IMG/VR virus record: IMGVR_UViG_3300043418_000072
Span: 231,362-295,361 of that record
From: a virus
Reading direction: 5' to 3' (one strand)
Length of the DNA stretch: 64,000 nt
Shown: piece after piece, positions 1 to 64,000 of the stretch
Numbering within the stretch: the first letter of the stretch is position 1
Layout: the number at the start of each line of letters is the position of its first letter
The notes under the pieces: generated by a model
Database searches by the model: none
What the model saw: the letters and a program-made list of their open reading frames with translations, nothing else
Told to the model about the DNA's origin: nothing
Program-made: the position numbers and the translations under genes

Positions 1-170
1 TCTGGCCATTCGTCCGGCTTAGCTGGATCTAGATAGTAAGGAGAGAACGGACACGCTGACCAGAAGTCATTGACCTCAGCTAATGCTTTGTCTAGTGGTA
101 GGTGATCCAGCGATTTTCGAAATTCACGCCAGCGAGTTAATCTCTCGCTAGCTTGTAGTTTGAACATAAA

Positions 171-1742
171 TTAACCGAAGTAGTTGATGTTGTATTTAAG
201 GATGGCGTTAGTGCCTGAAGATGTTGTTGTGTAGGTAATAACGTTTGCGTTACTTACGCTTAGTAATACGCCTACTGAAGTTCCAGTTACTGTGTAATTA
301 TCAATGAAACTTGCGCCAGTGGTGCCGTCGTGTGCAAACATCAATGTACCAAATCGTTGAGCTGCACCGCGGGTAATAGTATACGACACGCTGCATCCGT
401 TGATCAAGTTTACGTTTGAACTAATGAACGTCGGGGAGTTGTCTAATAGAACAGCATATCCGCCAGTGCCAATTGTGTAGGTACCTACAGATACTCCTAC
501 GTTTGCTTGGATAGCAATATTCTTGGCATTGTTAAAGCTCAAACGAGGAACTGTTATATTATCAGCATCATTGCGATCAAAGATGTCATTTGCGCTAGTG
601 TTGCCGTTTGCAATAAACGAAATAACAGAAGCTACAGGTGATCCAGAACCAGCAAAGTTGTTACCGACATCAAGGAAGTGGTTGCCGCCACTTAGCACGC
701 CAGTGACGTTTGCATAGCAGTCGATTGCATTGTTTGCAACGCTGGCAAAAATGCTGTTTAGAATTTTGTAGTTGCTTGGGGTAGTTGCAACGCTTGCACT
801 ATTCTGGCCTAACTTTAGACCTTTGTACAAGCCAACAAATAAACATCCGTTCATTCTCACGTCGTTGCTAGCGTCGTCGCTCAATGCTGCATAACGTGTA
901 TTCTTAAATTTGCACGACCAGAAGTTGATATTCTTAGTAGTTGCCGCAAACGAATTGATTTTTACGCCTGCGTATGCTTGACTACCAGCAGTAGTTGGAC
1001 TGCTTAGGCTACCAAGGAATTCAACACCAAAGAACGTCACGTGCTCTGCGCTGTCGATTGCCACAATGTCGCGATCGCTTGTGGTGGCCAATGTCATGTT
1101 TTCGATTGTAATGTAACCAGGCAATGTTGCACTGTTCTGCCCCAGTGTTGCACCAGTCTGGTACATGCTATCTGTGAACTGGAACAGCGAAGATTGTGAG
1201 CCATCGGTTTGTTTAATAATTGTGCTTTCGATCCCGTCGCCAGTAAATCGAACGTATGGAGGAATTAAAATACTTGCACCAGTTACTTTGTACGTACCTG
1301 CAGGGAAGAAGATTGTTCTACGCACTTGCGGATAGTTTGACAAACGAGTAGTCAAGTAGATTTGCTGAATTGCACGGTTAATAGCCGCAGTGTCATCTGC
1401 AATGCCATCACCAACTGCGCCAAAGTCCTTGATGCTAACAATGTCATCAAGTTTATCTTGAATTGTGCGAACAATAGGACTTAGTGGACTTGTGGTAGTC
1501 TGTGCAGTGTATCCGCCAGCATTGCCTTTGAACGTGTAGTTCTTTAAGACTGCTGCAAAGTCAGTGTACTGAGTTAAAATCTCAGTTGCACCTTCGGTCG
1601 GAGCACCTTCTGCTAGGGTTCCGTTACCGATGTATAACTTACGTGTATCAACACTCCATGCAAACTCTGCGCTTGCTAGTGCTGGTAAATCTTGTTGTAG
1701 GCCTCTACGTGCCTGAATTCTCGAGATTTGGACTACTGCCAC
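171..1742 (-). CDS. Tailspike/depolymerase-like protein with pectate-lyase-type right-handed beta-helix
   Basis: 523 aa; the motif IKDFGAVGDGIADDTAAINRAI matches the N-terminal signature of the pectate-lyase/tailspike superfamily; the Gly/Asn/Thr-rich repetitive C-terminal part is typical of beta-helix proteins. Confidence 0.55.
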   Translation of the reverse strand: MAVVQISRIQARRGLQQDLPALASAEFAWSVDTRKLYIGNGTLAEGAPTEGATEILTQYTDFAAVLKNYTFKGNAGGYTAQTTTSPLSPIVRTIQDKLDDIVSIKDFGAVGDGIADDTAAINRAIQQIYLTTRLSNYPQVRRTIFFPAGTYKVTGASILIPPYVRFTGDGIESTIIKQTDGSQSSLFQFTDSMYQTGATLGQNSATLPGYITIENMTLATTSDRDIVAIDSAEHVTFFGVEFLGSLSSPTTAGSQAYAGVKINSFAATTKNINFWSCKFKNTRYAALSDDASNDVRMNGCLFVGLYKGLKLGQNSASVATTPSNYKILNSIFASVANNAIDCYANVTGVLSGGNHFLDVGNNFAGSGSPVASVISFIANGNTSANDIFDRNDADNITVPRLSFNNAKNIAIQANVGVSVGTYTIGTGGYAVLLDNSPTFISSNVNLINGCSVSYTITRGAAQRFGTLMFAHDGTTGASFIDNYTVTGTSVGVLLSVSNANVITYTTTSSGTNAILKYNINYFG

Positions 1743-1762
1743 GATATTTTCCTTTAATAATA

Positions 1763-2443
1763 CTATTTATTGCACCACACACGTTTACCATTAACTACTT
1801 TCCAGGACTTTCCGGTACAACCGTTATCAACAACAATTTTACCTCTTTTGTTTTCGTAAGAGGGTAAGACAGGCATATTAGCTCTGCGTATTCTCCAACC
1901 TTTTGTTTGTTTTTGGAATAGTCTACTAGACGGATTGTTTAGCGTAGTTGGCATAGATTTGTCTACGCCATTATCCTCGCACCATTTACTAATATTGTGT
2001 ACATATACCTCAGTTGGATCATCCACCTTGCTTACATACCACCCTTTTGCACGAGAATTAGCTTGTTTTACCAATATGTCTTTCTTTTGTACGTCGGTTA
2101 AATTTTTAAACCATTTGTTGCGACCAGCAAATTTATCACCCGGTCTTCGTAAGGAATAATCAATAAACTTGCTCAAGTCCCCGCCTTCTCCGCCTGATGC
2201 TAAGTTGTAGCTCAGTGGATCTGATGTAGCTTTAGTTTGACTGATCCAAAATTTTTCTCTCAGTGATAGCTCGTCTTTAGAGGTACACGTTTCTAAAATA
2301 ATCTTTTCAAAATTGTCTTTTCCGTACTTAGTAATGGCTTGTGTAATGAGTTTGCCTGACCCATAATAATTTGGGTTGTTGGCCATATCTTTACCTATGT
2401 ACCATTTTCCGTTGATCTTATTAATAGTCTTATAAATTATCAT
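1763..2443 (-). CDS. GIY-YIG homing endonuclease
   Basis: N-terminal IYKTINKINGKWYIGKD...YYGSG is the canonical GIY-YIG motif; the basic C-terminal region is likely the DNA-binding part; a free-standing gene between structural genes is typical of T4 seg-like homing endonuclease genes. Confidence 0.65.
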   Translation of the reverse strand: MIIYKTINKINGKWYIGKDMANNPNYYGSGKLITQAITKYGKDNFEKIILETCTSKDELSLREKFWISQTKATSDPLSYNLASGGEGGDLSKFIDYSLRRPGDKFAGRNKWFKNLTDVQKKDILVKQANSRAKGWYVSKVDDPTEVYVHNISKWCEDNGVDKSMPTTLNNPSSRLFQKQTKGWRIRRANMPVLPSYENKRGKIVVDNGCTGKSWKVVNGKRVWCNK

Positions 2444-2479
2444 ACAGATATTTATCTAATAATCTGTACTATAGGCATT

Positions 2480-3298
2480 TTAGCTAGAGAGGTAATACAT
2501 CTCTACACGTTTCATCCACTCTTTGTCCCAATGTGCAAACTCATCGCCTTCGATTACATATTCGGTATAAACCGGCTTGTCTAGTTCGCCATTGGGCAAT
2601 GTAGTTGGCTGTTGAGCCATTAAAATAACGCCAGTGTTGATTTCTGTGCCGTGAGTGTGATTGTGTGCTGCGGCGTATGCTGCTAGCTGAATAAAGTAAT
2701 CGTCGATCCACTCACGCTTCTTAGGCTTGTTAGTTTGCTTAAAGTCAAGGATAGCAGGCCTGCCCTTCCATACGCCAATGCAGTCGGTGGTACCTGCATA
2801 TAACCCACTATAATAAAGTGGAACTTCTGTGCCCCAAAACTCGTCTACGTTTTGCAGCCCTTGCAGAATGACTTCGGCGGCCATAAACCAGCTAGGCTGG
2901 GCAAAGGGGTTAGAGGGCAGTTCCTTCATGTCACCTGTTAAGATGTACTGCTCTAGGTAACTGTGCATACGTGTACCGCGGTTAGCAGCTTCTGTCACAA
3001 TCTTTTGTGCTTGCTGCTCGCCTACACGCTTTTTCCAGTTAGCAAGGACTGCTTTCTTTTCCTCGCTCTTGGTACGGTCTAGGATAGTAGTAACGCTAGG
3101 TACTTTGCTGCCGTCGGGTAAACAATAATGACGTTTGCCTTCTAGCGTTTCTCTGCTTAATGGTGAATATTCATATGGTGATGTTAACATGTTGCAATTA
3201 TAACAACCAGTAGTCAGATAGTCAATAAATATTTTGATGAAATTACTTATAAGTGGGTGCAGCTTTACCCAATGGCCCGAGACACCGGGCGGACTCAA
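2480..3298 (-). CDS. PD-(D/E)XK nuclease, RecB / lambda-exonuclease family
   Basis: 272 aa; motifs in order: D (TTDCIG), hhhDhK (AILDFKQ) and QhxxY (QLAAYAAAH). Confidence 0.45.
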   Translation of the reverse strand: MSPPGVSGHWVKLHPLISNFIKIFIDYLTTGCYNCNMLTSPYEYSPLSRETLEGKRHYCLPDGSKVPSVTTILDRTKSEEKKAVLANWKKRVGEQQAQKIVTEAANRGTRMHSYLEQYILTGDMKELPSNPFAQPSWFMAAEVILQGLQNVDEFWGTEVPLYYSGLYAGTTDCIGVWKGRPAILDFKQTNKPKKREWIDDYFIQLAAYAAAHNHTHGTEINTGVILMAQQPTTLPNGELDKPVYTEYVIEGDEFAHWDKEWMKRVEMYYLSS

Positions 3299-3986
3299 TA
3301 CGTGTTGGCCCCGTTACCTAAACGAAATCAATCCCGACCTAGACATTACCACTATTGCCGAAGCTGCGGCTGGCAATCAATATATCGCAGACAGCGTTAT
3401 ACACAAGGTCTTAGAGAATCCTGGTGCGTATGACCAAGTGTTGGTTATGTGGAGTGGTGTGAGCAGACTAGATTTCCTAACCGACGTTACTGATCCGGAC
3501 TGGAATGCCTTATACGACAGCTACGGTTTCTATCGCAGAATGGATAACCAAAAGCTGGGTTACATCTTTAGCGGTGGGCAGATGGGCACATGGTATAAGA
3601 ATCCTGTTGCACATAAGATGTTCTATGAGCAGTACAAGGTATCTAGTGAATTGAGCTTGGCAATGATCAACTTAATGGAGATAGTTAAGCTGCAAAGCTT
3701 CTTGGAGAGCAAGGGCATCAAGTACAAGTTTATGAGTTATGTAAACTACTGGACTGATGGTAAGAATATTAGCCCCAATGGCGACTTTGGTGTTACAGGA
3801 TTCCCCGAAGTTCAGCATCTGTTACGTGAAATCAAGTTTGATAACTGGATCTTTACAAACGATGCCAAAGACGGGGTCTACGAATTAGCTAAGAGTATGG
3901 GAAGTTTTATGGATGACAAGTTTCATCCAGGCCCTGCTGCACATGCTGCGTGGGCCGGAATTGTTAACCAACGATTGTTGAGTTAA
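3234..3986 (+). CDS. hypothetical protein (one of few plus-strand ORFs)
   Basis: 250-aa ORF with no motif I recognise; its start overlaps the end of the upstream minus-strand gene. Confidence 0.3.
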   Translation: MMKLLISGCSFTQWPETPGGLNTCWPRYLNEINPDLDITTIAEAAAGNQYIADSVIHKVLENPGAYDQVLVMWSGVSRLDFLTDVTDPDWNALYDSYGFYRRMDNQKLGYIFSGGQMGTWYKNPVAHKMFYEQYKVSSELSLAMINLMEIVKLQSFLESKGIKYKFMSYVNYWTDGKNISPNGDFGVTGFPEVQHLLREIKFDNWIFTNDAKDGVYELAKSMGSFMDDKFHPGPAAHAAWAGIVNQRLLS

Positions 3987-5088
3987 TTACTTGAGTGATA
4001 CGGGATGCTGGCCATTCAGTCCAGTCCCGTGTCATTAACAGTTGAAAGTTATGTTCAACAATAGGCTTGATCTTGGCATAGATAACATCTTGATCTTGCT
4101 CACAAAGCCACTTAACCTGCTCAAATGCGGCAGTATAACGCTCGTTATCGTCTTTAATCAAGTCATAAGACTCGTCAATTACTCCATCAAATGTTTTGAA
4201 GCCCAATGCACGTAGATTGTGCATAAACTTGTAACCTGTAAAGGCAATAAACAGTCGACGACCAATCATTGGCTTGGCTGTCTTCTCGGTGAAGCAGCTT
4301 AGTGTGTTATCAAAGTCAGTTTCTGCAATGATACTGTATGCTGTTTCGTTGAATGTCTTGATAGGAATGATCTGACTTAGGTGTACACGTTGCCCGCAAT
4401 AGTCTGCCCAGTCGGCAGTGCCAATGGTTTGGCCAATTGGCGTTGTTCCTTCTTCCCAGATAAAATAATCCTTGGCATAGAATTCGCCTTCTTTCCAGTC
4501 GCCACCGTAAGTCATTACAACTTTGTCATTTAACTGGTTATCGTTAACTGCCTTAAACACAAAGTCTCTATGTGGCTTGGGACTGCCTAGCAAGGCATCG
4601 AAGTACTTGGGCTTGGTAGCAGAGTAGTTGATGTGCATTACTTTGTCGGGCAATGCTTTGTAAATGTTCGCAGTTGTTTTAAACCAGTCGCCCCAGCATA
4701 GGATGTGACTGTTAATGTCATCTCTGTCGTTTACTGCACCGGGTAGCATCCAGTAGACATTGTCATGATGACATTGGTCCCAAATTTGCCAATGGAAGTT
4801 GTGCAATTCGCTTTCAAAGGTGAAAACTAAATCACTAATGTAACTTAAACGGTTTATCTTATCTTCGAATCCAACGTAGGCTGTGTCAAAGTCACAGTGT
4901 AGTCGGTGTGTAGTAAATGCTATCTTAGTGTCAACTTGTGCTGCTTCATATTCGTCAATGCTGTGACAAATTGTGTATGGGCGGTTGAACTGTATTTTTG
5001 GAAGCCACTCTAAGTCAATAATCTGACTATCACTGTAAACTAGAATCATTCTTTGCTCGATAATTTTCAATTGCTGCTTTGATTGCAT
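3964..5088 (-). CDS. hypothetical protein
   Basis: 374-aa ORF on the coding-dense minus strand; its true start may lie downstream of the IscU overlap. Confidence 0.4.
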   Translation of the reverse strand: MQSKQQLKIIEQRMILVYSDSQIIDLEWLPKIQFNRPYTICHSIDEYEAAQVDTKIAFTTHRLHCDFDTAYVGFEDKINRLSYISDLVFTFESELHNFHWQIWDQCHHDNVYWMLPGAVNDRDDINSHILCWGDWFKTTANIYKALPDKVMHINYSATKPKYFDALLGSPKPHRDFVFKAVNDNQLNDKVVMTYGGDWKEGEFYAKDYFIWEEGTTPIGQTIGTADWADYCGQRVHLSQIIPIKTFNETAYSIIAETDFDNTLSCFTEKTAKPMIGRRLFIAFTGYKFMHNLRALGFKTFDGVIDESYDLIKDDNERYTAAFEQVKWLCEQDQDVIYAKIKPIVEHNFQLLMTRDWTEWPASRITQVINSTIVG

Positions 5089-5422
5089 CCTCAGCTAAGA
5101 TGCTACAATGGATTTTAACTGGTGGTAGAGCTAGCTCGCCTGCGATCTCACTGTTTGTGATGCTTGCTGCTTCGGACAGACTTTTTCCTTTAACCCACTC
5201 AGTAACCAATGAGCTGCTTGCAATAGCACTCCCGCAACCATAAGTCTTAAAACGTGCATCGGTGATAATTCCATTCGAGTCTACCTTTATTTGTAATTTC
5301 ATTACGTCGCCACAAGCGGGTGCGCCAACCATACCAGTGCCAACATCGCTGTCCTCACTCGCAAAAGAACCCACATTACGTGGGTTCTCATAGTGATCAA
5401 TTACCTTGTCTGAATATGCCAT
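5030..5422 (-). CDS. iscU: IscU/NifU-like iron-sulfur cluster assembly scaffold
   Basis: 130 aa; three conserved Cys in the contexts APACGDVMKL, YGCGSAIASS and HCSILAEDA, plus the LPPVK motif, match IscU. Confidence 0.8.
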   Translation of the reverse strand: MAYSDKVIDHYENPRNVGSFASEDSDVGTGMVGAPACGDVMKLQIKVDSNGIITDARFKTYGCGSAIASSSLVTEWVKGKSLSEAASITNSEIAGELALPPVKIHCSILAEDAIKAAIENYRAKNDSSLQ

Positions 5423-5452
5423 ATAAGTCCTTTATGGACAACTATAACAGAT

Positions 5453-5875
5453 TTAGCCACGGTTTCCTAGTGCCCTGTTAGCCATACTGCTAACAGTTTT
5501 CTCAGGAGCAGTTTGTGCTCCGTCTTCTGCACCAGGAGTCGATTCATCACCGAAACCGTCATCACTAAATGTAGCCAAGTAAACGTACTTAACGCCGTTT
5601 TCGTCGTCTTTAATATCTGTGATTAAGTTTTTGATTGTGTCGTTGCTCTTACGTGCAGACTCTAGTGCATCTGCGTTAAACGATTCACCACCTGGTAAAC
5701 GCTTAACTAGATTAACTAAGCTGTCAACACGTACCTTAGGGACTGAATGCCCGTGAGCACGATTACGTAATTCTTCAAGAGCTGTGGCTAAGACGCTATC
5801 TCCACGAGTTTCTGCCTCGTCTTCGATCATTGCGCCTATGCCGCTGTCTTCAACAATAATTTCTGCGAATCGCAT
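5453..5875 (-). CDS. hypothetical acidic protein
   Basis: 140-aa ORF that abuts the next gene (ATG at 5875). Confidence 0.4.
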   Translation of the reverse strand: MRFAEIIVEDSGIGAMIEDEAETRGDSVLATALEELRNRAHGHSVPKVRVDSLVNLVKRLPGGESFNADALESARKSNDTIKNLITDIKDDENGVKYVYLATFSDDGFGDESTPGAEDGAQTAPEKTVSSMANRALGNRG

Positions 5876-6558
5876 TAGCGTACTTCTCTGCCTAAGTCGG
5901 CTGTACCGCCAGTTGCTGCATCGCTGGCACCGAAGTCTGCGCCTTGGTCCATGTCACTCATTTCACCGTCAAGACCGCCGTCCATGCTTGGACCTAAGTC
6001 TGCGCCGCCCATGCCCATATCTTGGCCCATGTCTTCGCCGGCTAAGCCACGTGCTGCTGAATCAGCAGTTTCGCGACCTTGTTGTAGTGTTTGTGCCAAA
6101 TTGCCTAGCAATGGGCTAACTGCGCTCTTAAAGCCGTCAGCTTTTTCAATGCCAATTTGGTCACGGATTGTGTCTAACAATGCAGGCAACTGCTCGTTCT
6201 GCATTTTGCTGATTTTTTCCAACATGTCTTGGATGCTATCAACCATGTCTTTTGCAGCTAAGATAGCTTCAGACTTGGCCATTTCGCTTTCGTTGATCAA
6301 CTGTTGTTTGTTGTCACGCATCCAGCTGTGTAGGCTCTCACGTACCATAAGCATTTCCATGTAAGATGGATTCTTTTCAGCGGTGTGAACGCCGTGTGTG
6401 CTCTTAATCTTGTTTAGGCTTTCGCTGATAGCAGTTGCCATCGTGTAAGCCTTCTTGAAGGTTAAGTTTGCATAGTCAACTTGGAAACCAAAGCGGCTTT
6501 CCATGACTTTGTTCATTTGTTTTGCGGTTGGCTTAGCGCCCATTTCGTTTAATCTCAT
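5875..6558 (-). CDS. hypothetical protein with Asp/Gly/Met-rich acidic tail (scaffold-like?)
   Basis: 227 aa; the C-terminal part is low-complexity D/G/M-rich. Confidence 0.4.
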   Translation of the reverse strand: MRLNEMGAKPTAKQMNKVMESRFGFQVDYANLTFKKAYTMATAISESLNKIKSTHGVHTAEKNPSYMEMLMVRESLHSWMRDNKQQLINESEMAKSEAILAAKDMVDSIQDMLEKISKMQNEQLPALLDTIRDQIGIEKADGFKSAVSPLLGNLAQTLQQGRETADSAARGLAGEDMGQDMGMGGADLGPSMDGGLDGEMSDMDQGADFGASDAATGGTADLGREVR

Positions 6559-6563
6559 AGTGG

Positions 6564-7091
6564 TTATTCCCAGATACCTTTTAGATATTTAGCCTGATTT
6601 AAAGTTTTTTCAAGATCTATTTTAGCTAGATCTAACATGATACTATTATCTGTTATTCTAGCATCTAATACGTCAACTGTAAACATGTCATCGCGCTTAA
6701 TTGCTCGATTTCTGTTGTGTACGTAATAGATTTTATCCTGTGTTAACTTACTTAGTGTCGTATCGTTTCGGTATAAATTCTGTGCTTGCTTCAAGCGGCC
6801 AGTTTGATATAGCAACGAGTACGTCACAGCGGATTGTTTGCAAGTAAACGTGGCCATCAACTCAGTGAAGTCGTTGAATAGTTGCCAGACACCTGCTGAC
6901 TGTTTTATAGAGTGCTTACCAACTTGCCATCCATCCTTAGTGGGGATGATCAAGGGTTCGCTTTTTATTAGTTTTTGAGTTTCATTTTTAGTCCAGGTTT
7001 TGACATATTGTGCAGCTAAATCTACTGCTACCATTGCCTCGACTATTTGCCCATTAGTTATGGGATTTTTTCTTGTACGTGATTTGGCCAT
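6564..7091 (-). CDS. hypothetical protein
   Basis: 175-aa ORF. Confidence 0.4.
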   Translation of the reverse strand: MAKSRTRKNPITNGQIVEAMVAVDLAAQYVKTWTKNETQKLIKSEPLIIPTKDGWQVGKHSIKQSAGVWQLFNDFTELMATFTCKQSAVTYSLLYQTGRLKQAQNLYRNDTTLSKLTQDKIYYVHNRNRAIKRDDMFTVDVLDARITDNSIMLDLAKIDLEKTLNQAKYLKGIWE

Positions 7092-7262
7092 CTTGATTCT
7101 TTCTCAACAATACATCTTTGTTGACTAATTGATTTGCAATGTGAATTTCGCGCTCGTTCAGGTCGGCCCGTTTAATTATTTCGTGTTCATTAAATTTGCC
7201 CAACACATCCGCTTCTTCGTTTGTGATGGACAATCTAATGTGATTTAATAGTTCAACAATTT

Positions 7263-7520
7263 TCATTTGTTGACGAAGTTAACTAGCACAACAACAAAAC
7301 CGGAGATCAACACGCCAATGATTGCTGTACCAATAGTGATAATTGTTTTGTTTGATGCGTCAGGAGCAGCGGCAAGCGATTCTTTAATACTCACGATTAA
7401 ATCCTCAACGCGACTCATTCTTTCATCAAGACTGTTTAGCTTAGTGTCCAAATTCTTATACCTTTCAGCACATAATTCTACGTGCGCTTCAAGATTCTCT
7501 TTTTCAATTTCCGTCGCCAT
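7263..7520 (-). CDS. small coiled-coil protein with C-terminal transmembrane helix
   Basis: 85 aa; the hydrophobic C-terminus is IITIGTAIIGVLISGFVVVLVNFV. Confidence 0.4.
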   Translation of the reverse strand: MATEIEKENLEAHVELCAERYKNLDTKLNSLDERMSRVEDLIVSIKESLAAAPDASNKTIITIGTAIIGVLISGFVVVLVNFVNK

Positions 7521-7610
7521 TGCGATATTCCTTATTTGTTAATCAGATAACAATGCTGTTGAGTGTGCCAAAGTGTGTGCCATAAAAGAGTGCCTGTGTG
7601 TGCCGTAGCA

Positions 7611-8078
7611 TTAAATATTATTTAAGTCTATTGCCAGGTTTTTAAAGTACACATTTTTTATCGCGCCATGCGGATAAAAGATAGGCAACATAAAACGAGC
7701 TGTTTCTGCCAATCCGGTTACAACAGGAATTTGTTCAAAGTCAGTTTCTAGGCCACCTTGTGGATTGTCTCCTACTAGGAAAACGTCTTGGTGCTCAATT
7801 GCAAAGGTCCAGGCCCATATTTTATGTCGCCCTTGGTAGTATTCCCCAAAGTTCCAACCATCTGCTAGATTACTTTCTGTGCAAATTGGACCATTGATCA
7901 TGAGAGGCTGAGTTCTAAGACCCATTGTCTGCAATACCGTTTCCCAGTTACGTTGCTGATTTCTTTCAAACTCTTGCTCAGGTCTATAGCGGGTCACACC
8001 AGTGGCAGTAATGTCCACTAGTGTGTATCCTGTATAAAACTGTAGTTCTCGGTTCATGTAGATATTTATGTCCAACAA
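7611..8078 (-). CDS. hypothetical protein
   Basis: 155-aa ORF. Confidence 0.4.
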   Translation of the reverse strand: MLDINIYMNRELQFYTGYTLVDITATGVTRYRPEQEFERNQQRNWETVLQTMGLRTQPLMINGPICTESNLADGWNFGEYYQGRHKIWAWTFAIEHQDVFLVGDNPQGGLETDFEQIPVVTGLAETARFMLPIFYPHGAIKNVYFKNLAIDLNNI

Positions 8079-8120
8079 AAAAGGCAGTATAAAACTGCCT
8101 TCGTTGCTGAGTGTTAACTC

Positions 8121-8564
8121 TTATGCTAGCTTTAAGCCGCCTGTACTAGCAACTGATACGCTAGACACAGTGCTGTTACCGTATACACCAAGTTGTGTAA
8201 TGTTTGCACGAATATATGCTTGCAATTCTGCATCTGTCCATGCACTGTGTTCTACTAATGCGCTTAGTTGATTGCTGCCGCTTTCAACTTGGTATGCCAC
8301 AACAGTGTTACGTTGTTGAATCACTCCGAGCATCTGCGATACTAAACCAACGTTACCTGTTGTACGGTTAATGCCGCTTTCAAGAGTTAAGTTGCTTGCA
8401 GCATACCCGCCAACACCTGTAATCTTATATGCAGTGATGCGGCCACTCATGCCAGGTGCAATAATGCCAGTGGCAGTACGTGCTGAGCCGTCTGTGTTAC
8501 TATCAATGTCTGTTGCAACTACTGCGGTTGCATCGCCGTTTACTTTTAATGCGCCTAAGGCCAT
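8121..8564 (-). CDS. small Ala/Gly/Thr-rich putative virion protein (paralog 1)
   Basis: 147 aa; N-terminus MALGALKVNGDATA is paralogous to the adjacent ORF 8645..9043, and an intrinsic terminator sits directly upstream. Confidence 0.45.
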   Translation of the reverse strand: MALGALKVNGDATAVVATDIDSNTDGSARTATGIIAPGMSGRITAYKITGVGGYAASNLTLESGINRTTGNVGLVSQMLGVIQQRNTVVAYQVESGSNQLSALVEHSAWTDAELQAYIRANITQLGVYGNSTVSSVSVASTGGLKLA

Positions 8565-8590
8565 GTTATATCTCCAATATACTATATTTA

Positions 8591-8625
8591 GTTAGCCATT
8601 AAAAAAGGCTCCTAAGAGCCTTTTT
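8591..8625 (-). terminator. Rho-independent terminator (hairpin GGCTC-TTAG-GAGCC followed by a T-run on the minus strand; symmetric A/T-runs)
   Basis: The sequence AAAAAAGGCTCCTAAGAGCCTTTTTGTTTT is read directly. Confidence 0.7.
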
Positions 8626-8644
8626 GTTTTCACTGCTTAAAATA

Positions 8645-9043
8645 TTAAGCGAATGTGAATGTACCAGCGCCGTTCAACACGCTAGATGAAGTAACTGTCA
8701 AGTTACCAGCACCCATGCCTGTTGCAGATGCAACTGCATCCTTCAAAGCACCGTAAGCACCAGATGTTGTTGCACCTGCGCCTGCGTTGAATGTAGCAGC
8801 ATCAACAATAACACACAAAGATGCGTTAGTTTGTGCGCCTGCCCATACGATAGAACCCAATGTTTCTACTGCACGGATACCTTGGTCGTAGCCACCTTCA
8901 ACCAATGGTGCAGATTGACTTGTACCACCTGTTGCTGCTGTGAAGCCAGACTGGCTGTCAGCAATTTTAAGAACCAATGGTTGGTAACCTTGGAACGCAC
9001 CTGCGGCTGCTTTGCCGTTTACTTTTACTTGTCCTAATGCCAT
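8645..9043 (-). CDS. small Ala/Gly/Thr-rich putative abundant virion protein (paralog 2)
   Basis: 132 aa, N-terminus MALGQVKVNGKAAAG; it is followed by a strong terminator, as expected for a highly expressed structural gene. Confidence 0.45.
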   Translation of the reverse strand: MALGQVKVNGKAAAGAFQGYQPLVLKIADSQSGFTAATGGTSQSAPLVEGGYDQGIRAVETLGSIVWAGAQTNASLCVIVDAATFNAGAGATTSGAYGALKDAVASATGMGAGNLTVTSSSVLNGAGTFTFA

Positions 9044-9116
9044 TTTAAATTTCCTTTAATGAATGGGCTATACGCCTCATGTAAATATTTATCTCTTTGA
9101 GAAAAAGACTGGCTAT

Positions 9117-10235
9117 TTACTTGTTAAAATGCGCTGCGCCGAACTGCCCACGATTTACAATTTTAACCAGGCCATTTGGGCTCGGAAATACAAATCCTTC
9201 GCCACCGGGTTGGCCACCACTAAACTGTTCTAGTCCCTTAACTTGAGATTCAAGCTGTTGACTTAGGTTAACTTTAAACGCATAGATTGCGTTCCATATT
9301 GCTTTAAGGCCTATGTAACCTGGACTTTCGTCTAGGCCGCCTTCTGCATTTTGTGCATACAACGCACCAGGAGTTTCCTGATCGCCTACTAGGATTTGAA
9401 ACTGCTTTCCGCTAGCTTTTGCTTTCAAGAACTCAACAAGATCCCTGCCTTCGGGCTGGTTAGTAATGCGCTTGTTAAAGAATTGCTGTAGCAGAGCTTT
9501 TGCTGTTCCAGACTGTGTAGCAAGGAACTGGTCCACAATCGGGCCCCACTTTTTGATTGCTGCATCTGCTGCTTTAGAAAGCTGCACAGGTTCTTTGAGG
9601 CTAAACTTAATGCCTAAAGTAGGGTTAATAATAGCCACACCGCCTGGAATATTACGCAAACCGTTGCCGTTCCATGGCGTTTTTGTACCACCAGGGGAAT
9701 CAGACTGTACGTGTACAACAATGCCTGCAATAGTTCTGTTAATTAAATGTCCTAGTTCACTTTCAATGGGAACACGGTACTCAACAGTTGGGCCCTTAAA
9801 CACAAAGCGTCCATGGATAGGAGTTAGTGGCTCGCTGTACATTAGGTCACCGAAGAACCATCCTGGCCCAACAACTGCTTTATCTAATGCAGGCCACATT
9901 TGTGCTAGCTTTGCATATAAGTCATCACGAGTTGTTCCCGACTTCTTTTGTAAATCGTATTCACGCCATTGCTCGGGGCTAGTTGCTAGAACACCTTTGT
10001 CTGGCATGTACTTGTCAGTTACTACTAACTGTCCTTGTTCATTGCGACCGAACCACAATGCAATACCACCATCCCATTTAATACTCATATTACCAGCTTG
10101 GGCAATAGCACCCCTAAGTCCTGCAAGAGCTCGTGCAGCATCTGCACTGCCATTGGGTCCAAAGATAGCATCCTCTGGATGGGGAATACGTGGATCTGCT
10201 GCTTCAGTCAGCATGTTAATAAAGCTGAATTTCAT
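9117..10235 (-). CDS. hypothetical virion-module protein
   Basis: 372 aa; its start overlaps the stop of the upstream gene (translationally coupled). Confidence 0.45.
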   Translation of the reverse strand: MKFSFINMLTEAADPRIPHPEDAIFGPNGSADAARALAGLRGAIAQAGNMSIKWDGGIALWFGRNEQGQLVVTDKYMPDKGVLATSPEQWREYDLQKKSGTTRDDLYAKLAQMWPALDKAVVGPGWFFGDLMYSEPLTPIHGRFVFKGPTVEYRVPIESELGHLINRTIAGIVVHVQSDSPGGTKTPWNGNGLRNIPGGVAIINPTLGIKFSLKEPVQLSKAADAAIKKWGPIVDQFLATQSGTAKALLQQFFNKRITNQPEGRDLVEFLKAKASGKQFQILVGDQETPGALYAQNAEGGLDESPGYIGLKAIWNAIYAFKVNLSQQLESQVKGLEQFSGGQPGGEGFVFPSPNGLVKIVNRGQFGAAHFNK

Positions 10236-11251
10236 TATGCGAATAGTCCTCTAACCATGTCAAGACCCTGCTGGATCTTTTGTCTGTCTTGTTCTGCTCT
10301 AGCAATAGCATCAGGTGTTTGTGCCTTGTCGCGTTTCTTGCCTGCGATATCAATCATGGCTTTTTCTTCGTAACGTTGCCAAAACTGCTGTATAAAATCC
10401 TGTGCGCTTGAGAAGTTAGCAAAATCGCCTTGTCCCATCATGCCACTGGCTTCTGCGCTGCGGGCAAATCCCTTAACGCCGTTAACTAGTTTAGCAATTT
10501 TAACATCATTTAAGTCGTTGCCTGGAAATTGCTTTAGCAATGAATCGATACGTGGTTGCACGCCTTGTTGTTGGGCTTCGTAGTTAAACAAATCTAGGAT
10601 ATAGGTGCTAGGGTTAGTTGTGATAGTAACAACTTGTGTGCCCTTTTGTTTACTAAACGGAACGTGTTGATTGTCAATAACCTTTAGCTGCACACCCGCA
10701 TGTTGAATACTAATATCCAACAGCTCGCCTAGCACACTAAACATGTTGCCAGTTAGCAAGCCCTTGACCCCACGCTCAGGAGTAACACGGGCTGCGCCCC
10801 ATTGCTCTAAACGCTCGGGATGCCACATAAAGTCAATCTGTACGTAATCGTTTGCGCCAATTTGGAAAATAGGGTGACCGGGTTTGCTTTCGCTTGTGTC
10901 CACATAAGGAGCATGACCTTCTTTAACAAACTGATCTGCTAGCTTGTTCCAGTTTCCTGTAAACTGTGCAAATGTTGCACCTTCAAACTCAGGTCCGATC
11001 ATTTGTAAGTCAATGTCTCCGTAGACCTTGTCTGGTTGTTCTGCTGTGTCTGCTTCGTGATGTGCGCTGCTACCTGTAGGGCGGCCTCTGCGTACAGGGC
11101 CCAATCCCTTAGGCTCTAGCCATTTGTTAAAGTCCATAACAAACTTGTCAACTACTGCTAGCGCAGGAGCAACAATTTTAGGATGTAGGACTGTGTTTTG
11201 TGTTAAGGTAGTGTCCCACCCACCTTCTCTTAGAATTTCAAAAATTTTCAT
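10235..11251 (-). CDS. hypothetical virion-module protein
   Basis: 338 aa; overlapping stop/start with its neighbours. Confidence 0.45.
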   Translation of the reverse strand: MKIFEILREGGWDTTLTQNTVLHPKIVAPALAVVDKFVMDFNKWLEPKGLGPVRRGRPTGSSAHHEADTAEQPDKVYGDIDLQMIGPEFEGATFAQFTGNWNKLADQFVKEGHAPYVDTSESKPGHPIFQIGANDYVQIDFMWHPERLEQWGAARVTPERGVKGLLTGNMFSVLGELLDISIQHAGVQLKVIDNQHVPFSKQKGTQVVTITTNPSTYILDLFNYEAQQQGVQPRIDSLLKQFPGNDLNDVKIAKLVNGVKGFARSAEASGMMGQGDFANFSSAQDFIQQFWQRYEEKAMIDIAGKKRDKAQTPDAIARAEQDRQKIQQGLDMVRGLFA

Positions 11252-12006
11252 AGTAAACTGCTATACTTTCTAAACCACGTTGCTGTACCAGGTGCAACGT
11301 CTTCGGGTAATGTTAGTAATCCCTTGGATTGGTCCTGTCTGGCTTGTGCTAGTTTACCTTCGCGATCTGGGTCGTTTGTTAGTGCGGCCATAATAGTGCC
11401 TACACTGTTTAAATCTGCTGCCTTTGCTTTGGGATTAAGCAAAACTTTTGCGGCAGCATCTCTATTGTTTGCTACCACTTCGTTATTGTCTCTGCGCAAT
11501 ACGTTGCCAGCAAAGGCATCTACTTTAAGCCCAAGATGCTTACCAATGCTGTTTAACAAAATAAAGATTTGCGCTGCTTTAAACTTGGGATCTTCGTAAC
11601 TGCCGCGTGGGCCATGCTGGTGCCAATCTGCTACACGGGTAGCATCTGGTATAACCATTAAGTCAACTTGAGCTGCACGATTGCCTGCTTCAGTTTTGTA
11701 AGGAACTTCAATATGCACGTTGCGACCTGAGATTTTGGCCTTGTAGCCTTTAGCCATCATAAACTCTGCTAGAGCTACTTTAGCTGCCTTCTCATCTGCT
11801 GCACCAAACTTCTTCATTACAGTCTCTGCATCTAAAAACAAGTCCATGTCACCTGCTGATACTTTGAAGCCTGCTGAGCCAATGTCAGCAATGGCCTTTA
11901 GCCCAGCAGGTAGGTCTGCTTGTACATGGGCAATGATGCCCTGTACTGCCTCTTTGGGAATGTCGCCATCCCCGAAAATGTTTCCACCTTCGTACAAATG
12001 CATCAT
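11248..12006 (-). CDS. hypothetical virion-module protein
   Basis: 252 aa; overlapping stop/start with its neighbours. Confidence 0.45.
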   Translation of the reverse strand: MMHLYEGGNIFGDGDIPKEAVQGIIAHVQADLPAGLKAIADIGSAGFKVSAGDMDLFLDAETVMKKFGAADEKAAKVALAEFMMAKGYKAKISGRNVHIEVPYKTEAGNRAAQVDLMVIPDATRVADWHQHGPRGSYEDPKFKAAQIFILLNSIGKHLGLKVDAFAGNVLRRDNNEVVANNRDAAAKVLLNPKAKAADLNSVGTIMAALTNDPDREGKLAQARQDQSKGLLTLPEDVAPGTATWFRKYSSLL

Positions 12007-14429
12007 TTGATTCTCTTCATTTTACGCCATAGTGTTTCGGCTATGTCAATTTTGCTTTCAGCCATTGCTGGTTGTGCTGCTGCTGCGGCTTGTACTTTCT
12101 TGTTGTAAGCGTCCACTTCGGCAGGGGTTGCACCACCCGAAACAACCTTAGGTTGCTTTGGTTGCGCTGGTGTTGCTGGCTTAGCTGCTGTAGGAGTTGT
12201 GTTTACAGTAGTTGTAGTCTTACCGTAGCCGCCCATTTGCTGACCAAAGTTTGGTGCTGCTTTAGGAGCTGCTGGTTTAATTCCGGCCATCTTAGCTGCT
12301 GACGCATAATCAAATCCAGTTGATCCAGTTACCGGGGTTGGCTTTGCTGCTGGAGCAGTTGTGGTAGGAGCGGGTGTAGCTTGCGCTGTTGCTGCCGGAG
12401 CAGGTGTAGCTTGCGCTGTTGCTGCCGGAGCAGGTGTGGCTGCTGGCTGTTGTGCTGCTGCATATTGCGAACGTAAATTGTTCATCGCTGCGCCTGCTGT
12501 TTTAGATGCATCTGCAGGTGGTGCTTTTGCTCCGCCGGTGCTTGCTGCATTGTACGAGTCAACTGCTTGACCTGCTTGCTGTGCGCCAGCGCCTTTTAGC
12601 AAACTAGATAAGAATCCGCCCTTTGTGGCGTTTGCGGCCTGTGACGATTTGTCAAGCGGGATATTCATGTCGGCGAATACGCTGTTAATTAAGTTATCCT
12701 TGACACCTTGGTCTTTAAGAAACTTAACTAGGTCTTCGCTGTTTACAGTCGGGGCTGCTGCTAACTTTGCGCCACGACGCCAATTCATGTCTAGCTTATC
12801 GTAAGTGATATTGTTAGTTGCTGCGTCTGCGCCAGCTGCGGCAATACGTTTTAGCGGTGCTGTTGCTTTACCAATTGCTGCGCCAGCTTGTTGGTTAAAC
12901 GACTTTAGCTTATCTAATGCACCTTCGTTTAAACTTGCTTTAGCGATTGCACGGAAAATAGCTTTACGACCAGATTCTGTAATCTGTACGCCACCACGTG
13001 CTTTGCCCATACCTTCGCGTAAGACCCACATACGGATAGTCATGTCACGATCAATGTAGCTTTCACGTAAACGGATACCGTTTGCTGCGGCTCTGTTTAA
13101 ACGATCAATGTAGGCATTACTAGTTGGTACATAGTTTCCTTGGGCACCTTGTTGAGTTGCGTAATCTGCGTCTACTTTATCCTGCACCGTTTTGTTTAAT
13201 TCAACTTGGTTGCGGGCTTGCTGTGCAAAATCTGTAGACGGTTCTGCAACTGGTGTTGCGGCTTGCTGTGCTGCGCTTATGTTTGATGTTCGACCACTTA
13301 ATTCGTCGGCTTGTGCTTGCGGCATTGTGCTAGACGCAGTTGGTCCACCTGCGCCAACCCCATTGGCATAAACATTACTGCCAGTCTCTGCAGGGATATT
13401 GATATTTTGTCCTACTGCAATCTTGTGTACATCAGTGATCTCTGGGTTAGCAGCTTGTAATTCTTCTACTGATACACCATTGGCTTTGGCAATCTGACTC
13501 AGTGACTCACCTTTTGTTACAGTGTGTTGAATTACTTCGCCTGCATCAACTCCGCCCATGTCTACACTACCAGCGCCAGTTGGCTGTAAGCTATTGCTAA
13601 CCGAAATATCTTGTAACTGCGCTGCTGGCATTCCAGTAGCTTGCTCAATTGCTGTTTTACCCGCTTCATCTGCATCAAGCCACTGCTGTGCTGCATCTAC
13701 ATCTGCTTGTGCGTTCATTGCTGCATCGGCGTCAGGTAATTGTAAATCTTGGCTTGCTTCTGGCTCAGCTGCTGCATCCGGCTCTGTAGTTGCTGCATCT
13801 GGTGCATCGGCTAATAAGTCTTTTGCCACGTGCATAGCTGCTACAGTTCCGCCTGTTGCTAATGCGCTACCAACTGCGCTAGAGAATTTGTTACCTTGCA
13901 ACATTTTGTTAGCAAATGTTAATCCTGCTGCGATACCAACTGGGCCAAGGCCCGAACCTGCTAAACCCGCAAGACCAACTACGATTGCTTTAATAGCAAG
14001 AGCCATGCCCGGTACTTTACTTAATTCACGGTACCAATCAAGCGCCTGTTGCACCTTGCCTGCGTCGCCGCCTGCTGCTGACATAATTTCTTTTTGCGCT
14101 TGGTCGATCATTGCATCTAAGCCAGCAACTGGTCCAGAATTACCAATCCAGTTACCAACGTCTTTAAATGCAGAAGATACTTTACCAGCAACGTCAACGC
14201 CTTTACCTAATAGGGTACGGTTGCTTGCTTGATCGTCTGTAGAGAATTCTGTGTTTGCACCTGCTGCTGCGCCGTCGGCTACACGCTGAAATGCTTGTTT
14301 GACTTGATCTTGTGTTAGGTCTGCTTCTTTAAGCAAGCGACCGAGATTGTACAATTTCTTGTAATTTGGATCTTCAATTAATCGTTGCTTTGCTCTTACA
14401 TTTTCCGATAGGATGCTGTTAATTCTCAT
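12003..14429 (-). CDS. Large LysM-domain virion protein with Ala/Pro/Thr-rich tandem repeats (tape-measure / internal virion protein-like)
   Basis: 808 aa; the LysM signature is VTKGESLSQIAKANGVSVEELQAANPEITDVHKIAVGQNINIP; long Ala/Gly-rich segments; an in-frame tandem QATPAPAATA repeat lies at about 12360-12440. Confidence 0.55.
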   Translation of the reverse strand: MRINSILSENVRAKQRLIEDPNYKKLYNLGRLLKEADLTQDQVKQAFQRVADGAAAGANTEFSTDDQASNRTLLGKGVDVAGKVSSAFKDVGNWIGNSGPVAGLDAMIDQAQKEIMSAAGGDAGKVQQALDWYRELSKVPGMALAIKAIVVGLAGLAGSGLGPVGIAAGLTFANKMLQGNKFSSAVGSALATGGTVAAMHVAKDLLADAPDAATTEPDAAAEPEASQDLQLPDADAAMNAQADVDAAQQWLDADEAGKTAIEQATGMPAAQLQDISVSNSLQPTGAGSVDMGGVDAGEVIQHTVTKGESLSQIAKANGVSVEELQAANPEITDVHKIAVGQNINIPAETGSNVYANGVGAGGPTASSTMPQAQADELSGRTSNISAAQQAATPVAEPSTDFAQQARNQVELNKTVQDKVDADYATQQGAQGNYVPTSNAYIDRLNRAAANGIRLRESYIDRDMTIRMWVLREGMGKARGGVQITESGRKAIFRAIAKASLNEGALDKLKSFNQQAGAAIGKATAPLKRIAAAGADAATNNITYDKLDMNWRRGAKLAAAPTVNSEDLVKFLKDQGVKDNLINSVFADMNIPLDKSSQAANATKGGFLSSLLKGAGAQQAGQAVDSYNAASTGGAKAPPADASKTAGAAMNNLRSQYAAAQQPAATPAPAATAQATPAPAATAQATPAPTTTAPAAKPTPVTGSTGFDYASAAKMAGIKPAAPKAAPNFGQQMGGYGKTTTTVNTTPTAAKPATPAQPKQPKVVSGGATPAEVDAYNKKVQAAAAAQPAMAESKIDIAETLWRKMKRIK

Positions 14430-14682
14430 TGTTTCTTAGTCTCCGTACACCACGTGTGAATTTTTGTGGATCCTGCGAACGGATACTGTTTAGAAGCCTA
14501 CGCTCAAGTTCAGCAGATGTCTCAGCATCATAATTTTCCTTGATATAGTTTACTAAATTGATAGCACTAGCGATCACATTATTAGCACGGCTTTCAATAA
14601 GGCTTTCTTTGTCCTTTTGTGCACCGATACTAGCAAGTTCGTCTAGGATACTACGAGTACGTTTTTGCAAGATTTGCTCCAA
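14419..14682 (-). CDS. hypothetical protein
   Basis: 87-aa ORF. Confidence 0.35.
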   Translation of the reverse strand: MEQILQKRTRSILDELASIGAQKDKESLIESRANNVIASAINLVNYIKENYDAETSAELERRLLNSIRSQDPQKFTRGVRRLRNNEN

Positions 14683-14724
14683 TTTAGTATATTTAGTTGG
14701 CGAATCGCCAACTAACGAAGTTGA

Positions 14725-16170
14725 TTATTCTTTGTTGCTTTTAAGCCCAGCTAACATCTGCTTTAGCTTGTTGCTTTGTACTTCGCCTGTTACCTTGGGG
14801 CCTTGTTCCCACGCTGGAGTTCCTGTTGCACGTTTAAACTCAGTGGGGCCTTCGTCATCATCGGACGCTGCTGGTTTGTTCTTAATCTGATTCATAATGC
14901 CAGCAAGTCTAGGTGGGCCGCCATTGCCACTGCTTTCGTCAATGCCTGGGTCAGTGATACGCATAGTTTCAATGTTGTACTCAAGATCGATCTTTTGCCC
15001 GACACCTGTAGAACTACGTGACTTCATACACTGTATTTGATACTTGCCACGTTCTTTCATAGCACGACTAGTAAAGATACCAAACACGTTGTCAGCCGTG
15101 TTAATCTTAGAGATACCGCCAGCAATGTGACTGTGATCAAATTCAACTTCTTCAACCGCACTACGGTTCAACTGCGATGCTGTAACTAACAAGATACCCA
15201 GTTCCTTTGCCAAGTTACGCAACTCTTCTGCTACATACTTGTCTTTAATAAACTGGTCGTTAGGGTTAACTTTAACTGATACCGGCATAACCAAGTCAAG
15301 GTAGTCAACCATTACAAAGTCAACTTTGATGCCTGTTTGTAATTGCACTTCCTTTAGGTAAGCACGAATGTCGTTAACGTTACTCTGCGCTGGTAATGCC
15401 TTAATGCGATACTGCCCAGACTTTTTGCTAACCAGCTTAACTTTAAGTGTTGTGGTATCAATGTCCTTGCGAATGTCTTTTGTGCCCATGCCAGTTAACA
15501 TAGCATCAGTACGCAATGATGTAAGTTCTTCGCTCAATTCTAGCGTAACATATACACCACTTAGTCCTGCTTGCAACCAGCTTAGGGCAATGTTCATCAT
15601 AACAAGAGATTTGCCCGAGCCAGATCCGCCTGCAAAGATGTTTAGTTCGCCTCGGCTAAATCCGCCGTACAATAGTCGATCCAGTTGCGGCCATCCAGTA
15701 CTTACTTGTCCGCCACTGTTGTAATATTTGTTAATACGACCTGCTGGGTCAGCAAAGTAATCTGTACCCATGTCTTTTTGCAAACTGATCTGCACTGCAT
15801 CCTTGATCAGTTTCTCTACAGGATCAAAGTCTCCTGCCTCAAGCATGTCCGCTGCTTTAAGGATAGCACGTTCTAGTTCTTGGCGCTTAGTAAATTGTTC
15901 AAACTCAGTCAGGAACCATTCAGTATGCCCTTCGCCTACGTCAGGAATCGCCTTGAGTTCTACTCCAGTAACTGCTTTAATCTGGTCATAGCCTGGTAAT
16001 GTTTTAAAGTCATTACTGTGTGTCTTGATAAATTCTGCTGCTGCTCTAATGCTACGATCAAAGTTGTCAGGATTGTAAATATTTGCTACCCGCACATACG
16101 ATTGTGCATCCTGTAACATCATTTCTAAAAATAGTTTTTGTAAATCGGTACTGTATTCTTTTGTTGCCAT
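14725..16170 (-). CDS. DnaB-like replicative DNA helicase (T7 gp4 helicase-domain type)
   Basis: 481 aa; Walker A GGSGSGKS within GELNIFAGGSGSGKSLVMMNIALSW, and a RecA-fold layout typical of the DnaB family. Confidence 0.8.
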   Translation of the reverse strand: MATKEYSTDLQKLFLEMMLQDAQSYVRVANIYNPDNFDRSIRAAAEFIKTHSNDFKTLPGYDQIKAVTGVELKAIPDVGEGHTEWFLTEFEQFTKRQELERAILKAADMLEAGDFDPVEKLIKDAVQISLQKDMGTDYFADPAGRINKYYNSGGQVSTGWPQLDRLLYGGFSRGELNIFAGGSGSGKSLVMMNIALSWLQAGLSGVYVTLELSEELTSLRTDAMLTGMGTKDIRKDIDTTTLKVKLVSKKSGQYRIKALPAQSNVNDIRAYLKEVQLQTGIKVDFVMVDYLDLVMPVSVKVNPNDQFIKDKYVAEELRNLAKELGILLVTASQLNRSAVEEVEFDHSHIAGGISKINTADNVFGIFTSRAMKERGKYQIQCMKSRSSTGVGQKIDLEYNIETMRITDPGIDESSGNGGPPRLAGIMNQIKNKPAASDDDEGPTEFKRATGTPAWEQGPKVTGEVQSNKLKQMLAGLKSNKE

Positions 16171-16182
16171 GTAATTTTCCTG

Positions 16183-17241
16183 TTAGCTATTATATATGCG
16201 GCGCTTCATAAGCTCAATCTTTAATCTGCTCGTTTGCTTGCCCTCTAAGATACTCTTCATAGTAAATAGCTTGCCGTATGATTCAACTGCATTTGCAGTG
16301 TCTTTAACCAGTTCTCGCCAGACTGGGAAACTAACAGACCAGCCATATTCAATTGCTTGGTCTACTAACTTTTCTCCAGCCCACACCATCTTGCCCTTAA
16401 CCTCTTTAATGTCAAAGTCTGGAACTACAATAGCTTCGCGACCAAGAGATTCGATAATGTCTGCTTGAGTCTCATTACATTCGGAGCCCAGAATAGCAAC
16501 ACCGTCAACAGACATCGCATCAAACGGACCTTCCATAACAAGAACAAACTTGCTAGTATCCAGCTGCTCATCCATATTAAAGACAAAATTAGGCTCATGG
16601 TGGTTGTGGTACTTGGGCTTAACGTTGTTGTCCCATGTTCTTGCTGTGTATCCAATTATCTGTCCTTTCCACTTAAATGGAACAATTACACGTTTGTGCA
16701 AATTGTATGCTTCGTTCTCTGTAGTGTAGAAATCGTACCTGCTGTAATCAATTTTACGATTGTAAATGTAGTTAAATGCACTAGCAAATTGTGGATGCAC
16801 AGGCTCATCGTCGTCTTGCAAACGCAGGAATGTCTCCCACTCCTTGAAACTCACTGCATCCTCTGGTAGTGCCCGTACCTTAAAAGAAACTTCTTCTCGC
16901 TCTTCTTTAATAGTCTCGGGTGCAACCAGATCTTTAACTCGTAGTGCGTCAATAACCAAACGCTTTACTTCGTTCTCGCTTGCACCGAGCCAACCCAATA
17001 GCTTACGAAATTTATAGTTTAAGTGGCGACCCGGTGTGTAGTTGGCTTTGAACCCACAGTTAAAACAGTGATAGCTAGTACCGCCATCTGCGTTCATTAC
17101 AAGGCCGCCTCTGCCCCGTGTGTCTGCGCTTTCGCCATTGTGAGTGCAACACACGCCGTTGAAACTGATCCAGCCATTGGAACTGGTTTTCTTTTTAGCA
17201 GGAAGTATTTGACGCACTGCGTCTTGGATGGTATTAAACAT
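16183..17241 (-). CDS. DNA primase (zinc-ribbon + TOPRIM, T7 gp4 primase-like)
   Basis: 352 aa; zinc-binding CCTHNG...HCFNCG; TOPRIM acidic motif VLVMEGPFDAMSVDG; it sits immediately upstream of the helicase. Confidence 0.7.
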   Translation of the reverse strand: MFNTIQDAVRQILPAKKKTSSNGWISFNGVCCTHNGESADTRGRGGLVMNADGGTSYHCFNCGFKANYTPGRHLNYKFRKLLGWLGASENEVKRLVIDALRVKDLVAPETIKEEREEVSFKVRALPEDAVSFKEWETFLRLQDDDEPVHPQFASAFNYIYNRKIDYSRYDFYTTENEAYNLHKRVIVPFKWKGQIIGYTARTWDNNVKPKYHNHHEPNFVFNMDEQLDTSKFVLVMEGPFDAMSVDGVAILGSECNETQADIIESLGREAIVVPDFDIKEVKGKMVWAGEKLVDQAIEYGWSVSFPVWRELVKDTANAVESYGKLFTMKSILEGKQTSRLKIELMKRRIYNS

Positions 17242-18227
17242 TATCGTTGATCTTCTAAGTTAGCTGCTTCAATTTGCGCCAACTGTTCTCGCTCTACATC
17301 ACTAACAGTAATATTGCTGCCATCTTTTGTGGGCAAGACATTGCCTTGCACTGACCAGCATTTGGGTCGATCTAGGTTACAAAACAACCACACAAGGCGT
17401 TCAGCCGTTTCCCCAATCACTGCTCTTACTGCATCTCTATCGGATGTACTTGAGTATGTAAAGATACTAGTGCCATATACACTGTGGAACAATCCTGCTA
17501 GGCATACATCAATGTTTTGCTTTTTGTTTTGCAGAATCTGATACGTGCCCATTAAATGACTTTTTAGTGTGCCTTTGGCGTGCTGTGTTTTATCTGCGCC
17601 AATTTGATTAAGCAAGGCTGTGTATTTTGCTTCAATGATATCTGGTGCAGAATCTAAACGTATCTTGTATACTAACACTTCTCTCAGCTCATTGCAAGTC
17701 TTACTAACAGGTCTGGCTGCATGTAATTGGTTGCAGGGGAATTTCACAATGCGCCTAAATCTTGGTATTACTGACTGCTGGATATCTTTACCCTCTATAT
17801 CAAGGATAACGGTTTCTCCTGCCCAGTTCATTTGCCATTCTCTATTGAGATAGAGCATGACTGTGTATTCCCCATCTCGGTTGCTGTCTGTGTGCATTGC
17901 ACCTTCGGTGCCAAACGTATATGCGTTTACGTAACATCGTAACAGTTTACATGGCTCTACAATAATGTCACGTTTGATAACGTCCCAAACTTGTGATTCT
18001 AATTCGTAGCCGGGCTTATTGTAAAACTTATGTGAAACGTCATCTACTCCGTTTAGTCCGCCATCAGCAATACCATGATGCCAATGGTTCAAGGAAGACT
18101 TGACGTTACCTGCCCAGTAGTAACTAAAACGAAATCGACGATACTTGTTCCATAATTCAATGGCTGTTGTATCGTCGATTGCTGAATCAAAAACTTTAAT
18201 CATATAGTAGTTTATACTAAATGACAA
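17241..18227 (-). CDS. 2OG-Fe(II) oxygenase, prolyl-4-hydroxylase-like
   Basis: 328 aa; HxD in AMHTDSN, the P4H-type YTVMLYLN motif and a distal His (QLHAARPV). Confidence 0.5.
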   Translation of the reverse strand: MSFSINYYMIKVFDSAIDDTTAIELWNKYRRFRFSYYWAGNVKSSLNHWHHGIADGGLNGVDDVSHKFYNKPGYELESQVWDVIKRDIIVEPCKLLRCYVNAYTFGTEGAMHTDSNRDGEYTVMLYLNREWQMNWAGETVILDIEGKDIQQSVIPRFRRIVKFPCNQLHAARPVSKTCNELREVLVYKIRLDSAPDIIEAKYTALLNQIGADKTQHAKGTLKSHLMGTYQILQNKKQNIDVCLAGLFHSVYGTSIFTYSSTSDRDAVRAVIGETAERLVWLFCNLDRPKCWSVQGNVLPTKDGSNITVSDVEREQLAQIEAANLEDQR

Positions 18228-18237
18228 CTTAAATCAA

Positions 18238-18265
18238 CAAAAAAGGACCAAAGTCCTTTTTGTTT
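18238..18265 (-). terminator. Rho-independent terminator downstream of tail fibre gene
   Basis: On the minus strand AAAAAAGGACCAAAGTCCTTTTTGTTTT forms a GGAC...GTCC hairpin plus a T-run. Confidence 0.65.
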
Positions 18266-18274
18266 TATGCCATA

Positions 18275-21200
18275 TTATCCAACTGTCCAAGTTCCAATTG
18301 CTGTGTTACCACCAGTTGCACTGATTGGGTTGATACGCATTAGTGAACCTGCTGGTACTGTTACAGTTCCCGGAGTCACGCCCCAGCCAATTTGTGGAAT
18401 TAATGTGCCGCCTGTGGTTACATCAATTGTACCAAACACTTCGATAATGTTCGGTGTTCCATTTGCACCACTTGCCGTAACGGCCGATCCTGTTGCAAAA
18501 CCACTGGTGATGTTGGTATTATTCATTACCGGAGTTGTTACTGAGTTAACGCTCACTGCAAAAAAGTTAACACGAGCCAAAGCTGCTGTTCCGGCAAAAC
18601 CTAAACGCATAGTGCTTGACCCACCTGCACTGCGGCTTACGGCTGTTTTAATAGCAAAGTGATAACGTGTTGCAGTGGTTACCCCAACACTTTGCCCGAA
18701 CAAACTGGTTTGATTACCATTGCCTGGCACGTATGTTCTATCTGCGTTAAGAACAAACAACTGTTCGGATATCACTAAACTGCGTTGGGCATCGCTTGGA
18801 GTAAAATACAATGCGTTGCCATCGTAGTTCATTGCACCCGGTACTGTTGTAGTCAACAAAGAACCAGCGGTAAACTTCAACGGACTAGTAGTGGCTGTGC
18901 CTGCTGCCAATGTCATTGTGCCAGCAGCGGCTAAACTGATGTTGCCTGCACTCACGTTGCCTGCAACTGTTAACCCAGTTAACGTGCCAACCGAGGTTAC
19001 GTTTGTCTGTGCTGGGGTCAATAATGTACCAGCTACGTTTGTAAATGTTCCATTAGTGCCGCTTACATTGCCTGTTAAGACGTTACCGGTTACAGCCAAT
19101 GCACTCAATGTACCAACACTTGTGATGTTAGTTTGTGCTGCTGTAGTTAGCGTTCCGCCCAAGTTGCCAGCATAGGTTGGCAAATACGCAGATACGTTTG
19201 AGTTGGTGTAAACTTGCGATTGCAATGTTGTAATGTTTACGTTAGCTGCTGTGATGTTGGCACGTAGTCCACTGATTGCTGTGTCTTGTGCTGCTGCGTT
19301 GGCCGTCCATGCACTAGTCATTGCAGAGTCTAACGAATTAACATAGCTGACCACTGCACTGTTTGCGGTTACAATAGCTGCATTGGCTGCTGTGATGTTG
19401 GCACGTAGTCCGGTGATTTCACTTTCTTGAGATGCGGCATTGGCTGTCCACGCACCGTTTACTGATGTGATTTGATCATTGACATAGCCAACAACTGCAC
19501 TGTTTGCTGTTACAATAGCTGCATTAGCTGCTGTTAGGCCAGACTGTATAGCGGTTATGTTTGTTGCGTTAACGTTGCCTGCTGTAACGTTGCCTGCTAC
19601 TGCCAAACTAGTCAGTGTACCAAGACTTGTTACATTTGGTTGTGCTGCGGTCAACAACACTGCTGTGGTGTTTGGAGTAACCAAGTTGCCCATGATAGTG
19701 ATGTTGCCTGCTGTAATGGTACCAGCAACCTTCATGTTGTCACCAACCTGTAGTCGAGTTACTCCGTCGTCTGCAGGCGTGCCAATCAACCAACGCTTCT
19801 GGTGAATACGACCAGCTTCGCGATCTGCTGTAGTGCCATCAGTGAAGAATACCACATCAGTTTGAGTTGATTGTGTACCGATGGTCAAGTTACCGCCGTT
19901 GACATACATATAGCCATCGTTGGCTTTCTGGATGCTGTACAATGGATCAGTGTTTTGACTTGAGTTAATGCCCACGTCAATGTAGTTGTTGGTGTCACTG
20001 CCAATGTCGTTTGCTGCGACCCAATCAGTACTTGCAGTTGTTCCGGCGTGCAAATTTTGATTAACAAGTTGGCTCCAACTGTTAAGGTTAGCAGTAAACT
20101 GGGCCACGGTATTGTAGTTTGTTAGTGCACCAGATCCAACATTCAGTTTATGATATGCGTTAATATTTCCCGTAAACACATTCATCCAATTACGAGATTC
20201 GCTTCCAAGATTGGTCGTATCATCTTCTGATGGGACTACGCTAATATTACTACGCCATGCGTGTTGGCCGTCATCGTACGTCCAATCTGCTGTAGCTTGC
20301 CCGCCAATGTTTCCAATCAAGAAGGCTGCACCATCCATTGCGACGGTGCTGACTGCATTGGCCGCAATAGTAAAAGTCTTGGTATCAACTGTGGTCACTA
20401 CTGCTTGAGTTGTTACTGTTGTACCGACTACGTTTAAATTGCCATACACAGTTAAACTGCCAGCAATACTACTATTGGCGCCAATGCTAGTTGTATTAAG
20501 AGTTGTAGCTGTTACATTGCCGACGGCAATATTACCTGATGCACCACGACTTACAATAGTACCAGGAGTGTTAGTTGGAGTTGCATCACTAGACAAGTTA
20601 AGGATTTTTGAAGTCCCAACTACACTAAATGCACCAGTAATGTGATCAAGGTTATTAGTGGTGCTTGCTGCGGCGCTTGATTGAACGGTACTATCGTTAA
20701 ATGCAATAGTACCAGTTCCAGTAACATTAATTTGATTATTAATAATCATAGCGCCATCAACGTTAATGTTACCAGTAAAGGTAGATAATCCAAAATTTGA
20801 AACCGCCCCTGTAGTATCAACATTGCCAGTGATATGTACATCCCCGGTTAATGTTGTGTTCCCTACAGTTGTTGTGTCGCCGATCATCTGAGTAGTACCA
20901 CTAACAATTAAATTGCCCTGAACCGTAGCTCCTTCGGTTATGTCTAATCCACCGTTAAATTGGGTAAACCCACTGTGAGTCACATTACCAATAAAGACAC
21001 TGTTGCCAGTAATCAGCTGTGACCCAGTACTGATTTTTGTACCGTTGAAAGTAGTATCACCGTTAAAGATAGTGTCACCATCAATAGTTCTTGTGCCAAG
21101 AATAATACTGTTACCGGTTTGAGTAAAGTTGTGTACCGTTAGATTAGCTGTAGTTAGTTCACCAACTCCGCTAATAATTGCAGGGCTTGCTGTGAAGTTA

Positions 21201-21853
21201 ATCGAACCATCGTAGTTAGCAAGATATTCTGCCACATTGGAATCAGTGTAGTTAGTTGCGTTTGGCACAACCGCTTGCCCGTCAACGTACAATGTGCCGC
21301 CGGTCGTGCTTAATGCCACTCCACCGATATTAACGGTATTTCCACTAACATACAGTGAACGCCACTGGTTTGACGGGCTACCCAAATCATAAGTTGCATC
21401 AGTTGACGGAATTAGATTTCCGTCAACTGATCCCAGTACATCAAGTAAATCTCCAACAGTGATGTACCCGGCTTCTTGTAATACTGCAATAGAATTGCTT
21501 TGTGTAGCTGCATTAGAGGTTAGATAAGTAATAGCCGTTGCCTGGGATGATGCGTTTGCATATAGGGCATTTATGTTGGAGATGAATCCTGCATCCAATC
21601 CAGTAATAGTTGATACTACATTGGACAATGTTGATACGTTTGCTGCTAAATTAATCAATGATGTGGAGCTAGGCATTACCCAGCCACCTGCGGTTACCCC
21701 GTCATGAACGCGAATTGCGCGAAGGGTAGTGTCTACAGTAACTTCCCCTACTGGCCCAGTATATGTGGAACTGGCTGCGGTGTTGCCACGCTTTAATAAT
21801 ACTTGTCTAATGTTTACGTTTGCTACTGTCATTTTAAATTTCTCCGCCGTCAA
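18275..21853 (-). CDS. Tail fibre protein with internal sequence repeats
   Basis: 1192 aa, Thr/Asn/Gly/Val-rich beta-rich composition; the repeated blocks ANAAIVTANSAVVGYVN... and GLRANITAANA are typical of long tail fibres. Confidence 0.7.
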   Translation of the reverse strand: MTAEKFKMTVANVNIRQVLLKRGNTAASSTYTGPVGEVTVDTTLRAIRVHDGVTAGGWVMPSSTSLINLAANVSTLSNVVSTITGLDAGFISNINALYANASSQATAITYLTSNAATQSNSIAVLQEAGYITVGDLLDVLGSVDGNLIPSTDATYDLGSPSNQWRSLYVSGNTVNIGGVALSTTGGTLYVDGQAVVPNATNYTDSNVAEYLANYDGSINFTASPAIISGVGELTTANLTVHNFTQTGNSIILGTRTIDGDTIFNGDTTFNGTKISTGSQLITGNSVFIGNVTHSGFTQFNGGLDITEGATVQGNLIVSGTTQMIGDTTTVGNTTLTGDVHITGNVDTTGAVSNFGLSTFTGNINVDGAMIINNQINVTGTGTIAFNDSTVQSSAAASTTNNLDHITGAFSVVGTSKILNLSSDATPTNTPGTIVSRGASGNIAVGNVTATTLNTTSIGANSSIAGSLTVYGNLNVVGTTVTTQAVVTTVDTKTFTIAANAVSTVAMDGAAFLIGNIGGQATADWTYDDGQHAWRSNISVVPSEDDTTNLGSESRNWMNVFTGNINAYHKLNVGSGALTNYNTVAQFTANLNSWSQLVNQNLHAGTTASTDWVAANDIGSDTNNYIDVGINSSQNTDPLYSIQKANDGYMYVNGGNLTIGTQSTQTDVVFFTDGTTADREAGRIHQKRWLIGTPADDGVTRLQVGDNMKVAGTITAGNITIMGNLVTPNTTAVLLTAAQPNVTSLGTLTSLAVAGNVTAGNVNATNITAIQSGLTAANAAIVTANSAVVGYVNDQITSVNGAWTANAASQESEITGLRANITAANAAIVTANSAVVSYVNSLDSAMTSAWTANAAAQDTAISGLRANITAANVNITTLQSQVYTNSNVSAYLPTYAGNLGGTLTTAAQTNITSVGTLSALAVTGNVLTGNVSGTNGTFTNVAGTLLTPAQTNVTSVGTLTGLTVAGNVSAGNISLAAAGTMTLAAGTATTSPLKFTAGSLLTTTVPGAMNYDGNALYFTPSDAQRSLVISEQLFVLNADRTYVPGNGNQTSLFGQSVGVTTATRYHFAIKTAVSRSAGGSSTMRLGFAGTAALARVNFFAVSVNSVTTPVMNNTNITSGFATGSAVTASGANGTPNIIEVFGTIDVTTGGTLIPQIGWGVTPGTVTVPAGSLMRINPISATGGNTAIGTWTVG

Positions 21854-22328
21854 TTACGCTGTTGTCTACATCCGGGCTTGGCTCTGTGATAGAATAGTAT
21901 GCTGGCAATACATGTAGATCCAATGGGGCGCCATAGTTGTCATCTACATACGCAGGTTTTTCTGCATTGGTGTTTAAGTTTATTGTTTTGAATGTTAGCT
22001 TGTAAAAACGTTGTTCTAAGCTGCTAACAGTATTCTTGTCTATTGTAAAGGTACCTTGTCCCAGCGACACATTAGAGAATGTAACCGCATAACTGTTGAC
22101 TGTTACTTGATTTGTTGGGTCCTGTATATCAGCCTGGACTGCATAGCCTGCAATGTTCGCAGCTTTCTGGTCCTGGTTCTTTACTAAAACTTGGATTGGG
22201 TTGTCTATACCCTGATAGACTTTAATAGGGCGACTGTACACAGGTCTGTTCCTTGTTGTGAAGATGGCTGGGTCCATTATTTGAACCGTCACCGTGTTAT
22301 CATATAAATATATTTTGGTAGTCTGCAT
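21834..22328 (-). CDS. hypothetical protein upstream of tail fibre (possible fibre-associated)
   Basis: 164-aa ORF that overlaps the tail-fibre start. Confidence 0.4.
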   Translation of the reverse strand: MQTTKIYLYDNTVTVQIMDPAIFTTRNRPVYSRPIKVYQGIDNPIQVLVKNQDQKAANIAGYAVQADIQDPTNQVTVNSYAVTFSNVSLGQGTFTIDKNTVSSLEQRFYKLTFKTINLNTNAEKPAYVDDNYGAPLDLHVLPAYYSITEPSPDVDNSVIDGGEI

Positions 22329-22362
22329 TTCAGATTATCTTTAACATATTTAGCGAAACACG

Positions 22363-22734
22363 GTGGAACAAATACAACAGCTATTAGAACAATATCCCTT
22401 TATAACGTATCTAGTATACGGTGGGAACGATTATATCGGGATCGTGCAGAACGCAGATGAGCAAATCACTACGATCTACGACTTCGGTAGCTTAAAAACG
22501 CCAGAACAAAAGGCCAAGTTCCTGGAACTAGGTGAGCAATGGTGGTGGGAGAGTAATAGATTAATCCCAATCAACGTGTTTCTTAAAGCCGACTGGGTGG
22601 TATTCAAGCCTTGCGTTAAGACTATGAATAGCAAAGATGTGGAAATCAAAGTAGGTCCACAGACTAGCCTTAAAGAGATGGCTAGCAAGCGCTCAAAGCG
22701 CCGTAGTATTACATTAGTTAGACGCTTGAGCTAA
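22363..22734 (+). CDS. hypothetical protein
   Basis: 123-aa plus-strand ORF with a basic C-terminus. Confidence 0.35.
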   Translation: MEQIQQLLEQYPFITYLVYGGNDYIGIVQNADEQITTIYDFGSLKTPEQKAKFLELGEQWWWESNRLIPINVFLKADWVVFKPCVKTMNSKDVEIKVGPQTSLKEMASKRSKRRSITLVRRLS

Positions 22735-22991
22735 TAACAATAACTCATCAACAGTAAGGGTACTATTAGCTCCTTTACTGCAATTCTTCTTAGCCTCAAT
22801 GATTTGTAAATTAGCAGGATGGTTTACAATCTCTTCCGACAATCCTGCCTTCCATGCATCAAGTATGCTTAATTTATGATCCACATGATAGGTCTGCTGG
22901 CCTAATACATATCCTTGATCCTTGGCCCATCGTTGAGCTCGCTGTCTAATAAAACGAGCATAACGTCGGAACTCGGCTGCCTTATCTGGAT

Positions 22992-23375
22992 CTAAGGTAC
23001 CAAATTTTTTCGCTTGGTGTTGGACATCTTTTGTAAAACTTCAGGCACACCGCAACAATGTTCTAAGAATCGTAGCTTGGTTTCTTGTTTCCGTTGGTCT
23101 GCTCCGACCCATTGCTCGGCTATACGGGCTGAATGTTGTTTAATATATTCCGGACAGTGCTGTGTTTTTGTTAAGCAAGTATATTTTCCGCGAGTATTTA
23201 ATACCGTAGCTGGTTGTCCGCACCCTTGCCAACACAGAGTTCCGTCTGGGATAGAATTGTGGGTCTTTTTGTGATAGTGATACATTGACGGATTGTTTGA
23301 CGTATAATCGCAATGCTCACATTTTCGGGGATAGTTTTGTTTGCCTTTAAGATTAGGCTTACCTTTACGGGACAT
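22992..23375 (-). CDS. zinc-finger protein
   Basis: 127 aa; CEHCDYTSNNPSMYHYHKKTH is a C2H2-like arrangement, with additional Cys pairs. Confidence 0.4.
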   Translation of the reverse strand: MSRKGKPNLKGKQNYPRKCEHCDYTSNNPSMYHYHKKTHNSIPDGTLCWQGCGQPATVLNTRGKYTCLTKTQHCPEYIKQHSARIAEQWVGADQRKQETKLRFLEHCCGVPEVLQKMSNTKRKNLVP

Positions 23376-23411
23376 ATAATTCCTTTAAAGTATTTATACT
23401 TTATTAAAAAA

Positions 23412-23990
23412 TCACACTCTGTTCACCAAAAGGTTCATATGCACAACTACAAGATGACTATAAGCAATCGAATGACTTTTTTTAAATGCGTATGCCCCAT
23501 TGGCGTCAGGTTCCCATACTGTTTCAGCAACTTCCTTCCAAGTTTTTCCGATCAAATGCCGTTTAGCAGGGCGAATCAATGCTAGAAACATGGCCATACG
23601 CGGAATAGTATTCACTGCTTCTGGCATCTTAATTAGCGTATCGTAATGTGCGCCAATATGTATTAGCTTTGCACAAAACTCCGGATCATATAACGCTGCC
23701 CAGTCTGGCTCAATTGCTAATAGTTCTTGCAAATGTTGTTCACTCTTTATCTGCGTATATAAAGACACATTCAAAAAGTCTAGCTTGGCATAGCCGCGAT
23801 CTTCTGCTGCTTTGTGATCAATGCCTGCAACGCACATAAATGGATCCTCGGGTACGTCGGTTACGTAGATACCTGTATTATGCTTGATTAACTTGCCGTC
23901 ACGGATAATGGCTGCTGGTGTGTGCTTTAGCAATGCCAACGCTCTGTTGCGATCGCCAAAGTCGATGTCTACGTCACTTTTGAAAATCAT
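23412..23990 (-). CDS. hypothetical protein
   Basis: 192-aa ORF coupled to the upstream gene by an ATGA overlap. Confidence 0.4.
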   Translation of the reverse strand: MIFKSDVDIDFGDRNRALALLKHTPAAIIRDGKLIKHNTGIYVTDVPEDPFMCVAGIDHKAAEDRGYAKLDFLNVSLYTQIKSEQHLQELLAIEPDWAALYDPEFCAKLIHIGAHYDTLIKMPEAVNTIPRMAMFLALIRPAKRHLIGKTWKEVAETVWEPDANGAYAFKKSHSIAYSHLVVVHMNLLVNRV

Positions 23991-24760
23991 AGTCCCGCTG
24001 CTTCCATAATCGATTTAACCCACGTTACGTCTTCTGGGTAATCTCTAAACTTCTTCTGCCAGTAATCGGGGTCAATGGCAGGCAAAATTATTTCCACTTG
24101 TTCATTAGATAACGTATCAAGAAAGGCAACCCCGCTCTCACAATTAAAGACAACCCAAGGACTAATACGACCGGTGCTAATATGATGACAGATCCTATTA
24201 CCATTAGCGTATCTGAAATAGTCTCTATAGCCGTTTTTAAGTTCTGGATGATCCTCTGCATAACTTGTTATTTCCTTTAATGCCCGCTCTAGTGCGTCTT
24301 GCGGGTTCTCTTTTTTCATGTACTCTGCCAACCACTCTGCATAAAACGCATCCTTGGTCCAGTAGTCTAACTTCTTATTGTTTTTAAGCAACCAGTCAAT
24401 GAATACCAGTGGGTTAACTGCACGTATACCCACTAGGTGTCTACCAAACTTAACAAATGCTGTGTAGTATGGGCTACCAGCAAAGTCTTCGTATGTTTTG
24501 ATCTTGCCTGCACCTTGTGTTGTTTGATAAAATCGCAGGTATGCTTTAAAGCCTAACTGTACGCCAGTTTCGTTTTGTTGCTGTGCTCTGCGCTTTTGTT
24601 CGCAGGCGTGACTTGCTAGAGTAGATTCCTTAGCAAATGATTTGCCACAATACTGACATTTATAGGTCTGCTTTGATTCGCTTGTCATCCCATCCGTGCT
24701 CTTTAGCCAGTCGTTTAAGATCGTCTTTACTGTTAAGTCGTCCGAGTAGCTCAATTTCAT
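23987..24760 (-). CDS. hypothetical protein with C2H2 zinc finger
   Basis: 257 aa; contains YKCQYCGKSFAKESTLASHACE. Confidence 0.4.
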   Translation of the reverse strand: MKLSYSDDLTVKTILNDWLKSTDGMTSESKQTYKCQYCGKSFAKESTLASHACEQKRRAQQQNETGVQLGFKAYLRFYQTTQGAGKIKTYEDFAGSPYYTAFVKFGRHLVGIRAVNPLVFIDWLLKNNKKLDYWTKDAFYAEWLAEYMKKENPQDALERALKEITSYAEDHPELKNGYRDYFRYANGNRICHHISTGRISPWVVFNCESGVAFLDTLSNEQVEIILPAIDPDYWQKKFRDYPEDVTWVKSIMEAAGL

Positions 24761-25127
24761 CTTCTTTCAAGTGCGGGTAAATTCCTCTAAGAAATTTAAC
24801 TGCTTTGTTGTTGCTTTCTTTCTTCTTGCCTGCTAGCCACTTGTGATACTGCTTGCCCAATCCCGGACTAACTGTAGTGGCCAGTAGCCACTGTAGCTTT
24901 TTGTGCTCACTTGTGCTTACATCGAAGAACTGTTTATTTAACTTCTCATTCAAGCTCATCAAGTAATAGGCCTGCATGTCTGCACTGCCTTCTACTGTGG
25001 CGCCCCAGCGAATCATTAGGAATGGGCTAAACTTTTTCTTTTCATCTTCGCTTAGGCTATCATAGAAGTCACGGTTCTTGTTATCAAACTGTGCCATCTC
25101 ATTTGAAATGTTTAGTTTATCACTCAT
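24660..25127 (-). CDS. hypothetical protein
   Basis: 155-aa ORF; its true start is probably internal because it overlaps the previous gene. Confidence 0.35.
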   Translation of the reverse strand: MSDKLNISNEMAQFDNKNRDFYDSLSEDEKKKFSPFLMIRWGATVEGSADMQAYYLMSLNEKLNKQFFDVSTSEHKKLQWLLATTVSPGLGKQYHKWLAGKKKESNNKAVKFLRGIYPHLKEDEIELLGRLNSKDDLKRLAKEHGWDDKRIKADL

Positions 25128-25313
25128 CTATATAGGGTCTCCGGAGTACTATGTTTAAAAACGATCCAACCACATTAGAGGAATCCGGTGTTATAGTAAC
25201 CACGTCCCATCCCTCTGCGCCAAGCTCGTTTAACTCAGCAGTGGTGTTTACCCACGACCCAATGGAATCAGTTTCTCTAATAAGGCTGGATACATAATGG
25301 TATTGATATTTTA

Positions 25314-25601
25314 TCATACTGGATGCCACATAACTTCGTTGCTGTCTTCAAGTAGTCGATAGAACATTATAACACGATCTAGCTCTTCTTGCAAACCGGG
25401 ATGGGTCTTTGCCTTGCGGCGAATGTTGCCCCACAGTTTATCCTCTTGGATTTCGTCCCATTTGCTCCTGGCTGTGTAACTTTGCCCAATCATCACACGC
25501 TCGTTAGTGCCTACTTCTCTAGCATAGGTTGTTTGACCACCATCGGGGCTTTCGTAAACGTAAGTGGCTCCAGGTTTAAGCTGTCCCATACTTGTATCCA
25601 T
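25314..25601 (-). CDS. hypothetical protein
   Basis: 95-aa ORF. Confidence 0.3.
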   Translation of the reverse strand: MDTSMGQLKPGATYVYESPDGGQTTYAREVGTNERVMIGQSYTARSKWDEIQEDKLWGNIRRKAKTHPGLQEELDRVIMFYRLLEDSNEVMWHPV

Positions 25602-25724
25602 ATTGTAAGTGTGCCCAGCGCAAGAAACGTTCCAGTCCTTCCTTGTCGTCTGGGTAGCTTTCCAAATAGATTCTCGCGAGTCTATTCATTGTTTCAAAAA
25701 TTTGTGGTTCTGTGTAATTTCCCA

Positions 25725-26228
25725 TCACCAGGCCTTACTGTAATCAACTACCTCACTTTGGCGACTGATGTCTTTTACAAAGTAAGCGCATAAGGGTTTC
25801 TCTGTTCCCGAGTCTAGAGGTACTGCTAGCATCTGCCCGGGTTTAAGTTTAGGAAAGTACCATTTAACATCTTGATAGATATCCACAATCTCAACAGACT
25901 TAAATTCAGGCTTAAAGCTGCTTAGTGGATTAAAGCAAAATACCTTAAATCCCCTATCGTTAATGCTAGTAAGTGGCACAACCTCTAGGTCGCCTAGGTC
26001 TGGTTCGCCAATCAGCAGTTGCCAATCTACCGGCATCTTAATAACGCTGTCTCCAATTTTTAGTACAAGGGCGGGACTATTAAATGATTCCAAAAAGATT
26101 AAGGGAATGTAGAAGTAATCTGGGTTCTTGTTATCGCTGTTGTCAAGTACTGCGAATCGCAAGTCCTCAACTTCATCGGGGATTTCGTTAAGGTCGTATG
26201 CTGTATTATCCAGCGTTAATATTCTCAT
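25725..26228 (-). CDS. hypothetical protein
   Basis: 167 aa; start overlaps the upstream stop. Confidence 0.4.
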   Translation of the reverse strand: MRILTLDNTAYDLNEIPDEVEDLRFAVLDNSDNKNPDYFYIPLIFLESFNSPALVLKIGDSVIKMPVDWQLLIGEPDLGDLEVVPLTSINDRGFKVFCFNPLSSFKPEFKSVEIVDIYQDVKWYFPKLKPGQMLAVPLDSGTEKPLCAYFVKDISRQSEVVDYSKAW

Positions 26229-27001
26229 GTGGTAAGCTCTCTGTTAAAATAATTATAGTACACTTCTTTAGTACTTTGCAACCATATCGAGTGCAAAGTC
26301 TTAATCTGGTGCAGCGTGACTTCTAAATGTAAATTTGTCACTATGTCATTGATAGTATTGTATCCGTTTGCAGCGTATAGCGTGTCTGCTGTGTAAATGT
26401 TTACATTACTGCCATTGGTGATTAGCGGGTCTACTAGACTACTAAGACGATTAGACATGGCAGTTATGGCACCTAAGGCTGCTATTTGTTTCTCCTGCAG
26501 GCCACCGTTCAGTTGGTTTAGTGAGGGATTTTTGCTGTTATATATTTCAGCTATCAGTTTAGTGTTGTTAGGCAAGAGAAACACATGGTTGCAGTCTTGC
26601 AGACACCACGGGCTTAGTTGTTCTGTACGCTCGCCTGTGGCAATGCGATGTCTGTCATAACATCGCAGGTGTTGGTTAGAAAGGATCGTGTCAATTTCAT
26701 GCTCCTGTCCATGACAGTCGTATGCAACTAGTGCGTCAGGATTCCAGAACTCAATTTGATTGTTAGTATAATAGCAGGTGTGCAACTTTTGTCTAATACT
26801 CCACTCTCGCTGTAGCCACAGGCCAGGCGCCATTGGTCGTTGATAATATTCCAATAACCAGTTGTACCTGTCAGCGGATGTGGGGTAAGAATCTCTAAAC
26901 TCCTTGTCGTCAAAGAAGTCAAAGCGCGGGTCAATGGTAATTATGTTACGAACAAGATTACCAGCAGCGCCCCACGGAAAGTAAAGGATCACTCCCTTCA
27001 T
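26225..27001 (-). CDS. hypothetical protein
   Basis: 258 aa; start overlaps the upstream stop. Confidence 0.4.
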   Translation of the reverse strand: MKGVILYFPWGAAGNLVRNIITIDPRFDFFDDKEFRDSYPTSADRYNWLLEYYQRPMAPGLWLQREWSIRQKLHTCYYTNNQIEFWNPDALVAYDCHGQEHEIDTILSNQHLRCYDRHRIATGERTEQLSPWCLQDCNHVFLLPNNTKLIAEIYNSKNPSLNQLNGGLQEKQIAALGAITAMSNRLSSLVDPLITNGSNVNIYTADTLYAANGYNTINDIVTNLHLEVTLHQIKTLHSIWLQSTKEVYYNYFNRELTT

Positions 27002-28566
27002 TGCCAGTCAATCTTCTCTACTGTAAATGGGTAGTTGGCATCTTTATAGAATTTCTTACGTGCTGTTAAGTGACGTTTAGAAAACTTGCAGGTACTAGTC
27101 ACATCCCAAATCTCTACGTGGTCTTTGTCTTCCGCTTTTCTAATGCCTCGCCCAATACTTTGTATAACCCGCACAAAGCTCTTTCCGGGCTCCATAAGAA
27201 CCAGATTAAAAATCCTAGGAATATTAATACCCACTGCGGCCACGCCATAAGTCGCCACAATAATCTTGTTAGTTGCTGTTGCAACATCGTCATATTCATC
27301 TTTCCGATCCTTTGCTTTAGTAGATCCATTGACAAACATCACGTCCGGCTTGTCGCTTAGTAAACTAAACAATCCGCTCAGTTCCGCTTGCAGCATCTTG
27401 CCAGTTTCAATGCGGTCAACTAGAACAAGGGTATTACCGCCCTCTTTAATCTTGTCTACTAGCTTGGCAATATATGCAATACGTGCCGCTGTAGTAGTCA
27501 AGTACTTTAGTTCGCTTTGGTAGTCTGTATATTCTACGTGATCAATTAGCTGCACAACGTTAACGTGACACATAGCCAAATGTCCAGCTTCTTGCAATTC
27601 ACTTGCACTTAGCTTGCCAACTACTGGACCAAGGCTACAGAAGATTGACACTGCTGCATACTCTTCTTTAGGTACTGTGCCAGTTAGGCCCCAACGAATA
27701 GGCACATGGGCAAACACACTTGTCAACAAAGTCTTTAACGCATCTGCTTTAGCCATGTGTACTTCGTCTACCATAACCAATGCCACTCCGTCAACGAGAT
27801 CGTCAATGATATAGTCTGTTGGATCCTTTAGTAAGCGATGGCTAGCCGGTTCATCTTCGCCGCTGCGGCCTTCGCTGTTCTTCATTAGAATGTTTAAGCT
27901 CTGCCATGTGCAGATAGTATGAGTGCGACCAACTTCCTTACGATCACCAAAGTAAACGCCAACGTCTAGGCCCAAGTTAATGTAGTCTAGCTCTGTTTGG
28001 CGCACCAAGTCCTTGTTAGGAACAATAACCACGCTCTTACCATACTTCTCAGCACTCAACGATAACGCCGCGGTCATAATAGTCTTACCTGCGCCTGTGG
28101 CAATCTCTTGCAATGCCTGGGGATTCTGCAAAAAGTTGTTGATAATACCAACTTGATAGTCACGGAACATAACAGGCTGACCAGCTGCTGGGTGCCCAAC
28201 AGGCCATGTCTTGTGTGCAAACGTGTCTTCTTTAAACTCGTCAAAAACAATAGTATTGGAGTATGTGCGACGATCGTCAATTTCAATGTCGTAACCTGCT
28301 GCATCAAGCACAGGCAAGATTTCGGGCAACAGGTTAATGTAGCTGCTGCCACCTAATTGGAAGTAACTGACTTTGCCGTCCCATCTGCCCAAGCGAACGC
28401 TCGGCTGATACCGCGCACCAGGGATTTCGTATTTGAACTTGTCTACAAGTTTCTTCCTAACCCCTACGTCAACGCCTTCAATCTTTACGTTAACTTCGTC
28501 TTTGATAATTAATTTAGCCTGCAATTTTAATAACTTTCTTTCCGGTATTGCCTTTAGTATACACAT
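26998..28566 (-). CDS. Superfamily-2 DEAH/DEAD-box helicase (UvsW-like)
   Basis: 522 aa; motif I ATGAGKT, motif II MVDEVH, motif III GLTGT, motif VI QSIGRGIRK. Confidence 0.8.
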   Translation of the reverse strand: MCILKAIPERKLLKLQAKLIIKDEVNVKIEGVDVGVRKKLVDKFKYEIPGARYQPSVRLGRWDGKVSYFQLGGSSYINLLPEILPVLDAAGYDIEIDDRRTYSNTIVFDEFKEDTFAHKTWPVGHPAAGQPVMFRDYQVGIINNFLQNPQALQEIATGAGKTIMTAALSLSAEKYGKSVVIVPNKDLVRQTELDYINLGLDVGVYFGDRKEVGRTHTICTWQSLNILMKNSEGRSGEDEPASHRLLKDPTDYIIDDLVDGVALVMVDEVHMAKADALKTLLTSVFAHVPIRWGLTGTVPKEEYAAVSIFCSLGPVVGKLSASELQEAGHLAMCHVNVVQLIDHVEYTDYQSELKYLTTTAARIAYIAKLVDKIKEGGNTLVLVDRIETGKMLQAELSGLFSLLSDKPDVMFVNGSTKAKDRKDEYDDVATATNKIIVATYGVAAVGINIPRIFNLVLMEPGKSFVRVIQSIGRGIRKAEDKDHVEIWDVTSTCKFSKRHLTARKKFYKDANYPFTVEKIDWQ

Positions 28567-29743
28567 CTGCTGCGGTATATACTACCTTACTGGATCTTTG
28601 TAACATGGTTTGTTTGTCGCCACCGAAGATCATCCCCGATGTGCTAATGAGCATGGGAATGTGTTCAAGGTCTTTAATGGGCTTAACTGTATATATGAAC
28701 TTTGTCTCGGGTGTTATACGTTCTTGTACGCTTTTGCTATTACCAACGTCAATGATTTGTTCTTCTGGGTACAATTCCTTTAATCGTTGGAGCAGACGAA
28801 CACTCAAGTCTGGCTCATAAATTACCACTGGCAAGCGCCCGACCTTTACTGCATAATCTAAGACACTAGCTAAATGATCTTCGTCGATGCCTACATCACT
28901 GTTAATCTTAACTTCGCGGTGACTTGCAATGCGCAGGAATCGTGTACCCCACTCTTGGATCACAGCTTGGCTCAAGTCTTCATCAATGGAGTACCCTAAA
29001 TCGCTAGAGGCATCTACTAGACGTAGCAGATTATCAAATGCAAATCCACCTAGTTTAGTTTCAATATATTCGCGCAGGCTGTCTGGGCAGTTTCTAATGT
29101 CTAGAGATGTACCGTTGCAAAACAACTCAATCGCATATGGCTGTTGTTCAACCTGCTCAATCTTGCCAGTCAACTCTACCACTTCATCGCCTATTGTGAA
29201 TCCATTGGATGCAGCCCACGCATGACAATAGTTTAGATTGTATTCTGTTAGGGCAATATGCCATTGCTTCTTTTCTTTGTCAAATACGCATCGGCCCTGA
29301 CTATCTTTCCTAAAAGCACGTAACCGTTCAATCAAGTCAGTTGAGTATGGAAATTGTAGAACAATAGTGTCATCCTTAATAGTAAGGGACTTGGTGTAAT
29401 CCATCTTACGTAATTTATTTCTCCACACTGGCCGCTCGACAGGACTTACATCAACGCCCTTTGCTGCAAGTTGCCGTTGGTATTTAAGAAGGATCTTACA
29501 AGCCAGTTCGCCCTGTCGTTCAGTTAGTGGCTTAGCTGTATGTGTGGCTTCGCACATGCTGGTCAGCACACTGACATCGTATCTTGCTAGATTGATAATC
29601 GGATCAAAGCTAAACATCCACGAACTTTTGGGCTTGCCAGTGACAACGTCACGGTAGCCAGAAATAACTTCAATGTAATCTTCAACTGTATCGTATTTTT
29701 TCATAGTGCATTGTAGCAGGAACAAATAATTTTTACGAGGCAC
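28514..29743 (-). CDS. hypothetical protein
   Basis: 409-aa ORF. Confidence 0.4.
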   Translation of the reverse strand: MPRKNYLFLLQCTMKKYDTVEDYIEVISGYRDVVTGKPKSSWMFSFDPIINLARYDVSVLTSMCEATHTAKPLTERQGELACKILLKYQRQLAAKGVDVSPVERPVWRNKLRKMDYTKSLTIKDDTIVLQFPYSTDLIERLRAFRKDSQGRCVFDKEKKQWHIALTEYNLNYCHAWAASNGFTIGDEVVELTGKIEQVEQQPYAIELFCNGTSLDIRNCPDSLREYIETKLGGFAFDNLLRLVDASSDLGYSIDEDLSQAVIQEWGTRFLRIASHREVKINSDVGIDEDHLASVLDYAVKVGRLPVVIYEPDLSVRLLQRLKELYPEEQIIDVGNSKSVQERITPETKFIYTVKPIKDLEHIPMLISTSGMIFGGDKQTMLQRSSKVVYTAADVYTKGNTGKKVIKIAG

Positions 29744-29745
29744 AT

Positions 29746-29768
29746 TTAACCATTAAAAAGCCCCTTGC
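29746..29768 (-). terminator. Rho-independent terminator
   Basis: On the minus strand AAGAGCCCCGCAAGGGGCTTTTTAATGG forms a GCCCC-GCAA-GGGGC hairpin followed by TTTTT. Confidence 0.7.
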
Positions 29769-29781
29769 GGGGCTCTTACTC

Positions 29782-30072
29782 TTACTCTGTATCACTGTTA
29801 TGCGCACCAGAGTCTAGGTCTTGCATCAGTCTGCGTTCTTGTGCAGTCCTGCGTTCTTTCTTATTCCACTCATTGCGTCGTGGATTCCCACACATCAAGC
29901 ATCCAGGCGTACCACAGTCCATGGCACGATGTTTAGCAAGTCGATGAGGCTGCTTATCCAACTTGGGATTATAGCTAGAACTCTGCTTGGCAATACGTAA
30001 CTGCCTAGCAATAGTAACATCCGTCTTGTGGCGGCGTCGCGAGTTTAAGAACTTTGCTGTTTCGTTACTCAT
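29782..30072 (-). CDS. small basic Cys-containing protein
   Basis: 96 aa, Arg/Lys-rich, with the Cys pair CGTPGCLMCG. Confidence 0.4.
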   Translation of the reverse strand: MSNETAKFLNSRRRHKTDVTIARQLRIAKQSSSYNPKLDKQPHRLAKHRAMDCGTPGCLMCGNPRRNEWNKKERRTAQERRLMQDLDSGAHNSDTE

Positions 30073-30597
30073 ATTAGCGGCGACTCCAGAACATGTAGTT
30101 TACTACTACAAAGAACGCATCTAGTGCTGCGTTGCCGTAATTGTGCAATGAGAGATTGGCAATACACGACATCAAACATACGCCAATAATGAACCATGTG
30201 ATTTCGCTACTGTACTGTGTGTACCAAAGTTGAAACTTATTCATTTACACACCTTTGCAATATCGTCTGTTGGCATGTGTGCAGCAATGCCTGCTAGCTT
30301 ACACTGACTTTTTTGATAATCAGAATATGCAAGACCCGCAAATGGAACACCCATAACAAAAACCATAGCGATCATAAACCACTTCATATCATCGTCCATA
30401 TCATTCCTCCCAGAATAATTTCATGTTAAAATACCGAGCAACAGGTTTAACTGTTAGTGGCAGTATCAAAGATACGATCCACAGCATTTGAATTAGTTCT
30501 GTTGGGCAGAACTTGTAGTAGATGTTCAACAGGCCCACCCAAAGGTAAACAAAGCCTGTCCAAAAAATATAGTAACCGCCCGAGCGTCCAAATAACT

Positions 30598-30906
30598 TCA
30601 TTTAGTATCTCCGTGTGCTGGCTTGTTCTTTTCATCTCGCCACTCTTGCTCGAGCTGTTCTTTTTCGCGAACAAACCTAACAGTTTCTAGTTCTATCCAG
30701 AACAAGGAGCTGATGGCCGCGATAACCACTACCGTAGCGGTGACCCACGGAAACTGAAATGCAAGTGTACCAACAACAAAACACACCAGTATAACCAACA
30801 TTATATATCCAACAATCTTGGAAATATCCTTAATGCTGTCCCACATGTAGCGCGAAATGTTTTTGACTGCAACTTTTGCATCTTGAAAAAATTCTTTGTA
30901 AATCAT
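30598..30906 (-). CDS. small membrane protein (2 predicted TM helices)
   Basis: 102 aa; hydrophobic stretches IVGYIMLVILVCFVVGTLAF and TATVVVIAAISSLFWI. Confidence 0.4.
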   Translation of the reverse strand: MIYKEFFQDAKVAVKNISRYMWDSIKDISKIVGYIMLVILVCFVVGTLAFQFPWVTATVVVIAAISSLFWIELETVRFVREKEQLEQEWRDEKNKPAHGDTK

Positions 30907-31169
30907 TCTTCAACTCCAAATTCACTTTTGATTGCTTCGTAGCAAAACGTAGCAGCCATTTCTGCTAGATCACGCTTATCATTATCTTCGATAGTAAATA
31001 AGTCTTCTTTAACCTCTGCACAAAGTTTCATACAGTCTAGAGCAATCAACTCGGCGAACTTTTCAATGTCCTTCAAGTTTGCTACAACAGCATGACCATC
31101 GTACCCGTCATATTCCCAAAGAATACTGATGCCAGCCTGCTTGGCAAGTTCTTGAATTCGCTCGTTCAT
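30903..31169 (-). CDS. hypothetical protein
   Basis: 88 aa; stop/start overlap with its neighbours. Confidence 0.4.
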   Translation of the reverse strand: MNERIQELAKQAGISILWEYDGYDGHAVVANLKDIEKFAELIALDCMKLCAEVKEDLFTIEDNDKRDLAEMAATFCYEAIKSEFGVEE

Positions 31170-31534
31170 TTGATCCCCAATGCTGCACGTTCAGTCGGTG
31201 TTAACTTTTCAAGCGCTCGTTCTTTTGCTTCTGCTCCGGCCTTTTCTGCCTGCAACTTTTCGATCTCTTGTGTGATTACTGTGCTGCGACGAAACACTGT
31301 GGTCTTACCCGACTGCTCGGTATAGTTGCGAGTGAATGTAGTGGTATTACCACACTTGGCAATGTAGAAACTCTTGCTTTGGTAACCACGGTCCACATAC
31401 TTAACTTCGCAGCCTTCGTAAATGCCAACTAAGTTGATTGCAGGATTTGCAAGCATTTCTTTTGCTTGATCATCTGTGCGCTCGCTGCAACCCACTAACA
31501 ATACTGCCGCTAAAATACAAATTACTTTTTTCAT
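31166..31534 (-). CDS. Lipoprotein
   Basis: 122 aa; signal peptide plus lipobox MKKVICILAAVLLVGC. Confidence 0.55.
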   Translation of the reverse strand: MKKVICILAAVLLVGCSERTDDQAKEMLANPAINLVGIYEGCEVKYVDRGYQSKSFYIAKCGNTTTFTRNYTEQSGKTTVFRRSTVITQEIEKLQAEKAGAEAKERALEKLTPTERAALGIK

Positions 31535-31565
31535 GTTAACTCCAAAAAGGGCTGAAGCCCTTTCA

Positions 31566-32417
31566 TTATTTGCCCAAGTTAAGCATCATGTCCTTGCCAC
31601 CGTTTACCACAGTGTCGGGCATTTTGCCATTCCACTTTTCAATCCATTGCAACTTAACATAGTTGTCACCGCCTTGGTGTTGAATAGCACTTGCTTGAAT
31701 CTGAATAGCTTCAGCTTCACCTTTAGCCTGTGCAATCCGTGACTTGGCTTCAACTTGAATACGTTCGTAGTCTTGATCTGCTCGCAGTTTGGCCTGTTCT
31801 GCAATCACTTTGGCTTCAATAGAATCTTGGAACGCTTTACTGAACCCAAAGTTAACCAAGCTCACGTTGTTGACCACAATGTTAAATGGTGCTAGCTTTT
31901 CGCTCAGTCGAGCCACAATGTCTGCATTAACTGCATCACGTTTGGTAATCAGTTCTTCACTGGTATAATGCCCAACTGCGGACTTAAACGATTCGTTGAT
32001 TGCTGGACCGAGCACCTTGGTGTCTACATCAAGACCAAACTCTTTGTAAATGTGCGGCACCTTGTTTGGTGTCAAGCGATAGTTGACCACGATGTCTGTA
32101 TGCACTTGTTGAGTGTTTTTAGTGCCAGCACTTGCGTTATTCAAGTTAGCACGTTGAAGTCGAACATCAACATGCTTAACATCTGAAATTGGATTAACAA
32201 ACTGAGCACCCTCATTCAGCACGGTTTGATTAACTTCGCCGAGTGTGATCTGTACACCTACATGACCCGCTGGCACGATAGTGAATGCACTATATACCAC
32301 ACCAGCAGCAAAAATTGCGATGCCTGCTACATTAGCAAGAGTTTTGCGTTGCAAGAACACATGAATTGCGGCAGATGCAACTACTGCCAGCAAGAAGAAA
32401 AATACGATTGAAAACAT
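31566..32417 (-). CDS. SPFH/band-7 domain membrane protein (HflC/prohibitin-like)
   Basis: 283 aa; N-terminal TM helix, then an SPFH-like core and an Ala/Glu/Gln-rich coiled-coil tail (AEQAKLRADQDYERIQVEAKSRIAQAKGEAEAIQIQA). Confidence 0.55.
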   Translation of the reverse strand: MFSIVFFFLLAVVASAAIHVFLQRKTLANVAGIAIFAAGVVYSAFTIVPAGHVGVQITLGEVNQTVLNEGAQFVNPISDVKHVDVRLQRANLNNASAGTKNTQQVHTDIVVNYRLTPNKVPHIYKEFGLDVDTKVLGPAINESFKSAVGHYTSEELITKRDAVNADIVARLSEKLAPFNIVVNNVSLVNFGFSKAFQDSIEAKVIAEQAKLRADQDYERIQVEAKSRIAQAKGEAEAIQIQASAIQHQGGDNYVKLQWIEKWNGKMPDTVVNGGKDMMLNLGK

Positions 32418-32905
32418 TTGGATTATTCCTTTTTATCCGTTGTTGAACTTGCTTTACCTGCTTTGTAACCAGTGTAGATTAAACTACCCACAATCGCTAC
32501 TAAGCCACATGCCATTAAAAACTCTACGATTAAAATCATAAATCATCATCCTCGTCATCAAACCTAAATCCACACTGCTCGAGATCTAAGTCTGCCGGGA
32601 AAGTTAGCACCATGCTAGGTGTACCTTCGTTGCCATACATCATCTCATCCCAGTCCGGACTGTCTTCATCTAGTTTGGCATCAACGATTGCTTTGTTGCG
32701 ATACCAACGCATACCAGCACTACCATCACCATAGTCGCATGTTAGTCCGTAAATTGTTTGGGTCATTTCAAGTCCTCTACGTTAAACCGTTTACGAAGTT
32801 TTGTTGCAAAATAACCTTTAAGGATAACTTCATCAAACATGAAGAACAGTCCAATCAACATTACAAACGTCATTGTAATCATAAAAAGGTCGGCAAACCA
32901 CATAA

Positions 32906-34039
32906 TTAATCCCAGCTTGATGAACTGTCGCTGCTGCTAGAACTATCACTGCTGCTCCAGCTTGAGCTAGAGTCGCTGCTTGAACTAGACCAGCTTGAGC
33001 TACTCTTGCTTGAACTGTCGTCCCAGCTAGAGCTGCGTGATGGTGCAGGTGTGTCCCATGTGCTAGACTTTTCTTCACGGATAGTAGTGTCATCCCATGT
33101 GCTAGACTTGCTAGGAGCAGGAACTTCACGCACAGTTTCACGGATCACAGTGCGCTCAGTGTCATGGTGGTGACCACTGTTGCTCAACATGTTACCAATC
33201 AACACACCAGTCAGCATGTCGTTGCTACCCGAGCTAGTATGCACCACTGTCTGAGTTGGCTGCACTGCTTGAGCTGGGGTGTAGTATCCGCGACCCCTTG
33301 CTTCTGCGGCATCTGCACGAGCTCGGGCTTCTGCTGCTTCTGCACGGGCCTTAGCTACCATTTCTTCTGCAAGTTTTTCTTCTTTGAACTGCTTAACTGT
33401 TTTCAACTTGTCAGGGTTAGCAGGATCGAAACGTTCGTGTCCGTAGTTCTTGTGAGCCTTCAATGCTGCTTCTGCGGCCAGTTCAGCTTTGCGTTCTTCA
33501 TCTTGCTTGGCAAGCATTTCCATGTGTTCACGCTTGCGTATAGCTTCACGTTCTTGACGAAGAGCTTCACGCTTCTCAGCATCAATTTTGTCTTGTGCGT
33601 CTTGGTTTGCTTTACGTTGCATTTCTTTGTGTGCATACCAAATAGCGAAGCCCACTACCCCAATCAGCAAGAGCAACATAACGTTTCGCACAGTATGCGA
33701 TTCCTCAATCGACTCAATCTTCTTAGTTTGCGGAGTAATTGCTTCCTTCAAACTTGCAACACTAGATGCCGGCGCAAAGTCCAACGCAGGGTTCAGCCCT
33801 GTTGCAATGTTAAGCGCCTTTTGTGCTTTTTCTTGATTGCCAAGACCTGCTTGTGCTTGCGCCATTGCATAAAATGCTTTAGCTGACTTGGGATGATTTT
33901 GGATAATCACTTCCAGTCCTTGTGCTGCTGCGGCATATTGTTGCTGCTGGATCAGTCCTTGGATCTGATCAAATGTTGCCTCAGCTTGAGCGGCAATTGC
34001 CATCAAACCAAACGCGAATGCTGCTAGAAACTTTTTCAT
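32906..34039 (-). CDS. Secreted/membrane TPR-like protein with coiled-coil and extreme Ser-rich C-terminus
   Basis: 377 aa; signal peptide MKKFLAAFAFGLMAIAAQA, a TPR-like YAMAQAQAGLGNQEKA segment, an internal TM helix, a charged coiled coil, and a low-complexity SSSWDDSSSKSSSSWSSSSSDSSSSW tail. Confidence 0.5.
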   Translation of the reverse strand: MKKFLAAFAFGLMAIAAQAEATFDQIQGLIQQQQYAAAAQGLEVIIQNHPKSAKAFYAMAQAQAGLGNQEKAQKALNIATGLNPALDFAPASSVASLKEAITPQTKKIESIEESHTVRNVMLLLLIGVVGFAIWYAHKEMQRKANQDAQDKIDAEKREALRQEREAIRKREHMEMLAKQDEERKAELAAEAALKAHKNYGHERFDPANPDKLKTVKQFKEEKLAEEMVAKARAEAAEARARADAAEARGRGYYTPAQAVQPTQTVVHTSSGSNDMLTGVLIGNMLSNSGHHHDTERTVIRETVREVPAPSKSSTWDDTTIREEKSSTWDTPAPSRSSSWDDSSSKSSSSWSSSSSDSSSSWSSSDSSSSSDSSSSWD

Positions 34040-34068
34040 ATATGTCCTTTGTTGCTGTCTATGTGTAT

Positions 34069-34097
34069 ATTATAACACCGTTTTCATTGAATGTCAA
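34069..34097 (-). promoter_or_regulatory. Consensus sigma70 promoter TTGACA-17-TATAAT (minus strand)
   Basis: On the minus strand the sequence TTGACATTCAATGAAAACGGTGTTATAAT is read directly; it lies upstream of ORF 32906..34039. Confidence 0.7.
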
Positions 34098-34350
34098 TGC
34101 CCATGCGCACAATGTCAAGATCTGCGTTTTTGCAGCTGGACCCATCTGGGTACCAAACCAACGACCAACTTGGGGTGTGAAACATGGCTTCTTCGTCCCG
34201 CTTCTCGTTGGCAGGCTTGTATACTAAAGTAGTAATGACCCCATTACGCAACTGCACACGAGTTGGACCAGTAACTTCGCACATACGGCGCAGGCTCATA
34301 GTGAACTCGTTAAACTGACTGCGATTGCGGAACATTGCTTCGTTAATCAT
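34084..34350 (-). CDS. hypothetical small protein
   Basis: 88 aa; preceded by a consensus promoter and an AAAGG ribosome-binding site. Confidence 0.45.
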   Translation of the reverse strand: MINEAMFRNRSQFNEFTMSLRRMCEVTGPTRVQLRNGVITTLVYKPANEKRDEEAMFHTPSWSLVWYPDGSSCKNADLDIVRMGIDIQ

Positions 34351-34376
34351 CGGGTACCTTTTGCTGCTATGTAGTT

Positions 34377-34405
34377 ATTATAACACCAAAATCATTTCGG
34401 GTCAA
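34377..34405 (-). promoter_or_regulatory. Consensus sigma70 promoter TTGACC-17-TATAAT
   Basis: Minus strand: TTGACCCGAAATGATTTTGGTGTTATAAT followed by ...AAAGGTACCCGATG. Confidence 0.7.
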
Positions 34406-34761
34406 GCGTGGCCTTTCCCGAGTACTTCTTCGTTTTTAAGGCGGCGCATCATGTTTTCGTTGCGACGATCTTGTTCTTTGCGGGCACGTTTCTTTTCGTC
34501 GCTAACTTTGTTGAGCATGTCGTAGCCACGAGCCCATTCAATGCCAGTAATCCACACTTGTAACTGTTCAATGGTTCCGCTAAACAACATAGCGTCACGT
34601 GCGTACATGGGCAGTTCTTCATCACGCGGAAATACGCCAACTCGATCTCCGTACTCGCCGCCCCATTGTCCGCCGTGCTTGTCGTGTCCCCAACGCATAC
34701 CCATCTTGTGCAGGGTATCTTCGAGACGCTTAACTTTGAGAACTAAATCGTAACCCGCCAT
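34402..34761 (-). CDS. hypothetical protein
   Basis: 119-aa ORF. Confidence 0.4.
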   Translation of the reverse strand: MAGYDLVLKVKRLEDTLHKMGMRWGHDKHGGQWGGEYGDRVGVFPRDEELPMYARDAMLFSGTIEQLQVWITGIEWARGYDMLNKVSDEKKRARKEQDRRNENMMRRLKNEEVLGKGHA

Positions 34762-34927
34762 TTTTCAGTACCTTCCAAATTTTCTTTGCTTCTTCCTGCG
34801 TTACTTGTTTGCAGGCCTTACTACAGAACTGTGCCCAACCGCGTTTGCGGTCTGCTGTACGTGCTGTAAACAAATTATAACACGTTCGGCAATTATATTG
34901 TGCTGTTTGCCCGCGCATGGTTACCAA
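34730..34927 (-). CDS. small zinc-ribbon protein
   Basis: 65 aa; CRTCYNLF...FCSKACKQ. Confidence 0.35.
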   Translation of the reverse strand: MVTMRGQTAQYNCRTCYNLFTARTADRKRGWAQFCSKACKQVTQEEAKKIWKVLKNGGLRFSSQS

Positions 34928-35250
34928 CTAATCTGAATGCCGTAGTTTTGAATTGTGGGGCCGTTGCCGTTGTCGTCTGCTAGACCTCGTGGAACATATT
35001 TGTCCCCGTCTAACTTAATAACAGCACAATAACCCAATGTTTTGAGTTTGTCTACCACTGCTTGTTGTAAAGGTGTAGTTGTGTGATGTAGGTACTCAAA
35101 CTGCTCCACGCTACCCAGATGGATAAACACATTACGCTTGCCACCTTCGGCAGCTTTTTTCACTCTTTGCTCAACGCTGTGCTTCAAGTAGTCTTCAACT
35201 TCTTGACCACTTTGGTCATACAGTTCTTTGGCTTCTTTTGCAGTAATCAT
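34921..35250 (-). CDS. hypothetical protein
   Basis: 109-aa ORF. Confidence 0.4.
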   Translation of the reverse strand: MITAKEAKELYDQSGQEVEDYLKHSVEQRVKKAAEGGKRNVFIHLGSVEQFEYLHHTTTPLQQAVVDKLKTLGYCAVIKLDGDKYVPRGLADDNGNGPTIQNYGIQISW

Positions 35251-35516
35251 ACAATCTCCACTCGACCTTCGTCAATAAATTTGTCCCATGCTTGGCAGCG
35301 ATATCCGTTGTTGAAACTTTTATACACTGTGCCATCTTTTTTGATTTTCTCAAACTTATAGCTTTGGCGGCGCGGATCTTCTCGATCTTTGCCAACGCAG
35401 CCTAGAGCCCAGATGTTTGTTACACGATATAAACCGGTCTTCCAATCATCGCATTTATGAATGCCAGGAATGACTTCATTGAGTTTACAAACATCACCAA
35501 CTTTAAGTTTAAACAC
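35247..35516 (-). CDS. hypothetical protein
   Basis: 89 aa; coupled to the upstream gene by an overlapping stop/start. Confidence 0.4.
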   Translation of the reverse strand: MFKLKVGDVCKLNEVIPGIHKCDDWKTGLYRVTNIWALGCVGKDREDPRRQSYKFEKIKKDGTVYKSFNNGYRCQAWDKFIDEGRVEIV

Positions 35517-35848
35517 GCCAACTCCTCAGTTGCTGGGATAGAACATGCCAACAATCAGTGCAAGGGCTAGCCAAACACCCACAATCATTGCACACACTTT
35601 AAAAATTGTGATAATGAAAGTTGGAATAGCAAAGGCTGTCATTTCGATATACATTACAGTTTACCTTCCTTGGCCATACGAGCCCACTTGGCTTCAATTC
35701 GTGAACACTGTTCTTCAATTGCATCTTCGCGGCTTTGACCCGGAACAAAGATGTTATAAGCAATGATTGCCAGTCCCATCAACAGGATTGGGCTCAACAT
35801 AATCAGGGCGTTTACGCAGGCTTGCATAATGTTCCTTTACTTACTGTA

Positions 35849-36307
35849 TTAGTCAATTGAACCAGGCAACATTTGTGTCACTTTTTGGATGCCTGTTACG
35901 CACAAGTCAGCCACTTCGCGCACAATAACAAATGCCAGTGCAACCAACAGGAACGGTACACGGATGGCCCAAGCAGCAAACTTGCCAGCGTCTGTTAAAG
36001 CATGGAAGTATGCTTTGCGCTTGTCAGTGTCACCAATTGCTTCGCGCAAGCCATCAACTGTCTTGTAGTCATGCACATAGGTAGCCAACGTGCAGTTAGC
36101 CCCAATGATGGTGTCTTTGTTAACAAAGAACATGCGGAAGTGAGCATAAGCCTTTTGGAACAGGTTAAACTTCACACCGTAAAACTGTTCGCGCCAGCGA
36201 ATGTGCTGTGCTTGAACTTCCATGCGCTTGTCCCACTTTGGATCACGTTGTGTAGTAGTTGTCATTTTCTGCTCCTGTTGTTTGCTTGCTATGTAGTTAT
36301 TATACAA
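35849..36307 (-). CDS. hypothetical protein
   Basis: 152 aa; a consensus promoter lies immediately upstream. Confidence 0.45.
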   Translation of the reverse strand: MYNNYIASKQQEQKMTTTTQRDPKWDKRMEVQAQHIRWREQFYGVKFNLFQKAYAHFRMFFVNKDTIIGANCTLATYVHDYKTVDGLREAIGDTDKRKAYFHALTDAGKFAAWAIRVPFLLVALAFVIVREVADLCVTGIQKVTQMLPGSID

Positions 36308-36327
36308 CCAAAATCATTTCTGGACAA
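36299..36327 (-). promoter_or_regulatory. sigma70-type promoter TTGTCC-17-TATAAT with extended -10 (TGTATAAT)
   Basis: Minus strand: TTGTCCAGAAATGATTTTGGTTGTATAAT. Confidence 0.6.
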
Positions 36328-36601
36328 CCAAATGATCGCCTGTGCCGTCAAAAAACAGGCCTTTTATGTGGGTTTTTTGGCGCATTTCGTGCCCTGTTTT
36401 GTACTGGCTGCACCAGCTTTGGCCCTTGACACCGTGTGTAGTAACGGCGCAGTAGCTATAAGACGCCAAGTAGGGCTCGCCAACTGGGGTTTCTGTGCCA
36501 AATACTTCGTTAATCATTAGCAGCATTAAGAAGCCTACAACAAAAGTAGTAACTAATGTTACAGTCCAAATAATGATTTTAACTTTGGTTTCTACACGCA
36601 T
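36314..36601 (-). CDS. small membrane protein
   Basis: 95 aa; N-terminal TM helix IIIWTVTLVTTFVVGFLMLLMI. Confidence 0.4.
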   Translation of the reverse strand: MRVETKVKIIIWTVTLVTTFVVGFLMLLMINEVFGTETPVGEPYLASYSYCAVTTHGVKGQSWCSQYKTGHEMRQKTHIKGLFFDGTGDHLVVQK

Positions 36602-36626
36602 TGCTGGCCCTTCTTGCTATGTGTAT

Positions 36627-36655
36627 ATTATAGCAAAAGGACCATTTTCGAGCAA
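36627..36655 (-). promoter_or_regulatory. sigma70-type promoter TTGCTC-17-TATAAT
   Basis: Minus strand: TTGCTCGAAAATGGTCCTTTTGCTATAAT. Confidence 0.6.
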
Positions 36656-36685
36656 CCAAAATATCTAATACTCTAGTACTACTTT

Positions 36686-37210
36686 TTAAACTTCCAGTCC
36701 CAACATTTCCAAGCCCATGTTGTGCAGCTCACGGGTGCTTTCGATTGCATCCTCTGTGCTCATTGCTGCAAACGCTTTGGCGTGGAATTCTTCATCGGGC
36801 AGAATCTTTGCAAACACATCGCGAATGTCTTGTGCAATTTCTTCATCTGCTGCTAGTGCTCGGATACGAAGCAAGCGCATGGTTTCGGCGTGATGTCCTG
36901 CCCCTGCAATCTCTTCAAAAGAGTGCAAGTTATCCAGGATAGGTTCCCAATAACGTGTGTCCTTCATTGAAACTTCGGGCAAAGTCATGCCACGATCGGT
37001 TAGCAACTTACCAACCCACTTAGAGTGGGTAAGCTCATCGATTGCAATGTTTTCCAGCACTCGGCCGTATCGGGTAGCACGTTGTTCGTGTGCGAGATCA
37101 GCAATGCGCTCTGCTGCCAAGTATTCGCCAATGTACTGACGTTCAAGCCACTGCTTGAGTTTTGCTGGGTCTGCTTTGACTTGTGATAACCATTGTTTAG
37201 TTGTTTTCAT
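36686..37210 (-). CDS. putative ferritin-like four-helix-bundle protein (diiron-type?)
   Basis: 174 aa, all-helical composition with paired E/H residues (ELTHSKW, EEFHAKA); this is a weak call. Confidence 0.3.
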   Translation of the reverse strand: MKTTKQWLSQVKADPAKLKQWLERQYIGEYLAAERIADLAHEQRATRYGRVLENIAIDELTHSKWVGKLLTDRGMTLPEVSMKDTRYWEPILDNLHSFEEIAGAGHHAETMRLLRIRALAADEEIAQDIRDVFAKILPDEEFHAKAFAAMSTEDAIESTRELHNMGLEMLGLEV

Positions 37211-37219
37211 AGTGTTTCC

Positions 37220-37456
37220 TTATTTGCCCCACATCATTAAAAATCGCCAGATCACCAACTCATACATGGTCTGGCCCTTCATATTGCGTACTCGGCCAAT
37301 ATGAAAGTAACTGGTCTTTTCGTTTTCTCGATCAGTAATCCAAGTCCAACAATCTTCTGCCCACGTGACAGAGAACAAGTAGCCAAAAAGCGTGAAATAC
37401 TTTGGCTCATTCTTGCATGGATATGTGTTGAAATACTCTCTTGCTCGTTCACTCAT
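37220..37456 (-). CDS. hypothetical protein
   Basis: 78-aa ORF. Confidence 0.35.
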   Translation of the reverse strand: MSERAREYFNTYPCKNEPKYFTLFGYLFSVTWAEDCWTWITDRENEKTSYFHIGRVRNMKGQTMYELVIWRFLMMWGK

Positions 37457-37896
37457 GCTAATCCCTCACCATCTTCACCGTTCCACATACGATCCAGAAT
37501 CTCCGGAGTAACCATTGTTATTCCACCGTGCGTGTCCATTGTCACTGCCCACTGGTCGCTGCTAGACTTCCTGGTCCGAGTTCTGCGAGTACCAGTAGAG
37601 ATTCCCAACACCTTACGCTCTTCTGTGGACAGTTTAGCTAGTGCTTCTTCTCTTACACGGGCAACACGCTCTTTTTCCAATCGAGCTGCAAGTTTCCTGG
37701 CTTCGGCTTCTTTGTGCGCCTTCCACCACTCACGCAATTTGTCGTTCTTGAGCAACAAGAGGTCGGCCATACCATTTGCTTCAAGTTCTTCCATTGCCTC
37801 AACAGCAAACTTTTCAAACTTTGATTTGACTGGGCTCCGATCGAACCCGCCCCACTCAACGTCATCATCTTCATTCTCAATATCCCATGATTTCAT
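37453..37896 (-). CDS. hypothetical charged coiled-coil protein
   Basis: 147 aa; a run of minus-strand ORFs with stop/start overlaps, preferred over the Ser-rich antisense ORF 37301..38218. Confidence 0.4.
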   Translation of the reverse strand: MKSWDIENEDDDVEWGGFDRSPVKSKFEKFAVEAMEELEANGMADLLLLKNDKLREWWKAHKEAEARKLAARLEKERVARVREEALAKLSTEERKVLGISTGTRRTRTRKSSSDQWAVTMDTHGGITMVTPEILDRMWNGEDGEGLA

Positions 37897-37899
37897 CGT

Positions 37900-38124
37900 T
37901 TACTCCGCTAATGTGAACAAGAGGAACAAGTCCCGATGTTCGTGTTCAAATGGATTTCGCATGCCGACTGCTAGGTATCCAAATCGTGTATCCATATCGA
38001 TTGTGTCTTGTCCTTTGATCTTGGCTTTGCCGCTAATGGATTCTAGCTCAATGCCATCAGGTAGTTGCTCAAACTCTTTTTCTGTAAAGAGATACAACCT
38101 TGTTTCTGCGTCCCACAAAATCAT
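37900..38124 (-). CDS. hypothetical protein
   Basis: 74-aa ORF. Confidence 0.35.
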   Translation of the reverse strand: MILWDAETRLYLFTEKEFEQLPDGIELESISGKAKIKGQDTIDMDTRFGYLAVGMRNPFEHEHRDLFLLFTLAE

Positions 38125-38337
38125 TTTAATTCCTTATCGGAGGGGTCTTATTGACGTTGCCCCTACGCACACTGCGGGGTTACCCGTGAAGCCAAATCAA
38201 ATCTTCAAGTATGGTTAGCAGATATTCGTCAGACTTTGAATCAAACTCTGCAAACACATGATCTGCACCATGGCTATCTACAAATTCGTCTTCGCCGCCT
38301 ACCAACTCTCTCATTCGGTTAATTACTAGTTCACGCA

Positions 38338-38505
38338 TCATTGTTCTCCTAAATAGAACTGTGTTTCACAATCGGCACACTTGAATGGCTCTGCTGCATC
38401 GTAAAATTCTGTGCAGCCTTCCATTTCCTCAGCTACATAAAGCTCGCCGCCATTTGTAGTTGGGTTGGGCTGAATGTGTTGCTTACCGCAATTTGGACAA
38501 AACAT
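38338..38505 (-). CDS. small zinc-ribbon protein (CxxC...CxxC), not in supplied ORF track
   Basis: Hand-translated: MFCPNCGKQHIQPNPTTNGGELYVAEEMEGCTEFYDAAEPFKCADCETQFYLGEQ; its stop overlaps the ATG of the next small ORF. Confidence 0.35.
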   Translation of the reverse strand: MFCPNCGKQHIQPNPTTNGGELYVAEEMEGCTEFYDAAEPFKCADCETQFYLGEQ

Positions 38506-39048
38506 GATTAATCTTCTTCCAATTCAATATCGTCAGCAATGTTAGCAATATCATCAGCCATGGTTTGCAGTTCTGCACGGAAATCAGGGTGTGCATGACC
38601 AACTACTTCTTGAATCAATGCTGCCGCTTGAGCCAGCTTACCAATTTGTTCAAATTTATCCATTGTGTTATCCGTTGAATCCAATTATGTCTTCAAACAA
38701 TGCCAGCAAGTCTGCATTGGACATTTGCTCTAATTTTGCAACAGGAAACTCTTCGCCGTAGCTGTCACAAATGATGCCATTGTGGGCACACTCTTGTAAA
38801 CGTGCAATGACTAGATTACGCACCGTAGTATGCCTCTAGTTCAATTTGAAAACCAGCTTCGCTTTGCTCAAAAGCCTCGTCTGCTGTTTCCACGTTAAAC
38901 AAAAACAAATCACCATCCCAAATTTGATACATAAAAATCCTTAAGACAACAATAAAAGAAAAGCCAACAACACCGCAAAGCCCGGGTGTCCGCAAATAGC
39001 TAACACTATAACTGCAATCCACCCAAGATCTTTACTCATTATAACTCC

Positions 39049-40077
39049 TTAGTTAGGCTTCATGCAAGTGGTACGAGCCATTGCAGTCCAGTTATTAGGA
39101 AAGCTCTTGCGCAAGTCTGCAATCTTAAGAGCCATGCGCAAACTCATTTCACGCAACTTGTTCTTGTTAGCGTCCATGAAATCAATGATCTCATCTTGGG
39201 CAATCTGATCAAACTCGTAGTCTGCAAACAACTCGCCATCTGCTGCAATTTGACGGATGCGAAGCATCTTGTCACGCATGGTATCCAGTGTCAAGTCCAG
39301 ATAATGACAGCGTGATTGCAGTGCATCAAGGTGATCACGGAGCTTCTGGCTCTTCATAGTGTCAAACTTCAAGTTGGTGATAAAAATCACAGAACCGTTG
39401 AAGTTAAAGCTGTCTGGGATACCTTCGCGGCGCAGAGCACTTGACTCGCTCAACCAAGAAATCTTACGCTTCTTGCCCGAGTCCAATGCACCTTTCAGCA
39501 AGTTAAGCGACACGTCATCAAGCAAGATGCCGTCGCAGTCATCAAACACCAGCACACAATTTGCGTCACTGTACTTGTACAGAGTTTGGTACAAGCCGAT
39601 TGGGGTAGCAGAGCCCTTAACAACTTCTGCACGGAGACGATTGCCTGCAATTTGATCTAGCAGTGTTGCCTTTTCAATTTCTTGCTCAACACCGTAGCTC
39701 TTACCAACGCCAGGAGGGCCGCTAACAATCATAGCACGAATGTCGCCGTTGGTTGCAGCCTTAGTCATCTCGTGCAAGATTTCAAAGCGCTCGCGGATAC
39801 GTGTAATTGCTTCCTCATCAGATTCTACAACTACCTCTGCATGGGCTTGCACTGCGGCAACGCCTGCATCACCTTCAGTCACAAACTCGTAATCAAACGG
39901 ACCAGTGACCTTGATGCGAATGTCTTCCGGAAAGCCAGGAAAAGCACCACCATTTTTAACAGTAACGTAACCACCTTTGGCGCTGGTCTTAAACTGCTCT
40001 ACAAGCTCAAATGTTTGACCTGAGACATCAGTGGTACGATAGGCGCCGCTGCGGATACGAACAAAACTGTTTGACAT
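39049..40077 (-). CDS. AAA+ ATPase
   Basis: 342 aa; Walker A VSGPPGVGKS, Walker B VLVFDDCDG; a consensus promoter lies upstream. Confidence 0.65.
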   Translation of the reverse strand: MSNSFVRIRSGAYRTTDVSGQTFELVEQFKTSAKGGYVTVKNGGAFPGFPEDIRIKVTGPFDYEFVTEGDAGVAAVQAHAEVVVESDEEAITRIRERFEILHEMTKAATNGDIRAMIVSGPPGVGKSYGVEQEIEKATLLDQIAGNRLRAEVVKGSATPIGLYQTLYKYSDANCVLVFDDCDGILLDDVSLNLLKGALDSGKKRKISWLSESSALRREGIPDSFNFNGSVIFITNLKFDTMKSQKLRDHLDALQSRCHYLDLTLDTMRDKMLRIRQIAADGELFADYEFDQIAQDEIIDFMDANKNKLREMSLRMALKIADLRKSFPNNWTAMARTTCMKPN

Positions 40078-40106
40078 GCTTTTTCCTTTTTGCTGTTTAA
40101 GTGTGT

Positions 40107-40135
40107 ATTATACGATGGATTTCATTTCGGGTCAA
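40107..40135 (-). promoter_or_regulatory. Consensus sigma70 promoter TTGACC-17-TATAAT
   Basis: Minus strand: TTGACCCGAAATGAAATCCATCGTATAAT. Confidence 0.7.
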
Positions 40136-40141
40136 CCGAAA

Positions 40142-40423
40142 TTACATGCTCCAATAAGTTTCGCTAGCAGGGTTGCAGCACCAAGGAGTGTCATGTGCAA
40201 TTTCCACATCCTTGCCAGTCATCAAGTTCTTTACTACTTTAGTAGTAGAAACATACTCGATACGATACTGATCTACAGTATACATTCCCGAAAGCAAGAG
40301 CTCAGCAACTTCGCGCTTGATGCCTGCTTCGTCGCGGTGCCAAACAGTGGTACTAACCAAACGTTCGCCAGTTTTGCAACGACGATCCAGTTTGTAGATG
40401 TACATGGTGTAAGATTGCTTCAT
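40142..40423 (-). CDS. hypothetical protein
   Basis: 93 aa; a promoter and an AGGAG ribosome-binding site lie upstream. Confidence 0.45.
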   Translation of the reverse strand: MKQSYTMYIYKLDRRCKTGERLVSTTVWHRDEAGIKREVAELLLSGMYTVDQYRIEYVSTTKVVKNLMTGKDVEIAHDTPWCCNPASETYWSM

Positions 40424-40453
40424 ACCAACTCCTGTTTTGCTTGCTATGTATCT

Positions 40454-40482
40454 ATTATACTGCTTCTGCCATTTTCGGGCAA
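40454..40482 (-). promoter_or_regulatory. sigma70-type promoter TTGCCC-17-TATAAT
   Basis: Minus strand: TTGCCCGAAAATGGCAGAAGCAGTATAAT followed by AGGAGTTGGTATG. Confidence 0.6.
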
Positions 40483-40605
40483 ATTGAGTCTAATACTTGT
40501 TGTGTAAAAACAACACCACCATACGCTTGCTGGTACGTGTCTGCAACAGATTTCAAGAAGAAAGTGTAAACTTTGCCCTTGCTAGTGATTAGCGTGTACT
40601 TCATT
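40456..40605 (-). CDS. small ORF (49 aa) behind its own promoter, not in supplied track
   Basis: Hand-translated MKYTLITSKGKVYTFFLKSVADTYQQAYGG...; the next promoter is embedded in its 3' end. Confidence 0.3.
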
Positions 40606-40614
40606 GAAAAAGCC

Positions 40615-40643
40615 CTGTTTGCTGCAATACATGTATTATAGCA
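40615..40643 (-). promoter_or_regulatory. sigma70-type promoter TTGCCC-17-TATAAT
   Basis: Minus strand: TTGCCCAATAAAGGCCCTTTTGCTATAAT. Confidence 0.6.
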
Positions 40644-40669
40644 AAAGGGCCTTTATTGGGCAACCAAAA

Positions 40670-41668
40670 TTATGTTGCTGCGGCCCAGAATTTGCTATGT
40701 CTTGCAAGCCATTCCATTACCGGGAGCACCAGCTCAGGACTGTGTTGTGTAATCTGCTGCATCACAAACGGCATATGGTGGTGTGCTTCTGCACGTTCAC
40801 CTAGCTCGTACAAGAAATGATGCCATTTATGTATGTTCCACCCTTTGTAGTCCATCCTAGGAATAAAATAATCAACTACGTCCAAGTCAGCCAACTTAAC
40901 CACATTCCATTGTCCGTGAAATCCAAATCCCGGTTTGTATTCATATGAGCCTTCTTGTATCTCGTGACTAAACTGCTGTGCCAATTCGGTTGGAGCAAAT
41001 TTAATACCGTACTTGCTTTCTAAGAGCTGCTTATGGTCAACACACTGGACTGCGTCTTCTTCAATGAACTTACGTTGTTCGTGCAACTGAATTGCAGGAT
41101 CCTTGCAGGCCAATAAGAGTTTACGTGAGCGTAGAGAGAACCCACCGTTACCCATGTTTTGGCCTTCGGGAGCCCATGGCCAAACTGCACCAATGTAATC
41201 ATACTCAAGAAACTGATCGGACCACTTGGTACCGTCGTATGCCATTGCATCCCACTGTGCAAACAAGATATGGTCAGTGTCAATGAACGGCCACATGTTT
41301 TTAAGCATAATCTCGTTGTAGTCCCTAAAGCTCTTAATAGGCTTGGTAAGCACTGTTGTGCTGCCGGGTAGGATCTCCCTGTCACTGAATACTACAACTT
41401 CCTTAACGTCAATGTGTTTAAGAGTTTCCTCTAATGCACGACGAGCTAAGTCGTGGTACATGGTTTCCACCGTGACTAACGTGATGCTTTTACTCATAAC
41501 TCTTCTCTTCAGTAATGCTGCTACCGCAGATGGTGTTGATTGCTTTCTTAATAGCTGCACGTTTGTCGTTTTTAAGATACACCTGCCTAGCTGCATTAAC
41601 AAACTCGTCGTTAAACAACTGCTTCTTTTCACATGCACGTTTAAAGTCTTCGATGTCCCACAGCTCAT
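40670..41668 (-). CDS. putative glycosyltransferase-like protein (first gene of sugar cluster)
   Basis: 332-aa ORF heading the sugar-gene run; no diagnostic motif found, so the functional call is weak. Confidence 0.3.
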   Translation of the reverse strand: MSCGTSKTLNVHVKRSSCLTTSLLMQLGRCILKTTNVQLLRKQSTPSAVAALLKRRVMSKSITLVTVETMYHDLARRALEETLKHIDVKEVVVFSDREILPGSTTVLTKPIKSFRDYNEIMLKNMWPFIDTDHILFAQWDAMAYDGTKWSDQFLEYDYIGAVWPWAPEGQNMGNGGFSLRSRKLLLACKDPAIQLHEQRKFIEEDAVQCVDHKQLLESKYGIKFAPTELAQQFSHEIQEGSYEYKPGFGFHGQWNVVKLADLDVVDYFIPRMDYKGWNIHKWHHFLYELGERAEAHHHMPFVMQQITQHSPELVLPVMEWLARHSKFWAAAT

Positions 41669-41864
41669 TGTTAATGGCTTTTAGTTCAGCCACATGACTA
41701 TCTACGTCAGGTAGTGATAGTTCATTTAGCGATACATAGAGATGATACAGTTCAGTCTTAACATTTTCCAACTTAGTTGCATCCTTGATACGCTCACTTT
41801 TGATCTGGAGAATTGTAATCTTGTCAAGTAGTTCGCCGATACTGACCGGAATAGACACGATCAT
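41490..41864 (-). CDS. hypothetical coiled-coil protein
   Basis: 124 aa; the true start is probably internal because it overlaps the previous gene. Confidence 0.3.
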   Translation of the reverse strand: MIVSIPVSIGELLDKITILQIKSERIKDATKLENVKTELYHLYVSLNELSLPDVDSHVAELKAINNELWDIEDFKRACEKKQLFNDEFVNAARQVYLKNDKRAAIKKAINTICGSSITEEKSYE

Positions 41865-42748
41865 AATTGTTTAACTACTGCGTCCACGATTGCAGCAATA
41901 TCCCATAATTTATTACAAGCGTAGTCGCTGCGCTCGCATACAATTTGTCGAACTGGGCGTTGTTGTCTAGCATGACATCCAACACATGGCACACTGGCTT
42001 GAATGACTGTGCAGTTATCTCCCATTACTCCGTTTCGGAATGGCAGCACACGGTCTGGATACATGTGGCTTAGTAATGCCACAATGTGTGTTTCACTTGC
42101 TCCAGCAATGTGGAATGGTGCTGAGTCAATGCCTACAAAGCACTTGGCACTATCCATTAGGTAACACGTTGATCCTGCGTCAAGGCCTCTAGCATCAATG
42201 ACTCTAGGATTACCTTCGGGTGCATAATCAGTTGGGCCACCTGTACACACAATCTTAACAGAAGGATCTGCTGCAAGGATTTTGTTAATAACGTCTATCC
42301 ACACTTCCACTGCAATGTTTTTCAATTCCCAGTGCCAACGGCGCATATGAATTACAACAAATGGACTGTCAATTGATGCAACAAGTTTATCAACTTCTGC
42401 AACTTGCGCATCTCCGATGAATAATTCCATACTCTTGTCCATGTTTGTGTTACCAAACACACGATAGAAGTAATTGTCAACAAAATGACCATCCGGGTTA
42501 TACTCGTATGTGTCATCTAAGTTATAGAACACATCGTATACTGCTGCATCAACTTCGGTGTCTGTGTGGATCACATTACGCACATGAGGATTGTGTTTGA
42601 ACACTTGTGGATACTCAGTATGCACATCAATCACACAGTTGTCACCGTACATGTTTTTTAGTTCACGCACAACTCCTGTGGTAATAATCACATCACCGAG
42701 TGCTGCTCGGCGGCGCAGTAGGATCCCAATCGGCACTTCTAGTTTCAT
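41861..42748 (-). CDS. GT9-family glycosyltransferase (ADP-heptose:LPS heptosyltransferase-like)
   Basis: 295 aa; the N-terminus RAALGDVIITTGVVRELK resembles heptosyltransferase starts, and a C-terminal GIDSAPFHIAGA-type segment is present. Confidence 0.5.
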   Translation of the reverse strand: MKLEVPIGILLRRRAALGDVIITTGVVRELKNMYGDNCVIDVHTEYPQVFKHNPHVRNVIHTDTEVDAAVYDVFYNLDDTYEYNPDGHFVDNYFYRVFGNTNMDKSMELFIGDAQVAEVDKLVASIDSPFVVIHMRRWHWELKNIAVEVWIDVINKILAADPSVKIVCTGGPTDYAPEGNPRVIDARGLDAGSTCYLMDSAKCFVGIDSAPFHIAGASETHIVALLSHMYPDRVLPFRNGVMGDNCTVIQASVPCVGCHARQQRPVRQIVCERSDYACNKLWDIAAIVDAVVKQL

Positions 42749-43971
42749 TGTTCTATCTCCACTTTGGGGAAATATTTAACATATCGGTCTCCGCGATTGT
42801 TACGCTTCTGTTGAATACGGGTGCGAATCTCTTCGTAGAAATTCCATGCCAGCGGTATAAAGATAATTGTATCATCTTCGCCGAACTGATCCAAGTAGTC
42901 AATTGGCACAATAGGAATATTTGCACCGGGGCTGTACAGACCTTGCTTCAGAGGATTGTCATCAATGATGGCTTCCAGCTCGAGTCCACTAAACTGTAGC
43001 AGAGTATTGCCTTTGGCTGCTGCTCCATATCCAATAGCTCTATAGCCGTACTTTTCTACGTATACTTCAACACTCCCGACTAATTCTTCTACTAGCTCTT
43101 TAGCATTAAACGCCCAACGGTTGTAAGTGTCTGCTGTTAGCAGTCCTTTACTGGCTTCGCTTGCAATCAAGTTCTTGATGTGCCCGGGACGTTGTTTGTC
43201 TTTGCTAACAATAAAGATATAGCTTGTGCCATGGATAGGGCACTTGACCACATCCTCTAGATACAGTCCAGCACGTTTGCACAACTCATTCATGCTGTTG
43301 ATGTTATAGAAGTTTACATGCTCGTGATAGATAGTATCAAACTCGTTGTTTACAACCATATCAGCTTGGCTTGTCTGGATAAAGAACTTGCTGCCATTAC
43401 GCATCAATCTCTTGATGTTCTTCATGTAAGTTAGTGGATCCGGATTGTGAGCAAAGCTGTTCTGCGCTGTAATGATGTCAAAGAATATTTCGTCCTTAGA
43501 TAGTTGTTCAGTTAACGTTGAGCTAAAGAAGTCGCAGTAGATATTGTGATTCTTGCTGCTAACAGGATACAGGTTTTCAGCAGGGTCAACACCGGTAGTT
43601 CTCAATCCCAACTGTTTGAAGTAATCCAATTGTGTACCGTCATTGCAACCAATATCCAATACCGTCATTGGATAGTTACCCATGTACTCAACTGCAAACT
43701 TAGAGAACCACTCAAAGTGATCGCGCCCAGTTTTACTTGTTCCGCTTACGTAGAGATAGTGTGTGTAAATTAGTGCAGGGTCAACTGCGTGAGTCAATTG
43801 CAAATGATTGCAGTGCTCGCATCTGTTAACTGCCAACGGGAACTTTGGCTCATCAACTTGTAAATTATCAATACAGTTGTTTGCGAGAGCTTGGGTTCCT
43901 AGGTCTAGTTCAAGCGTTAGATGGCTACTGCCGCAAGCGAGACAGGCATCAATTGATTTGCAAGATGTCAT
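42745..43971 (-). CDS. SAM-dependent sugar C-methyltransferase (TylCIII/NDP-hexose C3-methyltransferase type) with N-terminal zinc ribbon
   Basis: 408 aa; N-terminal CLACGS...CEHCNHLQ zinc ribbon, class I SAM-methyltransferase motif VLDIGCNDGTQL, and a C-terminal C-methyltransferase-type domain. Confidence 0.6.
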   Translation of the reverse strand: MTSCKSIDACLACGSSHLTLELDLGTQALANNCIDNLQVDEPKFPLAVNRCEHCNHLQLTHAVDPALIYTHYLYVSGTSKTGRDHFEWFSKFAVEYMGNYPMTVLDIGCNDGTQLDYFKQLGLRTTGVDPAENLYPVSSKNHNIYCDFFSSTLTEQLSKDEIFFDIITAQNSFAHNPDPLTYMKNIKRLMRNGSKFFIQTSQADMVVNNEFDTIYHEHVNFYNINSMNELCKRAGLYLEDVVKCPIHGTSYIFIVSKDKQRPGHIKNLIASEASKGLLTADTYNRWAFNAKELVEELVGSVEVYVEKYGYRAIGYGAAAKGNTLLQFSGLELEAIIDDNPLKQGLYSPGANIPIVPIDYLDQFGEDDTIIFIPLAWNFYEEIRTRIQQKRNNRGDRYVKYFPKVEIEQ

Positions 43972-44693
43972 TATTCGGTTCTGTAGTTAGAAGAAGGATA
44001 TTCGTTGTTGTAGTGGAAGCTAGGGTCTCCCTTACCGTGACTTGAGTGTATGGTTACTTGCAGAGGTTTTCCACTGCCAATCCATGCCTCGTGCTCAAAT
44101 CTAAAGTTACCCGGATCTAGTTTAACTCCCGGCAAGTATAAACTTTCCTTGCCCCACTCAATTGTAGCAGGGTCTGACAATTTACGCAAGCGACGGATGT
44201 AGTTATTGGTTGTCCACCAAAAGTTGCCCGAGAAGTGGGGAAACGGATGGTCTAACCAGTTAACTCCAACTACGTCAACCCCTTTAGACAATTCGTCGAG
44301 AGATTTTTCCCATTGCTCGATTGCCCAGTATGTTAGATAGTTGCGCCAATCCGCAGCCTTTTGGTCTGCAACATTTTCTCTGCTGAGTCCTTTAAGGTGT
44401 GCGTAACCAATTGTGTACTCGTCTTCACTAGAATCAGCATCCTGCTTGATTTTATTGATAGTAGGCCATTCCCACTTAGTGGCATCACCATGGACTTGCA
44501 CTGCTGTAAATTTAGGATTAGAGTTAAGGATGGGCAACAAGAACATTTCCATATTACTCTTAACGCCGTTTAAGCAGAAGATGATTTCGTCTGCGCGATT
44601 GATTAAGCCGCTGTTGTCCATTTTCTCTAGCATCTCAACTAGAACTGATTGCCAACCAGTTAATTCCGGTACGTGTAAATAAAATTTAATCAT
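43971..44693 (-). CDS. hypothetical protein in sugar cluster
   Basis: 240-aa ORF. Confidence 0.4.
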   Translation of the reverse strand: MIKFYLHVPELTGWQSVLVEMLEKMDNSGLINRADEIIFCLNGVKSNMEMFLLPILNSNPKFTAVQVHGDATKWEWPTINKIKQDADSSEDEYTIGYAHLKGLSRENVADQKAADWRNYLTYWAIEQWEKSLDELSKGVDVVGVNWLDHPFPHFSGNFWWTTNNYIRRLRKLSDPATIEWGKESLYLPGVKLDPGNFRFEHEAWIGSGKPLQVTIHSSHGKGDPSFHYNNEYPSSNYRTE

Positions 44694-45469
44694 GATTTGT
44701 AAACTCCGGGTGCGTTTGTAACGTTGCTACGTTTTTTAATTAGTTCGATCACATCTGGATCGTTTACTTGGTCGCCGTACGGTGCAAATAATGCTTTACC
44801 GCGTGGGTCTGCGTTTGTCAATGGCTCAGTAACATAATATGCTGCTAGGCTACAACGAATACTGCCATCTGGGCAGTTGAGTTCTTTTGGTAAACCGTGC
44901 CATGAATTTTGTGTGGTATCAAAAATTACAGCCCTGTTAAAACGATTTTCAACAGTAGTTACACATTGTCTAGGGCCACCAGTTTCTTCGTTGTGATCCC
45001 AAATCTCTAGGCCGCCGCCCCATGCAGTATCCCATTCAGGACTGATGTAAATGATGATGTTGAGCTTGCGTTGTAATTCCAATTTGGGATGAATACTATA
45101 GTCCAAGTGGATGTTGTTCTTGCCACCCTTAGTGTGGGCGTGCCATCCGCCGCCGTGTAGGCCAGCATCTGCTGCAAGGTTAGGATCGCTTAATATCTGT
45201 TGTAGATAGAACGTAAATGCCTCACCAGTTAGGTAGGAAAATGCCTTGTATGTGGTTGCAGGAAAGTTGTCCCAACGATTACATGCTTTCTTATCTTCAA
45301 GTGCATTGTGATAGTGGGCGTTCCATACTGCACTGTCGTACGATGGAAATTCTGCAACCAATTGTTTAGCAACATCATCTGTAAAGAAGTCGTCAATTAC
45401 TGCATAGTTAAACGGCTTGGCATTTAGAAAATTTCTCTGGATTTGATTCCAGTTGTGATTGTTTATCAT
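44690..45469 (-). CDS. 2OG-Fe(II) oxygenase
   Basis: 259 aa; the HxD...H facial triad (NIHLDYSIH ... NSWHG) and WGGGLEIWD match the PF13640-type fold. Confidence 0.5.
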   Translation of the reverse strand: MINNHNWNQIQRNFLNAKPFNYAVIDDFFTDDVAKQLVAEFPSYDSAVWNAHYHNALEDKKACNRWDNFPATTYKAFSYLTGEAFTFYLQQILSDPNLAADAGLHGGGWHAHTKGGKNNIHLDYSIHPKLELQRKLNIIIYISPEWDTAWGGGLEIWDHNEETGGPRQCVTTVENRFNRAVIFDTTQNSWHGLPKELNCPDGSIRCSLAAYYVTEPLTNADPRGKALFAPYGDQVNDPDVIELIKKRSNVTNAPGVYKS

Positions 45470-46179
45470 TAGTTTTTAATATATGAACCGTTAGGTGCAA
45501 TGGCCCCTTCTACGCCAACTTGATCTACTTCCACTACATGAGCAGGGTTGAGGAATTTAGCAAGCACATGCTCAATGTCTGTGTAGCCACCATTTGTAAC
45601 TCGTTCGTTGAAGTGTGCAAAACTGTAGTCGTATACGCTAATGACTTCGTCTAGTAGTGCAATAGGCCACGACCATAGTCGTGCCATGTATTGCCAAGGC
45701 TGCTGCGTTACCTCAACAGGGAATTGACTCTTATGCTTACGCCCGATAATGATTTTGTCTGCTTCAGTTTTGTATAACTCAGGATCAAACAAGTCATTGA
45801 TTACGTAACGACCCGACATCTTGTGGATACGATCAATGCCCGCAAACTCGCCGTCTTCTTTAAGCAATTTCAGTGCTTGACCGAAGCACATGATCTCAGT
45901 ACCATTCTTTACCACATCCCAGTTGTCTGTACTGTGATAAAGTTTCTGAACCTCTGCTTCATCTGTGAAGTCCAAGAACACATCGCATACGCTAGACAAG
46001 ATTGCAGTCTGTTCTGCTGTAACAGGAACTCCTGTTACCTCCATAATAACAATCTTAGCATCCGGAACATGCTTGCGAATACTAGCAACGGTAGTCACTG
46101 TTTGCTCTAGCCGCTCAATTGGAGAGTATACCCCAAAGCGGCTGTTAACTGCGCTGGTTACAATAAAGCAGTGTTTCAT
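45469..46179 (-). CDS. hypothetical protein in sugar cluster
   Basis: 236-aa ORF with an abutting start/stop. Confidence 0.4.
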   Translation of the reverse strand: MKHCFIVTSAVNSRFGVYSPIERLEQTVTTVASIRKHVPDAKIVIMEVTGVPVTAEQTAILSSVCDVFLDFTDEAEVQKLYHSTDNWDVVKNGTEIMCFGQALKLLKEDGEFAGIDRIHKMSGRYVINDLFDPELYKTEADKIIIGRKHKSQFPVEVTQQPWQYMARLWSWPIALLDEVISVYDYSFAHFNERVTNGGYTDIEHVLAKFLNPAHVVEVDQVGVEGAIAPNGSYIKN

Positions 46180-47219
46180 TTACGCAACCAGCGGTTATTT
46201 GCTAAGGTCCACTCAACTACTTCCTTAACACGTTCGCTAAGTTTGATCTTAGGAGTCCATCCTAGCTCTGCTAGTAATCCGCCATCAAGTGCATAACGTA
46301 GATCGTGCCCAGGGCGGCTGCTGTGGAAGTCAGTCATTTCGTACACCAACTCGTTACCAACTGCTGCTGCAATCATTTTAGCAAGGGTAAGGTTATCAAT
46401 TTCTTCTGGTCCAACAAGATTAAACTTAGGACATTTAGCACCACCATAATCACCTGTGTGCGTATAGTCTTTGAGATTTTCAAGGATAAACATTAAGCCA
46501 TCTGCTACATCCTTGGCATGGATATAGTGACGTGACCCTGCAATGGTCTTGCTTGGGTCGCTATGAACTGTTACTACTTCACCGTCGCGGGCTTTTTGTA
46601 TTACCATTGGGATAAACTTCTCAGGATGCTGACGTTCGCCAAACACGTTCATAGTGTGTGTAACTACGATAGGAAGTTTGTAAGTGTTTTCAAATGCAAC
46701 ACAAATTTCCTCAGCTGCGGCCTTACTTGCAGAGTATGGGTTGGTGCTATTGTAGCGATCGTATTCTTTGTAGCTAACGCCGTTTGGTGCTGGACCAAAC
46801 ACTTCGTCTGTTGAGAAATATACAAAGCGATCAAGATTTGGCAGAGTGCGGGCATACTGCAAGAGATTGGTTGTGCCCACAACGTTATCCATTACAAACT
46901 CCATAGGGAATTCAATAGAACGATCCACGTGTGAACCAGCAGCCAAGTGCAACACAATGTTCACATCACCAATCATACTAGTAGTCAATGGATTAATCTC
47001 TGCTTTAAGATCATGCCACACAATGCGTAGGCGTTTACGCTGGTCCGGTGCAATCTCTTCCATCATGTCATGCAAACGGTTTAGATTGCCCGAATAGTCT
47101 AAACGATCTAAGCTAACAATATTCCAATCTGTAGTTTTTAGGATGCGCTCAATAACGTGATGAGCAATGAAACCGGCTCCGCCGGTGATAAGTACGGTCT
47201 TTGACAAGTAATTCTCCAA
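46176..47219 (-). CDS. rmlB: dTDP-glucose 4,6-dehydratase (extended SDR)
   Basis: 347 aa; Rossmann VLITGGAGFIAHHV, catalytic YSASKAAAE (YxxxK), and the RmlB-like FGERQHPEKFIPMVI. Confidence 0.8.
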   Translation of the reverse strand: MENYLSKTVLITGGAGFIAHHVIERILKTTDWNIVSLDRLDYSGNLNRLHDMMEEIAPDQRKRLRIVWHDLKAEINPLTTSMIGDVNIVLHLAAGSHVDRSIEFPMEFVMDNVVGTTNLLQYARTLPNLDRFVYFSTDEVFGPAPNGVSYKEYDRYNSTNPYSASKAAAEEICVAFENTYKLPIVVTHTMNVFGERQHPEKFIPMVIQKARDGEVVTVHSDPSKTIAGSRHYIHAKDVADGLMFILENLKDYTHTGDYGGAKCPKFNLVGPEEIDNLTLAKMIAAAVGNELVYEMTDFHSSRPGHDLRYALDGGLLAELGWTPKIKLSERVKEVVEWTLANNRWLRK

Positions 47220-47304
47220 TGATAGTTGATAATGTATTTATTTTAGCTATTTTACAAGAGTCAACTTTTAAAAGCAAGAGCAAGACCACCGAATAAATAT
47301 TTGT

Positions 47305-48060
47305 ATGAAAATTGTAATTGTAACCGGTGGGTTTGATCCTATCCATAGTGGGCATATTGCCTATCTTAAAGCAGCAAGTCAACTCGGCGATATCTTAGTC
47401 GTTGGACTAAACAGTGACGATTGGCTACAACGTAAAAAGGGTGCAGCATTTATGCCTTGGGACGAACGGTATGCTATTGTAAGCAAGATCAAGTATGTTA
47501 ATCAAACCACTTATTGGGATGACAGCGACGGTAGTGCCATTAAGTTGCTAGAAGAGTTTAAAGCACAATATCCTAACGATGAAATCATCTTTGCCAATGG
47601 TGGAGATAGAACACAAGACAACATTCCCGAAATGTCAGTTACCGGTGTAGAGTTTGTGTTTGGTGTTGGTGGTGAGAATAAGGCCAACAGTTCAAGCTGG
47701 ATTCTACAAGAATGGAAAGCACCTAAAACTGAACGCCCATGGGGTTACTACCGAGTCCTGCATGATGTACCGGGTACCAAGGTTAAAGAACTAACCATCA
47801 ATCCAGGGCAAAGTCTCAGTCTACAAAGGCATCAGCACCGTGCAGAATATTGGCACGTTAGCGAAGGACAATGTATTGCCGAGCAGCAAATGGAAAATGG
47901 ATACCATATGCCAGCTCAACAATTAAGCGAACACATGAGTATCCATATACCCAAAGACGGATGGCATCAATTGCACAATCCGTTTACTGCACCGTGTCGC
48001 ATTGTAGAGATACAATACGGCAAACACTGCACCGAAGAAGATATTGAGCGTAGAGATTAA
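47305..48060 (+). CDS. Bifunctional cytidylyltransferase-like nucleotidyltransferase fused to cupin domain (HldE/RfaE domain-II-like + sugar isomerase/epimerase-like)
   Basis: 251 aa; the N-terminal HIGH-type motif GGFDPIHSGHIAYL is typical of cytidylyltransferase-fold sugar-1-P nucleotidyltransferases; the C-terminal 110 aa has a cupin-like pattern. Confidence 0.55.
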   Translation: MKIVIVTGGFDPIHSGHIAYLKAASQLGDILVVGLNSDDWLQRKKGAAFMPWDERYAIVSKIKYVNQTTYWDDSDGSAIKLLEEFKAQYPNDEIIFANGGDRTQDNIPEMSVTGVEFVFGVGGENKANSSSWILQEWKAPKTERPWGYYRVLHDVPGTKVKELTINPGQSLSLQRHQHRAEYWHVSEGQCIAEQQMENGYHMPAQQLSEHMSIHIPKDGWHQLHNPFTAPCRIVEIQYGKHCTEEDIERRD

Positions 48061-48221
48061 TCTTGGTCGTCGGCTGTGATCTTTTGACCCAGCTGCGATT
48101 TAAGAGATCGCATCAGCTTGCGTTCAGTATCGTACACAAATTCTTTTGTTTCGTCTTCGGTATGCACGATAAGGATAAAGCCGTTTGCTGCTTTGCGGAT
48201 TTCAATTGATTCAAACATTAA
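48057..48221 (-). CDS. small hypothetical protein (start trimmed to Met after promoter)
   Basis: MFESIEIRKAANGF...; the supplied ORF 48057..48290 extends upstream through a promoter and terminator, so an internal Met start is more plausible. Confidence 0.3.
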   Translation of the reverse strand, partial: LMFESIEIRKAANGFILIVHTEDETKEFVYDTERKLMRSLKSQLGQKITADDQD

Positions 48222-48249
48222 AGTATTCCATTGGGTTAGTTGAACTACT

Positions 48250-48278
48250 ATTATAGCAGAGCATGAAAGTATAGTCAA
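48250..48278 (-). promoter_or_regulatory. Consensus sigma70 promoter TTGACT-17-TATAAT
   Basis: Minus strand: TTGACTATACTTTCATGCTCTGCTATAAT. Confidence 0.65.
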
Positions 48279-48300
48279 GAAAAAGCCCACCGAAGTGGGC
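48279..48300 (-). terminator. Rho-independent terminator downstream of dCMP deaminase/tRNA unit
   Basis: Minus strand: GCCCAC-TTCG-GTGGGC followed by TTTTTCTT. Confidence 0.65.
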
Positions 48301-48303
48301 TAG

Positions 48304-48777
48304 TTATTCTTCAATTTGTGTAACTGTTATGCCCGAACTCCTTAGGAATTGGACTCCTGCATCATCGCGATAGTTTGCACCATAAAATACACGACGAATG
48401 CCTGACTGAAAAATGAGCTTGGCACAGTGGATACAAGGACTGTGAGTAACAAATAAGTCAGCCCCGTTGCCAACGTTAGGAGACTTCGCCAGTTTTGCAA
48501 TAGCGTTTGATTCAGCATGTAATACCTCAGGTCGTGTTACTAATCTAGTTGTATCTTCTTCAATGGCATAGGTTTGTTTGTTAACAACCTTGGGATGTTC
48601 TTCACAGTTGTTATCCCATCCCGCCGGCATGCCATTGTATCCGTAAATAACCACATCGTCTTTGACAATAACTGCCCCTACCTTGAGCCTACGTGCATGA
48701 CTTAGTTCAGCTGCACGATGTGCCCAGTCCATATATAGTTGTTGATATTTTGTTTTCATAAATGGCAAACCCCGCAC
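48304..48777 (-). CDS. dCMP deaminase
   Basis: 157 aa; zinc-binding HAESNAI...PCIHCAKLI matches the CMP/dCMP deaminase H(A/C)E...PCxxC signature. Confidence 0.8.
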   Translation of the reverse strand: MRGLPFMKTKYQQLYMDWAHRAAELSHARRLKVGAVIVKDDVVIYGYNGMPAGWDNNCEEHPKVVNKQTYAIEEDTTRLVTRPEVLHAESNAIAKLAKSPNVGNGADLFVTHSPCIHCAKLIFQSGIRRVFYGANYRDDAGVQFLRSSGITVTQIEE

Positions 48778-48794
48778 AAGGCGGGGTAATGTTA

Positions 48795-48868
48795 TGGAGC
48801 GGGATAGCGGAATCGAACCGCTGACTTGAACTTGGAAGGATCTCGTTTTACCATTAAACTAATCCCGC
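48795..48868 (-). tRNA. tRNA-Gly (anticodon TCC, tentative)
   Basis: Hand-folded: acceptor GCGGGAT/ATCCCGC, T-arm AGCGG-TTCGATT-CCGCT, CCA encoded, anticodon loop CTTCCAA; the anticodon stem has 2 mismatches; overall similar to T4-type tRNA-Gly. Confidence 0.55.
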
Positions 48869-48876
48869 ATTTCCTT

Positions 48877-48951
48877 TGGTACCTTGTGACGGTTTCGAAC
48901 CGCCGACCCTCTCCGTGTAAAGGAGACGCTCTACCCCTGAGCTAACAAGGC
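48877..48951 (-). tRNA. tRNA-Val (TAC)
   Basis: Acceptor GCCTTGT/ACAAGGT, D-arm TAGCTCAGGGGTAGAGC, anticodon stem TCTCC/GGAGA with loop TTTACAC, T-loop TTCGAAA, CCA encoded. Confidence 0.7.
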
Positions 48952-48957
48952 ATGTAT

Positions 48958-49032
48958 TGGTTGCAAAGGCCGGAATCGAACCAACTGTCTCCAGGTTATG
49001 AGCCTGGTGAGATACCATTTCTCTACTCTGCT
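48958..49032 (-). tRNA. tRNA-Met or tRNA-Ile2 (anticodon CAT)
   Basis: Anticodon stem CCAGG/CCTGG with loop CTCATAA, D stem GAGA/TCTC, T-loop TTCGATT, CCA encoded; the 1:72 pair is mismatched, which is initiator-like. Confidence 0.6.
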
Positions 49033-49039
49033 TCAATAT

Positions 49040-49606
49040 TTATACCAGTTGCTCTGCTTGTAGCAAAGAAACTGTGTCTGCATCCAACTCAATTGATGTC
49101 TGAACATTGAGTTCCAACACCCGATCGTTGATGCTTTGTTTTTGTTTCTTCAGGTCACGCATTTCTGCTTTGTAACCTTCAATCTGGCCTGCTTCAAGCA
49201 CGCCAGTATCAACTGTGTCGTTGTAACCGTAAATGCGGCTATTTTTGTCCTGTGTACGAAGCTTCTCTAGCTTGCCTTCAATGACTTCTGTAGCTTCAAC
49301 TACCTTGCTTTCAGTTAGGCCTTTCAAGAAGCCCAGACGCTTGTCAATGAATGCTGCGTCTGTCAGCAAGTCTGCAACACCAGCTTCTGTGTTGGCGCGA
49401 CCAACCTTTGCACGGATGCCGTACAATGCTCGAGTCAACTGTGTGCGCTTGGCATCATTGCGGACCAGTGCGTCACGTGCTGTAGTCAGCACCGAAGTGG
49501 TGCTTTGGAACTCGTTAAGGGAAACTGTCAATGCGATGTCGATCGTCTTGATGTGTTCCTGGATTGTGTTTTGTAGGGCGTTTGCTTTGCGAAGTGTAAA
49601 TTTCAT
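49040..49606 (-). CDS. hypothetical coiled-coil protein
   Basis: 188-aa ORF. Confidence 0.4.
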   Translation of the reverse strand: MKFTLRKANALQNTIQEHIKTIDIALTVSLNEFQSTTSVLTTARDALVRNDAKRTQLTRALYGIRAKVGRANTEAGVADLLTDAAFIDKRLGFLKGLTESKVVEATEVIEGKLEKLRTQDKNSRIYGYNDTVDTGVLEAGQIEGYKAEMRDLKKQKQSINDRVLELNVQTSIELDADTVSLLQAEQLV

Positions 49607-50408
49607 AATCGAGTTCCTTTCTGTTTGAATTTAATAGGGGGGTAACGTATGGCAAGTCAATTGCGGGACAATGTGCAATGTACATTAGATAGAGTCGATT
49701 TTCAAGGCAACCTTTTTCTAAAGCAAAATACAACAAGCAGAGGATACCAATATTGCCGAGCATCAATAAACAAGCAACTTAATGCCATTTCATCTCGGAG
49801 CACTGGATCACGATTGTATATTCCAGTAAGCGTTTCAAGTGCTAACTAGATGTGCAATCTCTCATCTCCACACGCTACAGCTAGTTTTGAGAAACTAGCA
49901 AAAATGGAGGACGGTGTAGGAGTTTAACCTACCTTATACCGAGTTTGCAATCCGGCGCATAAACGCTCTGCCAACCGTCCATAAATCTTATATGTAAACA
50001 CACTAACACGGCTACCACACCTTACGATGCCCTGTGACCGCACTCCAGGTTAGATAATGTGTTTGCATATAAGTGGAGGACTGAGAATACATCTCTCCCA
50101 ACAACACCTCGGACATTATTACGATCCTTGCGAGACCGCTTTCTTCCGACTTCCACTAAACCCTACTTGCATAGTAGTCTAGTCTGCTGTCAGCATCGCC
50201 GTTTTTAAAGACAGGCAGTAGTCTTGTCGCCATATGCTATTCTACGCTTTCTATCCCGTTGACCTTTAGAGCCATTCACCACCGCTAAGTAGCTACGAAA
50301 CTTCCTGCATAAACAGATTTCACCTTGCGAGTTACGTCTGACTTAGTTAGCTTGCGCCCTAAGTATTAGATGCTTTTCACATATGACCGAGTCAGTCTTT
50401 GCGTTTTG

Positions 50409-50480
50409 TAATGATAGCGGGAATTGAACCCGCCGCATTCTGTTTAAGAGACAGACGTTCTACCAATGAACTATATCAAC
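50409..50480 (-). tRNA. tRNA-Lys (CTT)
   Basis: D stem GTTC/GAAC, anticodon stem TCTGT/ACAGA with loop CTCTTAA, T-arm GCGGG-TTCAATT-CCCGC; one T:T mismatch in the acceptor stem. Confidence 0.5.
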
Positions 50481-50989
50481 CTACTGCGATGTGCTGACTC
50501 AGTTGCTGCATACTCTTTTGGAATACACAATACAACACACCACGTACCTTTTGCCTTGCGAGCTACTCAGTCGTCTTTTGCGACCAATGTTCGTATTACT
50601 ACGTCCACCAACCACTAAAACTGCATACGAGCTCTTAGGTGCAACCCTTCGAACCAATACACTACCCTTTCTCATACCAATTAACAAAGTTGGTTTCGCA
50701 TAGAAGTCAGCACCACCTGTTACTTTCCATCTACTCAAGTTCCCCTTGATGCAATCTCAGGCTTGTAAGCAAACGTTCTTCCCTATGCACTTTGCGTCAC
50801 TGTTACAACCACCCGTCGCTGAGTGATCGCTCCCTCACAGGAGTGAGCAGGCTTGTCTAAACGAACTATTGCTAGCGGAGTTATGTAGGCATACCTCCTT
50901 TGGCTGTGTCACCACAGTTATTCTTCGCATCAAGCTGGGCGAACCATACTCTTTGCAGGACATTAAACTGCCCCAAATTCTTATACAAC

Positions 50990-51065
50990 TGCACACTCAC
51001 AGGATTCGAACCTGCGACCCGGGCAATAGCCCGAGCTATGATCCAACCATATCAGCGTGGCCTAC
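50990..51065 (-). tRNA. tRNA-like element with canonical T-arm (cloverleaf not resolved by hand)
   Basis: GCAGG-TTCGAAT-CCTGT T-arm on the minus strand, but no complementary acceptor stem was found. Confidence 0.25.
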
Positions 51066-51151
51066 GCCTTTATGTGCATGTGTATAAGAACTTCTTATAC
51101 GTATCTATTTTAAAGAACTTGCTTGTTAGCACTATCACTAACTAAGCTGCT

Positions 51152-51180
51152 ATTGTAGCAAACTTTTCATTTGCTGTCAA
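51152..51180 (-). promoter_or_regulatory. sigma70 promoter TTGACA-17-TACAAT inside non-coding stretch
   Basis: Minus strand: TTGACAGCAAATGAAAAGTTTGCTACAAT. Confidence 0.6.
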
Positions 51181-51516
51181 CAGTTATTTAGAAATTTATT
51201 TTGATGCCTCTTTCGCCTGCTTACAAGGCTACGGGTAAGACTTGCGTCTTTTGGTTGACCCTCATGCAACCAGCGGAGCGTTACTCTACTTTATTGCAAT
51301 CCTTCTTCCTGCGTATTGCTACGTGGAATAGATCGTTTCTAACTCATAGGTGTTAGACGCCACTGTAGTCTCTTACAAACTACACAAGAGTGCCCAGCTT
51401 TCTTTCTGGACCAAATTTTCAACAAGACTCACGCAACCTAATAGCGTGGTAGGCCTGTTTACTTTACATCAAAACAAATTTTTAAAGAACGTTTGTTAAT
51501 TGCTTAACATGTATCT

Positions 51517-51545
51517 ATTATAACAAGAGTTTCATTAAGTGTCAA
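51517..51545 (-). promoter_or_regulatory. Consensus sigma70 promoter TTGACA-17-TATAAT firing into ORF-free region
   Basis: Minus strand: TTGACACTTAATGAAACTCTTGTTATAAT followed by the conserved AGATACAT motif. Confidence 0.7.
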
Positions 51546-51574
51546 GTACTTTTAGAAAAACTTAAAATAATAAA

Positions 51575-51658
51575 TGGTGCGTAAGGAGAGACTCGAACTC
51601 TCAATCCTCGCGGCGCTGGCTTCTAAGACCAGAGTGTATACCATTCCACCACTTACGC
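51575..51658 (-). tRNA. tRNA-Leu (TAG), long variable arm
   Basis: Acceptor GCGTAAG/CTTACGC, anticodon stem CTGGT/GCCAG with loop CTTAGAA, 13-nt variable arm, T-arm GAGAG-TTCGAGT-CTCTC, CCA encoded. Confidence 0.65.
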
Positions 51659-51669
51659 ATTGTGATAAA

Positions 51670-52845
51670 TTACTTATCATCTAAGCTGTTATTATAAACA
51701 AATTTGACTTGCTTGTCAACTATGTGTTTATCCATAATAGCTTCAAAATCTTTTGGGTCTTGTGCTTTTGGGGCACAGTAACCGCATATACATCTTGTTC
51801 TAGCACATTGTATAACAGGCATGGCTTTGTTGTCAATGTTTTTCTGCACTTGTTCTAGTATAAGATTACCATTTGACAAATTACCAATTGGACCAACTGT
51901 GCCGTTAAAGCGCATACGGCAATCCTTGTTTGTGTACACATCGCCATTGATCTGTTTAATGTACAAGAAGTACCAATTAACACTACAACTCCATCCCATG
52001 AAATCTGCATGTGGCACAAAGGCTGTTGGGTGTTGTAAGTCTTGGTTAGTGCATAGCTTTCGACCACCACAACAACCACGACCTACCTTACCCATGCCAA
52101 CTGTGTCTGTTGACACTGCATCTAATGCCTTTGTTAGCGCATCTCTACTCTTAGCAGGGGTACGCGACTTGTAGTAATCTTGAAAGTAAATAAACTGTTC
52201 TTTGTTATATTGCCACTGTGGTGTAGGAGTGTCGTTTGCTTTAACTACATAGTCAACACTGTGTGTCTTGCAAAACTCGATAGCTTGTTGGCTAATATCC
52301 CACAAAACAGGATCGTTGTGCATCACAAACACCACCTTTTGGCGCCTGCCGATGGCCTTATTATAAAGTATGTTGTCTAGTACTTGCTGTCTCTGTTTAG
52401 GCAATGCACTGCTGTGAAAACTAACTGTAAACTCATCAATTAAGTTTGCAACCTTTTCCCAAAGATTCTTGCCAGCCACTGCATTACTTGTGCATGTAAC
52501 AGTTAATGGCCATTCGTATGTGTGTCTTGCACGAACCTGTTCAAGGATCTCAACAATGTCTGGATGAAAGATGCTTTCGCCGCCGTAGACATTAAGAACA
52601 ACCATGCGCTGCCATTTAGGCTTTAGCTGCATGTACTTGTCTGCATAAGCAAACATGAAGTCAATGGTCTTTAAGCATTCGTCTTTAGGAGGATGCGCTG
52701 TGCTATTGTCGTGGCCACCATACTCAATGCCAGTTGAGCAGTAGTCGCAATCCAAATTGCACTTCATTGTCAATTCCCAGTCCAACAAAAATGTGGGACG
52801 GTTAACTGGATCGATTGCAGGCTCAATTGAGATAATTTTATTCAT
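51670..52845 (-). CDS. Radical SAM enzyme with C-terminal Cys-rich (SPASM/twitch-like) region
   Basis: 391 aa; CNLDCDYC is the CxxxCxxC radical-SAM cluster motif, and there are about 10 further Cys in the C-terminal half (CCGGRKLC, CICGYC). Confidence 0.7.
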   Translation of the reverse strand: MNKIISIEPAIDPVNRPTFLLDWELTMKCNLDCDYCSTGIEYGGHDNSTAHPPKDECLKTIDFMFAYADKYMQLKPKWQRMVVLNVYGGESIFHPDIVEILEQVRARHTYEWPLTVTCTSNAVAGKNLWEKVANLIDEFTVSFHSSALPKQRQQVLDNILYNKAIGRRQKVVFVMHNDPVLWDISQQAIEFCKTHSVDYVVKANDTPTPQWQYNKEQFIYFQDYYKSRTPAKSRDALTKALDAVSTDTVGMGKVGRGCCGGRKLCTNQDLQHPTAFVPHADFMGWSCSVNWYFLYIKQINGDVYTNKDCRMRFNGTVGPIGNLSNGNLILEQVQKNIDNKAMPVIQCARTRCICGYCAPKAQDPKDFEAIMDKHIVDKQVKFVYNNSLDDK

Positions 52846-53473
52846 AAGTTAATACCAAATGATCTGCAAACCAATCTCTGCAATAGGCAAAGGGTTTACC
52901 AAATCTAAGGTTAAACCAAATTCGTTCGTTTGTATTTGAGATGCTGTGTAGTTGTTGGATATCAAGGATCCATCCTGTGTCTTTTACACTACGATAGGAT
53001 TCGCAGATGTCTGCGTTTCTTGCGTAGGTAGTGCTGTCACAATCAGCGAAGAAATAATTAAACCCAGTTTGCTGACTTTCGTGATCCTTATGCTCTGCAC
53101 CATCGCCTACCATGTAGTTAATGCTAGCAAAAGTAGGACCAAGCTCTGCAAGATCATCTAGCATCATTGGCAAAAAGCGCATGGTAGATTCAATTAGCTT
53201 GCCTGTTACTGAATACCATTCTGCACTACCATTAGTAATGTGACTAACTGTGCCCGATGATCCTAGCTCATAGTGATATCCGTAATCACTGTATTTGTAT
53301 TCCCTAGTAATACCAGTTGATTGACTCTTTACTAGATCAATGCAGTGCTTTGCCACTTGAGCTGTTTTATCCCAGTTATTAACTATACGCACTGGGGTTT
53401 GAAACGTTAATGTATTCATAAAAGGGTTAGCCATGTAATTCTGTTTTTCAACCGCGGACCACTTGGTCCCCAT
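52838..53473 (-). CDS. hypothetical protein co-transcribed with radical SAM gene
   Basis: 211 aa; its start overlaps the radical-SAM stop; an internal Met start (MANPF) is possible. Confidence 0.4.
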   Translation of the reverse strand: MGTKWSAVEKQNYMANPFMNTLTFQTPVRIVNNWDKTAQVAKHCIDLVKSQSTGITREYKYSDYGYHYELGSSGTVSHITNGSAEWYSVTGKLIESTMRFLPMMLDDLAELGPTFASINYMVGDGAEHKDHESQQTGFNYFFADCDSTTYARNADICESYRSVKDTGWILDIQQLHSISNTNERIWFNLRFGKPFAYCRDWFADHLVLTYE

Positions 53474-53700
53474 TGATCAGATGGGCAACCATGATCTAGA
53501 TCAAGCAGCATCTTGCGAATGCCTACCTAGACCACACGTTGTGGGCTCGAAACGGTTCTCAATTTTAAAATCGTTTTGTTGCCTCGGGGGTTCCCGATAC
53601 TTAAACACAGGCCACTAATTGCAAGATTATTGATACTACGCCTACCACTGGTAACAGAAAGCTGCCCTGCTCATGGCTAACTCTTTTATGAACAGTTTGT

Positions 53701-53729
53701 ATTATACAGACTGCTAGTAGATAAGTCAA
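53701..53729 (-). promoter_or_regulatory. Consensus sigma70 promoter TTGACT-17-TATAAT with about 220-nt leader before ORF 52838..53473
   Basis: Minus strand: TTGACTTATCTACTAGCAGTCTGTATAAT. Confidence 0.65.
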
Positions 53730-53743
53730 TAAATATTGAACAA

Positions 53744-54646
53744 ATGCTATACGGTTTTTCAAATAATAAATTTTACATTGACATCCCTGCTTGCACACGC
53801 ACGGTGGGCAACATGCGTGAAGAAAGCGATCGCCATGCTCGAGATTTAGCTAGCCAATCCAATAAACTGTTGCTAACCATTAGCTCAGGAATTGACAGCC
53901 AAAGTGTGTTACATAGTTTTGTTACACAAGGCATACCAATTGAAACTGCATTTATGTACCTTCCCGGATACAATGATCACGAATATCGCAATCTTCAGTT
54001 AGTCGACAAAAAGTACGGAATCAAAACTCGCATTGTAGATCTTGATCCGCTAGCACTTGCTGATGAACTAATTGCCGAAGATGAAGCTACCGGCATCCAT
54101 CGATTCTTTTTGCTTAGTAAACGGTTTATAAGTCTACTACCGGACTCTGCAGATGTAGTGCAAATTATCCACGACCCACAAGTGTTAGTTAACAACGGCG
54201 TTCCGTACTATCACATGGGGCTCCACTATTGCGAAATCGAAAAGCCACGTGCATTTGAATTAGCAAAGCGATCTGGGCGCAACATCTTCTTTGGCGACAC
54301 CACCGAATTCATGTATAGTTTTTTAAACGATCCGGTGTACAGAGCTGTTGCAACGGCTGGCCAATTATACAATGCTAACGGACTATCTAAGCGTATGTTT
54401 AATGTCTATCGCGGAGACAACTGGGACTTTTATGTAAAGCCATTTATCTATGGTCAATACTGGAAGGACGAACTCATGTACTTCCCGAAGTATAACGGAT
54501 CTGAACGTATGCCATTTATTCGTCGACCATTTGATACTGTATCTCATTCGCTAGCAATTCCATTTACAGAACTGCTAGACCATATGGGCAACATCGGGGG
54601 CGGAGTTAAACGTTACGCATCCGACCAACAAAATACGAATGCTTAA
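53744..54646 (+). CDS. PP-loop-like protein, divergent third paralog (plus strand)
   Basis: 300 aa; LLLTISSGIDSQSVLHSF resembles the SGGxDS PP-loop and the downstream IVDLD motif, but is degenerate (SSGIDS). Confidence 0.4.
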   Translation: MLYGFSNNKFYIDIPACTRTVGNMREESDRHARDLASQSNKLLLTISSGIDSQSVLHSFVTQGIPIETAFMYLPGYNDHEYRNLQLVDKKYGIKTRIVDLDPLALADELIAEDEATGIHRFFLLSKRFISLLPDSADVVQIIHDPQVLVNNGVPYYHMGLHYCEIEKPRAFELAKRSGRNIFFGDTTEFMYSFLNDPVYRAVATAGQLYNANGLSKRMFNVYRGDNWDFYVKPFIYGQYWKDELMYFPKYNGSERMPFIRRPFDTVSHSLAIPFTELLDHMGNIGGGVKRYASDQQNTNA

Positions 54647-55754
54647 ACCCTTTTAGTCCGTCTGCGACACCGTTTTTGTATTCGATGTAGTCCCCGGCAC
54701 TCTGTGCCACGTACTCAAGCCCACGTTTCCATTGTGTTAACTCTCTAGACAAGGTGGGGTCGTTGTGGAACCATGCGTCAAACTCACTGTTCCAGTAACT
54801 AGTACCTTTGTCAGCTTGGAACCATGTGTCATCCCATGTAGTGTATAAGATATTGCGTAAAAATCTTTCGTGGTACAAGCGAACCATTTCTTTAGTTACG
54901 TTGCGCCACATACGTTGTCTCACAGGATTGGCTTCTAGCCAATGTTTAACCACGTGTGCTTGCTTGCAAATTAGTGGTGCCGTGTCCTTGGACCAGTAGA
55001 ACAACTCTGTTTTAATATTCGAGTATTCTGTGTTAAAGTCATTGACACTTGCAATATTAGCAGTCGCATCTGTGAAGTATAACACAAACTCATCATTTGG
55101 CGAAATTACTGTTCGTGGCTTATCTACCCCGACGATGATTGCAACCTTCTTGTCTTTATCAAATTGCTTTTTCAATTCAGCAAAATGAAAATAATTGTAT
55201 CTAAACAGTTGCCCAATTGACAGATAATCATTGCGCTCGTGTACCCATTCAACATCGTCGAACTGGCTCATTGAATTCAAGACTACGTCACTTACATCCA
55301 GGACTGTAATCTTAGTTTTAGGCAACTTATCATAAATGTATTGCAAACGTGGAATCGCTTGCAGTTGATGTTCTGCTGCAAAGTTAGAAGCTAACTTGTT
55401 ACTAGGATCGATGATTGTGAATTTTTCAGTTGCTTTAGTAATGTGATTAGTAACAATCTCATCTATGTGCAGATCCTGCCTAATAAAACTTTCAAGAATA
55501 TTATTTGTATCCGAGCCGCCGCTGTAGCTGAGAATCAAGTAGTCGTACTGTTCGCGAAGTTGTCTAGCTCGGGCGTCGTAGAGTTCGTCTAGTGTCTGCT
55601 CTGGCTCAATTTGCCACGGATATGCTGAGTACACATCGTTGTGAAACATCCATTCAACTGGCTTGTTAACTGTCTGGGAATATATGCAAGCATTAACCTT
55701 TGAGGAAAACTCTATCCCATTGCAGGTGTAATAGCTTAGATCTTTATCTATCAT
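54606..55754 (-). CDS. PP-loop ATP pyrophosphatase family protein, paralog A
   Basis: 382 aa; SYSGGSDTNNILESF is the PP-loop SGGxDS motif; clearly paralogous to 56291..57499 (the shared block EPEQTLDELYDARARQLREQYDYLILSYSGGSD). Confidence 0.55.
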   Translation of the reverse strand: MIDKDLSYYTCNGIEFSSKVNACIYSQTVNKPVEWMFHNDVYSAYPWQIEPEQTLDELYDARARQLREQYDYLILSYSGGSDTNNILESFIRQDLHIDEIVTNHITKATEKFTIIDPSNKLASNFAAEHQLQAIPRLQYIYDKLPKTKITVLDVSDVVLNSMSQFDDVEWVHERNDYLSIGQLFRYNYFHFAELKKQFDKDKKVAIIVGVDKPRTVISPNDEFVLYFTDATANIASVNDFNTEYSNIKTELFYWSKDTAPLICKQAHVVKHWLEANPVRQRMWRNVTKEMVRLYHERFLRNILYTTWDDTWFQADKGTSYWNSEFDAWFHNDPTLSRELTQWKRGLEYVAQSAGDYIEYKNGVADGLKGFKHSYFVGRMRNV

Positions 55755-55767
55755 TTATGTACTTATG

Positions 55768-55842
55768 TGGCCGGTCTTGAGAGGATCGAACTCCCACCCT
55801 CTGTTTCGAAGACAGAGATGATATCCATTTCACCAAAGACCG
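55768..55842 (-). tRNA. tRNA-Arg (TCG)
   Basis: Acceptor CGGTCTT/AAGACCG, anticodon stem TCTGT/ACAGA with loop CTTCGAA, T-loop TTCGATC, CCA encoded. Confidence 0.6.
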
Positions 55843-55846
55843 AAAT

Positions 55847-55923
55847 TGGCGACCCCCGAGGGATTCGAACCCCCAACACTCGGATTTGGAATCCGATGTT
55901 CTGCCAATTGGAACTAGAGAGCC
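55847..55923 (-). tRNA. tRNA-Trp (CCA)
   Basis: D stem GTTC/GAAC, anticodon stem TCGGA/TCCGA with loop TTCCAAA, T-arm GGGGG-TTCGAAT-CCCTC; acceptor stem with three G-U pairs; CCA encoded. Confidence 0.6.
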
Positions 55924-55928
55924 ATTTA

Positions 55929-56004
55929 TGGAGCGGATGATCGGGTTCGAACCGACGACCTCGACGTTGGCAACGTTGTGCTCTACCAGCTGAGCTACAT
56001 CCGC
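55929..56004 (-). tRNA. tRNA-Gly (GCC)
   Basis: Acceptor GCGGATG/CATCCGC, D-arm GCTCAGCTGGTAGAGC, anticodon loop TTGCCAA, T-loop TTCGAAC, CCA encoded. Confidence 0.7.
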
Positions 56005-56022
56005 ATTATACTTACTTATCAC

Positions 56023-56110
56023 TGGCGGAGCGTGTAGGAATCGAACCTACTCACCTCTTTCGAAATGACGGCTTAGCAAGCCGCTGCCTTAACCGGTCGG
56101 CCAACGCTCC
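56023..56110 (-). tRNA. tRNA-Ser (GCT), long variable arm
   Basis: Acceptor GGAGCGT/ACGCTCC, 3-bp D stem, anticodon loop TTGCTAA, about 17-nt variable arm, T-arm GTAGG-TTCGATT-CCTAC, CCA encoded. Confidence 0.7.
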
Positions 56111-56249
56111 GTATTCTTATCTAGTGAAAAACCTTACTAGACGGATCCAGTAATATCTAACACCTCTAAACTCTGGAATCCAACTTAGGTCTATTGGATT
56201 CACAACTTCTTTTGGAACGTTGCTGTATGCTTTTTCGATAGTCTCTTTA
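56109..56249 (-). CDS. small ORF (46 aa) between promoter and tRNA cluster, not in supplied track
   Basis: Hand-translated MKPKETIEKAYSNVPKEVVNPIDLSWIPEFRGVRYYWIRL...; it lies directly behind the consensus promoter. Confidence 0.3.
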
Positions 56250-56276
56250 GGCTTCATTGCATCGTCCCTTCTGTGT

Positions 56277-56305
56277 ATTATACACTATAGTTATTTATTT
56301 CGCAA
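56277..56305 (-). promoter_or_regulatory. sigma70-type promoter TTGCGA-17-TATAAT driving small ORF plus 4-tRNA cluster
   Basis: Minus strand: TTGCGAAATAAATAACTATAGTGTATAAT. Confidence 0.6.
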
Positions 56306-57499
56306 GCGATTGTACAGTTTATTCTTCAACTCTGGGCAGAGATTTTTTACTGGGCCAATTGAGTACTCTTTGACAAATATCTCAAGTCCATCAGTTTGGC
56401 CGTCTACCAGATGAGTGGTGTTTATGTATGGATGTAAAATATTACGCACATAATCAATGCCTTCAGCCCATACACGATACGCACGGGTATCGCTGTAGCC
56501 ATCTTTAAACCACTGATCAAACTCGCTTGTCCAGTCGTTAACTGCTTTATTCGATTGCCACCAACTGTTGTTCCATGTAGAGTACAGTAGCGGACGGTAG
56601 ATCCGTTCGTGTACTAATCTAATCATCTCGGGTGTTAGTGTGTCGACGTCCCATAGATGCTGCTTATCCGGGTTAGCTTCAAGCCATCGCTTAATAGTAT
56701 GCGCTTGCTTGATAATAATAGGTACTGCGTCGGGACTCCAGTAGAAAAACTCCACTGTGCTGTTTGTGTATTCTTTAATGTGTTCTGCTACTGTGACGAT
56801 GTTTGCAGCTCTGTCAATGAACCGCAGTATCAATTGGCCATATCTAATAAACACTCGAGGCTTTTCGATCCCTAGTACTAATGCAATTTTCTTATCTTTA
56901 TCAAACTGCTTACGTAATTGATCAAAGTGGAGATAATTAAATCTCGTCACCCCTGCTGGGTTTAAACTTTCACGTTTTTCTAGCACCCAACTTGCATCAT
57001 CTGCCTTTGAAAAACTTTCAAACAAATGATCAGACAGATCCATTACACTAATCTTAGTCCTGGGAATCTGGTCTTGTATTTCTCTCAGTCTCGGCAGAGT
57101 TTGGAACACATGTTCCGCTGCTGCATTACGGGGATCTAGATTATTCTTATCTAACTCAGTGAACTTAGCACTGGCTTTTTCTGTAGTGTTCACTACAATC
57201 TCATCTATATGCAACCCTTGTCGGATAAAGCTCATTAAGATATTGTGGCTGTCTGATCCGCCGCTATAACTCAATATAACATAGTCGTACTGTTCTCTTA
57301 TTTGCTTAGATCTAAGATCGTACAGCTGATCGAGAGTCTGTTCAGGCTCTCGGGTCCAATCGTACTGGTTAAATTCTCGATCATTGAAGGTCCAGGTAAC
57401 TGGTGCATTGTTGTGCTGCACCGAGTGTACACACGCTGCGATCTTAGAATCAAATGAGATTCCGTTGCATAAGTAATATCCTAATTTTACATTGATCAT
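56291..57499 (-). CDS. PP-loop ATP pyrophosphatase family protein, paralog B
   Basis: 402 aa; PP-loop SYSGGSDSHNILMSF; N-terminal 100 aa about 45 percent identical to paralog A. Confidence 0.55.
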   Translation of the reverse strand: MINVKLGYYLCNGISFDSKIAACVHSVQHNNAPVTWTFNDREFNQYDWTREPEQTLDQLYDLRSKQIREQYDYVILSYSGGSDSHNILMSFIRQGLHIDEIVVNTTEKASAKFTELDKNNLDPRNAAAEHVFQTLPRLREIQDQIPRTKISVMDLSDHLFESFSKADDASWVLEKRESLNPAGVTRFNYLHFDQLRKQFDKDKKIALVLGIEKPRVFIRYGQLILRFIDRAANIVTVAEHIKEYTNSTVEFFYWSPDAVPIIIKQAHTIKRWLEANPDKQHLWDVDTLTPEMIRLVHERIYRPLLYSTWNNSWWQSNKAVNDWTSEFDQWFKDGYSDTRAYRVWAEGIDYVRNILHPYINTTHLVDGQTDGLEIFVKEYSIGPVKNLCPELKNKLYNRLRNK

Positions 57500-57521
57500 G
57501 TGTGGTTTATAAATATATTAA

Positions 57522-58226
57522 ATGGGTTACACAGCACACTTCACTTCTCCGGGACGCCTTGTTGGCAGCATGAAGGACGAATTAGATGTAGCCGTTGCTA
57601 ACATTGTAGCAAACAATTCGTCAATTGTCATTGATGATAACTCCACACTATCTAGCCAAATTCTAGTAGACAGTTTCCGTAGACAACAACTGCCATTTAT
57701 CCCAAAAAATACTACACTACCAATGGGTAGCACATATCTCCACGGGGTGTATGGTCCAACCGTTGCGTTACAAACTGTGAACAACAAACGTGCAATGTAC
57801 TACGTAGATAGTGCGTGGGACCAAGAATCGATCAATCAACGTGCATATGAATCTGCATATCCGAAAAACAAAATATTAAGCATAGGCAAAAAATCTTCTG
57901 CCTTTCTGTTAAGTATACTTATCGATCCAATATATGAGGGCTTCGTATATAGTTTCGAATACCTAAAGCACAATCAATTAATCACTGCTGATGAAAAGAC
58001 TCTAAACGATATAGAATTTTGGATGTACTATGCAGAACCGTTATTAGTTGCACACCACTGGCGTAGCGCAATCGATTACACAAATGTGTTGTTTAATCAC
58101 TCGTCTCCCGACTTCACTAAAGACACCGTCTATGTAAATCTCAAGGTGTTAACTAAGTTTTTGTCCAGACCAGCTGTATCCACTCTCGCAGTGCCAGACA
58201 ATTCTAATCTATTAGAGTTTACCTAA
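57522..58226 (+). CDS. hypothetical protein (plus strand)
   Basis: 234-aa ORF. Confidence 0.35.
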   Translation: MGYTAHFTSPGRLVGSMKDELDVAVANIVANNSSIVIDDNSTLSSQILVDSFRRQQLPFIPKNTTLPMGSTYLHGVYGPTVALQTVNNKRAMYYVDSAWDQESINQRAYESAYPKNKILSIGKKSSAFLLSILIDPIYEGFVYSFEYLKHNQLITADEKTLNDIEFWMYYAEPLLVAHHWRSAIDYTNVLFNHSSPDFTKDTVYVNLKVLTKFLSRPAVSTLAVPDNSNLLEFT

Positions 58227-59051
58227 TAGGAATTTCCGCTGCTCAACAGTATGCAATGACAGATACTGAATTATAAACTTTTGCACTTCAATATTAGTAG
58301 TTATACCCAGCTGATCAAACAACACACGGCCTTGAGTTTTTATTAAGTCTTGTAGTTTAACCACTATGTCCATTTCGGGAATAACGTCTACCACTTTCTT
58401 ATACACAAGATCTCCGTTATAGATTACACCAGGAGGGCGGTAATCCTCATTATCAAATTTTCCAATATCCAACACTTCCCACATACTGTGCTCAGTTATA
58501 CACTTGTCTTGTATTGCTTGCGGGAGTGAATAAAAATCATCGGCCTTTGTGATCAAGGGCCAATTGGCTTGTTTAATGTTGTTGTACCATATAAGCACTT
58601 GTTCTTCACGATACTCGGGTGTTTGCCAATTTGGGCCGTGGCCGTTTAGCTGCTGACCTGGTTGGAACCAATATGCACGTTTGGTTTTTGTTAAATGCCA
58701 CTGTGTTGCTAGGTCTGTGTATAACAAGATTTTCTTTCCCGGATACTTGGCAAGTATGTTATCCTGCGGTCCAGGTTTTTGCGTTATCGGTATTGGGTTG
58801 CAGAGAAAAAATACTTTACTAACATCAAAACTAGTTGCCCGTGTGCCACTATTATTAGGCCATATTTCGTTGTCTTTCCACGCCGAAACATTTTGTATAT
58901 TCCATTGCGTGGACTTTGTTTTGTGTACGTTGATTGTTCCGTTTTCGAAGCAACACTTATATTGGCCGCTGAGTAGCAACAGGTACAAACAAAAGAATCC
59001 GCCACTACCTCCAAAATAACAAATAGTTACATCAGCTGGCTTCTGCGTCAT
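58212..59051 (-). CDS. hypothetical protein
   Basis: 279 aa; stop/start overlap with the downstream oxidoreductase gene. Confidence 0.4.
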   Translation of the reverse strand: MTQKPADVTICYFGGSGGFFCLYLLLLSGQYKCCFENGTINVHKTKSTQWNIQNVSAWKDNEIWPNNSGTRATSFDVSKVFFLCNPIPITQKPGPQDNILAKYPGKKILLYTDLATQWHLTKTKRAYWFQPGQQLNGHGPNWQTPEYREEQVLIWYNNIKQANWPLITKADDFYSLPQAIQDKCITEHSMWEVLDIGKFDNEDYRPPGVIYNGDLVYKKVVDVIPEMDIVVKLQDLIKTQGRVLFDQLGITTNIEVQKFIIQYLSLHTVEQRKFLLGKL

Positions 59052-59944
59052 CGGGCAACCCCAGTTAACTCTGATACAATAGTTTGTACTGTCTTAATTG
59101 AACTAATGTAATCAATTGCTTTGCCCGCAAATACATGCCCAGCAGTCGGACTCTTGATTCCCAGTTCTAGTCCCATTGTGTGATTACCATCTACGTCAGG
59201 CTCTGAAGAAAATACCAAAGCATTTTGATGAGCTTCGCCAATATTCTTTACTTGATCAAATGACGATTCGATCATTTTCAGTTTGGTTTCAGTTGAAATA
59301 GATGATTCTTCTGATACTGCAAATATTGTTCCCAACCCAACTGCACATGCTCCTGCATCCAAGCAGTCTTGTATATCTTGTGCCGACGTTACGCCGCCCG
59401 ATGCGATAATATTTAGATTGCTGTGGGTCGATTTTAGTTGCTTGATTCTATCCACTAGACTAATTGACACGTCTGCAACACGGGACGCAGCATCTGGTCC
59501 CTTTATATCAATTGCATCAATGTAATTAACTAAGTCCCCAATAGGGCGTGTGCTCAATACTTTGTAGATTATCTTAATTTTATATTTTCTAAAAAGTTTA
59601 ATGATATTTGTTAAACGAATGTTTGTTAAGTCTACATCATCAAACAATTCCAAGTAATTTGGATGGTATTTTAGAATAGCTTCAACCAGCGTTGTATCTT
59701 TTAATAAAAAATCCGATCGCAGTGCAAGAATAAAATCACGAGACCCAGATTGCTCAGTGAATTCTTTCATCTCCGACACAATCTTTGTTACGTCAAGAGT
59801 CAATCGAGACTCAATATAATTGTGTACTACCAGGCTTGGCAGACAGCCTGCGTTGTGAACCGCGAGAGCCAACTTAACGTCGGACACTCTATTCATTGGC
59901 GCACAAATAATAGGATGTGTACAAGATAAAAAATTGTTTTGCAT
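59048..59944 (-). CDS. FMN-dependent TIM-barrel oxidoreductase (nitronate monooxygenase/FabK-like; Dus-like not excluded)
   Basis: 298 aa; the N-terminus ICAPMNRVSDVKLALAVHNAGCLPSL matches the NMO PxxQxPM...AAVSNAGGLG pattern; the C-terminus IIASGGVTSAQDIQDCLDAGACAVGLGTIF matches the FMN phosphate-binding GG...G.A..G.GT.F. Confidence 0.55.
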   Translation of the reverse strand: MQNNFLSCTHPIICAPMNRVSDVKLALAVHNAGCLPSLVVHNYIESRLTLDVTKIVSEMKEFTEQSGSRDFILALRSDFLLKDTTLVEAILKYHPNYLELFDDVDLTNIRLTNIIKLFRKYKIKIIYKVLSTRPIGDLVNYIDAIDIKGPDAASRVADVSISLVDRIKQLKSTHSNLNIIASGGVTSAQDIQDCLDAGACAVGLGTIFAVSEESSISTETKLKMIESSFDQVKNIGEAHQNALVFSSEPDVDGNHTMGLELGIKSPTAGHVFAGKAIDYISSIKTVQTIVSELTGVAR

Positions 59945-59959
59945 CAGATACTTATCTTA

Positions 59960-60033
59960 TGGTGCTCCCACTAAGAATCGAACTTAGGACTGCGCTATAC
60001 CACAGCGCCGATATACCATTTACCTATGAGAGC
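59960..60033 (-). tRNA. tRNA-Thr (GGT)
   Basis: Acceptor GCTCTCA/TGGGAGC, anticodon stem GCGCT/AGCGC with loop GTGGTAT, T-arm CTAAG-TTCGATT-CTTAG, CCA encoded. Confidence 0.55.
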
Positions 60034-60039
60034 AGGTGT

Positions 60040-61248
60040 TTATTTTGTTTGTATAGAGAATACGTCTGTAAACGATTCGCCCCTAATAACATCATACTTC
60101 TTTGTATAGTCAAAGAATGCAGATGGCATATTTGGCGTTAATGTTGATAACGCTTGTTTCACATTTAGTAGCTCAGTAACCAATACTACATAATTTGGTG
60201 CAGTTAGTATTTCAACTGCTTTGTTAATTTGCTCAATTGCCCGGCCCCGCAGTTGATTAGGCAAGTTGTTAAAGTTCATGCCTGGCGGAGAAGTTACGTT
60301 ATAGCACTTCACGCCAATGGTGTTGTTTTCGTTATATAGCCGCATCAGGAACGTTGCTGTTTCTGCAAAATCCATTAAACTATATGCAGATATTGCTGTT
60401 GTAACTTCCATCTTAAACGGCGATTGAAGTTGGTTAAGTCTAAGTACGTTACTTTCAACTTTTGGCCAATCTGTTCCGCTGCGAATATATTCTGCCGATT
60501 TACCCACTGCGTCAATGCTCATTACCATCTGCACTGTTTTAAATTTACTAAGACGGTCAACAAACAATGGGTTATACACACTGCAATTGGTGTATAGCTC
60601 TAGGTTAATTTCTTTGTTGAATCCGTTATCTATTAGATAATCAAGGTAGTCGTAATATTCTTTTATTAAGAATGGTTCCCCACCCGTTAAGCATACTTTC
60701 CATACTGAGGCCAAGAAGGCAGGGTCCTTAAGACCCTCAATAGAATTGCTTTCAATTTTTGTAATAGGTATCACACTGTACTCAATGTGGCTACCTTCTT
60801 TATCTGGTTTAATGTTGTGCTGAATCTTTTCTGCTGCAAAGCTAGAGCTAGATGTTTCATCGCACATTCTGCATTTCATGTTACACAGATTACTAAATCT
60901 AAGTTCAATGCGGCCCGGTACTGTCGGTGTGTCGGCTGTAAATTTATTTGCAAACCATTGATCTTCGTACTCGGGTTCTGGGCCTACATTATAGTAATTC
61001 CAAATTGCGCCGCGTGTGCTTTTTAGCCCCATGTCTTCTTTTGTCTTGCAGCCGCCACATGCAGTTGGGGCAGTGCCACTCAGCATATCTGTCTTCATCT
61101 GCTTGAGCCAATCACTGTTGATATACTCAGCGGGTGTCATGCCAGACTCTAAGTTCTTGATGTAATGACACGGACTAGGAGAGTTGGCGTGATAGTACAT
61201 CATTGTCCACGGTGCTGGGCAAAAGAACTTCTCAGAAAACTTTGCCAT
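60040..61248 (-). CDS. Radical SAM enzyme (second, distinct from 51670..52845)
   Basis: 402 aa; CNMKCRMC is the CxxxCxxC motif, with additional N-terminal Cys (CGGCKTKED). Confidence 0.7.
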   Translation of the reverse strand: MAKFSEKFFCPAPWTMMYYHANSPSPCHYIKNLESGMTPAEYINSDWLKQMKTDMLSGTAPTACGGCKTKEDMGLKSTRGAIWNYYNVGPEPEYEDQWFANKFTADTPTVPGRIELRFSNLCNMKCRMCDETSSSSFAAEKIQHNIKPDKEGSHIEYSVIPITKIESNSIEGLKDPAFLASVWKVCLTGGEPFLIKEYYDYLDYLIDNGFNKEINLELYTNCSVYNPLFVDRLSKFKTVQMVMSIDAVGKSAEYIRSGTDWPKVESNVLRLNQLQSPFKMEVTTAISAYSLMDFAETATFLMRLYNENNTIGVKCYNVTSPPGMNFNNLPNQLRGRAIEQINKAVEILTAPNYVVLVTELLNVKQALSTLTPNMPSAFFDYTKKYDVIRGESFTDVFSIQTK

Positions 61249-61264
61249 TATGGCTCCTGTATTA

Positions 61265-61340
61265 TGGTGCCTCTAACCGGATTCGAACCAGTGACACAAG
61301 GATTTTCAATCCTCTGCTCTACCAACTGAGCTATAAAGGC
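61265..61340 (-). tRNA. tRNA-Phe (GAA)
   Basis: Acceptor GCCTTTA/TAGAGGC, D-arm GCTCAGTTGGTAGAGC, anticodon stem GAGGA/TCCTT with loop TTGAAAA, T-loop TTCGAAT, CCA encoded. Confidence 0.7.
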
Positions 61341-61879
61341 AAATTTAAATGGCATTGTGGGTTCCTACCACACCTGAACCTTGTTCCACCGCTCGTTCAA
61401 AGACTTATGTGGCGATCCCGTGCATTCGCATTACACCATACCATATAGAAGCACTCTCAAATGCAGGCATAGGAGGAGTCAAGCTCTGAAACTTTCGCAT
61501 CTGCAGATACTAGGCTTCTTCTCCCGCTTTGACTTATGCCAAGAATACTTCTATATAGGCTCCACCGTTAACGACAGCATTCGTCCTGGCTTTATTTTAT
61601 GTCGGTTAATGCACGGTGGACACACATGCCGACGGGGTTACAGTTTCAATGATGGGATTCGAACCCACTAACTACCCGTGCGCTGCGGGTTGTGCTACGC
61701 TCAATATAAAACTGGTTTACTCTGTTTCGAACCAGACCAACAGTATATCTTTGCACTATCTTTCCATGTCGTCTTCATTGTTACCATATAGAAACACACT
61801 ATGTGGAATCGAACCACTGACCCTTTCACTCCGTAGAGACCGTGCAATACGCTTAGTCGCCGACTAGTATGTTTTTATA

Positions 61880-61957
61880 TGGTAGAAGCACTGGGGCTCG
61901 AACCCAGGACCCTCGGATTAAAAGTCCGATGCTCTAAACCAACTGAGCTATACTTCC
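61880..61957 (-). tRNA. tRNA-Lys (TTT)
   Basis: Acceptor GGAAGTA/TGCTTCT, anticodon stem TCGGA/TCCGA with loop CTTTTAA, T-arm CTGGG-TTCGAGC-CCCAG, CCA encoded. Confidence 0.6.
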
Positions 61958-61976
61958 ATGACCTTACCATATCAAA

Positions 61977-62083
61977 GTACGCTACGGAATCGAACCGCAG
62001 TCGTCAACCTTTCCCTCCAGGGCAATTGATACAATTATAGCTTCCACAGGAGCGACCTGATTCACTATAATGCACTAGCGTAC
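61977..62083 (-). tRNA. tRNA-like gene with about 30-nt extra insertion (possible intron-containing or aberrant tRNA)
   Basis: Perfect 7-bp acceptor AGTACGC/GCGTACT and T-arm TGCGG-TTCGATT-CCGTA, but the arms are 107 nt apart and no standard D/anticodon arms could be folded by hand. Confidence 0.3.
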
Positions 62084-62090
62084 TTTGATA

Positions 62091-62165
62091 TGGTAGGGGC
62101 ACAGAGAATCGAACTCTGGTTCTCTGGTTAAAAGCCAGATACTTTAGCCGCTAAGTTATACCCCC
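62091..62165 (-). tRNA. tRNA-Lys (TTT), second copy with different body
   Basis: Acceptor GGGGGTA/TGCCCCT, D stem ACTT/AAGT, anticodon stem TCTGG/CCAGA with loop CTTTTAA, T-arm CAGAG-TTCGATT-CTCTG, CCA encoded. Confidence 0.55.
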
Positions 62166-62168
62166 ATA

Positions 62169-62243
62169 TGGTCCACAGCCAGAGAATCGAACTCTGTTAG
62201 CCCGGGTAAGAGCCGGGTACTTCGCCAGCAAAGTTTGCTGTGG
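62169..62243 (-). tRNA. tRNA (anticodon CTT, Lys) with A8-A9
   Basis: Acceptor CCACAGC/GCTGTGG, anticodon stem CCCGG/CCGGG with loop CTCTTAC, T-arm CAGAG-TTCGATT-CTCTG, CCA encoded. Confidence 0.5.
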
Positions 62244-62345
62244 ATGGATTCGTAAATTACTTTTCTTTTACGTGCCATCCAGGACCATACGGGGGTCTAG
62301 GATGACACTATCGTTTACCTGAACGTTTCATGACATTTTTCCTTT

Positions 62346-62735
62346 TTAATTCCAAAGTAAGTCAAAGTTGCCAGCTAACACTTTCTTAACGCTTGCAGTC
62401 TTGTCACTTACGTGATCTTTAACTGTATCGTCTTGAAAGCGGTATGTGCGAATTTTGTCTCCTCGCATCCCTGAACCAACTTGTTGCTTTCTGTTGCTTG
62501 CTAAGTTGTTATTATAACAGTCTTTTGTTATCTTGTCAACTCTTTCTCTAATAGTTTGCATGGCTTCTGCCAAACTATTTTCCCTACTGCGGCACTGTGC
62601 TGTTACTACTGTGCCGCTAGGTACGTGCGTAACACGGGCACTGTTTTGGTGCTTGTTACGGTGTTGTCCTCCTGCGCCTGTTCCGCTGTACCATTCAATC
62701 TTCAGATCTGAGTCAAGAATAGCAGTGGTCGGCAC
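62346..62735 (-). CDS. GGQ-motif peptide-chain-release-factor-like protein (ArfB/PrfH-like peptidyl-tRNA hydrolase domain)
   Basis: 129 aa; YSGTGAGGQHRNKHQNSARVTHVPSGTVV contains the universal GGQ motif in RF domain-3 context; the C-terminus GSGMRGDKIRTYRFQDDTVKDH parallels the RF1/RF2 RSEKIRTYNFPQxRVTDHR segment. Confidence 0.75.
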   Translation of the reverse strand: MPTTAILDSDLKIEWYSGTGAGGQHRNKHQNSARVTHVPSGTVVTAQCRSRENSLAEAMQTIRERVDKITKDCYNNNLASNRKQQVGSGMRGDKIRTYRFQDDTVKDHVSDKTASVKKVLAGNFDLLWN

Positions 62736-63000
62736 ACTTGGATCAACGACAGCGACAGTAACGGTACTAGTATGTACTCGTCCTTTTCGCTCAGTTGGTG
62801 GTACACGCTGTATTCGGTGTCCACCTGGCTCGTTGTATAAGCCAGATAAATCAGCACCCTCGACTAAGATATGAACTTCGCCAAGATACTCATTTATCAG
62901 GCGGCTAGTTCAGCCCTTGCTGTGTGCAAATTTAATGTAGGCTTGCGCCAAGTCTTTTACAAATAGTTTACTGTCTTCGCCACCTTCTGCGGCACGGACT

Positions 63001-63342
63001 TCAATTACACGTTTCATATTCATTTTTCTCTTTTAATCGCATAGCTTCTAATCTTGCTTTCAAGAATAGTTCAACTACATCTTTATTTAACTTAGTAAAT
63101 CCTGTCTTGATTAGAAAGAACAATTCGTCTTTTTCTGACTCAAGCCATACCACGTGAGCATCACCTGTATTGCCCACTGCCCCAAGTCCTTCGGGGTTGC
63201 TGAATCTCTGTGCCGCGTTACAAATGAACGCAAACTTTACCCCAAAGTCCCTTGATAGTACTTCTGGACCAGTGGCCTCACCTTGGGCAATCCGGTACAC
63301 ATAGTTGTACTCGTACGGAACGTCAACGTAGACTTTGTGCAT
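63001..63342 (-). CDS. hypothetical protein
   Basis: 113 aa; stop/start overlap with the upstream phosphatase gene. Confidence 0.4.
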   Translation of the reverse strand: MHKVYVDVPYEYNYVYRIAQGEATGPEVLSRDFGVKFAFICNAAQRFSNPEGLGAVGNTGDAHVVWLESEKDELFFLIKTGFTKLNKDVVELFLKARLEAMRLKEKNEYETCN

Positions 63343-63917
63343 TAGATATCACCTTCGTGGCTTGGGGGTAAAATGATACCACCTGCGCTGTATTGGTATG
63401 GTTGACCATTGATTGTTGGCTCTTCGTTCTCATCGTATGTCCATCCCAGATGCTTCATCATGCGATGCTTGACTAGCAAGTTAGGAGCACGAAATGCTTC
63501 AGTGTCATCAAACCCAAGCATGACCCCAACTTCACAAACTGCACCACTGCGGCAAACACCGGCATGGCAGTGAACAATCACGTTCATGCGATTCTCTAGT
63601 GCATGTTGCAACAAACGAACTAGCTCCGCAGCTTGCTCGTGACTGCAACGCATTTCTTCTTCAAGAACGTAGTCCTTTTCCTCTACATCGAGGAACTCAA
63701 ATTGATGAACTTCTCTAAACTTGTAAAGGGGGGTAGGACACTCGCTCCCGCAGTCAACAATTTGAATCAACATAGCGTTATCACCGGGGTTTATGTGAAA
63801 CCCTTTAGTGACATCGCTACGTGCTACGTTTTGGATCCAGGGCATTTTGTTTCCTTGTGTTAAATACAGTATGAGCAAACCCAATCCTGGATTCGATGAA
63901 TTACTTAAACTCGGCAA
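63342..63917 (-). CDS. Cys-based protein tyrosine / dual-specificity phosphatase fold (CX5R)
   Basis: 191 aa; VIVHCHAGVCRSGAV is the HCxxGxxRS P-loop signature of PTP/DSP-fold phosphatases (this includes RNA 5-prime phosphatases). Confidence 0.65.
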   Translation of the reverse strand: MPSLSNSSNPGLGLLILYLTQGNKMPWIQNVARSDVTKGFHINPGDNAMLIQIVDCGSECPTPLYKFREVHQFEFLDVEEKDYVLEEEMRCSHEQAAELVRLLQHALENRMNVIVHCHAGVCRSGAVCEVGVMLGFDDTEAFRAPNLLVKHRMMKHLGWTYDENEEPTINGQPYQYSAGGIILPPSHEGDI

Positions 63918-64000
63918 CGGAACTTATTCCAATGCTAAGAGCTTCTCTTGTGTTAAACATTTTACACGAGATTATCCTGAAAAGCAAGATTTGCCTTTTG

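Follow-up and report, generated by a model that had tools for sequence, protein, structure and literature searches.

A new GOLLD RNA with undescribed accessory modules in a phage tRNA region

What occupies about 2 kb of a phage genome in which no credible ORF is found? The question is raised by positions 49607-51570 of a 64-kb stretch of phage DNA, analysed here as a whole (the window), which carries 16 tRNAs according to ARAGORN. The original prediction described this interval as free of credible ORFs and offered three readings for it: structured non-coding RNA(s), an intron or a decayed tRNA array. We found that a conserved ORF is indeed absent (the largest in the ORF listing is ≤83 aa) and that only the first reading holds. 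The Rfam scan and the covariation analysis reveal a GOLLD RNA and three or more additional modules of structured RNA, so that structured RNA genes take up the whole length of the interval, which represents a new member of the GOLLD family with undescribed accessory modules. Both analyses had been proposed in the original prediction, which named the lack of any structured signal as evidence against its reading; the outcome was the opposite, with an Infernal match to GOLLD above the gathering score and with more compensatory pairs than in shuffles across homologous phages in the GOLLD 5' domain, the RNA that we call the P1-P2 RNA and the 3' tail.

GOLLD RNA and the tRNAs around it

The RNA features of the interval, in the direction of transcription, are as follows.

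51187..51486, minus strand: unclassified P1-P2 RNA of ~300 nt, a multi-helix junction with several GNRA loops
50975..51092, minus strand: tRNA-like element with an extended stem (11 bp, internal loop, 7 bp), a multibranch core and the T-arm GCAGGUUCGAAUCCUGU at its end
50544..50974, minus strand: GOLLD RNA 5' domain, outside the Rfam model and contiguous with the Rfam match
50078..50543, minus strand: GOLLD RNA 3' domain, Rfam RF02032, 196.1 bits, E = 9e-54
50409..50480, minus strand: tRNA-Lys(CTT), found by ARAGORN and by the Rfam tRNA model (64.1 bits), in the unpaired GOLLD linker
49987..50073, minus strand: small cassette with a 16-bp closing stem, CUUAUAUGCAAACACA / UGUGUUUACAUAUAAG
49905..49980, minus strand: tRNA-Cys(GCA), found by ARAGORN and by the Rfam tRNA model (43.1 bits)
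49641..49904, minus strand: unclassified structured RNA of ~260 nt, either a 3' tail or the leader of the 188-aa gene, with a ~22-bp long-range closing stem

The minus-strand segment 50974-50078 is a GOLLD RNA of 897 nt (~0.9 kb), including a 72-nt tRNA, as judged from the score of its 3' domain, its structured 5' domain and its tRNA and phage context. The Rfam match is not truncated, spanning model positions 1-416 of 416, and lies well above the gathering score of 150. Although the 431-nt 5' domain falls outside the model, it folds with 119 predicted pairs (97.8% paired) and contains 41 compensatory pairs, compared with 16.8 ± 2.6 in shuffles and 1-8 in slid controls. Its 5' boundary is set by the related locus L094, where a promoter directly abuts the GGGCAG at this position. 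Comparable scores were obtained for GOLLD elsewhere, with 174-213 bits in ten related environmental loci and 169 and 187 bits in two cultured phages. Among the relatives, the closest is a viral contig of 320 kb; megablast against GenBank returned no near-identical phage, only distant matches to the GOLLD core.

The tRNA-Lys at 50409..50480 that had been read from the sequence was recovered by both programs, but the earlier count of one or two recognisable tRNAs missed the tRNA-Cys(GCA) at 49905-49980. In 12 loci, among them that of Caulobacter phage Magneto, this tRNA directly follows GOLLD. Two GC-rich segments that had been suspected of being structured also find their place: 50770-50860 belongs to the GOLLD 5' domain, and 49900-50060 comprises the tRNA-Cys and the stem-closed cassette. 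The tRNA in the linker differs among close relatives, being Lys-CTT, Lys-TTT, Asn-GTT or Arg-TCT.

GOLLD RNA reportedly goes back to Weinberg et al. in 2009, and cryo-EM structures of the env-38 and S. agalactiae GOLLD RNAs are said to date from 2025. These two RNAs form a closed 10- to 14-mer RNA nanocage that is built via kissing loops and A-minor contacts (PMC12286853; PMC12990946). The linker and any tRNA that it carries point into the cage, and the linker tRNA, the tRNA-array context and cage formation are all on record for the family (PMC12286853; PMC12990946; PMC6582537).

We also considered a protein linked to GOLLD and rejected it, since the genes that follow GOLLD and its tRNA(s) in the window phage, Magneto and Sinorhizobium phage Phosso are not homologous (E = 50 or no alignment) and belong to different PHROGs or to none. 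The 188-aa protein encoded past the tail in the window has 932 homologues, none of them annotated.

Predicted promoters and boxA-like leaders

Two predicted promoters, each with a leader, lie in the interval, P1 upstream of the P1-P2 RNA and P2 upstream of the tRNA-like element.

51517..51545, minus strand: promoter P1, TTGACA-17-TATAAT with a TG-extended -10, 12/12, predicted start near 51510
51494..51509, minus strand: leader hairpin 1, boxB-like, predicted fold UGUUAA-GCAA-UUAACA, invariant within the P1 unit
51480..51490, minus strand: boxA-like motif 1, GTTCTTTAAAA, 26 nt past the P1 -10 box
51152..51180, minus strand: promoter P2, TTGACA-17-TACAAT with a TG-extended -10, 11/12, predicted start near 51145
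51121..51147, minus strand: leader hairpin 2, boxB-like, predicted fold GCUU.GUUAGU...GCUAACAAGC
51108..51118, minus strand: boxA-like motif 2, GTTCTTTAAAA, 33 nt past the P2 -10 box

The two minus-strand sigma70 promoters had been called from the sequence, and they are near-consensus and hold their positions across relatives. The P1 hexamers are retained in 8 relatives, with the spacer and upstream DNA down to 47-55% identity, and the P2 hexamers are invariant across all seven aligned GOLLD loci. Matches to the consensus promoter are not enriched per se in the region (42 compared with 38.7 ± 6.4 in shuffles), and it is from conservation that P1 and P2 probably act as promoters. The stretch from P1 to the gene at 49606 showed no intrinsic terminator.

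Each leader carries the same 11-mer, GTTCTTTAAAA, of which the 64-kb window has no exact copy beyond these two and which is invariant at motif 2 in 7/7 aligned loci. It fits the published boxA consensus GYTCTTTAANA (PMC5725501) exactly, although this consensus is gamma-proteobacterial and may not be that of the host; Alphaproteobacteria are indicated by the tmRNA type of the relatives and by the distant relatives of GOLLD. The relaxed pattern GYTCTTTRANA has 21 matches in 182 kb. Twenty of them are exact copies of the motif on the strand that encodes the RNAs and lie 4-39 nt past a promoter -10 box (19 of them at 25-39 nt), behind promoters that score 10-12/12 or, in one case, 8/12. Paralogy or orthology among part of the leader copies means that these 20 instances do not amount to 20 independent events. 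In the 182-kb instances, a hairpin of covarying sequence stands between the -10 box and the motif, which stays invariant while the surrounding hairpin and spacer change. Hairpins equivalent to leader hairpin 1 in other units change in sequence and keep their pairing, and leader hairpin 2 covaries across loci (GTTAG/CTAAC, CTAA/TTAG and CAGTTA/TAACTG). The promoter-hairpin-motif module also occurs in L090, L091 and L095, a variant of the motif (GTTCTTTAACT) is carried by the leader of L082, and the motif heads non-orthologous tRNA sub-arrays as well (L059 at 1593, L087 at 10750 and L085 at 777).

Both the sequence of the 11-mer and its position in the leader agree with boxA, an assignment that draws on sequence and conservation. 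If it is correct, GTTCTTTAAAA would recruit the host NusB/NusE, RNA polymerase would become Rho-resistant over ~1.9 kb of RNA that is not translated, and a leader kept near the exit channel would help the long-range stems to close as in rRNA operons. This 'delivery' model derives from the rrn system, in which the leader order is boxB-like hairpin, boxA and the 5' strand of an RNase III duplex (PMC6614801), and boxA-dependent protection of long non-coding transcripts has been established for CRISPR arrays (PMC7665894). We infer that the phage may borrow host Nus antitermination to transcribe and fold ~1.9 kb of untranslated RNA. A point against this is that the RNA strand is G-rich, C-poor (the GC skew is -0.17 on the plus strand) and highly structured, by which Rho is already disfavoured.

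It is also conceivable, though we consider it rather unlikely, that GTTCTTTAAAA and its hairpin form a phage-specific signal and not a Nus-factor site. They could then be bound by a regulator or an RNA-polymerase modifier that the phage encodes, mark an A/U-rich single strand for processing by RNase E or RNase P, or be no more than a conserved stretch of a promoter module that was duplicated. The leader modules do resemble duplicates of one unit, and GOLLD occurs without GTTCTTTAAAA in L094, a clade member whose promoter abuts the RNA and lacks boxA, and in Magneto and Phosso, where no boxA-like motif was found near GOLLD. In L091 the motif lies just 4 nt past the -10 box, which speaks against a Nus site, and the Rpb6/omega-like and weak SutA-RBD-like proteins of relatives would suit a phage-specific signal. 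Against this stand the exact agreement of the 11-mer with a consensus that is experimentally grounded (PMC5725501), the order of hairpin, motif and 5' strand of a long-range stem as in rrn leaders (PMC6614801), the constancy of the motif amid changing hairpins and spacers, and the ~1.9 kb downstream of it that is untranslated.

Relatives of the phage encode small proteins related to RNA polymerase, one kind Rpb6/omega-like and another weakly SutA-RBD-like; no such protein (omega-like or SutA-RBD-like) is encoded in the 64-kb window.

The accessory RNAs

The P1-P2 RNA is predicted to form a junction closed by an A/U-rich stem of 16-21 bp. Its folding z-score is -4.67, 98% of cells are paired, and it contains 7 compensatory pairs, compared with 2.3 ± 1.2 in shuffles and 0-2 in slid controls; the 8-sequence alignment yields 9 such pairs and shows a hairpin expansion in L085 and L087. 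The RNA is 87-95% identical in 8 phage contigs, compared with ~50% for adjacent DNA and 70% for the GOLLD 5' domain. In 8/8 contigs it has its own promoter and leader, and in L082 and L087 it is found apart from GOLLD. No conserved coding frame was found in it. Scans of viral contigs with 18-mers and a structure-aware pattern recovered only the same contigs, apart from one chance 18-mer match in L064, and an nhmmer profile added no copies in ~0.9 Mb of collected loci. A metagenome scan gave three further true copies and 14 chance matches, while 185,579 species genomes gave chance matches only.

The tRNA-like element had been noted as a 'T-arm-only element' at about 50990..51065, and it proves to be a real, conserved structured unit (folding z = -4.94). 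ARAGORN forces an 88-nt 'tRNA-Pro' onto 50991-51078 and calls the counterpart in L059 a 'tRNA-Leu'. This segment is not a member of the tRNA family by the Rfam model: RF00005 does not match it at E≤1, the best Rfam match to the element is tRNA-Sec with 18.4 bits, and the hairpin predicted at the 'anticodon' carries a loop of 3 nt in place of a 7-nt anticodon loop. The tRNA-like chassis recurs in all seven loci that were folded, with covarying inner hairpins, and in L082 the flanking stem and a T-arm-like sequence can be recognised by eye. Across 50980-51520, which covers the P1-P2 RNA and the tRNA-like element, no credible match to an Rfam 15 family was obtained at E≤10.

Downstream of GOLLD, the cassette at 49987..50073 has an MFE of -29.7 kcal/mol (z = -2.9 relative to mononucleotide shuffles), and both strands of its stem are retained in most relatives around variable, longer inserts. 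The 3' tail contains 77 pairs (97.2% paired) with 17 compensatory pairs, compared with 6.9 ± 1.7 in shuffles and 1-4 in slid controls. The small ORFs within it are not conserved, and a scan of 49000-52000 at E≤1 gave no Rfam match for it. For the unexplained parts of the interval we rejected tmRNA, RNase P, 6S, ROOL and Y RNA, none of which matched in Rfam at E≤1 to 10. More speculatively, the closing stems of 16-22 bp might be RNase III processing sites that free the individual RNAs. The stems give little covariation evidence because they are nearly invariant, and a role in protein binding or at the level of DNA is an alternative.

Alternatively, the P1-P2 RNA, the tRNA-like element and the tail could be co-transcribed spacers, decayed tRNAs or mobile inverted-repeat insertions, which we regard as improbable. 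The tRNA-like element is clearly tRNA-derived (Pro or Leu according to ARAGORN), inverted repeats bound each cassette, cassette content is swapped or expanded among relatives, and covariation in the P1-P2 RNA is sparse with its 7-9 compensatory pairs. Spacers or debris would, however, hardly account for the identity of the P1-P2 RNA far above that of its surroundings, for its own promoter and leader and its occurrence without GOLLD, for the covariation in the tail and in the inner hairpins of the tRNA-like element, or for folding z-scores of -4.7 and -4.9. A decayed tRNA array, as the original prediction had considered, is likewise contradicted: the non-tRNA sequence is conserved, covarying and not tRNA-derived, with the one exception of the tRNA-like element, which is itself conserved as a structured unit.

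To a hidden protein-coding gene (by frameshift or unusual start) or a self-splicing intron we give almost no credence: the antisense ORF 51350-51499(+) of 49 aa stays open in 7/8 copies, but all other ORFs tested in the interval are interrupted by stops or frameshifts in homologous phages, and neither group I nor group II introns gave a covariance-model match at E≤1 to 10 or an interrupted gene. That ORF is not coding, because its substitutions fall 12/6/2 on codon positions 1/2/3 (17 non-synonymous compared with 3 synonymous), no RBS was found for it, and it is frameshifted in L082. A conserved protein-coding gene in homologous phages, the finding that was to overturn the original prediction, did not emerge.

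A proposed RNA operon and its relation to known systems

Taken as a whole, the interval is very probably a minus-strand non-coding RNA operon of an uncultured jumbo phage of ~320 kb. The proposed order would be P1, a hairpin-boxA leader and the ~300-nt P1-P2 RNA; then P2, a second hairpin-boxA leader and the tRNA-like element on its long stem; then GOLLD with tRNA-Lys(CTT) in its linker, the cassette, tRNA-Cys and a tail reaching the next gene. A more far-reaching reading, which we hold only tentatively and consider possible but short of probable, is that the locus is a phage-built imitation of an rRNA operon: host Nus antitermination and RNase III-type stems would be co-opted for producing and folding several large RNAs, the P1-P2 RNA and the tail would be undescribed classes, and GOLLD would form a cage with exchangeable tRNA cargo (Lys, Asn, Arg). 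In that case, GOLLD would need the transcription machinery of rrn operons for its biogenesis, and the ultra-conserved P1-P2 RNA could act with this system as a partner or regulate it.

GOLLD is among the largest bacterial and phage non-coding RNAs and forms RNA-only nanocages. The production of so long a transcript that is not translated could be explained by boxA/Nus antitermination with leader-assisted stem closure, a hypothesis that can be tested. The differing tRNAs in the inward-facing linker are natural 'cargo-swap' variants that bear on hypotheses of encapsulation and storage. The P1-P2 RNA and the ~260-nt tail are candidates for RNA classes of phage tRNA arrays that are new. Before a long stretch without ORFs in a phage tRNA region is described as unusual, it should be searched with the models of GOLLD and ROOL.

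The window GOLLD shares with its family the full-length model match, the conserved 3' domain with a variable structured 5' domain, the size of ~0.9 kb, the phage genome with its tRNA array and the tRNA in a single-stranded linker. Its setting departs from that described for the family: upstream lie a promoter, a hairpin-boxA leader and a stem-extended tRNA-like element, and additional structured cassettes, each closed by a stem, flank it; a search of the GOLLD literature found no mention of such leader, tRNA-like or cassette modules.

With rrn leaders and CRISPR boxA systems, the locus has in common a strong sigma70 promoter, a hairpin, an 11-mer in exact agreement with the boxA consensus, the 5' strand of a long-range duplex and a long untranslated transcript. 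As in rrn operons, the duplex encloses a large structured RNA, and tRNAs lie within and after it like those of rrn spacers. Unlike the rrn leader, it is phage-encoded, would drive GOLLD and other RNAs instead of rRNA, and has no identified boxC. The leader of L091 follows the lambda-nut order (boxA, then hairpin), unlike rrn.

Among the stable RNAs of phage tRNA clusters are phage T4 species 1 and 2 (rnaC, rnaD) and ROOL RNA. The P1-P2 RNA resembles them as a conserved structured RNA inside a phage tRNA array; at ~300 nt it exceeds the T4 species and is smaller than ROOL, and it matches neither ROOL nor another Rfam family in sequence or structure (E≤10). Such stable RNAs in phage tRNA clusters are on record (PMC5737381).

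For the tRNA-like element, no Y-RNA or YrlA match was obtained in Rfam at E≤10. It differs from YrlA, a bacterial Y RNA, in its type-II tRNA helix order and in that the acceptor stem is extended, whereas the long stem of YrlA corresponds to the anticodon stem. With both YrlA and the mascRNA of MALAT1 it shares a T-arm and an acceptor-like helix on a long flanking stem, and it lies right at the 5' edge of a large non-coding RNA, a place at which an end could be set by a tRNA-processing enzyme.

GOLLD RNA in an interval without coding potential

The approximately 2 kb between 49607 and 51570 lacks credible ORFs, as the original prediction stated; all overlapping ORFs are ≤83 aa and none is conserved as coding. 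In relatives every tested ORF is broken, with the exception of the antisense ORF 51350-51499, which has no ribosome-binding site, is frameshifted in L082 (L numbers denote contigs or loci of related phages) and has substitutions distributed 12/6/2 by codon position, 17 non-synonymous versus 3 synonymous. A hidden protein-coding gene was therefore rejected, and since the ORFs are not conserved, the counter-reading of a conserved gene in homologous phages falls away.

Features of the interval and its borders; all interval features are on the minus strand
51575-51658 (−), tRNA-Leu (ARAGORN)
51545-51517 (−), promoter P1, TTGACA-17-TATAAT, 12/12, TG-extended −10
51486-51187 (−), P1-P2 RNA, leader start near 51510
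51180-51152 (−), promoter P2, TTGACA-17-TACAAT, 11/12, TG-extended −10
51092-50975 (−), tRNA-like element, folding z = −4.94
50991-51078 (−), 88-nt 'tRNA-Pro' (ARAGORN)
50974-50544 (−), GOLLD 5′ domain
50078-50543 (−), GOLLD match to Rfam
about 50408-50480 (−), tRNA-Lys(CTT) in the GOLLD linker (ARAGORN)
50073-49987 (−), small cassette, 16-bp closing stem, folding z = −2.9
49905-49980 (−), tRNA-Cys(GCA) (ARAGORN)
49904-49641 (−), structured tail, ~22-bp long-range closing stem
49040-49606 (−), gene of a 188-aa protein without Pfam or PHROG match

The Rfam scan of the whole window at the gathering threshold, a check proposed with the original prediction, identified GOLLD (RF02032) with a score of 196.1 bits (threshold 150; E = 9e-54), spanning 416/416 model positions. 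This model represents only the conserved 3′ domain of GOLLD. The 431 nt upstream of the match, kept in every relative, form 119 consensus pairs with 97.8% of cells paired (7 sequences). Compensatory double changes occur at 41 of these pairs, compared with 16.8 ± 2.6 in shuffles (0/500 reach the observed number) and 1-8 in slid controls; this segment is the variable 5′ domain known for the family. Its 5′ boundary is fixed by L094, where a promoter directly abuts the first GOLLD helix (...TACAAT-AGATACTTA-GGGCAG). GOLLD RNAs are >800 nt long, occur in phages and prophages close to tRNA islands, have distinct 5′ and 3′ domains and oligomerise into nanocages (10- to 14-mer) whose disordered, interior-facing linker at times holds a tRNA (PMC12286853; PMC12990946; PMC6582537). 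The window RNA agrees with GOLLD in every sequence-level test and so belongs to the known family; judged from sequence, it is a further member in a family-typical context. The expectation of structured ncRNA was right, and Rfam, folding and compensatory pairs resolve it into a GOLLD RNA with further accessory RNAs. Two other readings, an intron and a decayed tRNA array, were rejected.

The interval has no near match in GenBank phages. By blastn, the GOLLD core and the tRNA-Lys have distant matches in phiCbK-like Caulobacter phages and in Sinorhizobium phage Phosso, where Rfam confirmed GOLLD (169 and 187 bits). Flanking proteins led to many uncultured relatives, the closest being a 320,767-bp viral contig. 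The unit was mapped in six distinct relatives by blastn and nhmmer, and the 188-aa neighbour protein gave four more GOLLD loci (174-213 bits). This protein has 932 homologues, nearly all exactly 188 aa, in phage contigs of up to 374 kb; its gene is preceded by the structured tail in the loci examined, and it is non-homologous to the same-position genes of Caulobacter phage Magneto (L069) and Phosso.

Exchange of the linker tRNA and the gene neighbourhood

The window has 16 tRNAs by ARAGORN, and four of the program's calls lie in or adjoin the interval. The tRNA-Lys(CTT) sits within an unpaired linker of the GOLLD model, and the tRNA in this slot differs among loci.

Linker tRNAs by locus
Lys-CTT: window, L057, L054, L056, L090 (2211-2282), Magneto (2515-2588)
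Asn-GTT: L058 (4841-4915), L091 (4062-4135), L095 (4135-4206)
Lys-TTT: L059 (5205-5277)
Arg-TCT: L061 (4814-4885)
No tRNA called by ARAGORN: L094, L082, Phosso

The linker tRNAs with other anticodons have 57-70% identity to that of the window, whereas the 63 nt of GOLLD directly 5′ have 84-100%, which points to a cassette-like swap rather than anticodon point mutation. The pattern looks like a swap of an inward-facing 'cargo' tRNA, and this variation among close GOLLD relatives is new in detail. Directly 3′ of GOLLD, tRNA-Cys(GCA) is present in nearly all loci examined (window plus 11 others), including the distant Magneto (1847-1935; also, for example, L090 2706-2783); a mycobacterial tRNA cluster with GOLLD was reported to have an extra tRNA-Cys (PMC6582537).

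We also observed a permuted, two-piece tmRNA of alphaproteobacterial type close to GOLLD in L059 (7437-7948) and Magneto (3131-3571), which hints at Alphaproteobacteria as the host clade. Genes near the tRNA/GOLLD region of related phages specify small Rpb6/omega-like proteins, a protein weakly resembling the SutA RNAP-binding domain, release-factor-like proteins and a T4 Rnl1-type RNA ligase (L091 9839-10069 and 8037-8939; L093 273-500; L095 11-256; RF-1 genes in L090, L094 and L095). A tblastn search of the window with six small proteins encoded at these loci, among them the omega-like and SutA-like proteins, gave no homologue. The tRNA region at 61341-61879 and 62244-63341 contained no ORF ≥150 aa and nothing at Rfam gathering thresholds.

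Accessory structured RNAs

The P1-P2 RNA folds into a multi-helix junction with a 16-21 bp A/U-rich closing stem and several GNRA loops (MFE −94.6 kcal/mol, z = −4.67). In five sequences, 98% of cells are paired, with 7 compensatory pairs (shuffles 2.3 ± 1.2, slid controls 0-2); a metagenome scan added copies in L082, L085 and L087, and the eight sequences give 9 compensatory pairs and an 11-nt hairpin expansion in L085/L087. Its identity is 87-95%, dropping to 47-55% in the DNA just upstream and to 70% in the GOLLD 5′ domain. Every copy has its own promoter and leader, with another promoter always directly downstream; it lies 4.8 kb away from GOLLD in L082, and within a 26-tRNA array in L087, where the 14.8-kb locus analysed has no GOLLD. 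It had no Rfam match at E ≤ 10 and no copy in 185,579 species genomes (pattern scan, hits checked by nhmmer).

In the tRNA-like element, not a tRNA by Rfam, an 11-bp stem and a 7-bp stem are separated by a 2x2 internal loop and lead into a multibranch core; the final arm of this core is a T-arm. All seven folded loci share this chassis, and inspection by eye showed its sequence in L082 as well; the inner hairpins covary and the interior is of two types. GUAUAAGAA occurs twice and the complementary UUCUUAUAC once, and every locus keeps these copies unchanged (window 51093-51075, 51085-51077, 50987-50979). Two pairings are possible for the middle strand, a local one that makes a palindromic hairpin and one with the distal copy that makes the long closing stem. 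This arrangement may act as a switch between alternative pairings or bind a protein.

One site between this element and GOLLD holds unrelated ~160-nt insertions in L054 (~4253-4412) and L056 (~4201-4359). Each has its own closing stem (14-18 bp), so stem-closed RNA cassettes seem to be tolerated at this position. The stem strands of the small cassette are retained in relatives, enclosing longer unrelated inserts. The structured tail has 77 pairs, and the covariation check across homologous phages gave 17 compensatory ones versus 6.9 ± 1.7 in shuffles and 1-4 in slid controls. In L061 alone, a ~60-codon ORF (MHPIDQKLKEL...) lies between tRNA-Cys and the tail (~5518-5710).

boxA-like leaders and a proposed route of transcription

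The two predicted sigma70 promoters are real consensus matches. The region has no excess of such matches (42 versus 38.7 ± 6.4), so the weight of P1 and P2 rests on conservation. Two more 12/12 promoters, at 51691-51719 (−) and 62511-62539 (−), precede tRNA genes and have no boxA-like motif after them; one lies inside the radical-SAM ORF 51670-52845, at its 3′ end.

After P1 and P2, a small hairpin is followed by GTTCTTTAAAA (51490-51480 and 51118-51108), the only exact copies in the 64 kb. It agrees in full with GYTCTTTAANA, the gamma-proteobacterial boxA consensus that Baniulyte et al. obtained from rrn and suhB sites of E. coli (PMC5725501). A census of GYTCTTTRANA in the window and 11 loci (182 kb) found 21 sites. 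Twenty of these carry the exact motif and lie on the RNA-coding strand at a distance of 25-39 nt past a −10 box; their promoters score 10-12/12, with one at 8/12. The intervening hairpin changes sequence and keeps pairing (GTTAA/TTAAC, GTTAG/CTAAC, CTAA/TTAG, CAGTTA/TAACTG, GCAGC/GCTGC). The remaining site, window 1539 (+), lacks the promoter-hairpin context. Some instances head non-orthologous tRNA sub-arrays. The module also occurs in the more divergent L090, L091 and L095, and as the variant GTTCTTTAACT in L082; absent from L094, it is present in 11/12 distinct GOLLD loci of the clade by our tally. In L091, the motif lies just 4 nt past the −10 box, ahead of the hairpin, an order shared with lambda nut.

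Each boxA-like motif in the window leads straight into the 5′ arm of a long-range closing stem, and in ~1.9 kb downstream of the leader we found no ORF and no intrinsic terminator. From this combination we infer, by analogy, that Nus-dependent antitermination and assisted folding are somewhat likely: a Nus complex at the boxA leaders would carry transcription across the ~1.9 kb of untranslated RNA, and the leader strand would pair with the distal segment into the closing stem. RNase III might also cut at these stems, a more speculative step that we consider rather doubtful. Several points count against the Nus model: the boxA consensus is gamma-proteobacterial whereas tmRNA types and distant relatives indicate Alphaproteobacteria, Magneto and Phosso lack the boxA-like motif, the RNA strand is C-poor and G-rich, and the GOLLD literature searched held no link of GOLLD to Rho or boxA.

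The main element is known; what the locus contributes is a specific model of biogenesis that can be tested, and RNAs that are candidates for new classes. The GOLLD literature searched does not mention the putative rrn-like leaders, the succession of stem-closed cassettes or the two unclassified RNAs (P1-P2 RNA and tail). Among known systems, boxA shields CRISPR transcripts, which are long and untranslated, from Rho (PMC7665894). The E. coli rrn leader has a boxB-like hairpin, boxA and boxC in this order, boxC contributing the 5′ arm to the RNase III duplex around pre-16S rRNA, and the Nus complex was proposed to keep the leader by the RNA exit, letting distal 3′ segments pair (PMC6614801). The window leaders share with it the hairpin, a boxA-like motif and then the 5′ strand of an enclosing duplex.
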